This document shows, one piece after another, positions 1 through 64,000 of a stretch of 64,000 bases of DNA; the first letter of the stretch is position 1; each line of letters begins with the position of its first letter. The translations under genes were made by a program, and so were the position numbers. Below the pieces are notes generated by a model that had not been told where the DNA came from, ran no database searches, and worked only from the letters and a program-made list of their open reading frames with translations. Source of the stretch: the human T2T-CHM13v2.0 reference genome, Homo sapiens; NCBI RefSeq assembly GCF_009914755.1, contig NC_060931.1; one strand, 5' to 3'.

Positions 1-619
1 TGGCTTTGGTATTTTGTCAGTCTCTATTTTTTGCCCCTGTGATTGGACCCACTCAAGTGTTGCCTTCTGCAATGCTGTTGAGAGGCTCTCCAGAGCAGTC
101 TGTCTTACAACACCCTGAACAGACCTCCAAATGTGATGGCTGTAATCAATTGCCCAATAGCCTTCAAATAATGTTTTTGTAGGCAGATCTTTTCACCTGG
201 TGGCTACAAAAGTGAATCATTCTACTCCATATACACATATTACAAGCAAAAAATGGAAAAAAGAAAAACTGCATTAATGTCTGAAGGGAAGAAAATCTAT
301 ATATGAATGTATGAAAGCTTAAAATTACAGGAGTCTACATAAAATCATCATTGTCAGTTCTCAAACATAAGTTGTGGTGTACAAACACCATTTCCTTAAA
401 AGGTAAATTGCAAGATGTAACATTAATAACCATTCTAGAAGAATAAAACATGTATCTTGTTTACTAGAACAGAACTAGCTGTTTTTCTTAAAAGCATTTC
501 AGTGAGTTATGTTCATTTTTATGGTAATGAAAGGGAAGGCCCTTCTGTCAGTAGTCTATCTGCAGTTTTCTGCAGGTATTATTATACATTCTCTTTCTAA
601 ATGTCAAGTATAAAATAGA

Positions 620-1207
620 GCAACATTGCTGGTGAGGACACAACATGGTACAGGCTGAGGAGAACATTTTGGTGGTTCCTCTTAAACATGGACTAACCAC
701 AGACCCAGAAATTCTACTCCCAGCTGCATACTACATAGACATGAAAATATTTGTCTGCACAAAATCTTGTTCACTAATGTCTATGACAATATTCTTCATG
801 ATAGCCCAAACATGCAAACAATCCAAATATCCATCAGCTGATGAAAGGCCAAACCGATGTGTTATATCCATGCAATGGAATCGTTTTTTGGACATGAAAA
901 AGAAGGATGAACAGGTCCCCACAAGGATGAACCTAGAAATCATCATGCTAAGTGATGCCATAGGAGAGCCCACAGGAGGGAAGTCTACAGAGACAGAAAG
1001 TGGATTCCTGGTTGTTGCGGCTTGGGGGGACGGGTGGATAGGTGGATAGGTGGATAGGAAGGTGACAGCTACAGGGTACAAAGCTTCTTCCTGAGGTGAT
1101 GAAAATTTTTTTCTAATTTAATGTGGTGGTGGGTGCACATGTGTGGTTGTACCATAAAACCCATTGAATTCTACACTTCAAGTTGCTGAATTATTTGGTA
1201 TATGAAC
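620..1207 (+). mobile_element. Old L1 (L1MB/L1MC-like) ORF2 end and 3' UTR fragment
   Basis: Decayed L1 3' motifs: gacccagaaattctactcc, ttcatgatagcccaaacatgcaaacaatccaaatatccatca, gatgaacctagaaatcatcatgctaagtga, gacagaaagtggattcctggttg, ggtgatgaaaattttt. Explains ORFs 645-1049 and 731-1081. Confidence 0.8.
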
Positions 1208-1217
1208 GACATCACAA

Positions 1218-1340
1218 GAGGGGGAGGAAGGGGAGCAGACGAGGGGAGGGAGAGTGAGGGGTAGAGGAGCTAAGAGGAGAGGGAGGGGGAGGGGGAGCAG
1301 AGAGAAAGGGGAGAGGGAGGGAGGAGGAGAGGACAGGAGA
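1218..1340 (+). repeat. GA-rich low-complexity purine tract upstream of POM121L12
   Basis: About 120 bp of almost pure G/A with many GGG-GGGGG runs. Confidence 0.9.
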
Positions 1341-1356
1341 CCATGGTAGCTCCTAG

Positions 1357-2430
<1,074 letters not shown>

Positions 2431-2767
2431 GGGCTCTGCTACCCACCTCCGGAGACACAAGCCCACGTATCTACTTTCACTTGCTCATCCTTGCTCTACC
2501 TCAACGTGGGGCCCTGACACCACGTTATCAAACATGCAGCCCCCACACCCCTCGTCTGCCCGCCCCCAGATCTTCCCTCTGTGCTCCCTGCCACCCCAGC
2601 AGCTGTTGATTTCAGAACCCTTGCCTTCGCCCTGCTGGCCCTCTCCTCCCTGCCCTTCTTCCTGCCCTTCCTCTGAAAAGAGGCATTTCGGGAAGGCTTG
2701 CTTTTTCTCCATGTCTCCCAGTTTGTATAGTTAAATTGTCCAGTTGTATAGTTAAATATTTGATCTT

Positions 2768-2773
2768 ATTAAA
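2768..2773 (+). terminator. Probable POM121L12 poly(A) signal (ATTAAA)
   Basis: Variant hexamer ~345 nt after the stop codon, where GC-rich sequence gives way to AT-rich sequence. Confidence 0.6.
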
Positions 2774-2834
2774 AACATTTGTCTGCAGAAAATCTATTTA
2801 TAATAATAACAATCAAAAAAGCTTTTTATGCCAA

Positions 2835-3860
2835 AAGAAAGGGCAAAGTGTGTTCCAGGCAGGGGCAAGGGCAAAGATTCTGTATGGGGAATAATTCCTA
2901 TTTATTTGAAGTCCAAATATAAGTCCAGTAGAGTTGGAGACTAGTGAGAGAGAAGATATGAGGTTAGAGAAATAGACTGTGATGAAGTACTATAAGGCAT
3001 TGGGACCAGAGTACAGGGTTTATTCTAAAACCATGAGTGTTAAGCAGAGGACAGTCTATGATCTGGTTGATATTTTTAAAAACACGATTCTGGCTACAGC
3101 AATGGAAATGGAAACCATAGGAGATCAATACAGTATTTCAAGCAATCCATGGGGATGGTTTGGTCTGAGAGGCAAATGCTACATCTGGAAGGATACAGAC
3201 AAGTTTGAGGTTGAACTAAAAGATAGTGTGGGACCTGCTAGTGCCCTAGATGTTAGCACTGGGAAAGGGGAAGGGTCCAACAGTTTTAGCTTATGGGCTT
3301 AAGAAACTGGATGATGATAGTGTCATTTATCGGGATGGACACTACCAATAGGAGAAAATATTTGAAGAAATCAGGAGTTTTGTTCAGGGCGTGTTCTCTA
3401 CAACAACAAAAACACTTGCTATGCTGCTGGTCCTGTTAACTGTGCTATAGAAAAAAATAATCCTGAAACTCATTGGAGGGTTTGAACCTGGCAAAATAAA
3501 TCTGGGAATCATGAACATATAAATTCCTTATGACATAGAAATGGTCCTTAAAACCACAGGCTACTTGAGATCACTTATGCAGAAAATATGGAGAAGGGCA
3601 AGGGTGAAGCCTAGGGTACTCCAACATTTACAACATGAAAGATCGGAGAATGGAGAAAGAAGAACCCTCAAAACCAAGAACCATGAGGGAGAAGGAAATC
3701 CAGGAGCAGCAGGGACACTGAGGATTCCAGAGCATGGAATTTATCCACCACGGTGGCTGCCTTTGAGAAGAGATGTTCTTTCCCTGATTTCAGAAGAGAA
3801 ATTGTTTTAGAGTGTTGGAAGTGGGAAGCCTGAACTGCATGGGAGATGGAAGGAAGGGAG
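2835..3860 (-). mobile_element. L2 (LINE-2) fragments; resumes ~4245-4630 after the MST LTR
   Basis: Purine-rich antisense L2 motifs: gtgttccaggcagggg, tttaaaaacacgattctggct, gaaactggatgatgatagtgtcattt, tcaggagttttgttcagggcgtgtt. Confidence 0.7.
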
Positions 3861-3862
3861 GG

Positions 3863-4243
3863 TGTGTTAGTCCGTTTGCATTGCCACGAAGAAATACCTG
3901 AGATTGGGTAAATTTAGAAAGAAAAGAGTTTAATTTTTGTTCTGCAAGCTATACAGGAAGTGTGGTGCCAACACTGGCTTCTGGTGAGGTCTCCGGAAGC
4001 TTCCAGCCATGGCGGATGGCCAAGGGTGAGCCTCACATGGAGACAGGTATCAAGCAAGGAGAGAGCAGGGAAGTCCTAGAGTCTTTATAAAAGATCAGCT
4101 GGCATGTATCACCAAGGGAATGGCCCCAAGCCATTCATTAGGGATCTGCCTTGGGATCCAACACCTCCCACCAGGTCCATCTCCAACATCAGTGGTTACA
4201 TTTCAACATGAGATTTGGAGGGGACACACATCCAAACTATATC
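3863..4243 (-). mobile_element. MaLR solo LTR (MSTB-like)
   Basis: Begins tgtgttagtccgtttgcattgc and ends catgagatttggaggggacacacatccaaactatatca, i.e. reverse-complement MST termini; ~380 bp. Confidence 0.85.
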
Positions 4244-6052
4244 ATCAGGCTTGGAGTCAGGGACTGTAGAAGCCACTAGGAGATATTAGGTTGTGAAGTA
4301 AAGCGGGCAATAAGACTGCTGGAGGAATTTTACTTTGTCTTTAGATTTTCTTTTAAGAAAGGATAGGGGGCAAATGTGAATAAGAATGGTATCTACACTC
4401 TTGTCCAAGCCATGAAGGTCTTGGAATTCAAGAAAAAGTGTGGCTTTGCTTTCAGCTGAGGGGCAGTGCACAGGCAAGATGAATTAAGGATGGGCAGGTG
4501 AAGAGAACATTTGTAGAAGTTAAGGTTTGTGGGATTTTCTGATGATTCCTCATGAGTTTCAGAGGGGACCGTGTGAGGTTTGAGAAGACAGGATGCGAGG
4601 TTGGGTCAGAAATGGAATGGACTGGGAAGGACTCATTAGTCTGGAAAGAGATTGCTCACCTGGTAATTCAAAGCACTATCTCAGAGTAATGTGGTTGATC
4701 AATTACCTTATGGAACAGAGTATTTATCTGGAATGTAGGGGTACATTTTAGCAAGAGGGCAAGGACTCTTTACTGTGCACCAGCATTGCAATAGCTAAGG
4801 AACAGTGATTCCCCTGTGAACAGTAGCAAAGGAAGCCTCCTTCCTTGTAGCACAAGGGCCTGGCAATGGGATGTGAATAGACAAATCCCTTGGAGAGAGC
4901 AGATATTCTGAAACAGATATGCAAGAACTTAATATACGAAAATGGTGACATTCAAAATCTCTGTGAAAATAATTAATTGCTGAAGAAATTGAATTGCAAC
5001 TGTTGGACTCCCAATTAGGAATATGTGTATATAATTAGTACACTCAAATATCTTGTGCCCCAGGATCTCTTTAGTAGCCCAATGCCTTTATACTTCTATC
5101 AATTTAACTGCACTTTTACCATAAATTCACTTAAATGTGTTACCAAACCAGTCCATGAAAAACTTTTTAGTTACATAGGTAATCTATTTCATAGAAGAAT
5201 GAAATGTAAGTGCAGAAAGAGAGTTATTTATTTCCATGTAAGCTTAATAATTTGGAAACACTTAAGTAGAGTTAAACAAAACAATTCTTCTGAATTAGGT
5301 GTGAGCCAGTTATAATACACTGGAAAATATCTACAAGGAATAAAAACTTGAAAGACAAGTGACAGGAGAGGAGGCTACTTTTATAACCCACATAGCAGAC
5401 CAGGGTTATTATTCCACAATGGTAAGACATCACTAAATATCAATGATAAAAAAATAGAGAATACATAGAATCACTAAAAACATAACTATGCAGTTCATGT
5501 AATAAATAGTTCAAATTATTAATAAACATATAAAATACTCAAAAGTGTTCTATATATTCAGAGAAATACATATATGTGGAATTTCCACTCATCATTGCCA
5601 AAAACAAGGTCTGCTAATATCCTTCCTTTGTAGGAGAAACAGATATCATGTAAATTTGATAAATTGATCAGAATGAGAGTCTGCAAATTATCTTTCCATG
5701 TAACTTTTTAATTATTCTTCTATTTTGGCAGTGTCATTTAATTTTAATAAAGGATTCAATATGCAATAAAGAGATGAGCCATGAACTGGGCCAAATAGCA
5801 TAGCTTTGAAATACATTAACAAAACAAGAAAGACAAGAACAAAAATAGAAAAAAGAAGGAGGCATTTTTATGACTTAGACGTTGGCACAAAAATATCTAA
5901 CATCGTACAGAAATGGTTACAGCTGATAAGAAGTTTATGATTTAAAAAGCTTGATTTTATTTCTCATATGGGAGCCACAAGGACTCCTTTTGTCCCTACT
6001 ATTAATTTCTAAGTCACTTGTTTTATTTTCCCTTCAAAACCACATGCTGATT

Positions 6053-6303
6053 TTGTCTTTTTTGTTTTGTTTAGTTTTGTTTTTTAGAGACAGGGTCTAA
6101 CTCTGACTGTTGCCCAGGCTGGAGTAAAGTGGTGACCTCATGGCTCATGGCAGCCTTGAACTCCTGGGTTCAAGCAATCCTCTTGCTTCAGGCCCGAGCC
6201 ACTATGCCTTGCTAAATTTTTGTAAATTTTTTGTAGAGATGGAGTCTTGTTACATTGCCTTGGCCTCCTGAAGTGCTGGGATTACTGGCAAAGCCACTAG
6301 CCT
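6053..6303 (-). mobile_element. Degenerate AluJ with internal deletions
   Basis: T-rich tail, gagacagggtct, tgcccaggctggagt, ttgaactcctgggttcaagcaatcctc, agtgctgggattac. Confidence 0.85.
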
Positions 6304-7385
6304 AGTGTTAATCTTTGACAGTACAGATAAAGGAAAGGGACAAAGGAACCAAAGGAAATGATGGAGCATTTTTCCAAAACCTACCATGACCATGACATCT
6401 GTTTCTTTCTCCTTTTTCTCCTAAATGCCACTCTTAGTTGGCTGTGATTTCAGAGGGCAGGGGACTTCCTTTAAAATAAGAAGAGTTCCACTTCTATTTT
6501 ACTTTAATATTTAATAAAATATTGCATACAACCACATGAATAATACATGTAACATAAAATTATATTAAAGGAAATTACAAAAAATTTCATAAAGTACTAC
6601 GGAAAACAATGGAGCTTGAAATGTGTGTGCAAATTTATGTTATATATACACACATATAAATTATATATGATAAACACAAACACAATTTTTTACCTGTTAC
6701 TCTCAATGTTTTGGATAAACTGAACATTTTGCTTAAAAAGAGGTATCACAAAGCAACATATTGTTTTAACTTTTAATATAAAGTTATAGTTATCAAATTT
6801 TAAATAAGAAATCCAAGTTTTGTGACGTGAAAGAGTCTGCTAATCAAAGTTCTGCATAACCCATACCCACAATATGACACCTTTTAAATCATAGTTTGAT
6901 TTATTTTAAAGTGAGACCGGAATTTAAGTATTTACAAAACAATACGAATGCGGATTACTTATAGATTTTTTCCCCCAGTGTTTTATAGGTAATTTGCTCA
7001 CATGTAATTCAGAATTGTTTTTGGCAACTCCACTTAGGTCTTCCCAAATTGTTAAACTAATTTAGAGAAGCAACAGCTCTTTCTGCATTTACGTTTTATT
7101 CTTCCACAAAATAATTAATTAAAAGTTTTGTCATGGACAGGTTTGATGGAACATTTAACTGAATTTCTGTTAAAAGTGTAATTAAACTGATAGCAGCATA
7201 AGGGTTGTTAGATACTAAAGAGAGCCTGTTGCAAAGGAGAAATGAGTGTCTAATTAGATACTTTTATTCTTGTATGTGTAAATAGATTGTGATCTTGATG
7301 CATATATGTGTGTATATATATAATACTTTTGAAGTAGAGGTACACTTAGACATGTATAAATAGAACATGTTCCTACTATGTATAT

Positions 7386-8675
7386 ATAGGGATCTTCAAA
7401 AAATTCATGAAAAATGAATAATTGTGGAAAACTATGCATGCATTTCAGTTTTGTTTTGAACCAAAATGAATGCATACTAACTTATTAGAACATGTCTGTA
7501 CAAGATCTAGTTTGAAGCACTGAGAAGAATAAAACATCAGTTTTAAAAGAGCCCCTATCAGAGTAACATGAGTTCTGCTATTAATTGAAGTAAGTATAAA
7601 CATCCAATGTATGATGAACCTTGAGTAGAAGAAAGGTGAAATCACTAACGCTTTATGAGAAGTTTATGTGAACAATGGCCTGAAAAATGGCAGTTTACAA
7701 ATGGAGAACTTATTTTAAGAAGGGAGGAGATGATGCTGAAAATGAAGCCCAAAGTGGCAGTTCATCCACATCAGTTTGCAAGGAAAAAATTTGCTTTGTT
7801 CATACCCTAATTGAAGAGGACCAGTGATTAACAGCAGAAACAATAGCCAACACTATGGACATCTCAATTGGTTTAGCTTACATGGTTCTGACTGAAAAAT
7901 TAAAATTGATCAAACTTTCCACTCAATAGTGCCAAAAACCACTGAGCCCAGATTAGCTGCAGACAAGAGCAGAGCTTTCAATGGCAATTTTAAACAAGTA
8001 GGATCTTGATCCTACAGTATTTCTTCAAAGAATTGTTACAGGAGATAAAACGTGGCTTTACCAGTATAGTCTTGAAGGCAAAGCACAAACCAATGTAATG
8101 GCTGCCAAGAGGTGGAAGTGGTCTTAGTCAAAGCAAAAGTGGACTTGTCAAGAGCAAGCTCAGGGCAACGGATTTTGGGAATGCTCAAGGCATTTTCCTT
8201 TTTGACGTTCCAGAGGACCAAAGAACAGTAACTGTTGCTTATTATGAGAGTGTTTTCAGAAAGCGAGCCAAAACTTTTAACAGAAAAACACCCAGAAAAG
8301 CTTCACCAGAGAGTCCTTCACCATCAGGAAAACACTCCTGCTCATTCCTCTTATCACAAATGGGCAGTTTTGCAAGTTTCCATGGAAAATTTAGCTTATG
8401 GTCCTGATTTGGCTACTTCTGACTTCATTGCGTTTCCTAATTTTAAAAAGTCTTTAAAGGACACTCATTTTTCTTCATTTAATAATGTAAAATGATAGCA
8501 TTGACATAAATTCCCAAAAGTCTCCGTTCTTTAAGGATGAACTAAATGGCTGCTATCATTAATTACAAAAGTATCTTAAGCTTGATGAAGCTTATGTTAA
8601 AAAAATAAAGTCACTATTTTTTAAATTTTTTATCTTTTAGTTCCATTTTCCCATGAACTTTTTGAAGTCTCCTCA
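7386..8675 (+). mobile_element. Full-length decayed Hsmar2 mariner DNA transposon
   Basis: ~1.29 kb with ~30-bp TIRs (tagggatcttcaaaaaattcatgaaaaatg ... cattttcccatgaactttttgaagtctcctca) flanked by TA. Internal sequence follows the recalled HSMAR2 consensus. Confidence 0.93.
7568..8608 (+). pseudogene. Disrupted mariner transposase of Hsmar2
   Basis: ATG at 7568. Recognisable motifs are IVTGDKTW (~8032-8055), HHQENTPAH (cf. HHDNAPAH) and YGPDLATSDF (cf. YSPDLAPSDF). Multiple stops and frameshifts. Confidence 0.9.
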
Positions 8676-10431
8676 TATATGTGAATAAGTTTATATAGCA
8701 ATATGTATTCACAAACATACTTACACATACACATAATATATTATGAATATTAACATAGATTGAAAGCCAGCACACTAGCTTAAGAAGAAATTTCAGAATT
8801 CTCATGTAATGAATGATAGTTAAATCCACAGAATTAAATAAGCTAGTAAAGGAAGAATATAAAGAGAGTGAACTTGATCAACAGGAAAAAAAAAAACCCG
8901 AAACTTAAAAAAAATTAAAGTAGCTAGAATACAGTTCCAGGGATTAATTCATAGCTATTGATAAAGAATAACTAATAGTATTTCTTACAGAAAATGTAAC
9001 ATAAGAATTAAAATTTGTATTTTCAAGATTATTTGGGGTTTCATGTGTTTGCTAGGACCAAATATTTCTCAAATATTTAATGTTTTAGATATAATTGCAA
9101 TGAAAATCAGCAAAAAGAGCAAAAAGTATCATCTTAATGTTTGATTATGCTATTAACTCAAATTTTATTGGTTATGAGTTTTTTTAAAATGCAAGTGATA
9201 GATTTAGTATAATTTTATCAGTATATTCAGTCACTCCACCAGTGACCACAGAGCAAATCTCAATCTTACTTATGAAAAATAGGCACATTTTTGTATCTGT
9301 ATTTTAAAAGTGTACTTGAAGTTGTAGTTCTTTTTTCTTTGCAGAATTCTTACATCCAATTTTAGCACTCTCTAGAAAAACAGAAGTCCTAAAAAGTGCA
9401 TTATTATATTTTAGAAAAATGTAAGAATGTTTTTTATCAAAAATGATTTCTCTTACATGCTCTTAAAATGTGATATCCTTAGCTAAATGTATGACATTTC
9501 TCCAAGATGTGAAATTATTCTATTGAACAGCAAAAGCAATAAAAATTCTTTAAGTAATTATAATCCCCCACATTTTGTGATTTGGGAAAATAATAATTAT
9601 AACAATAGGTCACATCATAAGCTTGAAATTTTATGCTATAATAATTTAAATATTTTACATTAAACTTTCAAAAAAGAATTATTTGAAGTAATATAGTAAG
9701 CTGTTGGAAGTGCACTGTTTTTGAAGGTAGAATTACATTTAAGTCAATGGTCTTTTGATAGAACATGGTCTTGCTTTCTCTTATTTCTGTCTTTCCCAAT
9801 CCACGCCAGCAGCAGCAGCCCTGCACTAGCATCTATTGATGAGCGTGAGTAAACAAGGAGAGGGTTCAGCCCAGCCTCACCAGCCCAGAGAGCTCAACAG
9901 TGTATTTGTCTTTGTGGTTAGTCTACTCAAAATTCACAAAGGATTAGTGTTAAGTGTTCTTGAGACAGAGACATGCAGACAAACAGATGGTCAAATTATA
10001 AACTATATAAAAAAGGGACAAGGAGTGCATGCTCTGAAGGAAAAGGAAGATCCTTTAAGATGAGGTGCATTTGTCCCCCAGAATTAGAGCTTAACTCTTC
10101 ACCAAAGGGACACTAACAGAAATAAACCCTATCCAAGGACATTGCTTTCAAAATGCCTGCTTTTAAATTCTCATTTCTATCTCAGGTCTGATCATTTGTT
10201 CTTGAGGTTTTGAGTCCAGATTGTTCCAAATATTCTCCTGCTGGGCCTGGGTGTTGCTGTCTTCCTTCCCGGTCATTGCCCGCTCATGGCTCTGACCTGT
10301 TCACAAGCAGACTCGGTGCTCACAGCACAGGCTCCTTGTCTTTTGCCCAAGGTCTCTTGTGTAGTTTTCTACTCTGTTTTTCTTAGTCTAGTTATGGCAG
10401 TCCGCAGCTTTGAAACAAAAATGATAATACT

Positions 10432-10555
10432 AACTTTATATTTTAAAATAATTGTAGGTTTATAGAAGAGTTTCCACATATCTTTTACTCAGTTTCCCCT
10501 AATGCCAGCCTTTTCCAGCACCATGGGATATTTATCAAAAGTTAAGAAATTAACC
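10432..10555 (-). mobile_element. L1MC4-like 3' UTR, left part (continues at 14249)
   Basis: ttttaaaataattgtaggtttatagaagag...actcagtttcccctaatg...atttatcaaaagttaagaaattaacc is the typical antisense L1MC 3' end. Confidence 0.65.
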
Positions 10556-10654
10556 AGCCATTCCCTAAAGTGGTAATAATTATAAATGACATCAAGACAC
10601 CCTTTAGGCACCACAGAAAACTACAATGAAGAAAATATTATATACAAGTGAAAA

Positions 10655-11200
10655 TATAAACAAAGCTGAGTAGCAATATTTTCAGAAAATGTCAGTTTTA
10701 AAATATGAGATAGTTAAATTGATCATAGGTACATTGGTATAATGAAGGGAATTACCAAATAACGAAGGTATAATTCTTATCAACATGTACAGAATATCAC
10801 AGCATTCAATCAGAGAAATAACAATGATTATCTGGAGAATGTATGCAGAAACATGAAAAGATAATAAAAAAAAAACATAACAAATAAAAAGATAAGTAAA
10901 TAAAAACAATTTAAAAGACTGCAGTAGAAACACTGGAGATGCTCTTTTTCTTCTACTAGACTACCAAAGATGAAAGGCTGCTGATCCACAATGTATTTAA
11001 GGACACGCTGAAATTCATCCTTCCAAGTACTTCAAACAATTAAAATCTTCCCAGTAGGCAATTTAGCAGTATGCGTCAAACATCCTTAAAAAGTCAATGC
11101 TTTGAATGTATTCTTTCTAATTTTAGGAAATTATCATCGGAAAAATAATGGGGATTAAACAGCCACAAGAGTATTTTTAAAATCCTAATCTCACGACAAA
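10655..11200 (+). mobile_element. Very old L1 (L1ME-like) fragments
   Basis: Decayed endonuclease-region DNA (aaagctgagtagcaatattttcaga...ataatgaagggaatt) and a 3'-end motif (ggcaatttagcagtatgcgtcaaa). Confidence 0.5.
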
Positions 11201-11239
11201 TGCATTGGTTTGAATCAAAGATTTAAATGCAAAAATTGA

Positions 11240-11587
11240 GGTCGGATGTGGTGGCTCACCCCTGTAATCCCAGCACTTTGGGAGGCTGAGGGGGGTGGAT
11301 CACTTGAGGTCAGGAGTCTGAGACCAGCCAGGCCAACATGGTGAAACTCCGTCTCTATTAAAAATACAAAATTAGTCAGATGTGGTGGTATACGCCTGTA
11401 ATTCCAGCTACTTGGGAGGCTGAGATGGGAGAATCGCTTGAACCCCGGGAGGTGGAGGTTGCAGTGAGCCGAGATGGTGCCACCACACTCCAGCCTGGGT
11501 GACAGAGCAGAGCAAGACTCCATCGCAAAAAATAAATAAAATAAAATAAAATAAAATAAAATAAAATAAAATAAAATAAAATAAAAA
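11240..11587 (+). mobile_element. AluS (Sx/Sz-like) with (ATAAA)n tail
   Basis: Full dimeric Alu followed by a pentanucleotide tail at 11527-11587. Confidence 0.95.
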
Positions 11588-11709
11588 TGAATCTTACTCT
11601 TGAAATGCTAGAGGAAGATAGAGGAGAAACTTTACAAAATCTTTAAAAGTGTGTGAAATAAATGAAATATCTAAAAAAAAGAAGCTTATTTCTCTTAAGG
11701 ACTTTTCCA

Positions 11710-12034
11710 TTTTCTGTTTTCTTTCCTGGAACTCTGCCTATCTCCAGATAGCTCACTTCCACTTAACTCAAGTCTCTGCTCAGAGATGACCTTCCCTGCC
11801 CACCTGGTCTGAAACCCTGGCCCCTTCTCTACCCTGCCTTGCTGTACAACAACCCCTCACCTTGCTCTCTTTTTCTTCATAGGATTTGTCCACGATTGAG
11901 TTTATAATTGATATTTACTTGTGTGTTGCTCTCCCAGTAGAATATAAACCCTTGAGAGAAGGGATATTTTTATTCATGATTATGTCCCCAGAGTCCAGAA
12001 CAGGCACCTGAATATTTGTTGAATGCATGCATGA
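11710..12034 (+). mobile_element. L2a 3' end
   Basis: caagtctctgctcagagatgacctt, ctcccagtagaatataaacccttgag, gtccccagagtccagaacagg, aatatttgttgaatgcatg. Confidence 0.85.
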
Positions 12035-12290
12035 GTCAAATAATGAAACACAGTATTAAATAGTGATTAAAAATGAGAATGTGGCTACACATTTATAGAC
12101 AAAGCAGAATATGTAAAATGCATTACAATTAAAAAATATATAGAAAATTGTTACAATAAAAGAAAAATTTACATGTAGAGATATAAACTAATTTTTGTAA
12201 AGCCAACATATATTGTATTTATATATAACAAAATACAAAAAAGTAATTAGGACTCAATAATAAGACAAACAACTTGATTAAAAATGGGCC

Positions 12291-13181
12291 TTCATCAGAG
12301 AAATGCAAATCTAAACTACAGTGAAATATCGTCTCACCCAGTTAAAATGGGTTTTAACCAAAATATAGGCAATAACAATTGCTGGCAAAGATGTGGAGAA
12401 AAGGGAACCCTCATACACTGTTGATGAGAATGTAAATTAGAGCAACCTCTATGGAGAACAGTTTGGAGCTCTTTATAAAACTAAAAATAGAAATAACATA
12501 TAATCCAGCAATCCCACCGCTGAGTATATATCCAAAAGAAAGGAAATCAGTATATGGAAGAGATATCTGCACTCCTGTGCTTTTTTCAGCACTATTCACA
12601 ATAGCAAAGATTTGGAAGCAACCCAATTCATCCATCAATAGACAAATGGATAAAGAAAAGGTGGTGCATACACAAAATGGAATACTATTCAGCCATAGGA
12701 AGAATGAGATCCTGTTGTTTGCAACAACATGAGTGGAACTGGACATCATTATATTAAGTGAAATAAGCCAGGCACAGAAATACAAGTATATTTTCACTCA
12801 CTTGTGGGAACTAAAAATTAAAACAATTGAACTCATGGAAACAGAGACTAGAGTAACAGTTACCAGAGGCTGCAAATGGTAGTGGGGGTTAAAGGGTTGG
12901 TTAATGAGTACAAAAATATAGTTACATAGAATGAATAAGATATAGTATTTGATAGCATAACAGAGTGACTACAGTCAACAATAATTTATTGTATATTTTA
13001 AAATAACCTGAAGAGTATAATTGGGTTGTTTGTAATGCAAAGAAAGGATAAATACTTGAGGTGATGGATACTCCATTTCCTGGATGTGATTATTATGCAT
13101 TGCATGCCTGTATCAAAATATCTCATGTACCCCATAAATATATACACCTATTATGTTCCCACAAAAATTAAAAATTAAGAA
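12291..13181 (+). mobile_element. L1MA (L1MA2/3-like) 3' fragment nested in an L1MC
   Basis: ORF2 C-terminal remnant (YNPAIPPLSIYPKERKSVYGRDICTP) plus an L1MA 3' UTR ending tatacacctattatgttcccacaaaaattaaaaatt. The host L1 breaks at aaaaatgggcc (12290) and resumes at gtgccaaaatcttaacag. Confidence 0.85.
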
Positions 13182-14248
13182 AGTGCCAAAATCTTAACAG
13201 ATTGCTCACCAAAGAAGATACACAGATAGTAAACAAGCACATGAAATGATGCTCCACATAATATGACATCAGAAAAATGCAAATTAAAATAACAATGAGC
13301 TATTACTACACATGTATAATAAGCATGACTATAATCCAGTACTGCCTGTACCAAATGCTGGCAAGGATGTGGTTCAAAAGGAACTTTTATCTTTGCTGGT
13401 GGGAATGCAATAGAGTACAGCTATTTAGGAAGGCAGTTTGGCAGTTTCACAGAAAATGAAACATAGTTTTATCACAATCCAACAATCATATTCCTTGTAA
13501 TTCCTTTCCTTTCCAAATTCCTTTCCATATTCCTTTCCTAAATATCAAATCTATCCCCCAAAAGTGTGAAAATCTATGTCTGCACAAAAATGCACAAATA
13601 TGTTTATTTGTAATTGTCAAAATTTTGAAGCAATCAAATTCTCCTATAGCAGGTGAATGGATAAAACTTGGTACATTCAGACAATGGAACATTTGTCAGC
13701 ATTAAAAAGAAATTATCTGTCAAGCCATAAAAAGACATGGAGGAAACCTAAATGCATATTTTTAAATGAAAGAAGCCAATCTGAAAAGGCTACATACTGT
13801 ATGATTCCAACTGACGTTCTGGAAAAGCCAAAACTATGTGGACAGTTAAAACATTGATGGTTGCCAAGGGATGGAGAAAAGGGAGGGATGAATACGTAGA
13901 GCACAGAGGATTTTTAGGGCAGTAAAAATACTCTGTATGATACCATAATGGTGTATACATGTCATTATAGCTTTGTCCAAACCCATAGAATCCACAACAC
14001 CAAAAGTGAACACTAATGCGAGCTGTGGACTTTGGCTGATGGTGATGTGTCAGTGCAGGCCCATCAATTGTAATCGATGGAGCACTCCGGTGGGAAATGT
14101 TGACAATGGGAGAGGCTATGTTTACAGGGGAGCAGGGGACGTATGGGACATCCCTGTATTACACAAATCTCTGTACAATATTTTTCTCAATTTCCCAGTG
14201 AACCTAAACTTCTCTAACAAAATAAAAGTCTTAAACAGTTAAAAAAAA
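13182..14248 (+). mobile_element. L1MC1/2-like 3' end (its 5' stub lies at ~12205-12290)
   Basis: ccaaagaagatacacagat, gaaagaagccaatctgaaaaggctacatactgtatgattcc, gtagagcacagaggatttttagggcagt, ctaaacttctctaacaaaataaaagtc. Confidence 0.85.
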
Positions 14249-14445
14249 TTAACCTGGGTACAGTATTGTAACCTAAGCTACAGATTTGATTTGGATTTTA
14301 CCAGTTTTTGCCTTAATATCTTTCCTTCTTCAACATTCAATTCAATATTCCTTTGTTGCATTAAATCATCACCTCTCCTTACACTCCTGCAATCTGTGAC
14401 AGTTTCTCAGTTTTATGCTGTTTTTCATGAACTTCACACTTTGGT
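14249..14445 (-). mobile_element. L1MC4-like 3' UTR, right part (continuation of 10432-10555)
   Basis: ttaacctgggtacagtattgtaacctaagctacagatttgatttggattttaccagtttt...caatctgtgacagtttctcag follows the left fragment in the recalled consensus. Confidence 0.65.
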
Positions 14446-14843
14446 AAACTGTCTCTGTATTTGGGTAAAACAACATTTTAAAAATTTACAATGTGTGAAA
14501 TATATCTTGGAGGAGGAAGATTATATAAAAGGTCATTCATTATTTAAAGTTTTTGGTTAAGGTACACTTTTAAAAAATATAGTCACATCTATATGAGTGG
14601 TTTAGTTATGCATATTAAGTGTGGCTCTATTTCAGTGAGAATGCAACCCCACTTCATGAGTGATGCTGCTAAATGAGAAGGGAAGCGGAAAGAGTGAGAA
14701 CAATGCATTACCATTGACAGCACAGCACAAAAGCTGGCTAGGATAGCATTGTATTGAGTCCAGTAAAGGAATTGAAACTTAATTAGGTTGAAAGAGAATT
14801 TAAGTATCTGGGCAATTGTATCACTCCGATCTCTGTCAGTATC

Positions 14844-15240
14844 ACATTCATTTAACATTCCTAAAGTAATTTTTTGAGAGTCTATATTGACCCAAGTATT
14901 TTGCTAGACACCAGGGATATGATGGTGACTGAGACACCAAGGAAATAAAAGATTAGTGGGAAGACAGCTAAAAGAAGAGAATTCAACACAATTAGATAAA
15001 TTCTATTGTAAGGGCTAAAACAAATTTCTATGTGAACATATAAAAGACATGAAAAAGTTTTTTTGCTGTAGATAATTTAGAAAAAAAAAACCCTGAAACG
15101 TTTAAGAAAAGTAAAAGTTTACTGGAGAGGAAAAGTGAGGAACAGAAAGAACCTAATTTTGGAAGACGCTATGTTTAAATGGTTGTGGGGCAGGGTTGGG
15201 CAGTGCTGGGGTTAGGAAGTACAGGTCTAGAAATCTGAGC
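14844..15240 (-). mobile_element. L2 3' end, antisense
   Basis: cattcatttaaca...caagtattttgctagacaccagggatatgatggtga followed by purine-rich L2 body. Confidence 0.6.
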
Positions 15241-15250
15241 ACAGACCAGT

Positions 15251-15475
15251 TTAACATGTGATGGCTTGTCTGGGACAGTCTCAGTTGGCTTTCCTCATGC
15301 CTAGCTGATCTGTGCCCATTTTCCTTCAAGTATCCTGGTGTGAATGAGAGATTGCATAACACTCTGGAGAGAATACAGGTTATTCTTTGTGCATATTAAG
15401 GGGATATGGACTTGATTGGGTGAGTACAACTAGAAGTAGAAGAAGGTACAGGAGTCTCCTGACATCTTCATTTTG
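15251..15475 (+). repeat. Inverted repeat, left arm (225 bp)
   Basis: Reverse complement of 17191-17415; 9 mismatches and no gaps by manual alignment. Confidence 0.97.
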
Positions 15476-15664
15476 GTTGGTTGAGCTTGAGGCTCTTGTG
15501 AGACATTCATGCAGAAATAACCACTGGATAATTTAACATAGGACAATATTGAGAAATATGTGGGTGTGTGTGTGTATAGAGAGAGAAAGAGACAGGGAGA
15601 ATCAATTAAAAGTAGGGTGCATCCCAGAGAACATTGGGATACATAATGATTAAGCAAACAGATT

Positions 15665-15780
15665 TCTATTCTGGTTAATTACATCTTTAGTTCCTCATCT
15701 ATAACTAGGGCTAATATTAGTCACTTCTCGGTGTTGTAAAGATGAAATAAAATAGTATATAAGCACCTATATCCCGCAAT
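15665..15780 (+). mobile_element. MIR fragment
   Basis: agttcctcatctataactagggctaatattag...tgttgtaaagatgaaataaaatagtatataagcacct. Confidence 0.65.
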
Positions 15781-17190
15781 CAATGTCCATATATAGAGAG
15801 ATATATAGCTATTAAAATTTATTCATATTTATGTATTTATTGCTAAACATACATGGCTACCATTCATTTTCCTGTGTCACTGTAGTAGAAGAAAAAGGGG
15901 CGCTCTCAGAAGAACACTTTACGTGAGGGCTATATTATGTCATCAGGTAACTAGGGATTTGAAGTGATGGACTTCTTCCTTTTAAATTCCCATAGGATAG
16001 TTTAGGGTAGGCCAGTTTGCCTGAAAGCAGAATAAGCAGAGGAGAATAATAGACCCATGAAATTGTGTTTTCCTTTTTATTTGTGAGAAGTTAGAATTCT
16101 GCCTTTGTTTATGCTGTATCTGTGTGTCGGGCCTTCAGGGATCTTGAAGATTCTGGGTCTTCACAGTGGCCGTAACACCCTGTGCTAGCTAAGCCTGTAA
16201 TAGCATGCTTAATAAGGCTTAAAAAGAATGACCTGAATTCCTCAAACAAAACAAACTCTATTCAGAGGTGGCATATGGATTTTTCTTTCAAAAGATAAGC
16301 CAAGAAGAAGTAGATGATTAAAGGCAAAATAGATCCACAGGTCACTAATGGTGTAGAGACATACAGAATTACAAAAAGCAAGAACTAGTTAACAGAATTT
16401 ATACCTAAAGGAAATAAAACAGGGACACACAGCCACACAGAGGTTGAGCAAAAAGAGCCCCTGTCTTCCTTTGGTTGCTCACTAACAAGGGAGCCTGGTG
16501 TTGGATGCTGACTCAGCGACTGCAGAACTTGGGGAAACTGGGTCAGGTGTGCCTTCCCTAGCAGCTATAATGACTCCACAAAAATTAAACCTGAAGAAGT
16601 CGAATTAAGAATTCAGACATTTCTATAGGTGAGCTTGAGCATTCTTTCTAACAGTAATTTGCTAAGAAGTAATTTATTTAACCCTAGGAATTTGGTAGTC
16701 TCATTTTGGGACCAAATGTCTTTTCTGTGGAAACTCCACGATGAGCATCTTCTCACTGGTGCCTCTCCCTAGAGAATCAGGGCTGGGAGGCATGAGGCAG
16801 GGAAGCCAGATCAAAACAGCCAGTGTTCCTAGGAGGAATGCTCCAAATTTATCCTTTCCAAATTTATTTATCTATTTCATACAGCTAAGAAGGGTAACAA
16901 GTGCGCAAAAGTTGGGAACCTTTCAGCCAAGTCTCTCTCTGCCTGTGTTTATAAAATAATAAATAAATAAAAAGAAGTATTATTGCGACAAAGCCCTGCC
17001 CATTGATTACACCTTTTCTATCCATGTTTTGATGCTGCTGCCATGGGGGAACTGACCATGCAGCCTCTACTGCCTGGAGTGTTCACTTTCTGTCCCTTTA
17101 CAGAAGTCTGAGCCTCCTCAAACTACACTAACTGGTTTGTTAAAAGACAGATGTGGGCCAGGAAGCCAATCCAGCTTCTTTCAGCTTCAT

Positions 17191-17415
17191 CAAAATGAAG
17201 ATGTCAGGAGACTCCTGTACCTTCTTCTACTTCTAGTTGTACTCACCCAATCAAGTCCATATCCCCTTAAAATGCACAAAGAGTAACCTGTATTCTCTCA
17301 AGAGTGTTGTGCAATCTCTCATTCACACCAGGACACTTGAAGGAAAATGGGCACAGATCAGCTAGGCACAAGGAAGGCCAGCTGAGACTGTCCCAGACAA
17401 GCCATCACATGTTAA
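17191..17415 (-). repeat. Inverted repeat, right arm (225 bp)
   Basis: caaaatgaagatgtcaggag...gccatcacatgttaa is the reverse complement of 15251-15475. Confidence 0.97.
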
Positions 17416-17559
17416 GTGTTTAGGAAAATGGATGACAGAAAGACTGGGGAATCAAGAACCAAATGACTATTTTTTTTTTCTTATGACCAGGAGACCCTTC
17501 CATGAGGAAAACATGGGGGAGAAAATTCATTCTTAACTTTAAAAGTTTAAACTAATTTT

Positions 17560-18110
17560 AAACTAATTTATGCAAACTTGTATAGCATAAAAATAAAAAA
17601 AAAAGGTCTTACAGTAAATTATTCTTCTGAGTCTGTCCCCCACCTCCCCAGAGACATTCAGAGTTGTATGTTATTTATGTCTCTTCCAGAATTAATGTAT
17701 GGCATGGAACACACACACACACATGCAACTATATTTATATATATATATCTGAAAACAAACACATTTTAGGCTACTTGATATTCTGCTGTAATAAAGTCCA
17801 ATTTTCCCTGCCCCATAATGATGTATTTTTAGATTTTTCTAATATATTTATTTTACAAAAAATGATGAATGGGATATTTTTGTTCATATAACATTCTGCT
17901 CATATGTGAGTATAGCTGTAGGATAAATTTCTAGAAGTGGAATTGCTGAGGCAAAGGGCATGGCATTTGCATTCATAATTTAAAGATATTACCAAATTGC
18001 CTGCAAGAAGTTTTCCACAATTCAAACTATCACCAGCTCTGTAGGAAAGTGGATTTTTCCCTGCACACTCACCAACACGGCATTTCACCGCAAATGTGAA
18101 TCAATGCCAA
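17560..18110 (-). mobile_element. L1ME-like fragment, antisense
   Basis: ctgtaggataaatttctagaagtggaattgctgaggcaaaggg...gatattaccaaattgcc...cactcaccaacac. Confidence 0.7.
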
Positions 18111-18465
18111 CATGAACGATGAGCAGAGACCCCTTTCCTGCTGCTGCGAAGGCAGTGTGCCTCCATCTTCCATGATTTTATCTATCATAGGAAAAACAGG
18201 ATTTAAATGTAAAAGTTGGACAAAATCACCCATAACAGACTATTTTAACCCAGTTTAGGAGGTTGTTAAAATTGGTATGGACAGAATGTCTGGATGGAAA
18301 GAAATTCTGAATAAAATTTTAAAAACCCTGAAGAAGTATTCCTTGAAAAGTTTAAATGTGCCCTGAAACACATCCGGGTTATAATAAATGATAGAGCGTC
18401 CAAGAGAATGTAGAAGGCACATTTGTATTGAATGTCTGCGTTTTAGTATGATTATGTTTGCAATC

Positions 18466-18875
18466 CTGTATCATCAGGGTTTGAACAGTAAAATAGAGGC
18501 CGCTCTTTGTGTACAAGGAATGAATGATTTTAAAGAAGGGACTTAGAGATTTGTACAACAACTGGAAGGGCTGCAGAACTGCAGGTCGGGAGGTCATCAC
18601 CAAAGTAGGTGACTCTGCAGATCTGGCCTTAAAGCACCCTGGACAGTTCACCAGCTCAGGCCAAAGCACTCATACACAGCATTGTCAAGAAACTCAGCTG
18701 GGTTGCTTTACAATTTAGGCCTGTCCCATCTGCTTGCAAGTGTCTCTGTAAAATGAGTCTCTTCTCCTCCATCTTCCTCAGTGGGTATAAGAGCTTCTCA
18801 TTGGACATATCAACCTTAACCCATATGGTGAGTGGAATTCAGGAACTGTTGTTCTCAACTTTGGGGTAACACAAT
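18466..18875 (-). mobile_element. Ancient ERVL-type LTR remnant (LTR33-like)
   Basis: Terminal-like tgtatcatcagggttt and the motif ttaacccatatggtgagtggaattcaggaactgttgttc. Confidence 0.4.
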
Positions 18876-19404
18876 TTTGGAACCATACTGTGAAACTGAT
18901 TTTTTTTCTCTTAACATTGTATCATGAACATTTCCCATAGCTTTTAATATTTTATGAATATTTTATAAACATGATTTTTATAGGCTGTTTTATCCTATGC
19001 AATATTGTCAGATTTTTTTCTACTAAAAATAATTTTGCAAATTATATTCTGATATATGACGTTTGTATATCCCTGATGATGACCTTCTTGGCTATTCCTA
19101 AAATTGAAATTAAGGAATTAAAAGGAAGATATCTTTTCTAAGTAGAAAATAATTCAAAGATTTGGATCAGAATAATTTATAATTCCCTTACGTGTATCTG
19201 TAAATGATTGTTATCCTTTTAGAAACACTATATATTTTCATCAAAATAATTTAAAACACATATATAAACACACAAGACATGATGCTGCTAACTTGATAGA
19301 GAAATAATGGCATCCCATGTTGATTTAAATGTTTATTAATGAAGTTGAGCAAATTTCTTATACATGTTGCTTCCATTGCTCCAATATCTTAAAAGTACTC
19401 TGCC

Positions 19405-20463
<1,059 letters not shown>

Positions 20464-21145
20464 TAGCAATCCCATTACTGGTTATATATCCATAGGAAAT
20501 GAAATCTGTGTGTCAAAGAGATATCTGCACACCCATGTTTATTACAGTGCTATTTACAATAGTCAAGATATGGAATCAACCTAAATGCCTATCTACAGAT
20601 AAATGAATAAAAAATTACACACACACACACACACACACACCCAAACTAGAATACTATCCAGCCATAAAACAGGAGGAAATCCTGTCATTACAACAACATG
20701 AATTAACCTTGAGGACAACTATGTTAAGTGAAATAAACCAGGCACAGACAAATACCACATGATCTTAATTATATGTGAAATATAAAAAATGTTGATTTCA
20801 TAGAAATAGTAGCATGATGGTTACCATAGGCTGGGGATGGGAGGCTGGGGGAACTGGGAGAAGTTGGTCAATGGATGCACAGTTACAGTTAGGCAGGAAG
20901 AATAAATTCTGGTACTCTATTTCAAGGTAGGGTGGCTATAGCAAATAACAATGAATAATGCATATTTCAAAATGGCTAGAAGAGAAGATTTTGAATGTTG
21001 TCACCACAAAGAAATAATAAATGTTTAAAGTGACGAAGGTGGTAATCATCTTGACTTGATCATTACACTATGTGTATCTTTGAAACATCATCATCGTACC
21101 CCACCAATATCCAGAATTGTTTTCTGTCAAAAAATAAACATAAAA
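20464..21145 (+). mobile_element. L1MA (L1MA6-8-like) sense 3' segment
   Basis: tagcaatcccattactgg...gagatatctgcacacccatgttt...gctagaagagaagattttgaatgtt...ctgtcaaaaaataaa; contains (CA)n at 20617-20640. Confidence 0.88.
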
Positions 21146-22149
21146 CATGCTGTACTATAAATATTATCACGAAGTGTTGGGATAATTAATAATGAAATTG
21201 GATTTTTAAATGTCTGTTTCTGTTTTTTTGTGAAATGCTTTTCTTGCACATGATTCTCAAGCTGTTCCTTCTACTGAAAGTGATAGTGACAAGGGCATAA
21301 TCCCATTTCATCACTGATGCTGGTGAAACATGGCAGTCATTCTCAATGTGTGGGTGGAACTACAGTAGTGAGGAAAAATATATGTCCTCCCCCGAGAGAA
21401 TCTGGGGTGCCTTTCAAGGGAGTGTACAACCTCAGGGTTACACATTGTAGCTCCACAGCTTTGTATAGTAGCAGGTGTGCCTTGCAGGCTGTGTGCCTAG
21501 GAGCATGTGTTCCCACTACCAAAAACAAAAATAATATATATATTTTATATGATTCCACCTTCTTTTTGAGGCATGATAACTTTGTACATTTACTTATATG
21601 TATTCATTCAGTTGTTCTTAAATTATTAAAACATCACTAGGATTTCTTTAAGAGAGAATTAAGTTTTCACACCTTCTTTGCTGTACAGCTTTTGTTCAAA
21701 TTTGGGGAAGTGGAAATTAGTTCCAATATGATCAGGTTCAGTTGTTGAGCAATTAGCAGGAACATTTTTCAATATAGTTCAATTAAAGCTGTAAAATTTT
21801 TTGATTTTTAATATGATGATTACATATTAATGTAATATTCTTATTCCTGTAAGGAAATTTGGCTTTTTGGGATAAGCCAAAAAGATTACTGGGTGTCTCC
21901 AGTGGAAAATCATACATTGTATAGAACACACACTTTCACATTGCCTTTTATTACCTTTGAGCTATTACGTACTTTTGTAAGTTGTAAATACTTGCTAGCA
22001 ATGCAAAAGAATTCTTGTCTATAGATCTACAAATTAATTCTGTTTTCTGGAGGTCCATTAACTTCCCACTCAGGTATCCTGCCAGCCTCCCTTACTCCTA
22101 TGCCGAAAAAGGCAGTTGTGAGTCTACCTAAAATTGCATTTCCTCATCT

Positions 22150-22365
22150 CTCCTCTCTCTGTCTGTGTGTGTGTGTGTGTGTGTGTGTATATACACATAC
22201 ACACACACACGGCTATATTTACATATATAAAGACTTCTTTGAACCTATTATAACATTTTCCTGATTCCTTCATTAATAGAGAGTTAAAGTCTCTATGATT
22301 TGTGTGTGTATATATATATGTGTGTGTGCATATGTGTATATGTATATATATGTGTATATATATAT
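22150..22365. repeat. Compound (TC)/(TG)/(TA)/(CA) microsatellites
   Basis: Two clusters at about 22150-22210 and 22301-22363. Confidence 0.9.
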
Positions 22366-22589
22366 TTAAGAGTCATAATTCATCACTTTTGCAAATTGTA
22401 TTTTAGCATTCTATTTTATTATTTTTATTTTTCTGTTCTTGTGATAGAGTTATGAGTATGGTCATATGTCAGGAAAAGATTCAAATCTGTGTTTTGGGAA
22501 AGAGCTTCTTACTAATAATATCCATGCCATGGTTTTTATTAAGTTAAATGCAAATCAATAATTACAAAACAATTAAAATGATCCCATAA

Positions 22590-22733
22590 GCCAGTGTGGT
22601 GACACGTGTCAGAAGTCCCACCTACTCAGGAGGCTAAAGTGGGAGGACTGCTTGAGCCCAGGAGTCCAAGACCAGCTGGAGCAACATAGGTGACACCTTG
22701 ACTTTAAAAAAAAAAAAAAAAAGAAAAGAAAAA
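22590..22733 (+). mobile_element. FLAM (free left Alu monomer) with poly(A)
   Basis: gccagtgtggtgacacg...ggaggactgcttgagcccaggagtccaagaccagc, an A tail, and cccataa repeated on both sides. Confidence 0.85.
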
Positions 22734-23716
22734 CCCATAATGAAGATTTATCTAGAATCTCCCTCTGTACTGTTTCCAAACTATATTTGTGTATAATCAA
22801 AAACTAGATACCATTTTATGGACTCCCCTAAATGGCCCCAAAACTTACCATTTTCTATAGTTAGACTCCTACAAGAGTCATGGACAAGTATTTCCTAAAG
22901 TGAATTCAACAAGTGAGTTCACAGAATATAGATATTTTAAGACACTGAGGTAGAACCAAAGAACAAAAGAGAGTACACATACTCCTTAAGAGAGGGATAT
23001 ATACAGAAAGATCTCTATAAATAAGAACTATTTGGGAGATGCTCCATTCAGGAGAGGGATGCTTGAAGGGAACTTCATCGGCAGGGACTAGCCTCTTACA
23101 GTGGCAGGACAAGAAGACTGCCAAAGGTGCAGGGTGAAAGGCAGGCCTTTTGTTAGAACTACTATATGGGAAGGAGGGGCTTTGGGTCCCATACCTATTA
23201 ATCATAGCTGCAACTTCATTGTGTAAACAATTAAAAGAAGCAAATTAAAAATAACCTGTTGGTGAGACAACAGATTGGCAAAACGACTGAGGAAACCAGA
23301 CAAGAGCAAAAAGAAAAAATTACTTAGAGGAATTTGTAGAACGATGCACAGACAAATCGGGAAGATTTTTGGGTAGAAGTACAATCAGATTAGGCGAGAG
23401 AGAGAGTGACATTTGGCATGGAATTTGAAATTGGTCAATTTTATTTAGAGAGGGAGAAAGCCCATAGTCCTCTGGCAGAGTCTTGTTCCTTTAGGCCAAA
23501 GGCAAAGGCCTCAGGCAGCTGCAAGTCCCTACTCCACTACCTGGGGCTGACCCTGCCCAGGCTCCCCATCAGACCCTAAAAAGCAGACTTATTCCCCTTG
23601 GCCAACCTTTCCAGGGACAGGCAGGGCTGGTGCTTCATTTTCATGTCGCTCAGAAAACTGCAAGACAGTATCCTCACCATGAAGGTACATAATGCTGTCC
23701 TTTGTCCTCTAAGAAC

Positions 23717-23719
<3 letters not shown>

Positions 23720-23761
<42 letters not shown>

Positions 23762-23830
23762 CACTCTCCCTCCCTTCCTCCCTCTTTCTTTCTTCCTTGC
23801 TGTCTCTCCCTCCACTCTCTCTCCCTTTCT
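23720..23830. repeat. (CT)n / pyrimidine-rich tract
   Basis: Directly visible. Confidence 0.95.
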
Positions 23831-24056
23831 GCTTTTACTTTTCAGATAAAGTGACAATTGAGGGTTAATTCAAATCCCTCATTATGCAACATTATGCAAA
23901 TGTGTTAAGAACAACACCATGCTTGTTTGTTGTTTAGCTCACCTTTTGTTTTGATAGGACTTCCAGGACAGTTTCATTTGATCTTTCAGTAACACTGACT
24001 AACTTATGAGGCAACATTTAGATGCATTCAGGTCTTGAACAAGATTGCCATTTTCT

Positions 24057-24416
<360 letters not shown>

Positions 24417-24923
24417 CTATTTTTTTCTACTTCTGAACATGTCAGTATTTCCAATGCAAATAAATTGGAAATACTTTCTTGAAAGATGCAATTGTTCTTA
24501 AATTTATCCATTAACATACAAATAGTTATTCAGCATATATTTTGTGTTGGCAGCCCAACACAGTGCAAGTAAATTAAGCAAAATAGATGTTGTTTCTCAA
24601 GAAATTTATGTTCTTAATGATGCAAAAATAATAAAGAAGTAGTCACACAAATTAAAAACATAATTATAAGATGCTCTCAGAGTTAGTAAGCATTTGAAGT
24701 GGGAGAGGCATAACGATACCACATAGTTTAAAACATTTTCTATGTTATGTAACAAATTTCTTGGGAGACTTCCAGATAGGACAAGAACTCCATTTCTAAC
24801 CCAAGTTAATTTCTGCATGGCTGTATGGAAAAATGAGCACAAACAGCAATAGGGAAAAATCAGCTCATTACAAAAGCATTTTATAAGTGTATTCGGAGGG
24901 GAAGAGTAGTTGATAAAGATAAC

Positions 24924-25303
24924 TATATTAGTCCATTCTCATACTGCTGTGAAGACATACCCGATACTGAATAATTTAAAAAGAAAAGAAGTTTAATTGG
25001 CTCATGGTTCTGCAGGCTGTATAGGCTTCTGCTTCTGTGGAGGCCTCAGGAAACTTTCAATCATGGCGGAAAGTGAAGGGGAAGCAAGCATGTCTTACAT
25101 GGCCTGGCTGGTAGGTGGAAGAGAGAGAGCAGGGAGGTGATACGCACTTTCAAACAGCCAGATCTCCTGATAACTCTGTCAGAGAACAGCAAGAGGTAAG
25201 TCCACCCCCATGATTCAGTCACCTCCCACCAGGCCCCTCCTCCAACATTGATGGTTACAATTCGACATGAGATTTGGGTGGGGACACATACCAAACCATA
25301 TCA
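24924..25303 (-). mobile_element. MSTA-like MaLR solo LTR
   Basis: tatattagtccattctc...gagatttgggtggggacacataccaaaccatatca; 5-bp TSD ataac at 24919-24923 and 25304-25308. Confidence 0.92.
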
Positions 25304-26362
25304 ATAACCATGCATTTAGACGTGAGTTGTATGTGAACATTATTTTAATTGTGTGCAGCGGGGTAGGGGGAACAGCACGGTGGGTGACATACTTAATTCT
25401 CCTGGGCAGTCTCAGATTGAGATTTTAAAGAATATCAGCTCAATCTGCCAGTGGATAGCTTTGCTCAACATTGTGAATAACATGGTATTTATCTTCTTCC
25501 TGGATTATCTTCTTTTGGAAAATATCAGCTGTGAGTGAAGGCAGGTTGGGGAAAAGCACTAAGGCCTGGTCTCATCTACCAGGAAGGTTTCCCCCTCTGC
25601 CTTTTCCTTACTGAGTGAATTTACCAAGTCATGGAGAGGAAGCAAACAGCTGTGAAGGTGACAAATACCACACCTGCCCCTCGGCTTCTGGTGATCCCCA
25701 GGCAGTCAGCAAAGCCAGAGGAAACCTGTATGCTGGCTTTGGGGAGGCATTTGGGATGTAATGGATGCAGCCAGCCGTGAAATATTACAGATCATTGCTA
25801 TCCACATATTGTATTTTACATCTGGCTTAGGTAAACATCCTATTCTTCATTTGAGGCTTACCAATTAAAGGAGCTGAACCATAGATTACCATTGCCTTCC
25901 AAATGTATTTGTGGGCAGCAACTAGACCTGTGTGCATGTATGTGTGTGTGTCTGTGCTTGCTAAGAAAACATATTCCTGAATTCTTCCTAAATTACAGGA
26001 GACTGTCTTTTCTGAAAGCAAAAGCATTGAATTTTAGGTCATCCTTTTTCATGCAAATGAGACAGTTTTGGGAATGTACTGTGATACAGTTTGTACAAAT
26101 TTTGCTCTTTTTCATCAGTGTGAAAATAACACCCAGAGGCTATGGGTTTATGTAATGGCTAAGTCAGATGTGATGAAAGAAATAGATTAAGAATGTTGAA
26201 AAATAGCGTAAATATTTAGTTGCAGAAGGAACAAGATTTATATAGTTTCTGCTATAAAATTCTCCTGACTCATTTCAGTTCTAAGATCCCAGCTCCTCAT
26301 TCACTCTAGAATGCACATCTCAGTTTGATTCTGAAATATTAAGGCATTTTCATTTAGCAGGT

Positions 26363-27450
26363 ATTCATTCAACATATTATCTTCCAGGTACTGTGCTAGT
26401 TCTTGTAGATACCAAAGATGTTAAGACAGACACAAACCCTCCATAATTCCGTTTGTAGTCTGGAGAGAAAACAAAATTAAATAAGCAATTCCTTTAGAAA
26501 GTGATGTACTAAGTTTCTTGTATGGAAGGTGAAGTCTATTATGTAAGCCCATAGCAAAGATTGTTAACTCAGAGGAGAAAACTTCTGCAAGGCTTTGCAA
26601 CAAAGCCTTGAAAGCCTTGGAGTTTGGAAGAGCACCAAAGAAGACTGGGAAAAGGCATTTTTTTAGGCCAGTGTGATGACATGGATGTTCAAAGAAACAA
26701 AAACAAAATTGAATAAAACAGAATTTAAAGTCAGCATAGTAAGATAAGTTTGGAGAGGCATGTTAAGCAATTTGCAAGTTGTTTTAAAGGTAAAGGAAGG
26801 CCGTGTCAGGTGCCCTGTGCTTGTCACAATGCTCAGGATCCATGAATTTAGGAATGAGTTCTGCAAGAGCAGCCTGCAGAGGACGTGAAGAACAAGTGGT
26901 TAGAGACCAGCCCCGAAAAGCACAACAGGAGGATGTCCTCAGGAGCTCCAAGGGGAGAAAGGACTTCCAGAGGTCAAGGGTAGATGAGCAGTTCTGTGGG
27001 AAGGTCTAGCAAAATAGAAGAGCTACAATTTGTCCACTAGAATAATTGATTCCGAAGAATCAAAAGTCATCTCAGGAAGACAGTTTCAGCAAAGTGGCAG
27101 GGTTATGCGGCTAAGCCAAAGGGAAGGAGTCAGACATGTACCGAAGTGGAATGGAGGTGCACAGGGAGGAATGTGGGATGTAACTGAACACACAGGCCCA
27201 GAGAAGCCAGGTGGGGCCAATTCCAATGCACAGGGAAGGGAAAACTCTTCCACTGAGGAAGGCATATCTCAAATGAGATTGGTTCCAAAGCACATGTATG
27301 TCTGTGTCTGGGGATGTGAAATGGGAGCTCCATGTAGGTGGCTCCTCTTGTCTCTGTTAATAGAAAATCAGATGATCTCCTAAGAAAAACTATGAATATA
27401 AGTTGGAATGGAGAATTGAAGATATTGCAATTGAAATAGATTTGTGGAGG
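26363..27450 (-). mobile_element. L2 fragments, antisense
   Basis: attcattcaacatatt...ccaggtactgtgctag...aagacagacacaaaccct, with further purine-rich L2-like body downstream. Confidence 0.6.
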
Positions 27451-28149
27451 AAAGGAAGGAGGCCAAAGTGAGGAAATTATATCTAAAATACATATTCAGT
27501 CAAAATAAAAACAACTTCACATACATACAAGTGCTTTTATCTTTTATGTAACAATTGATAATGCTTCTCCAACTATCAATGAAGAAGTAATTTTTTGTGA
27601 TCCAACATAGAAAGGTGACTTTGTAAAAAGAATGAATATATCTCAGCAATGTCAAGTTTTGCTGCAAGCATTTCTAAATGTTACTCTCACTTGCTTACTA
27701 ACCCACTATGGACTGCTAAGTGCACAGACTCCACTTGTCTGCAGATTATGTCAGGCATGCATAGCTAGATGGAAACAATTATCAATGAGGATGGTACCTC
27801 TGCTCCACCAGTTCCTGCAAGGAGACAAGTTTTTTCTATCTTGGGGCACTCCATCTCATAGACACACTGACTCATGAAGAAAACCAAGTCTTGTGGTCTT
27901 TACTGATAGTCCACCTAAAGATAGAATAATCTTTTACTCTGAGAGGGAAGATTTTTAAGGACAAATGCAAGCTCTGGCCCAGAAACATAATAGGCTCATT
28001 AACCAGTGTGCAGTATCTTCTCATGCTGGTGCCCATGTGTTTATAGTGGCTCTATTTTCATGAGCATGAAATTTTCATCAGCTTTGCTCAGCATCCCAGG
28101 TACCTGCATGGAGTTAACTGACCACTGGGTTCATTCAGGGCATGAATAT

Positions 28150-28700
28150 TGACAGATATGTCAGAAAGGCAATGAGACAGGTAAGGCTGAGATAGAGGCA
28201 AGACAGGGTTAAATTTCTGAATCTGGAGCTGTAAGTAGATATGGCAGGATATGGCTATATAAGGCTAAGTGGAGGGTTGATAGATTGGTACTCACAAAGC
28301 TTAAAGGGCTAGGATGTTGGGAATAAATTATCAAGTGATCTGGAATAGAGGAAGTTGTGAACAGAGAGTGGATTGTATGGATTTACTATTTTGGGGGATG
28401 GCAAGAACAAGAAAGTAGGAGGCTCATAGTGTGGGCATATTGGGGAGGTTATAGAAATTGAGTAAAATAGATTACTGGAGTTATTTCTGGTAACAAAATT
28501 AAAGTTTCTGAAGCTGGTGAATGGGTCATGAATGTGGGTCTTCAAATTGTTTAGGTTGATAGAGGATGTGTAAGTACAACAGAGAAGAAGTCTAAGAGAC
28601 ACCTGCCAATTTCGTAGCAACTGAAAGAAAAACAGCTAAGAATGCAACAGAGAACAGCAGCAAAGAAGAGCACAGAGTGGCAAATACAGAATAAAAAATT
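28150..28700 (-). mobile_element. L2 fragments, antisense
   Basis: Purine-rich decayed L2 body (gtttctgaagctggtgaatggg, gaagtctaagagacacctgccaattt). Confidence 0.4.
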
Positions 28701-28933
28701 CAGAGTATTTATTTATGTGCTTTTTGTTTGTTTGCTTAAGAGAATGATGGAGAAGTCAGGGTCTGACACAGGTAGCAATGAGCAACAGGCAGTCTCACTC
28801 CAGGCAAAGGCCAAAGGCAGAATAGAATTCTTGGCACTTTTATGTAATTGAGCTGTGGTAGAAAATGTCAAATTAGGGTTTCTTGGACTGACAAAACAAT
28901 GGTTCTTTCACTGGGTGATCACATTGAGACAGT

Positions 28934-28942
28934 GGTTTTTTT

Positions 28943-28976
<34 letters not shown>
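28934..28976. repeat. Poly-T tract
   Basis: About 40 T with one interrupting G. Confidence 0.95.
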
Positions 28977-28977
<1 letters not shown>

Positions 28978-29253
28978 TTTGGTCTCTATTAAATGCAGTG
29001 ACTAAGCAATGTCCAACTATTACCTGTGCTAGGAATATACACTAAAAATTTTAGTCCTGGAGGCAACATTGTTCTTTCTGTCAATGCGGTTGAAGAACAG
29101 GAGTTTTGGTAATCTACACTGATGATCATATAGAGAGTTGCTCATATCTGTTAACAGTAAATAAAAGTGTTTTTTCTGATACCCTTATTGGTCTTAGCAG
29201 GGCTAAATCCAGTTAGTAAATTGAATTACATTTGTAGTATAAATAAGCAAGCT

Positions 29254-29304
29254 ACACATACACACACACACACATAGACACACACACACAAACACACACA
29301 CACA
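29254..29304. repeat. Imperfect (CA)n
   Basis: Directly visible. Confidence 0.9.
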
Positions 29305-30128
29305 GAAACTCACAGAATCTATTCAAATGGGAATTCTCCGTTGTCACAGGCAATAAAAGTTTTTAGTGTTAGTGTTAGTAAATATTTAACAACTGATTCT
29401 CTAGAAAAAAAAATGTGTATGTGTGTGTTTATACACACAAGAGTATATTTAAAAAATTTTGCTGATATTAACATGCATGGCACTGAATTTACAAATTACT
29501 CTAAAATATATCATACTCTGTATTGTAAATTCTTCTAGCCAATTTATTTTAAATGAAAGCTTTCATTGATTTTGGCTAAACTCTTGCCTATGTAACCAAT
29601 CTCTGGTGCAATTCTATCGTTATTTGTTAAAACAAGACTACAAATAAAGGCTTGATTACTATCTGATTCAGCAAATATGTCACTAATGTCATCAATGAAT
29701 GAGTGCAAGTCTGCCATGAAGGTTTTGCTTATGTTAAAGGGTATGGTGAAGGTGTAACAAGGCAGATGTACGTCGGAAATTCCCTCCCTTGTCAAAGACA
29801 TGAGCAACTTCTTTGTTGAATCAGATAATAATTTTCAACACTGAAATAATATTTTCTCACATTTTTGAGCTATGCACAATGTAATGGCTAAAGACATGAA
29901 ACAATTTATTAATATTTATTAATATTAATATTTTTCTGTTTCATTTTTTAAAGTCTAGACAATCTACAAAACAATAAATGAAACCCTGGTTTTTAACCTT
30001 TGCATCTGATAAAATATTCCAGTCATGACTGCTTTAAGTGACCCACAAAGCTACACTGCATATAGAGGTGGGAAAAGACTCCCATGAGTACACTATCTGA
30101 TAGGATTTCCATCCTACAGAGGCCACAG

Positions 30129-30188
30129 ACTTAAGCAGTCTCTAATCTCAAGAGCATACTTAAGCAGTCTCTAATCTCAAGAGCGTAC
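30129..30188. repeat. 29-bp tandem duplication
   Basis: acttaagcagtctctaatctcaagagc(a/g)t twice, one mismatch. Confidence 0.95.
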
Positions 30189-30624
30189 CTGCTAACGTAT
30201 GCCCAATAATTAGAAAGTAATGTCTTGAATATTCATGACCTTTGATTTTAGTATAATTTATTTAATTTTATGTTTCTGTAATTGAGTTTTTAATAATGCA
30301 AAATGCCTACAAAATTCTTGACAATTTATCAATAGTCCCTCTGAGCTGGTGTGAACCAGCTCTATCCCATCGCTGTTTTAAGAAAGAGTTTAAGAACACT
30401 GGTTGATCTTACTTAAAATGGTTATAATCTAATAAGTGTTCCAATGGACAAAAGAGAAAAATGATGATAAGATGGTATAAAGTGTTCCAGGTCTGTGTTT
30501 TCCCAGGAAGTCCCCAACATAAGCATACTGCTAACATAAGGGGTGAGTGGGAAAGAATGGCTGAACATGAGGTAGAGGGATCCTGATCTAAGTTAAGGAC
30601 CAGCCTTCATGGTATTAGGAATCA

Positions 30625-30838
30625 TAGAGAAGTATTTAGTTCTTAAGAATGCAAACTCTGGACTCCTGGCTCCACCACTTGCCAGCCAAGTCGGGGTCTT
30701 GTTCAACTGTTCAACCTCTGCCTCTATTTCCTCATCTATTAAATTGGAGTATTAAGAGTGCAAATTTATAGGGTCTTGTTAAAGTTACATAAGTAAAGTG
30801 TTAGAATAGTGCCTGGAAGATACTATGTGCTAGCTGCT
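30625..30838 (+). mobile_element. MIR
   Basis: cctggctccaccacttgccagc...tttcctcatctattaaattgg...gtaaagtgttagaatagtgcctgg. Confidence 0.8.
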
Positions 30839-30849
30839 ACCATGAAATC

Positions 30850-31164
30850 CTTTTTTTAATTTTAATTTTAATTTTAATTTTGAGATGGAGTCTGGCTGTG
30901 TTGCCCAGGGTGGAGTACAGTGGCATGTTCTCAGCTCACTGCAACCTCCACCTCCCAGGTTCAAGGGATTCTCATGCCTCAGACTCCTGGGCAGCTGAGA
31001 CTACAGGTGCACACCATCATGCCTGGCTACTTTTTTCTATTTTTAATAGAGACCCAGTTTCCCCATGTTGGCCAGGCTGGTCTCAAACTCCTGACCTCTA
31101 GTGATCCACCTGCGTCAGCCTCCCAAAGTGCTGGGACTACAGGTATGAGCCACTGCGCCCAGCC
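30850..31164 (-). mobile_element. AluS with TSD
   Basis: Antisense Alu; TSD taccatgaaatc at 30838-30849 and 31165-31176. Confidence 0.95.
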
Positions 31165-31787
31165 TACCATGAAATCTTTAGATCAATAAAATACCTAAAC
31201 TTTCCTCAAGTTCTATGTGCGTTTCTCTCTTTCCTCCCTGATTCTGGCATTCAACAATTATTTTTACAAGTAATGCAGTTTGAGTATTGAGTCATTACGT
31301 ATATAATCCATGTTAATGGTGAAGTTAATTGGACAAAGAAATAGGCTTTAAAGAAATCTCCTGGGAGTAGACAAATATTGTAAATACATTCCTCATAGAG
31401 ACATTGAGTGGAACAATGCAAATATGATAACGTAGGGATTTAGAGAAAACCAAGTTGAATCACATCACTGATGCATACTTGTTTGATTTTAGAAGTTTTG
31501 CTTTTTCTCTCTGAGTTTTATTTTTCTTAGTTGTAAAATATAAAGATTTTATCTGTAAATACATCAGTATTTACCTCTAAAGTTGATAATTCTTTTTTTT
31601 ATAAAAAGATACTTAACAAGGATATCATCATACACAAAAAGAAAATTATTGATGACTGCATAATGAAGATTTTACAAGATTGCTCAGGGGATTGAAGGTA
31701 ATGGGTGCAATGACACTCCACACCATTAACCTCTGGAGCGTTTACTAATACAATTATTGTTGTTATTAAGAAAAACTATTTTACTTG

Positions 31788-32143
31788 TGCTATGATCTGA
31801 ATGTTTGTGTCCCTCCCGAATTCCTATGTTGAAATCCTAAGGCCTCAGACTTTAGTATTAGGAAGTGGGGCCTTCAGGGTGATTAGCTCATGAGGGTGAA
31901 GCCCTTATGAATGGGATTAGTGCCCTTGTAAAAGGCCTGACAGATCTTTTTCTTTTTGCCATGTGAAGACACAGAGAAAAGACAGCTGCTGATGAACCAA
32001 AAATCAGCTCTCACCAGATACTGATCTGCAGATGCCTTCATCTTGAACTTCCCTGCCTTCAGAACCATGAAAAATCAATGTTTGTTGTTTCAAGCCACCC
32101 AGTTTGTGGTATTTCATTATAGTAGTCTGAATGGCCTAAGACA
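31788..32143 (+). mobile_element. MLT1A-like MaLR LTR
   Basis: tgctatgatctgaatgtttgtgtccc...atgggattagtgccctt...aagccacccagtttgtggtattt...ctaagaca. Confidence 0.9.
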
Positions 32144-33097
32144 ATCTCTTTGTGTCTAGAGTGTAATGACAAATAAATGAGCCTACACCTACCTTACTTA
32201 GGTGAAATGATAGTTAACAGGGGTAATATAATTGAAATTTTCCTTTTATTTTGCAATGAATTAGGTTTCATTAGAGATATTGAGTTAGTACTAGAATTTT
32301 AGGTAAAGTTTGTAAATAGTACCAAAATTTCCTAAAACATAAAACTCTCATACACTTATATTATGTTTAAGTTAATTGCTGTCCCTGACAAATTTTATCA
32401 ATGCAAAGTGTATGAACTGCTCACCCATATTTTTATATGACATTTAAGGCAATCAAAAAGGATGTTCCTGTTTTATTTGCTGTACTAGGAGACTGTATAG
32501 TTTAATTACTTTATTACCTACTATAGATAAGAGAGTCATTGATTTTTTTTTTCGTCAACAAATTTTCTTTTACTCCCCAAACAGCATGAAACGTCTAATG
32601 ATTTGAACCTGTTCCCAGTCTGGTTTCTATGTCCCTTTTAAACTGGCTTCCATTCTTGACATTGGTGTTCAGTAGTTTAACTTGACCAATGTTATCAAAA
32701 CCAGAAGACAGCATTTGCATCCTTAATTACAGCCTATGATGTTGTGACAATTAGTTCAATTGTTTCAAGATGAAATTAATGTTGCAAATGGAACATGTGC
32801 TATGGTCATGACTCTTAATTGAGGCTACTTACTGATGCTGATGAAAGGAACAGAAATGATTGCATTACTTCATATCTATAATTGTAGCTAACTTTGGCTT
32901 ACTTGATGCCTACAATAAGAGCTTATTAGGTTTGACCAGTAAAGACTCAAAATTTGTCAGTCTCACAGATTTGCCCTGAAAATTTATCCCCCTATGGCCA
33001 TGAGCACCGTATACAAAGTAACACAGGTAAGGATGGACAATATAAATGTTATTTGTTGTTTTTGTTTTCATCTGTTTTGCTTTACGCTTCCTTGTGA

Positions 33098-33257
33098 AGA
33101 GATAGAACAAGAGCAAGATGCAGGGGAGCAGGGGGCAGGGGAGAAGGAGAGAGAGAGAGGGAAGGTGGGAAAGAGAAACAAAAAGAGGAAGAAAGAGAGG
33201 GGGAGGAGTAGGAGAGAGAGGAAGAACAGGGAGAGAGGGGAGGAGAGAGAGAGGGAG
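33098..33257. repeat. GA-rich low-complexity tract
   Basis: Directly visible; source of the R/E/K-rich ORF 32994-33383. Confidence 0.9.
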
Positions 33258-35653
33258 ACTCTGATTATTTTTTCTTCACAACTTAAATTATCTCGTAAAT
33301 TTCCAAGGCTTTTCCAGGCTACCCAAGATATCAAAATAGTTCATACAGTTCTAAAACAGGGTTGTAAAACCTTGAATTGGTAAAATGTATTTCAGTACAT
33401 ATTTTTGTAAAGATTGTTATCTCTTAAATGTGATTATTTTCTCACAGGGATTTCTACTACCATTCATAATTAAACATTTCTGCCTCCTAGCCAGCCCTCA
33501 AAAATTCATAATTAATTTAATGATTGATTCATCTACTTATTCCAACAACTTGGTCAACTGTTCACCCCCTTCTTTATGCACTATTTATAGTGGAGCACAT
33601 TTGATTTCACTTGATAGCTAAATTAATGATATACACTCTCATTTTCAAAGTTAGTCAGCCACTATTGTAGGTGTGTACTATTGTCTCCAAATATCTGTGA
33701 ATTAAAAAAAAATGACTATTATATTCAACAACTATTATTTACTGCTCACATCACCCCTTTGAAAAAAAAGGATGAGGATGGAAAAAAAAAAAACTTCACC
33801 TATATAAGGCATGAAAATCCATCCACTGACACGTACTTTTTCTCCTTCTAAGAGTAAAGCACTCACTGAAATTTTGGATAAATTCAGATGTCCAAATCAA
33901 CAAATTCCTATTTGTAAGTGGAATTCCTTACACGCACTGAATATAAATGGCTGGGTTCAGACACACAACACAACCTATGTTGTTTTTCTCAGCCTCATTC
34001 CGCACCATGTGCCTCACATCTTTTCCTAACCGCACAATTACGAGGCCAGTATGTGGCTGGGAGGGTTTCCAATCCCCTGAACTGCTGTCATTGGCTGCAT
34101 TCACAGATTCATCTCTCCCTATTACTTATGAGTCTGCCACACACAAAAACTAGTAACAAGTACAACCCTGAAAACACAGGTAGCAAAACAAGTGAAAGTG
34201 AAAAATCCAGTCTTGAGGGCTTCATTTCAACACAAACCTATTCATGTGACACCAGCTTAGGTTGGCATCTGCACAAGTTAACCTCATGCTTGTGCACCAG
34301 GGCACAGGGAAAGGAAAGTAAAAAAATATCTCATATCTTTTATAGAAAAATGACGATTGAAAGGACAAATGAAACTAATGCCATTTGCTTTCTAGTAAGA
34401 AAAATGGCTCAGGTTGTTTTTATTTGTATGACCACAAAAATCAACTGAGTCTTAGTAGATATTTTAAGACAGTCATTATTCCTCTTGATTGGCATGATGC
34501 TCTTGCTTTTCCCATTACTTTATATGTGAAGAAATTTCTCTTCTGTTCATGGTTCTCATTTTTGAGGTTAATTCCTTTTTCAATTTAGTCACCTGGAAAA
34601 AACCTAATAATTTCTGTAGGATAAATCTGGCCTATGGCATAGATTGAGTAGACACATTTGGAGTCTGGAAACCCCTCAGCAGGTGCGCATGTGTATTGCT
34701 TACTGCACTCTTAGCTACTCCCTTATAACATAACGGCTCAGTACTAATGTGTCATGGACAGAGTCCACATAAATAATTACAATACAGTCCCAGCTCCAAC
34801 ATTCATTATCTGTGACATTTTAGCTCCATCTTGGTAATGCTTGGGAGCTATCATTTATCAATTATGTGTTTGCTCCTGGGATCTCAAAACATTACAGCAC
34901 ACATCATTTCTAATTACTCTGACATCAGCCTTTGGCATTTGCCTCCAATGTATTGATTAAATGTTGGCCACTAATAATTCATAAGTTTAAGTAAAAAAGT
35001 CAAGACAAGTTCCTGACCTATGATAAATAAGTCAAAAATTATAAGTAAGTGTAATATTTATTTTACATTTATTCTTTTTCTGGAAATGATAACATTAATG
35101 ACACTTCTTTCTGATCCTAAAATCCTCCTTGAAAATATCAGTCAAACCAGTTATCAGTTACAATACATATTAAGTAATTTTGCCTGAAAACTATATAATT
35201 ATGTGGGAATTCCCTAATTGTTTGGGGGTCAAGCACATTTTTCTAATTATGGGATTTTTAATTTTCTTTTCATGCTGTATAGGTTGGGCAGGATTTATTT
35301 TAAATTAGAGAAGTACTCACATTTGATACAATCATGTGAAAATACTCTAAAAGTTTAGGCTAATAGTTGATGACACTAGGTAGCATTTTAGTTTATATTA
35401 TGGAAATTTTCTTTCCCCAAATACTGAAAACAAAAATAATCATCCACGTAATATTTAATAGCAGCAAAATTATTGCTCTTAAATTATAGTTAAAGGTGAA
35501 CTCTCTACAGTCTTCTCTGTGAAAGAAATCTTTGGGGAATATGCTGCAGTTATAATCATGCTTGCTCTAGGATGGTTGTGTGATTGAATCCTTTTTAGAG
35601 TACTGAGCTCTTGTTGTTGAGGTTGACTTTCTTTTAGTTCTTTGGTCAGCCAC

Positions 35654-36107
35654 TGTGCTCGGCTGAAGAGTGTCCTCCCAGAGATATTAGGCTCAAATCC
35701 CTGCAACCCATACAAATTACTTTATAAGGAAATAGGATCTTTGCAAATGACACTAAGTTAAAGGTCTTGAGTTATGGAGATTATCTTGAATTATCCAGGT
35801 AGGCTTTAAATCCAATCACGAGTGTCCTTATAATAAAGAGGCAAAGGAGATTTGACACAGAAAGAGGAAGAAAAGGCGAGTATCCATGGAGACAGAGATT
35901 GAAGTGAATAGGTCCCAAGATAAAAAATGCCAACAGGTAGCAGAGGCTGCTACAAGGAAAGGTTCTCCTGGTGCCTCCCGAGAGATGTGGGCCCTGCAGG
36001 CTTCTCAGTCTCTACCCAGGAACACCGAAGCTGTGAGCAGATTGATCTTCTGTTTCAAGCCACTAAGTCTGAGGTGGTTTGTTGCAGCGACCATCTGAAA
36101 ATTGTGC
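35654..36107 (+). mobile_element. MLT1C/D-like MaLR LTR
   Basis: ggaaataggatctttgcaaatg, taaatccaatcacgagtgtccttat, atggagacagagattgaagtga, aagccactaagtctgaggtggtttgttgcagc. Confidence 0.85.
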
Positions 36108-36640
36108 TCCATTGTGAATGAACAGGCTAAAAACTGTTAAGTGCTACCCTGTGAATAAGGAAAAATGGAAAAATCACATGATTATACCACGCCACTACCC
36201 TTCTTAATAAGATGGAAACAAATACCTGAAGAACTAAATAAAATAAACAGCAAAACTGCTTATGAGTCATTTTATATTACTTATTAGAAAATACTTTTTA
36301 TCTAAATGCAAAAATATATGCTTTTAAGATTATATATTATCTACAATTTCAGAAATGTGAGCCAGTATTTAATGATAAAAATAGTATATGCTGAAAACAT
36401 GAAACAAATAAGAATGTGAAATTAGGATGAAATTGTCATCATCCGTATCACATCCCCATTCCACTCACCCAGCCTCTGTTATTACAGACAATTTTAGTCA
36501 ACAGCTGAGTGTGTGTATGTAGGTGTGTGTATATTTTCTGGAAATTTAAATTCATGCACTTGTATCTATGTGTATATATAGAGAGATTTCTGTTCTTTAA
36601 GTAAAAACATCAAAACTTTACCTTACCTAAGTTAGAATAA

Positions 36641-36697
36641 TGTGTGTGTGTATATATGTATATACATATATACACACACACACACACATATATATAT
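36641..36697. repeat. (TG)(TA)(CA) compound microsatellite
   Basis: Directly visible; quasi-palindromic. Confidence 0.9.
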
Positions 36698-37937
36698 TTG
36701 TTTCATCTCTGAATAATTAGGTCTTCTTCTTGAGTCTTCACTGCTAGGTTAGTGTGCTTGTTTAGATTAGCATGTTTAAATAGTATAAATATCTCTTCAG
36801 GTAACACTAGATGTCTCCTCATGAAAAATCTAAACAAAAAGCAAACAAAAACATTCTTGGCCTCTCTTGCTGATTACCTCCCTCCATGTCTCTCCTAAAG
36901 GCACATGAGTATGGGAATAAAGAAGACTGTGTGTTTTTCTTGACCTTTTGGTAAAGGAAATGACTAAGTTCCTTGGTCTCATTTGGTCACCGAATGTCCT
37001 TTTTGGTTCTTGCAACAAAGTTAACATTCCTCATAGCAGCCTCAACCAAGCTCAGAACAAGACACTGACAGGACCTGTCTGCAAATAGCCAAAGTGACTA
37101 GGTAACCTCTTCTATCTTTTCTTCTATCTTCTGTCTTTCTCGGAGTGGTTATTGCTGCTGTGCCAATGACAGCTCTCAGCCCTACATTAATACCTCTGTC
37201 TCCAAGAAAAAAAAAAAAAAACTTATAGAGACCCTCAATCACAGGACTGTCCTACATCTTCACAGTATCCAACTCAGTACTGACTTCTATTTCCTAATCC
37301 CTCCTCTGAATCATATAAGCCAAACAAATTGCTCCTCCTAAATTGTCAAGCTAAAAATGAAATGCAGAAAAAAACCCTACTCTTTCTTTTCCTACAGGTA
37401 GGCTATTCGTGGCATTTACTGAGGTTTGCCACCTGCAAAGCTGAAGTCTGTAACTAATGAAATATCAGGCAACATGCATCCTCTATCCCATTGATGGTAA
37501 AGTAGATTTTATTCTTTTTTTCTGTCTTTGTTTTTTCTTTATATCAAGAAACTGGCCAACTCTCTTAGGCAAATGCTATGTCTTTCTTTAAACAATTGGA
37601 AAACTCTAGTTACTACAATGCAGGTCCTTAGTATGGAAGGTGCTACTGCAGGCATCTAGCAAGCCCTTCTGTGGTGCCTGGCACGCCAGGTGGCTTCCTG
37701 GCTGCATGATTGCATTCACATCACAGAAGCTCTGCATTGCTCAGTCCTTCTTCAGCACTCTTCCGGTCTTCCTAGGTCTCCACTGCTTCCTGCCCCCACC
37801 TCACCCAATTACACACCCTGTGTGGATGGACAGTTCAAGACAATTATTTTGTTGTACATACCATTCCACACTCACAAACAGGGTTTGTTAATATGTTTGT
37901 TTTCACACCATGGAACATCTCTCAAAAATCTTTTCTT

Positions 37938-38049
37938 GGCGAGATGCGGTGGCTCACGTCTGTAATCCCAGGAGGAGGTTGCAGTGAGCCGAGATCATGC
38001 CACTGCACTCCAGCCTGGGCAACAGAGCAAGACTCCCTGTCAAAAAAAA
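37938..38049 (+). mobile_element. Internally deleted or chimeric Alu (left-arm head fused to right-arm tail)
   Basis: ggcgagatgcggtggctcacgtctgtaatcccag joined directly to gaggaggttgcagtgagccgagatc...ccagcctgggcaacagagcaagactcc, then an A tail. Confidence 0.9.
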
Positions 38050-39226
38050 TGCATATATATATATATATATATATGCATTATAAAATAAATTATGATATGC
38101 ATATAAAACTCCACATTATAAAACCAATGAAAATAATGGTAAGATTTTCTAGCAAAATGGAAAAGAATTATACAAAAAATTAAATTTAGAAAGCAGGTTA
38201 CAAAATTAAATATATGCCATCCTAGCTATGTAAAATATGAAGCTTAGTATTGTTGTAACCAAACATGATGTAAAGTTAACAATACCTATGTCTAGGTGTG
38301 TGATTATGTAGTTTTCTTCCTTTTGTGGCATTTTTAATGTTCAAACCTATTTTTTAAAAAATACTTTAAATAATTAGAAAACAACTGAAACAAAGAAAAA
38401 TCAGTACTCTTGATACATCCTACCTAGAGACCTAAAAAAGACAATGCCCCAAATTTAGGCTCTTTTAAACAGGAAAATTGTTTCTGTTTGAAAAAATAAC
38501 TGGAAAACTGTTTTCACATCTGGAAATTAAACCAAGAGATACATGTACAAATACAAATCAAAGTGGGAGATGATGTAAAATAAGTTATTAAATAAAGTTT
38601 ACGTTTTAAAGTAGTGTACTTCACAGCGTCAACAATTATGATGCATTTCTACTTGTGCTGATGCCATGAAGATAAGTCTGCCCTAGGTTTACTGGCTATA
38701 TAGTAGGGCTTGGCATGATTTCTACTACAGATTTAGGAATTGGCTTTACTGGGAGAAGGAGGAATCTTACCAGGCCAAGATCAGCCAAAGAAGAGGAAGC
38801 ACATGTTCCCCAGCCTCCTGTAACTCTAGAGAGGCAAGGGGATTGTTTGGAGAAGGCTAGGTTCTGCAGGATCAATATTCAACATTGTTGCTTACCAGGA
38901 ACAACACTGTCTCCATACTTTTTATAAGGTAGTGGAGAGAAAATGGCCTTCTCAATGGGAGAATGATTAGACTTCTTTGAGGACATTCCATTCAGGTTTG
39001 GGTGACCGCTACTCATTAAAGCCGCATCCCAGTACCTGTAAATCATGAAGTGCACTGGAATCACCCTGCCTTCTGAGGGAGAGGAAGACACAGGAGCCCT
39101 GGGAGGCTGAGTTTGAGGGCACTGCTACTAATCTAATGGATGAATAGGGCTCTGATCTCCCCCTCGCTTTTAGTCCTGGTGACATGGTGTGGGCCTCCAG
39201 TTCATTTCACCTTAGCTTACAAGAAA

Positions 39227-39511
<285 letters not shown>

Positions 39512-39586
39512 GCAGGCTTATATTTTTAGACATTTTCATACTTTTAACATTTTTACTATAAACTGTAGCATAAAGAATACATTAGC

Positions 39587-39888
<302 letters not shown>

Positions 39889-40055
39889 TTAGCACAGAAA
39901 ATATTTTCTACATTTTATATATCTTTCAAGATACATTTTTACTGATTTTTTCAAAATGATTGGAAATAATTTTGTCCTAATTTCCATTCACATTTTCCGT
40001 TTATGTTAATTATTTCATTTGTCCATTGCCAGCAATGTGACTCTGTTCATACATG

Positions 40056-40148
40056 CACACCCACACACACAGGACACACACCCACACACACAGGACACAC
40101 ACCCACACACACAGGACACACACCCACACACACAGGACACCCACATAC
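40056..40148. repeat. 21-bp minisatellite, about 4 copies
   Basis: Unit cccacacacacaggacacaca. Confidence 0.93.
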
Positions 40149-41837
40149 AACACAAGAAAGAATACACTGAAACCACATTACACATTTGCTAAGTTGGTAA
40201 GCCAGATCATAACTTGTTTTGATTTTTATTTCTTTTGTTTGGCACTGATTATGAACAAAATTAAAAGTAAGGAGATGAATAATAAAATCAAGAAAAAATA
40301 GATGTAATTAGTAAAGCATGGAATGGAAATTAATTTATTAGCAGTAATTATGCACTTCACAGGTGTCCTGCAGGGCACAAATGGGATGAGGCTTGCAAAA
40401 TGCTCATCAAGATTGGCACATATTAAACACTTGACAAATCGCAGCACCCATGCGTCTTCAAAGAGCTGGTCCAGATGACGTCCTTTGAAATAAGACAGAA
40501 TAAATTTAGACTCCTTTCTGCATAAGCATTATTGAGATATGGGAAAGCAGGTGTCATGTCTTCCTTAGCTCATTTTTATATTCCTTCAAATCTCTCTCAT
40601 AAAATAAATTTTCTGGTGATTTATTTGGTCAACGTCTCATAAGTACTTTCTACCCAATATGCTCATGTCTACACTATTCTATGCATCTTTCAATTCGCTC
40701 TAAAATGATTTTAATTCTAGGATTATTAATGCACCCCAGTCATAGATACAAGCTGGTAAAAATTTAAACCAATTTGCTTATGTTTATCAGGATTTAAACC
40801 TAAGCTCACTTCCTAAATAAGCTAAATCAACTGTTTCAAATGTGATTGGAAACTATAAAAGTTATACTGAAACCATTTAAGTTACCTGTCTTTATCAAGT
40901 ATGGTCCTGATAGTAAAGTGTGAACCTGAAACATTATTAAATGAAGGATAGAGAACAGAGACCTTGGCTCTTCACTAAAAGCCTCTCGGAAGATTGATAT
41001 TGATTCACTTCTAGACAAAATCTTTAGAGAATTTGGCTACCTTAAAACTACGATCTGCATTAAAATATGTAATATGTGTATAATTCTGTTCATTCACCAC
41101 TGGTGTCAAAGAGAAATGAATTTATTCTGCAATGACATTTAAAAACATAATCTGGACTGCAAAGGTCATGTTGTTCTATCATTTCCATCATATTATAAAT
41201 GTGGTGAATAAATTTGTGATTATCCATTTAAAAATTTTATTTATTTCAAATTCTGACTCGGGTATGCATTATATGAAGTATGTTCATATTCTTCTTGATA
41301 ATTATCATATTAAGTTAGTGATTTGTATGTAAATCTATAATAATCACCATTGTATTAAATTGTAATTTGATTGTATGCATATGCTTTCTATTAAAAAGTT
41401 ATCCATTTAGTTACTGGGTACAAGGATGATATTTAATTTAAAGATGTGTTATTAATTTGATCCTCAGACAATGGGTTCCACCTGAAGAAATGTAAAAATA
41501 AGATTTAAGATAAGTAACATAAAAGTATTCAAGGAAGAAGGTAATGTGCTACTTATAAATATTAGTAAAAAAAAAAATTAGCAAGATAATCCACCACTTC
41601 ATTTTGAAAGTAGTACAAGATGATCAACTGGTATTTATAGCATAAATGAAGGAATGCTTCAATATAAGAGAATGTATTAATGTAATTCACTATATTAATT
41701 GATATGAGAAAATTCATGTTATGCTCATGGGTGCTGGAAAGGACTTTTTCAAAATTCAGTTCCCATTTCTGATTAAACCAGTCAATAAATAGAAATTAAT
41801 AGAATTAATAGATTGTTTCTCTCATATGTATAGGAGA

Positions 41838-42370
41838 TGTGCTTTGTGTTTAGTAAAGAGATTATAGCTAAGGTAAAGGGTTCTTATAGGTGCATTTAAG
41901 GCCCCAAATCAGTTGCCTTTCAGTTAGTCAAAAGGAAGTTTATCGTGGGTGGGCTTGATTAATTAGGTGAAAGACTGAAAAACATACTTTCTTACTAACG
42001 TTGAAGACATACACTGCTGTGCTAGGAGAAGGCCATGTGGCTAGGACTGTGGGTGATTTCCAGGATCTTAGAGCAACCCCTGGTTGAAAGGCAGCATGAA
42101 ACGAGACCTCCATCCTATGACCAAGAGGAACTTCATTCTGCCAAGAATGGGTTTGAAAGAGGACCCCAAGCTCCCTGTGAGAGTGTTGACCATTAAATCA
42201 CCATGTGACCAAGACAACATGGTGATTTAAGCCAGGTGAGGCCCTGAGTAGAGAACCTAGCTATCCATGCCAGACTTTATACCTAGAAAAGCTGTGAGAT
42301 AATGAATGAGTATTGATTTAAGCTGCTAAGTGTGTGATAATTTGTTAAAGAACAACACAAATCAATGAAA
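41838..42370 (+). mobile_element. MLT1E-like MaLR LTR
   Basis: taaggccccaaatcagttg, gaggaacttcattctgccaa, ctgtgagataatgaatgagtattgatttaagctgctaagt. Confidence 0.8.
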
Positions 42371-42529
42371 CTCATGGAAATGTCATGCAACTATTCCAGG
42401 CTGGAAGAGAATAGATTTTCCAGATTTTTAAAAAATATGTGATTCTGAGTGGATGCTTTCCTTAAAATGATATTATTCGGAGAGCTAGTAAAACCTGAAT
42501 GGTCTGCGAAGAATAGATGGTGTATCAAT

Positions 42530-43135
42530 AACTGTTTCAACAGAAGATCAGGGAGACTAGGAAGGATTTAGATTTGGGGATTCACTATAGAGATTAGAAC
42601 ATTTGCACCTGTGGGAGGTGGTTACAGTATTTGTAAGGTCATCTGTCTCTGGTCTGGGGCTGGGCTGGAGGTTAGCTGGGCTGGCTGTTGGTCATGGAAG
42701 ATGGATATGAACAACTGAGAGTAAAGATGAACTGCAACAAAGGAGTTATGGCTGCAAGCACATCTCTCCCTCATCCCTTACAATCTCAAAAATGCAAGTG
42801 ACCTGAAGGATAAGGCTGTGGCTATTGACTATGAACTAGTAAATGCTCTAGCCCAGGGTTTAGAGAGGATGATGGGTGAAATCCCGTGAGAGATGAAGAA
42901 AACATGGGTTTGGTTGTTTACCAATGCCAAGAAGGTGAGCCAACAGATCAGTTACACGTGTAAGCTGCCGAAGCACCAGCCCTGAATTGATTCAGAGCAT
43001 AAAAATGGCTTTTTTTTTAAAAAATTCCAAATTGAAAATTTTGTGTAAATAGATCTAGTGGCCAATCTTAATTAGGAGCCACATAAATAAAAGAACTCTG
43101 GGAAAGTACAATCCCAGCACAAAGCTGCCATAGAT
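42530..43135 (-). mobile_element. LTR33-like ERVL LTR
   Basis: gtggccaatcttaattaggagccacat...aactctgggaaagtacaatcccagc near the right end. Confidence 0.5.
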
Positions 43136-43349
43136 CCCAACAGGGCAGGAAGGTTAACTTCCTGATCTAGAGAATTATACTCTGGTTAAGTAGAAGAACG
43201 TGCTCACATATAGGAAAGGCACCCTCAAGATTTCAGGGCTGTTGATACATCTTGTTGGCAACTTATTCTCAAATGGTTCAAAATAATAAAATTGTTGCTA
43301 TTATACTTTCAACTTATTAATGTTTTGATTCTAAAGAAAATTAATAATC

Positions 43350-46300
43350 TAAAAATGACTTTTGGAATTCTGGAATAAGGAACAAGAGAAATCTTGTTCC
43401 TAAAAATCAATAATACCAGAAAAAATTGTCAAATTAAATGCTGCAGGAGAGACTGGAGGAGGTCAGGTTATATCTCCATCCTTAGCTGAACATAAGACCC
43501 CTGCCCTCTGTCCCCACCAGCACATGAGAAGCACAAGAAGCCCTGGTAGAAAGTAGAAGATGAGGAAGGCCTGTACCAACCACTGTGTCAGGAAAGAGAA
43601 TCTCAATTCAGAGTTGCTATATTATTCCAAATATCCAGGTTTAAGTAATAAATATGAGATACATAACACAAAGAAAAGTTTGAGCCATCCCAGGAAAACA
43701 AAACAAAACTAAACAAAAAAAGTCAATATACATTTTTTTGTTTACCCCTGATGATTTGGAATTAAACTTCGCAAAGGATTCAAATCAATAATTATAAATT
43801 GTTTCAAAGTGCTAATAAATTTCAGGTTTGAAGAATTAAAGGAGCGTGTGGTGACAATTACTCATCAGAGAATGTTGATTAAGAGATAAAATAATTAAAA
43901 GGAACTAAATGGAAATTACGGAGTTGAAAAGTATAAAAAACACAAGAAAAATTTTACTCAACAGGTTTTATAGCAGATTTGAAATGACAAAAAAAGTGAA
44001 TACTTTTACACACAAAGCACAAATGAAGGAAGAGAAGATGGGCTGCAATGAAGACAAAAGTTTATGTTTTAGCAGAGTAATGTTATTTTTAATTTGAAGT
44101 AGATTTTGGTAAGTTAAAATATATACTGAAATTCAGAGATCAAATTCTAAGAATATAAAAATGTAGTAAAATGTCATACAAAGGAATTAAAATGATGCAC
44201 AAGAATATAGCTAAAATAAAAATTGAAGTACAAGTGGAACAGAGAAACAAAAAATGACATATATGAAAAATAGCAAAATAGCAGCAGACATAAATTCAAA
44301 CATTGCAAAAATTAGAACTGAAAAAAAGGTAATCACTACTGACCTTTCAGAAATTAAAAAGATCATAAGGTGATACTATGAACAATTATTTGCCAACAAG
44401 TTATACAACTTCGAAAAATTCCTAGGAAGCAGGAATTACCAAAAGTTCTTCAAGAAGAAAGAGAAAATCTGTATAGACTTGTACTAAATAAAATAATTAT
44501 TATTATCTTCCTACAAAAATCCTCATCCCTGATGGCCTCCCTGGGTGGATTCTATTAAGAGATTTAAAGAAGAAATTATATCTATCTTCCACAAACTCTT
44601 CTAGAAAATAGAGGAGAAGGGGACTATTTCCCTATTCAATCTGTAAAAACAGTGTTACTCTAAATCTATAGTAAAGATATTAGCAAAAATGAAAACTACC
44701 AATCATTACCCCACATTTATATAGACACACAAATATAGACACACAAATCCTCAAAAAATTATAAAACCAAATTCAACATATAGAAAAGCATTTTACAGCA
44801 TGATTAAGTGAATTTTATGCCAAGAATGCAAAGTTGTTTTAACATCAGGAAGTCAGTAAATTAACATCAAAACATACATGATCATTTCAATAGATGGTCT
44901 TTAAAAACCAACAAATTCCAACAGTTCAGGATGAAAACTCCCAACAACTAGGAGTAAAAGGAAACTTTAACAAACTGATTAAGGGTATCTACAGGAACCT
45001 AGAAATGCCTTCACCCTTAATGATAAAGGACTAAATGTTTTTCCCCTAAATCAGGAATAAGTAAAGAATGGTCTCTCTGGTAACTTCAAACAAACACTGT
45101 ACTCGAAATTCTAGCCAGTAGGATAAACCAAAGAACAAAAATAAGCACACTACAACAACAACGAACTAGGGATTCTGAAATAAAACTTACAAGAATTTAT
45201 AAGTAAGTGAAGCATATGTGCAGAATTCAAGAGCAATATAAAAACCTATTGTATTTTTATATATTAGTAATGCATTGTCAAAATGAAGTTAAGATCACAA
45301 TTCATTTTATAATAATATCAAGAAGATAAAAAAGAAGTAAATTTAACAAAAGAAGTATAGAACATATATAATGAAAACTGTAAAACATAGCAAAACGTAA
45401 AGACCTAAATAATTGGAGATACATTCAAAGCTCATAGATTGGAAGACTATTTTTTAAATGGCAAATCTTCACTTAGTGATATGTAGACTCAATACAACCC
45501 CTATCAAATCCTAGCAGGGTGTGTGTGTGTGTGTGTAAGTGTGTATCGCCCCAGAAATTGACAAGCTAACCCCACATTTTAAATGGAAAAGCAAAAGAGA
45601 CGGAATAACCAAATAATCTGAAAAGGAAGAAATGCATTCCTGGGTCCAAAATTTGAACAAATATACTAATAAAGATACTTCAGTATTATGACAAATAGAG
45701 ACCTGAAAAACAAAGAAATAGATTTGAGATTACAATTAAAGTCAGCTGAGGTTCAACAAATGTGCCAAGGAAATTTAATGAATAAAGTAGAATCTTTTCA
45801 GCATTTCATACTAGAATTATCTATCTCTGTGCAAAAAGATGCATTTAGACACCTTACCTTACATTATACTCAAAAATTAATTCATCATAAATCATACTAA
45901 ATGTTAATAATAAAAGTAAAAATATATATTACATATATGTTCATATATATGAACACATAGAAAAATACCCACAAACTGAACACTGTATAAGTATTAAAAC
46001 ATCACTATATACCTAATAAATTTGTACAATTATGATATGTCAATTTTTACAAACTTAAAAACATTAGAAAAGTTTTCAACAGAACTACCAATTATTCATG
46101 AAAAAAATGAATATTGAGAATCACATCAAGATTAAAAACTTTGTGCTTCAAAAGACAGCATTATGAAATGGGAAAAATAAGTATTCATAGAAAAGATGTG
46201 CAAATTATATTTTTGGTGGAGGTTTTGTATTGAGATTATATAAGTAATCTTAAACTCAATTATAAGAAGCCAAATAACATTTAAAATTGTGAAACATGCA
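43350..46300 (+). mobile_element. Long decayed L1M (5' region, ORF1 and ORF2 remnants)
   Basis: A-rich sense strand; MEITELKS ORF1-like stretch; ORF2 motifs gatcataaggtgatactatgaacaatt, tctatcttccacaaactcttctagaaaatag, ctcatagattggaagact. Confidence 0.8.
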
Positions 46301-46309
46301 TAGAAATGA

Positions 46310-48350
46310 ATAAAAGTAGAAATGAAACATTTGTGGGATCCAGATCAAGAAAATCGAGGAGAGGGGAATTTGTATAATAAATGCTGGTGCTAAGAGAGTG
46401 GGAAAGTCTGATATCAGTTATGGAAATTTCCTCCTCAAGAATCTAGAAAAAAAAAAAAGGGAAAGAAACCCAAAGCAAGCAGAATGAAAGAAATGATAAA
46501 AGCAGAATTCACTGAAATTGAAAACATCGGATAAGAGTAAAACAAATATGTGGTTCTTTGAAACAGTAAATAGGATGAATAAATATCAACCAATATTGAC
46601 AAAGGTTAAAAGAGAAAAGACACAATTTATTGATATTAAGAATGAAAGAGGGAATATTACTACAGATTTCCTAGTCATTAAAAATATAATAGTGAAATAC
46701 TATGAACATTGTAAACAACTCTACAACACATATTTGAAAACTTAGATGAATTGGGCCAATTCCCCCCCCAAAAAAGAATATAACAAATTTCACTCACTAT
46801 GAAGCAGACAATCTGAATAATTATATACCTATTGAGGAAACATAAGTGTATGTAACTGTTAAAAGAGAATTAGTACCAATTCTACAGTCTCTTCTAGAAT
46901 ACATAAGTGGAAAGAATAATTTCAAACTCACTTTATGAAACTAATAAGTATCCTGCTACTCACAACCAGAAAATACTTTTGTGCGCACACACACACACCG
47001 AAAAAAAATTACAACCAATATATTTCAAAAACTTAGACATAATTTATGAATAAAGAGAATTCACTAATTCATAAAAGAATTATACCCTGAAATCGATTTG
47101 ATTGTATCCCGTGTTTATAAGCCAGGTCCAGTATTTGGAATCAATCAATATAATCCTCTATGCCAAAAACTAAAGAAAACAAACCACATGATTAGTCATA
47201 CCAATGGATGCAGAAAAAGCATCAATTCAACACTAATTCATGATAAAAACTGTCAGCAATCTCAAAATAGAGGTCAATTTCCTCAACTTGATAAAGAACA
47301 TCTGCAAAAACAGCCAATATAACATTCAGTGGTGAATGCTGAATGTCTGTTCCTACCGCTCTTATTCAACATAATACTGAAACCAAGGCAATAGGGCAAG
47401 AAAAGCAAATAAATTGTGTACACATTAAAAAGGAAGTCATAAAACCATCCTCATTAACAGATGGCATGTTTATGTATCTAGAAGAGCCCAAGAAATCTAT
47501 TTTAAAAAATAAAGAAAATTTATGTTCACACAAAAACCTGTCCGCATATATTCATAGTAGCTTGTACCAAAATAGTCCCAAACTGGACACAACCCAAATA
47601 TCCTTCAAGAAGCAAGGAGATTTTTAAAAATATGGTACATGTGTATGGTGGAATACTGCACAGAAATGAAATGAAACAAACTATTAATCCATACAGCAAC
47701 TTAGATGGGTATTATGCTTAATGTTAGAAAGCCAGTCTCAAAAAGTTACATTCAATATACTCAATTCATATAATATTTTTTAAATGACAAAATGATAGAG
47801 ACAGAGAATGCAATTCTCAATAGAATACTATTGCTTGCTAAGGTACACAGACAGGAGTGAAAGCAACCGTAAGGGAGTCAATGAGAGAATTCCACTCATG
47901 CATTGTGATGGACAGTACCAGGAGCTGGTTTTTGTCATGTTTCCACAAATCTATGCATGTAATCACAAGCAGATATTTAGAAATGTTTGCATGTTAAATG
48001 TGGTACAAGATGAATAAAGTGTGTAATCTTGTTAACACTCCTGTACCAATATCAATTCTCTGATTTTGATACTTTACCACCGTTATGTAAGATGTTTCCA
48101 TTTGGGGGAAGTTAGACGAGGTTTCACAGGACAGTATATTTTTGCAATATCCAGTAAATTTATTGTGGTTATGCAGGAGAACATCTTTATTCTTAGACTG
48201 TATATCCTAAACTATGCAGAAATAAAGTGTCATATGAGAAAGAAGAAAAGAGAAAAAAAGTGGTTAGTGAATGTAGTTGAAGGATAAATACATGTTCATT
48301 ATAGCAACTTTGGTGACTTCTCAGTATGTAAACTTACAGAAATTAAATTA
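46310..48350 (+). mobile_element. Second decayed L1M (ORF2 remnant plus 3' UTR)
   Basis: WFFETVNRMNK...IKNERGNITTD ORF2 peptide in ORF 46518-46745, then tatgttcacacaaaaacctgt, gaaagccagtctcaaaaagttaca. Confidence 0.8.
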
Positions 48351-48584
48351 AAAATCTAGGAAAGTAAATATTTGGGGCAAAAGTGACAATCAATGCTTAA
48401 TGTTAAGCCAATCTCATGGTTTTAAATGGTTTAAAACCTATATGGTTTTAAAAAGATATGTTTATCACATTATTCCCCTATTAAACCTTATCATTTGGCA
48501 TTAAAATTTTAAAAAATCTTGTATAAAAGTCCTTTCCATAAATATAGCCACAGCCAGTTTCCCTAGACCAAAAATTGATAAGCT

Positions 48585-48858
48585 ATTGCTCCATGTAATA
48601 AAACGGCCAACCTGAACAACCTGAACGGCTCACAAAGCCTAAAATATTTCCTATGCTTTATCTATAAAAAGTTACCTAGTAAATATTTTCTACATTGTGG
48701 GCCATATGGTCAGTGTTACAACCGCTCAAATCCACCATTGTAGTGAGAAAGCAGCCATACACTAAACATAAACAAATAGGTGTGGCTGTGTGACAACAAT
48801 ACGTTATGTATAAAAACCAGTAACCCAGTAACGAGCCCACCAGCTATGGTTTCCAGGT
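48585..48858 (+). mobile_element. MER58-type hAT-Charlie MITE fragments
   Basis: cacaaagcctaaaatattt; tagtaaatattttc...tgtgggccatatggtc...ccattgtagtgagaaagcagccata...gtgtggctgtgt. Confidence 0.75.
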
Positions 48859-50167
48859 GTACCCTAAGTGTGGCTTCCTTTTCATCTTTTCCTGACCCAC
48901 TATCCAGACTAAGTAAGGCACCAAAACACACTTAGAATACATCTCTCAAATGCTAGAACGTAACACCAAATTTCAGATTTCCTCAGCTTTCTTCTCCTTT
49001 TGCTGTCGAATTCCGTGAGAAAAAAAGCTGACTTCTTATTTACCACTCTATTGTCAGTACCTAGACTCAATTTGAACTACAGGAGGCATTAAAATCTGAA
49101 ATAATGGTTAAAATAATCAATAATCAACCTAATAATATACCTTATTAAGCTGGACATTAAAGTTAATGACTAAAATCTTGTTTTTCAAGTGAAAAAATAA
49201 GCCCTGAACTTTGGTGTAATGAGGGTAGTGATATAATGTTTAAAGAACTCAACCTTTTGTTACTTACTATTACTTAGTATGCAGACTTCCTGAAGATTAG
49301 AGATAATCTATTTAGTTAAATCTATTTAACGCAGTAACGGGAATAGCATCACAACAGATGCTTCATCCTCTTCAAAACTTGCACTTTTGTTATGTAATGA
49401 TAAGTTTAAATGGATTGTATGCATAGTTTTATATAAGAAAAACAAGAAGAAAAAAGAGCAGATGCTAGAAACATTTATTGTAATTAGTTTTATGAGTTGA
49501 TGTTGCTAGGAATTTTTTACAGCTTTCAGTGGTCTGCCAGACTGAAGGACAATAAATGTTTAAAATAGGTACTTTATTTGGGATACTTATGAAATATCTA
49601 TCCTTAAAGATATAAAATATAAAGATTCCCAAGTGGTTCACCATTTTTAATATGATGTTTCATTGGACATATTTTTAAAATGTACTTGCAAGATAAATTG
49701 TAGACATTTTAAAACTAAAGCTAATTTTGTTTTATTCCCTTTTATGATGTCCCTTTTGTGTTTTTATTATATTCAGAAGTAATAAAATAGTGATTTGATT
49801 TAATGTCAATTACTAAAATAATATACTAGAACTCTAAATAGACTGAGACATATCAGAGGGAGTTGCTAAGATTTAGCTTGGGAAAGATGACCTAAATTGT
49901 TCATAACATCTATTAATTTATACTCCTTCATGCTACATGAGTTGTGGAAACAAGAATAAGTTGAAAAAATAAGAATTATTTCTTATGATCTAAATGGGAG
50001 TGTTTAGCTGCCTTTTTGCCTATCATCCAATTCCTCAAGTCAACAGCCAGAGATCATTAACACAGGTACAATGTATATGTTTCTACAGCTTGGCTTTACT
50101 TAATTTTTACTTTCAGGATTTCTTTTTCCATTTGTAAATGAAAATTTACATTGTTTCAAATCTAAAT

Positions 50168-50901
<734 letters not shown>

Positions 50902-51002
50902 TTACACAGTCTCTTTTGCTAACTGACATCTTTCAAGCCTATCATTAAAAAAACAAATCAACTCTGCTGCTCATTTCAGTTTTTGGAACTATGTATTTTG
51001 AA

Positions 51003-51250
51003 GACAGCATGATATGGTTTAGTTGAATGAAAATGGATTTTATCTGGAAGAACTGAATTCAAACTCATGGTTCATCATTCACAAAACAGAAGGCCATGAG
51101 CGAGGTGCTAAATAGATATGAGCCTGGGGTCTAGAGCCTGCAACACAGGAAATGTTTCCCTACCTCCTTTGTAGGGTTATTGCAAAGCTTAAATGAGAAA
51201 ATTATATCAAAGAGCTTTGTAAATGGTAATACAATAAGAACATATTCTTT
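51003..51250 (+). mobile_element. MIR
   Basis: agacagcatgatatggttt...ctgaattcaaactc...agggttattgcaaagcttaaatgaga...aaagagctttgtaaa. Confidence 0.65.
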
Positions 51251-51435
51251 TTGGATTAATGAATGTAGTAGAGATCCAGGTTTCACTGGAGATGTTTTCT
51301 CCCTGAATTTAGGCCTGCCTGAACCTCACAGGACAGTGGTGAATCCAAGTAAGTGGGAGGCTGACTGGGCATATCCTTTCCATGAAAACTTTTGGCCCAA
51401 ACTTTTCCAAAGGGAAGAAAATGCTAAAGGCATAC

Positions 51436-52582
51436 TACCAGGGGAACTCGCCCCCAGTATTTCAACATAGGTTCTTTCTATTTTCCCTATTTTTCAGCTG
51501 GTCTGAGATATAAAGAGAAAGAGTACAGAGAGGGGAATTTTACAACTGGGTCACTGGGGGTGACATCAGATACTGGTAGGTCTGTGATGCCCACCTGAGC
51601 TGCAAAACCAGCAAGTTTTTATTATGGATTTCAAAAAGGGAGGGGATGTATGAACAGGGAGTAGGTCACAAAGATCACATGCTTCAAAGGGCAAAAAGGA
51701 GAACAAAGATCACATGCTTCTGAGGAAACAGGGTAAGGACAAAAGCAAAGATCATAAGGCAAAAGGCGAAATTACAATTACTGTTGAGGATCTATGTTCA
51801 GCTGTGCATGTATTGTCTTGATAAACATCTTAAACAACAGAAAACAGGGTTCAAGAGCAGAGAACTGGTCTGACCACAAATTTACCTAGGCAGGATTTTT
51901 TCCCCACTCTAATAAGCCAGAGGGTACTGCAGGAGACCAAGGCCTATTTCAGTCCTTAACTCAACTGCATAAGACAGACAATCCCAGAGCTGCAGTTTAT
52001 AGACCTCTCCCCAGGAATGCATTCCTTCCCCAGGGTATTAATTATTAATATTCCTTGCTGGGAAAATAATTTAGCAATATATTCCCTACTTGCATGTCCA
52101 TTTATAGACTCTCTGCAAGAAGAAAAATATGGCTCTATTCTGCCCGACCCTGCAGGCAGTCAGACCTTGTGGTTGTCTTCTCTTGTTCCCTAAAATCACT
52201 GTTATTCTGTTTGTTTTCAAGGTGCACTGATTTCATATTGTTCAAACACACATGTTCTACAATCAATTCGTACAGTTAACACAATAGTGGTCCTGAGGTG
52301 AGGTACATCCTCAGCTTAGGAAGATAACAGGATTAAGAGATTAAATAAAGTAAGACAGGCATAAGAAATTATAAAAGTATTAATTTTGGGAACTGATAAA
52401 TGTCCATATTAAATGAAATCTTCACAATTTGCGTTCAGAGATTGCAGTAAAGACAGGCGTAAGAAATTACAAAAATATTAATTTGGGGAACTGACATATG
52501 TTCATGAAATCTTCACAATTTATGTTCCTCCGCCGTGGCTCTAGCCGGTCCCTCCGTTCGGGGTCCCTGACTTCCCACAACA
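51436..52582 (-). mobile_element. MER11 (MER11A-like) solo LTR of HERV-K11/HML-8
   Basis: Minus strand begins tgttgtgggaagtcagggaccccgaacggagggaccggct. It has the internal ~75-bp repeat typical of MER11 (52353-52521) and a 6-bp TSD gcatac at 51430-51435 and 52583-52588. Confidence 0.95.
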
Positions 52583-52671
52583 GCATACATAAATATTAGA
52601 GGAAAACAAAACAAATAACAACAATAACAATAACAAACAGGGGCCAAGGGATGGTTCAAAACACACAGTTC

Positions 52672-52677
52672 TTTATT
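52672..52677 (-). terminator. Candidate poly(A) signal AATAAA with downstream GT/T-rich element
   Basis: tttatt on + strand, ~50 nt past the stop at 52730. The minus strand then reads gaactgtgtgttttgaacca...tgtttgttattgttattgttgttatttgttttg. Confidence 0.55.
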
Positions 52678-52729
52678 TGTATCCTCCAAATAGATAGATT
52701 GGCATCGGCACCCGCCAAGTTTTTGACGT

Positions 52730-53167
52730 CTAAGGGTGAGGGAGGCGGCCAATGAAAGTCAATAAAAACAGATTATTCAGAGCATTTCCCTGAACTGGCG
52801 TAGTAGGTTGGGAAGAAATGCTTTTGCAAGCATTCACATCAACAACTTTGAGGATGACAGGAGGAGACATCATGGGGCTGGACTTCAGTTGTACCTCAGC
52901 CCAGGTAGGCGTGCATCGGCTGACTAACCTGTGCAGCCAGGTGTGCAGGTGCCCAATCACCATGAGCCAGAGGCGGAGTCAGAATCCACCCTCATCGTTG
53001 TCGGTCAGGATGTTGCAGGAGGGAGGCCAGGAAAGACCTGGGGGCTCCTGGTGTCCCATATATCTCCTGGGAAGAATACTTTGGAGGGGCAGGTGACTTA
53101 AGGCAGACGGGGGCATTGTCGACCCCCTACGGAGGGAATCCCGAACAAACGCGCCTTGCCTTTTCAT
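52730..53167 (-). pseudogene. Putative intronless gene or pseudogene: 145-codon frame with one internal TGA, weak POM121-like motifs
   Basis: Track ORFs 52979-53167 and 52730-52963 are in the same frame (offset 204 nt), separated only by TGA (52979-52981) and LRLWL. The frame lies in a CpG-rich island and is followed by AATAAA. Confidence 0.45.
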
Positions 53168-53580
53168 GGGCGAGGGAACCAGGAGGGAGAGGCAAGGAGC
53201 TAGGGGTGCAAAGAACTGAGCCAGAGCGGAGCGATGAGCCTTCGCCAGCCCCGGGAGGGCGCCTCCAAATGCAGGTGCCTGGGCTGGGAATGCGGAGACT
53301 CAGCACAGAAGGTCGGCTGGAGGCCTGGGCTGCAGGTGCCTGGGTTGGGAAAGCGGAGACTCAGCACAGAGGCCTGGGCTGCATGCCCCTCATCCGCTAA
53401 CGTGCACGCCTGTGGGCTGGGTGTCAGCTTGCCCCATGAAAACTGCCTGGCAGCCTTGTCGCTGCCCATGTGCGCACATGACGCCTCCCTGGGCCCTTGG
53501 AATGATCGAGCTCATGTAAAGCTTGAATCGCATATTTGACATCATGCTCAAGACCGTGGGGCTGGGCGGCCAGTGTGGAT
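52880..53580. promoter_or_regulatory. Isolated GC/CpG-rich island, not assignable to a repeat I recognise
   Basis: Many retained CpGs; a duplicated ~50-60 bp block (53270-53383); perfect palindrome catgtgcgcacatg (53467-53480). Confidence 0.6.
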
Positions 53581-53589
53581 GTACTTACC

Positions 53590-53705
53590 TGCTCTGCCAG
53601 TTAGGATCTGGGTAAGCTCTGGGGACTTGGTCAACCTCTCTAAGCTTCATTCTCTGCATTCTAAAAGTAGGGATGCCAGCTGCTCATAAGCGTTAAAATA
53701 ACACT
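53590..53705 (+). mobile_element. MIR fragment
   Basis: ctctgccagttag...caacctctctaagcttcattctctgcattctaaaagtagggat. Confidence 0.55.
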
Positions 53706-55016
53706 TCATGAGCTCAGGAGTGAAGAGCAAATCAAGATAGTTTCAGACAAAAGCGAACGAAGACAATTTGATTCCAGCGGACCTACCCTGAATAGCTCTT
53801 CATGTAAAGTGTGCACCCCGTGTCTGGGTGTCATAAAGTCTCCGTACATTTCACACATGAGATTGTGACCCCATGTTCTCCCCCAGATATGCAATCTCAG
53901 AAAAAATGTATCTTTCACAATTATATATATTTTCTTGATTTCTTTCAAAAAGCCTGTGCTTAAAATATTTGATCCTCTGGTGCATGTTCCTAAGACTAAT
54001 TTGTGGCAAAAAAAATAAAGCCTTCTCCGTTATCAAATTCTTCAATTTTCAATAAATCGAAAGTTTAAAATAGATAGTCTCCATTTTTCCTGCCAAAGCA
54101 TATTCTATGATTACATTAAATTACACTGCATTTTAAAGAGATTTTCCATTTCTTTTTTGAATATTTAATCACTCACATCTCATAACAACCAGGTGACAAC
54201 CATTTATTTAGCACGTTTTTATACATATTTACAGCCATTAAGGTGGAAGGAGTAAGAGCTGGAAAAAAATGGAAAAGAGAAATAATGAAGTAAAGCTGCA
54301 TTTTTATGCTTGCACTCAACCTGGGAGACCAAGATTTCATTAGACAATGAGGGCATGTAGTTACCGATGCTACGGCAGATTTTGTGAAAATAGAAGTATG
54401 TAATTGGAAAGATTAAAGAGCATTCGTTTTAAGACTGTGAGAGAATGAAGATCAGAGTGGAGAAGAGCCAATCATTTAATAAATGTAACTGTACATTCTC
54501 CATGTACTTTTCACTTATCTAGGTTAATTGGAAAATAGAAGAACCCTATAATGCAGGAAAGAATGAAGATAATGCCATATAAAGCTTGAAACCAGTTGCA
54601 TCAGTATGTGAAAGAGGTAGACAACATAGAAGTAGTCAGGGACATGTGGAGAGTGTGGACACAATTTGGAGAGGTTTTTGTTTTGTTTTGATTTTGTTTT
54701 CCTTTTTGTTTACAGTGGGTGTGGCTCAAAGTGCAGAGGATAAAGGAAAATCTGAGATGAAAATGATCTCTGCTATCTTCCTCAATTTGTTTATAAAATC
54801 ACGATCATAATAATTTGTAACTTAAATATTATTGTGATAATTTAATGATCAAGCCAATATAAAATGCCAATCATAAACAGCAGGCAATCAGTTAAAATCA
54901 CCTTTACTTTCTTGGCTCTTAAACATTTTTTCCAACTTTACTGAGGCTCACCAACAAAAATTGTGTGTGTGTGTGCGTGTGTGTGTATATATATGATATA
55001 CAATGTGATGTTTTGA

Positions 55017-55241
<225 letters not shown>

Positions 55242-55653
55242 TGATATAGATTTTTGACTGAATCATAGATAACTTTTTTAGAAAGAGTTTCTCAAACTTT
55301 TATTCCTTTATTTTTCTCACTCACTTTTCTTTCTATTATGTATGTTGATCTCTAATAAATAGGCAGGTTTGTCCTGTATATTAACTCTACAGAATTGATA
55401 CCTGTAACTGTTACACATACTCAATTGTAGTGGAAAGTCCTTTAATCTCGTACAATACACATTCGGGTTGTAATAAAAATCTGAGCAGGAAATCTTCCAA
55501 GCCGTTAGTTAAAGGGAGATGTGTCAGAACCCTGCCTAAGATTACTTTTTTCTTTTGCTAGTTTCTTTCTTTCTTTCTTTCTTCTTGTTGTTTTGTTTAT
55601 AGTTTGTAGCAAAACCTAATGGTGGAAATTTTGATTTTGAAGTCACAGCTTGT

Positions 55654-55848
55654 TAATGTGCTGGGCTGGCTCTAACCAGTTTATGAGAGCTGATTTTGTG
55701 CAAATCTACCTTATCTTGCACTCTGTGATGTCACTCCGGAAGCTTTAAATTGGCAATAGTGGGAATTGACACATGGGCATTGGCAAATCCTACTAATAAT
55801 GTCTATATTTTGGAGAGTTCTTTGTTAGCAATTTGCCATCATACCAGT
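55654..55848 (-). mobile_element. MER63A-like hAT MITE
   Basis: tgtgctgggctggctctaaccagtttatgagagctgatt...gtgatgtcac...agctttaaattggc...ttggcaaatcctac...atttgccatcatacca. Confidence 0.7.
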
Positions 55849-55849
55849 A

Positions 55850-56075
55850 AGTTAGACAGATTTGTTATTAAATCCTTCCCCAACCACATACAAGATGAGT
55901 GAACCTCTCAGCAAATTGCTTAACCCTCTGTGAGCCTTGGCTTCTACATTGTAGCACAAGAGGAAATAATAGCTATCCCAGAGGATTGCTTCAGTAAATG
56001 AGATGATATGTGTAAAGTGTATGATCCATTGCAAATTCTTAAATGGTAGCTATAATGACCTTAATTCATATTAAA
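55850..56075 (+). mobile_element. MIR
   Basis: gcaaattgcttaaccctctgtgagccttggcttc...gtaaatgagatgatatgtgtaaagtg. Confidence 0.75.
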
Positions 56076-58607
56076 ATTTCTTAATTCCTGAGATATAGTT
56101 AGAAGTCAGATATGTCTAGTTTCTTCCTGCTGCCAAATAATTGACTCCACTGCTTAGACAAGAAAATAATGGAGCTGACTGAATGTGATCTTCATTTCCA
56201 TCGAAGGTACTTAGGGCAAGAGTTGCCATTTATAATGACTGCTAATACCAATTACTGGTTGCTTCTGATCTGCTTTAACATGGGATCACCTGGTATAGCA
56301 TGAATAATTAATTTACAGAATAAAAACAAAGAACTTTGGGGGAGTCTCAGCATTTTTGTTTACATATTGAAGAGTTCCAAATGGTTTTCGACATGTGCCT
56401 GTGCTCCATTTTACCTTTAAAATTTTAAACACATGTGTAATAAAATCCAATGTGTGTTGTACATAGTTATATTTTTATTTTTTAAAAGGCTGAGACTTGC
56501 ATGCATTGTGTGATCATTCTTTTACTCACAAATTGAAATCTTACATGGAGATATCATCTTTAAAATTTAACACAAAGATTCTTGTTGTTTTATTTGGTCC
56601 TGGTGTGAGCTTCCATAATCCATGATCACAAGTATGTACACAGAGCTTACTGGCACATGAAAATGCAGGACAAAATAAAAATATTTACAAATGTTTTCTG
56701 AAATGATTTACTTTTTGGTATGTCATGAAAGTAAATTATGTGGTAACCTTCAGATTGCACGATGTTGATTCCTACATAGCTTACACATACCTACTCATTG
56801 TCTCTGCAGGTTTTCACCCACTTTTTGGAGACTAGAAAAGTTCCCTTTTCTCCAGGGAGAGGGCTCCAAGAAGTATGAGAGGTGAACAAAATTAGTGAAA
56901 GCAGAAATTTTGCTTAGAGTCCTATGTAAGTTAGAGTAAGTCTCACTCCAGGGAAATGTGAAATGGCATACAAGGGTAGTTCTTTCTTTTCTATTCTCAG
57001 AAGACCCATATTCTCTGTGGCAGATGGGAGTATTGAGCTCATTCCCTTAAACATGGAAATGTAACTGAATTATATAACACATGGCATTTAAATGCAATAT
57101 AATGGCAAATACATCTGAGCACAAGATTTGATAAGCTTCATCAGCCCATCAGCCCAAGCTGCATTATATCAGCTATAATGACTTAGCTCTACCCTTCAAG
57201 GAAAGGTGAAATATCCCATTAATGTTCCTCCATAATTGCACCATTGGTGGCAGGATGTTTCTCCCTATGACAATCAGCTAAAGTTCTCAAGCATGACATT
57301 TGATTACCATTGTTTTGGTATGGAAAGCTAAAACATAATTGTTATAAAATTACCAGCATCTTTTGTTTAATGTTCAATAGCAATCACATTTTCATATCAC
57401 CAGTAACAGAAGGTACTTTATTGAATATTGACAGCTAATTCACAGCAATATATGAAATCTAAAATGAAAAAAAATTCTTTATAGCCATCTTTCTGCTTTT
57501 CGGAAAATGGGAATTTAATTTTGATCTTTTAATATAACTGTGTAAATATATAGTTTGTGTTTTTCAAATTAAGGTAGAGAAACTACATGTAAGAGATGCA
57601 AAATAAGCCTACCACTTCCTTTGCTTTTGTCAAATTTTGAAAATATAAGAGGCAAATATTATACATGATAATTGAATCCTCAATATATATTATTACATGG
57701 TATCCTTTCTAATGGAGTTTATCATAAAGTTTATTTCTGCTCTGTTGAATACACTGATATCCGGCCTTGTGATCAAGAAGTGCAAGAATTTAAAAGAGGC
57801 TCCAGAGCAGAGAGGGGAATATCCTTGGCTTGAGTCTGGGATAATGAAGGGTTTAACTGTACATGATAGAGAGACAAAAGCATGATGAAAGGCACATGGC
57901 CAAAATACAGCATGCCCTGTGGCTTCCAGCATCATGCCTCAAACTTCTCTTAACACTCTTCGTCCGGATTAAAGACATGCGGATCTTTTCTAAAACTCAA
58001 AATAGAAAACTCCAGAATGCATTTCAGCTCCAACATTGTTTTGTTTTGCATGCTAAAGTAGTCACAAAGTGCTTTCACCTCTACTTCAGAATTGATTCTC
58101 AATGTTTATTTTCCTTTTAAATCCCCATACTTACAACCACCATTAGCCCTTGCTCATTTGTGGCCTCCAGTCTTTTCATTTTCTCATCCATTTTCCTGTA
58201 GCTGTGATAAATCTTCTTCTAAAACACAACATTGAAACTGTCACTGCCCACTATGAAATATCTGATATTTTCCAATTTTAAAACTATTGAGCCTTCATTC
58301 TTGAATATTGCATTGGAAGTTCTTCAGATTCTTGTCAAAATCACATTTAAGCCAGGTATACAAATATAACTTAGAAATAATAGACTATATTCAATTTCCA
58401 AACCCATCCTAAAATTCCAGCCTCTGTGTTTTTTACATTTTCTTCCCTCTTCAACAAAACTTGGACTAACATCTCTGAAGGTCTTCATTAGGTATTCCTT
58501 CTTCCATGGGCACATTATTTCCTAATAAAGTGGAATTAACCAATCTGTACGTTGCTATTAGATTAATTGTATAACTTTTACCTGTAAATCCTTAGAGTAT
58601 GTGCTTG

Positions 58608-59265
58608 TGATCTGAGACACCAAAATAGATGCCCCTATATCAACTAAGGCACACCCTAAGCTTAAGGATGCAGTTACCTACATGTCAAGGGTTCAGGACC
58701 TGGCTGGGAAGGCAATTGCCTAAATTCCTACAATTACAAGAAAAACCACACTTGGTAAACTCCCTAACAATAAGAGCTACCAGATGTCTCCTAACTCTGA
58801 TTTACAACCTAGACTACTACAATTCTGGTTGAACACAGGACCGGCCTCACAAACATTCTCTTTTGATAAACAGCTGCAGAACTTAAGCCATTTTCAGCCA
58901 GCTTATAGAGAGTGTGCATAAACTGTCTTTCTGTTCTATAATTCACCTTTCCCATAAGAGCTAAATTCCACCCCATTTTAATGCTAAAACCCCACTCCAA
59001 AGTGAACATGGGATGCATATTATATGAATGTTTACCTATTGCACATGCACTTGATGTCCCTCATAAATATGCAAAACTTTTCCCCAAAACCTGCTGGATA
59101 TGTATAATACAGGCCCTGTAAGTTATAAAACCCAACTTGTTCTTTTTGTAGAAAGGGGAACTTTGGCCCATGCTGCAGACTTTATCTTCCCAACTTGCAA
59201 AGCAATATCACCAGTAAAGCTCACCTTTCTACCATGTAGTCATTCCAGTGGTCTTTTGGATGACA
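58608..59265 (+). mobile_element. MER39-like ERV1 solo LTR
   Basis: ccaaaatagatgcccctatatcaactaag, caagaaaaaccacac, cattttaatgctaaaacc, agtaaagctc (poly(A)-signal position), ends gtggtcttttggatgaca. Confidence 0.85.
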
Positions 59266-59473
59266 CAAGAATTTACAAATCACACAATATCTGTCTAAAT
59301 GACTAGATCATCTGTCCCTCTTCTTTGTCTTTCTTTCAGTGTACCACACAATGCCTTGTTTATAACATGTGCTGAGAAAGAAAGAATACAAAATTAACAA
59401 TTGATTAAGAAAGAAAATGAAAAAGTTTCTTTGTGGATACATTCCAGAAAGAAACCACATATCAATGTCTAGA

Positions 59474-59662
59474 GCAACACTTTCCAAACTTTGTTTCTGA
59501 ATTCCTGAGTTAGAATTACTTGGGGGCCCTGCTGAAATTGCAGATTTCAGTGTCTTCTTCTGGATTTACTAACTGAGAATCTCAGAGAATGGAGCCAAAA
59601 AAATAACATTCATGTATGCTCCCTTGTTGATTTTCATACACACCAAAGCTGGAGGATCACTT
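59474..59662. mobile_element. MER5-type hAT-Charlie MITE
   Basis: ttccaaactt...ttagaattacttggggg...aaattgcagatttc...gagaatctcagagaatggagcc...tgattttcatacacaccaaagctggaggatcact. Confidence 0.7.
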
Positions 59663-61229
59663 ATGCTACTGAGAATATTTCAGAGATTTATTTTACATAA
59701 CTAATTAAGATATTAGCAGAGACAATGCATCGTATAGGATATTATCACCAGCCCCTTTGACATTCTAATCTACAATTCTTGCACCTATTCTAATTTGCAC
59801 ATGTGAAATGCGAAGATAATATTGAATTATGAATGTGCACCACAGGTAAGGGTTTTCCAAAGATATTTTATTAGCCTTCTGAGATAAGCATATTTAAATG
59901 TTAGTGAAATCCAAAATATCATTATATTAAACATTGGGATTTAAAAATAAGGCTTGCTTCTCTAATTTAGATAGTATTTGTGTGTGTGTGTGTATTAACC
60001 TATATAAATCGAATTTTCAAATTCCAAAGTTTCATCCTTCTGATAATTTAAAACCGTAAAAGAAATTTATTTCTTCATACCATTTAACTTTCCTCTAAAT
60101 ATCTAACATTATTCGATATTCCACATTTCCACATATGTGGTTTTCCATGTTTTTCCAGTCCTCCATTTGAGCCAGATATAGTAAACAGAGGCAGGTTTTA
60201 GTCCCGAGCATATGGTCAAGGGGCCCCAGTTCTTTGTGAGGCTGTGGAATGTTTGATTGACAAGAGTGCCTGCCCTGCTAGTGCCTGTGCCTCAGCATCC
60301 TGTGGGCCTCTGAACTGATGTGGAGAGCGCTTTCCTCATGAGGCCAGTGGATTCTCATCCTGACTCCACTCTTTGCTTATACTTGTTACATGTTTCCTTA
60401 ATCTTTAAGTAATTCCTGGATTAGGACTAGCTGATTAGGACTAGCCTGGAAGATGGAAGACTAGAAAATTATAATCTTTAAAATGTTTATTTAATAATTA
60501 ATGAATTGATACAAACATTGGTAGATTCCCCCACTCAAATATCACCCAAGTAGAGTGTGGTCTCTAGCATATGAAAAATGGCCAACCAGGATGATGATTA
60601 AATTTGCGTAATTTGTACAATTTTTCTTCAGCAGCTTTTATTTGAAGTATGTACCTGCCACTCTAAAAAGCCTCCTGTCCTTTGAAAAACCTTCTGAGAT
60701 TTTGTTCCATGTTTTGGTGCTCATAATTCTCTGAGTTCTTAGATTTATCCTAGGCATGGTCAAATGTGATACCAAGTTCAGGCAAGGCTTCTTAAGGGTG
60801 GTTAGGAAAGAGTTTCTCTCCAAAGATAGCAGGAATGGGGTAATCATCAAAGGTCAGGAAATCTCAAGTGCCATGCTTCAAGCCAGGGAGGAGAGGGGAG
60901 TCTGGCCATTCTCACAGACACTTTGAGGATCCTACATGATGACTAAAGATGAGAACAATGCCTGGTGACTGTCCAAGCTTAAGGCATTAGAAGACTTGTT
61001 ACGTCACATGATTTCAATTCATCCTGTACGAGTGCTTTAAATATTACACAAACTCTGTATAAATGCTATCTGTGAAATTAAATCAATCTGAGAAAAGATT
61101 TTGATGTCTTGTGACTGGAATGATCATGTGATCTAAAGATCATACCTTTTATGCTCAATGGTATTTTTATACCGATTTTCTTTACTAAACATTTTATTCT
61201 GCCTTAATTTTATTTTTGTCTTTGATAAA

Positions 61230-61700
61230 TGGAAATAGCTCTAACGTTTTTATTATGAAACTGATAATTTTCATTATAATTCTAATAGTACATAAGTGTA
61301 TAGAGAAGAAATTTTTTAAACCATCCATAATTCCATCATGAAGAACTAATATTTTGATGATTATCTTTTCAGTCTCTGGCACTATATGTGTATATAAAAA
61401 TCATCTAAAGTTATATAATTATATATAAAATATATAATTATTAAATAATTATATATTTTAACAATTATAAACACCAAAACATAATAATTTATGAGCTACC
61501 TCTTTTATCTTTCAAAATATTGCTGACATATTTCCTATCAGTTAGAATAGCTACATGGAATCATATTTTGTTCCCGTTTACTATTTCATTTTATCCAATG
61601 ACCATTCTTTATTTAGAAATTTCAAACACATACTTGTATGATTATATCATTATTTACTTGAGATGTGCTCCTAGACCTGGATGTTAAAGGTCAAAGGTTT
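61230..61700 (-). mobile_element. L1ME-like 3' UTR remnant
   Basis: taattccatcatgaagaactaatattttgat...tttcagtct; tgctcctagacctggatgttaaaggtcaaagg. Confidence 0.4.
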
Positions 61701-63363
61701 TCCTTGTTTGTCCAGCCGAGTTCCTCATATAATTCCCCAAGTTAAGATTATTCAGTATAAGACATAAATAATTTGTCTACACCCAAACATACACTGATGA
61801 TAGGAGTGACCCCTCAGTGGACAGGTGACATGATGTCTTTGTTTCAGTTTCTTATCAGAGGAAACATGAGACATGGCAAATAAGTCAGTGACATGAACTT
61901 CATGAATGAAAGGAGGTATGAAACAGTTGTTCTTTTCCTGAATGAATTTTCCTTATACAAAACACCACACCTTAAAAATTCTATCTTATTAGTCTTATTT
62001 TTGTGTTTCCTTTATTATTAACCTTTCAAGTACATTTACCAAAGCATCTCCATATCCATATATATATAAGAAATTAAGGAGAGGTGGGGTGTAGCTTATG
62101 TTATACAGTAACTTCCTTCCTTGGAAGAAATTATTTGTGGACACTCTCAGAATTGGGAGAGAAAGTTGCATTAAGGATTGCACAAGATTGTTCGAACTAG
62201 TGATGCAGAAAGAAGGGAAGTCGACTTGTGAAAATGAGCCCTTACTGTACTGTTGTCAGCTGCAAAGTTGTGCTAGAAACCCATGAATATTCTCCAGGAA
62301 TACCATAAAATTCAGACTCTGGACATGTGTTTGTGTGTAGGGGGCAACCTCTAAATTACCTGTAAGGCCCCATTAGAATTGTCCTGACCTGCTTTACTGG
62401 ATGCAAGGCTTTATATTTTGAAGTCCAGGAACAGGCTCCAACTGCTCAGCTCCTCTGAATAAAACAAACAAACAAAAAATACCTAAAAACCAGAGACTAA
62501 CCAATTGTAAAAAGTAAGCCTTGTTATTGGAGGCTTCTTCACTCCTTAATCTTTAGAAGGTCTTTATTCATAAGATTCCTCCCTTCCCAAATTGGCAAAA
62601 CAAAAATTATTTAATCATCTTATATGTGACCTTTTTAGGACTTTGGTGCACATTTCCTAGATACTGGATCTTTCAATGCATGAGTTATGTGCCAATGTCA
62701 ACATACAACATATCAAGTTTTAGTGGCACTGCCTTAAAGCCTATGCTGACACAGAAGATAACCCATGTACAAATTAATAATAAAAGACACCAACATAGGA
62801 CCTATAATGCTATCAGGGAAGCATGTCTAGGACATGAGCATTTTCTCAGCTCATTACATTTACACGCATGCACACACACATGCACGCACACACGTGCACA
62901 CACTAAAAGAGAGAACCATGTTTTCAAATCAAAGAGGACAAATTTTAACTCAAGACAAATTTGATGGGAGCCAATGGTTTTTCTCAATGTATAAGTTAAT
63001 CTTACTTGGGATTAATAGCAAATTGCAAAGGAAACCATCAGTATTATTCAATGTTTTCATCATATGGAAGATTAGTTTAACAGGAAAAATAAATATCTTC
63101 TAAAAACAGTGTTATTGGCTCCATAGTTATGGTCATTAAACAACAAAAATGTTACTTTTTTTTTAGAGAATTTTTTTTTGAATCATACACTTTTACAGAT
63201 GGAGTGCAATATCTTATGTTTTGTTCAAACAATTCTGTGAAAAAGCAGCATAATACAATTTTCTTCTGATCTGACATATTTTCGAGTTAAATCTTAGAGC
63301 ATCTTGGAAAATAAGGAGATGAAGCCATCACTTTTTTTCAAACTCCTGTGTCAAATACTATGT

Positions 63364-63590
63364 GAGAGGCAGTGTAGGGAAGTGCTCAGAATGCTGGCAG
63401 GTCTGGAACTCAAGGCCAACAACTGTATCCAATATATAATTTTCTGACTGCCGGAAAGTTACTTAAACTATTTAACTATAAAATCTGGGAGATACTGTGC
63501 TAATCTCATAAGATATGATTAATGTTTGGCATCATACCTGGCATAATAATCAATAAATATTATTATAGTAAGCCTTCCATTATTAGCTAC
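63364..63590 (+). mobile_element. MIR
   Basis: gagaggcagtgtagg...aaagttacttaac...ataaaatctgggagata...tttggcatcatacctggcataataatcaataaat. Confidence 0.75.
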
Positions 63591-64000
63591 TATTCACATG
63601 TTAGTTAATACTTAAATGGTTATTGTAACTTCTCTTGTTTTTCTTTTCTGTAAACAAACTGAGCCATGTTGACATTTAGATAGCCTGTGGTCAAAGCTAG
63701 GATCCAAACCTGTCAGGATAAATTTAAATTCTTGCCATTTCTGTTGTGTCTGACACTTGTGGCCTAGATCAAAATGCCTTTGGGGTAAAGAAGTCTGAAA
63801 TCTATAAATACTGAAATGGACTTTAAGTTGAAGGAAAGATGGAGTGGGAATTTTAAAACTGTTTTTAATTTCTCTTCCCATCTTCAAGTTCAGGGAGCTC
63901 AGAGCTAAATCTAAATTAATATCTTCCAATGACATTGACACCATTACTGTCCTTATTTTCTCCCTGAGTTTGTTACATGTGTTTTCTTGAGGTATCTCCT

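What the first reader, a model, noticed from the sequence alone, without database searches (positions are those of the whole stretch)
15251..17415. 225-bp, 96%-identical inverted duplication bracketing 1.7 kb: candidate invertible segment
Seen: 15251-15475 is the reverse complement of 17191-17415, with 9 mismatches and no indels. The inner 80 bp (15396-15475) and outer 34 bp are identical, and all mismatches fall in the middle; one CA/TG pair indicates decay of a shared CpG. The spacer is 1715 bp. The arms are not a young repeat; part resembles an ancient hAT-Blackjack MITE (MER94/MER81-like, low confidence), so the high identity implies local templated duplication. Established: short inverted repeats mediate recurrent inversions and gene conversion. 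Inference: the spacer may be a polymorphic inversion, and a read-through RNA would form a 225-bp duplex (ADAR or endo-siRNA substrate).
Basis: partly seen in the sequence, partly recalled or inferred. Interest (0 to 1): 0.7.

Follow-up and report, generated by a model that had tools for sequence, protein, structure and literature searches.

The report
Old inverted copy beside its donor
A 225-base piece of non-coding human DNA occurs twice, in opposite directions and 1.7 kb apart; the second copy was likely pasted in by a one-off copying slip during DNA repair in a primate ancestor, and it is likely an ordinary relic, not a segment that flips.

Summary
The repeat is real: 15251-15475 is the reverse complement of 17191-17415, with 9 mismatches, no gaps and a 1715-bp spacer; only these two copies were found in the genome. 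The arm holds a ~115-bp old MITE. Two same-orientation pieces of an old L2-like repeat flank the left arm, at 14835-14991 and 15463-15540, the second crossing its inner edge. So the left arm is likely the original, the right arm an inserted inverted copy, and the spacer lies in its ancestral orientation. Both arms carry derived changes; 4% divergence gives roughly 9-38 My (assumed rate). The mismatch-free 80 bp is weak evidence of conversion (P 0.17-0.25 for such a run anywhere). No inversion is listed here in a T2T call set that holds 0.85-1.1 kb inversions. The anatomy matches the common human 'inverted duplication' class: under 1 kb, within 5 kb of the donor. No annotated transcript crosses it. 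Ordinary; no ape genomes or haplotypes were available to test.

The parts
15251..15475 (+). Left arm, 225 bp; inferred donor (original copy)
   Evidence: native context
17191..17415 (-). Right arm, 225 bp inverted copy; inferred insertion; no target-site duplication seen
   Evidence: longest direct match between its 40-nt flanks is 5 nt
15476..17190 (.). Spacer, 1715 bp; 15620-17190 found once in the genome; inferred ancestral orientation
15244..15366 (+). Old ~115-bp MITE with terminal inverted repeats in its family (MER81-like, hAT-Blackjack; name recalled); ends approximate
   Evidence: 51 pattern matches vs 2 in control; alignment; profile hit 15256-15359, E 2.7e-8
17300..17415 (-). Copy of the same MITE inside the right arm
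   Evidence: profile hit 17410-17309, E 7.7e-9
14835..14991 (+). End piece of an old dispersed repeat (L2 3' end read in reverse; name recalled), same orientation as the piece at 15463-15540
   Evidence: profile of 24 non-seed copies, E 9.8e-7
15463..15540 (+). Internal piece of the same L2-like repeat; crosses the left arm's inner edge (15475/15476)
   Evidence: 77 pattern matches vs 0 in control; profile hit E 1e-6; tests outside the search motif P 0.001-0.03
17182..17203 (.). Short hairpin at the right arm's inner junction: 6-bp perfect stem (8 of 9 with one mismatch), 4-nt loop; possible end-joining scar
   Evidence: present at 1 of 4 junctions, background 1.6% per position; 8 of 9

Best explanation
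The two 225-bp arms are one sequence present twice in opposite orientation, and the right arm was likely inserted as a one-off templated copy of the left arm during repair of a nearby break, likely 9-38 million years ago, with the spacer likely never flipped. Inferred steps: a broken or stalled DNA end near 17190/17416 switched onto the donor 1.7 kb away in the opposite direction, copied 225 bp, and rejoined, possibly through snap-back synthesis that left a short junction hairpin. Both copies have since drifted apart; the structure is likely fixed and without function.
For: Two copies only. Two same-orientation pieces of one old repeat family flank the left arm: 14835-14991 (E 9.8e-7) and 15463-15540, 646 bp apart; in 49 family loci that end piece was found upstream in the same orientation in 10 (3 of them seeds, offsets 579-1116) and opposite in 2. 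The family columns next to, but outside, the search motif match the arm's last bases (P 0.032 anchored on the motif; P 0.0013 with a register chosen afterwards) and the spacer beyond the motif (P 0.024). No such piece beyond 17416. No target-site duplication. Derived changes in both arms: left at arm positions 46, 47, 82; right at 35 (inside the motif, so biased) and 107. Nine differences are unlikely at a human-chimp depth of 1.2% (P 0.002; recalled figure). Known class: inverted duplications under 1 kb within 5 kb of the donor (PMC4617611), median 284 bp (PMC12350158). No call at chr7:53.21 Mb in PMC10150506 Table S1.
Against: No ape or other human sequence could be fetched, so age, fixation and the pre-insertion site are not observed. 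The overlap of the old repeat with the arm rests on about 10 bases; profiles of the family's upstream part did not recognise the rest of the arm, 15371-15466. The MITE's outer end did not tell left from right (P 0.47 and 0.78). One weak profile gave a chance-level hit across the right inner junction (17315-17162, E 2.1). The inner 80-bp identical run has P 0.018-0.028 if that end is singled out. An even number of past flips would leave the same picture.
Confidence: 0.8

Rival explanations
1. The arms recombine with each other now and then, so the 1.7-kb spacer is a rare or ape-lineage inversion, with gene conversion keeping part of the arms identical. This can sit on top of the origin given above.
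For: 225 bp at 96% with an 80-bp perfect run. Most sequence-resolved balanced inversions have flanking inverted repeats of 200 bp or more (132 of 183; bioRxiv 2021.12.20.472354, passage). Candidates with 180-400 bp arms are in a published test set.
Against: No row between chr7:47.78 and 54.38 Mb in a T2T table with 44 sample columns that holds 852-1140 bp inversions. Not among 612 candidate regions (hg38 offset recalled) nor human-chimp inversions (offset recalled). Only 1.9% of inverted duplication pairs without prior evidence proved polymorphic. Recurrence goes with long arms: 23 of 32 recurrent inversions had 10 kb or more. Mismatch clustering is not significant when the place is not chosen afterwards.
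Confidence: 0.08
2. The repeat is the scar of one ancient staggered-break inversion: the spacer was flipped once and the overhang was duplicated at its ends.
For: It would give the same arm-spacer-arm layout; the version with the right arm as original also keeps the left inner junction intact (logic, no call).
Against: The left-original version needs the left inner junction to be new, yet the old repeat crosses it. The right-original version needs the repeat's end piece beyond 17416, yet it lies at 14835-14991 in collinear orientation.
Confidence: 0.06
3. The pair is kept for an RNA role: a read-through transcript forms a 225-bp duplex that is edited or diced.
For: If transcribed, 219 of 225 (plus) or 218 of 225 (minus) arm positions pair in register, duplex about -420 kcal/mol.
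Against: No annotated transcript crosses it; POM121L12 ends 12.5 kb upstream (gene table). Both strands fold alike, so no strand is favoured. No Rfam match of note in the arms. One paper holds both POM121L12 and piRNA (listing only). The fold follows from the duplication alone.
Confidence: 0.04
4. Two independent transposon insertions, or the terminal repeats of one 2.2-kb transposon.
For: Each arm contains a MITE.
Against: The arms share 109 bp beyond the MITE and are 96% alike, while family copies are far more diverged; two copies in the genome; spacer single-copy; the old repeat runs across the left edge.
Confidence: 0.02

Closest known systems
Small inverted duplications ('Inverted Dup') of the 1000 Genomes SV maps (PMC4617611; PMC12350158)
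   Same: Duplicated stretch under 1 kb (225 bp; published median 284 bp), opposite orientation, within 5 kb of the donor (1.7 kb).
   Different: Published cases are polymorphic; this one is 4% diverged with changes in both arms, so likely old and fixed (not observed directly).
Inversions mediated by inverted repeats (PMC3961182, PMC13629690, bioRxiv 2021.12.20.472354)
   Same: Inverted arms of 200 bp or more flank a unique spacer.
   Different: No second orientation is listed in the tables searched; arms are short and 96% alike, whereas recurrent cases mostly have arms of 10 kb or more.
Short-range template switches in ape genomes (PMC7954356) and snap-back SD-MMEJ (PMC2943611)
   Same: Reverse-complement copying from a nearby template; a short inverted repeat across the junction.
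   Different: The ape events are short (median 12, maximum 128 nt); here 225 bp over 1.7 kb. SD-MMEJ was defined in fly repair junctions, and the hairpin here could be chance (about 3% over two new junctions).
MER81/MER94 hAT MITEs (listed under hAT in PMC5753468)
   Same: The arm's first half belongs to a dispersed ~115-bp family with terminal inverted repeats.
   Different: It is passenger sequence: half of the arm, badly decayed, and not the cause of the arm-to-arm identity. The subfamily name is recalled.

Membership tests
Small inverted duplication (inv-dup) | Duplicated stretch under 1 kb in inverted orientation | tested here: met
   225 bp
Small inverted duplication (inv-dup) | Copy within 5 kb of donor, not dispersed | tested here: met
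   1715 bp apart; 2 matches genome-wide, a lower bound by the tool's own note
Small inverted duplication (inv-dup) | One copy in native context, intervening DNA not inverted | tested here: met
   moderate strength, negatives
Small inverted duplication (inv-dup) | An allele or outgroup without the second copy | not testable with these tools
   no primate genomes or haplotypes on hand
Polymorphic inversion mediated by inverted repeats | Flanking inverted repeats of 200 bp or more | tested here: met
Polymorphic inversion mediated by inverted repeats | Both orientations seen among haplotypes or species | tested here: inconclusive
   absent from published tables (in T2T coordinates; under recalled offsets); raw haplotypes not examined, rare alleles not excluded
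Polymorphic inversion mediated by inverted repeats | Sign of exchange between arms (conversion tract) | tested here: inconclusive
   P 0.17-0.25 for an 80-bp run anywhere, 0.018-0.028 for the inner end
Transposon with long terminal inverted repeats | Multi-copy element with target-site duplication | tested here: not met
   arm 2 copies, spacer 1 copy, old repeat crosses the left edge
MER81-like hAT-Blackjack MITE (first half of arm) | Dispersed ~115-bp family with terminal inverted repeats | tested here: met
   the profile includes the search motif, so its E-values are somewhat flattered
MER81-like hAT-Blackjack MITE (first half of arm) | Match to the named Dfam/Repbase consensus and 8-bp target-site duplication | not testable with these tools
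   no repeat library; name recalled
ADAR or endo-siRNA substrate | A transcript spanning both arms, with editing or small RNAs | not testable with these tools
   none in the gene table; no expression data

The most novel reading that the evidence does not exclude
A 225-bp repair-born inverted duplication has itself become a recombination substrate: the 1.7-kb spacer has flipped in some ape lineage or rare human haplotypes, and conversion keeps the inner 80 bp identical. It would be a datable test of how short and diverged arms can be and still invert.
Probability: 0.08. Interest if true: 0.35.

Novelty: new member of a known kind. Interest (0 to 1): 0.12.

Why it matters
Little, on the best reading: it is one likely fixed, intergenic example of a common class of small structural change. 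Its modest value is that an old repeat lets donor and copy be told apart from one genome, and ape assemblies could date it and show the pre-insertion site. If the spacer did flip, it would be a small unlisted inversion with very short arms, with no gene inside or at its ends.

Tried and rejected
Rfam scan of 12000-21000: 8 matches at E up to 1, none in the arms or spacer above threshold. Tandem repeats: none in 15251-17415. First L2-like profile was swamped by Alus and rebuilt with them removed. Upstream-only profiles did not detect the arm's second half; a walked-out profile gave only chance-level hits; pairwise tests were borderline or open to strand-composition bias. MITE outer end could not polarise the outer junctions. 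GC direction of mismatches, 6 vs 2, P 0.29. Background survey: 0 similar pairs in 85 other loci (240,778 bp), but these are 2-3 kb long and hardly able to hold one, so I give no genome-wide rate. Supplement of PMC12350158: no hit, but the file was cut and may not hold the inversion list. Search for POM121L12 with inversion gave 2 unrelated listings. A bacterial promoter scan was irrelevant. Supplements of PMC11794170 were listed, not read. The table of the Porubsky 2022 paper was not seen (bioRxiv supplements closed).

Full report
Observation. The finding is accurate. 15251-15475 and 17191-17415 are reverse complements over 225 bp with 9 mismatches, no gaps and 1715 bp between them. It is the most identical long self-match in the window, 96% against 89% for the next. 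A genome search with the arm found these 2 places, from 2 candidates scored; the tool warns that counts are lower bounds. Most of the spacer, 15620-17190, was found once.

What the arm is made of. A 21-base degenerate motif from the arm matched 51 places against 2 for the reversed control. Of the 30 loci fetched, 28 were not the arms; aligned, many show a ~115-bp element with terminal inverted repeats. A profile from 14 of the 28, picked by eye as full-bodied, hit both arms (E 2.7e-8 and 7.7e-9) and nothing else in the window above threshold; the motif is part of that profile. I recall this family as MER81 (hAT-Blackjack); a review lists MER81 and MER94 under hAT (PMC5753468, passages), but no consensus library was available. 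The MITE is passenger sequence covering about half of the arm.

Which arm is the original. A motif from the first bases of the spacer matched 77 places against 0 in control. I used 49 of the 76 other places. Their profile hits 15463-15540, across the left arm's inner edge (E 1e-6). Since the motif came from the window, I tested columns outside it: the 16 upstream columns gave P 0.032; the 11 that fall on the arm gave P 0.0013 with a register chosen afterwards; the downstream columns gave P 0.024. A second profile, seeded with 3 loci picked by likeness to the window and rebuilt from 24 other copies, hit 14835-14991 in the same orientation (E 9.8e-7) and nothing beyond 17416. In the 49 family loci this end piece was found upstream of the motif in the same orientation in 10 (3 being the seeds; 579-1116 bp away) and opposite in 2; in the window it is 646 bp away. 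I recall the family as LINE-2. So left flank, left arm and spacer start are likely parts of one ancient insertion with the MITE inside it. That makes the left arm the donor and the right arm the insert, and argues against both versions of a staggered-break inversion. Against this: profiles did not recognise the arm's second half, the MITE's outer end was uninformative, and one weak profile gave a chance-level hit over the right inner junction (E 2.1).

How it arose (inferred). The right arm has no target-site duplication (longest flank match 5 nt). At its inner junction is a 6-bp hairpin stem, 8 of 9 with one mismatch, seen at 1 of 4 junctions against 1.6% of random positions. Snap-back synthesis-dependent end joining leaves such inverted repeats across junctions (PMC2943611, passages); chance is about 3% over the two new junctions, so this is a hint only. 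The simplest account is a template switch during break repair or replication: copy 225 bp backwards from the donor, then rejoin.

Age and conversion. Nine differences in 225 is 4.0% (95% interval 1.8-7.6%), or 20 My (9-38) at an assumed 1e-9 per site per year; 9 or more has P 0.002 at 1.2% and 0.30 at 3.2% divergence (recalled human-chimp and human-orangutan figures). Against family columns, the left arm looks derived at positions 46, 47 and 82 and the right at 35 and 107 (noisy alignment, position 35 biased), so both have drifted. The 80-bp identical run has P 0.17-0.25 anywhere and 0.018-0.028 at the inner end: not enough to claim conversion.

Is the spacer a known inversion? In PMC10150506 Table S1 (T2T-CHM13 v1.1, which I recall equals v2.0 on chr7; 44 sample columns; I saw 30 of 61 chr7 places in the file, covering the sorted rows around this position) the rows pass from 47,776,479 to 54,382,131 with nothing at 53.21 Mb, though inversions of 852-1140 bp are listed. 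Among 612 candidate regions of PMC13629690, no coordinate starts with 5303-5307 and the one 5302 hit is unrelated; this rests on my recalled hg38 position near 53.05 Mb. In the human-chimp table of PMC1270012 the nearby human chr7 rows are at 52.57 and 53.03-53.70 Mb, none at my recalled 52.89 Mb. The supplement of PMC12350158 was cut and is inconclusive. Base rates point the same way: 1.9% of inverted duplication pairs without prior evidence were polymorphic (PMC13629690 section 7), and 23 of 32 recurrent inversions had arms of 10 kb or more (bioRxiv 2021.12.20.472354, passages). Rare alleles and ape-lineage flips remain open.

RNA. If read through, the arms would pair almost fully on either strand (219 and 218 of 225). 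That follows from the duplication itself. The gene table shows no transcript across it, and Rfam has nothing in the arms.

Comparison with what is known. Sudmant et al. found that 54% of sequenced inversion sites were inverted duplications, nearly all under 1 kb and within 5 kb of the other copy (PMC4617611 section 9). A long-read study of 1,019 people found them the commonest class outside mobile elements, 277 events, median 284 bp (PMC12350158 section 18). This locus has that anatomy and differs in being old. My searches for this locus in print were and the tables above; none describes it.

What I saw of each paper: PMC4617611 passages and section 9; PMC12350158 passages, section 18, search of one cut supplement; PMC13629690 abstract, section 7, part 3 of 43 and searches of its tables; PMC10150506 supplement searches only; PMC1270012 supplement searches only; bioRxiv 2021.12.20.472354, PMC7954356, PMC5753468, PMC3961182, PMC2943611 passages; PMC11794170 abstract and file list.

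Verdict. A real, likely fixed, small inverted duplication of a known kind in intergenic DNA; interest 0.12.

Noticed in passing
window 3070-3616: A longer copy of the same L2-like family, about 300 bp downstream of POM121L12, same orientation.
   Followed up: partly
window 11904-12033 (-) and 26348-26480 (+): Further end pieces of the L2-like family.
   Followed up: no
window 5040-5173 and 7116-7249: An inverted pair of 134 bp at 76%, 1942 bp apart; not an obvious Alu pair; may be two old repeats or an older local duplication.
   Followed up: no
window 4162-4244 and 25220-25303: Direct pair at 85% over 85 bp.
   Followed up: no
window 17816-18077: Old multi-copy repeat, 39 other matches among 40 scored at 70-95%; starts 400 bp beyond the right arm, so no help with the junction.
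   Followed up: partly
outside the window, about 135 kb downstream of the finding: PMC1270012 lists large human-chimp inverted blocks from chr7:53.03 to 53.70 Mb (their assembly); by my recalled offsets the start falls at the HAUS6P1 pseudogene of the gene table.
   Followed up: no
window 17171-17189: A 7-base motif occurs twice in tandem just before the right arm; could be a second trace of iterative end-joining synthesis, or chance.
   Followed up: no
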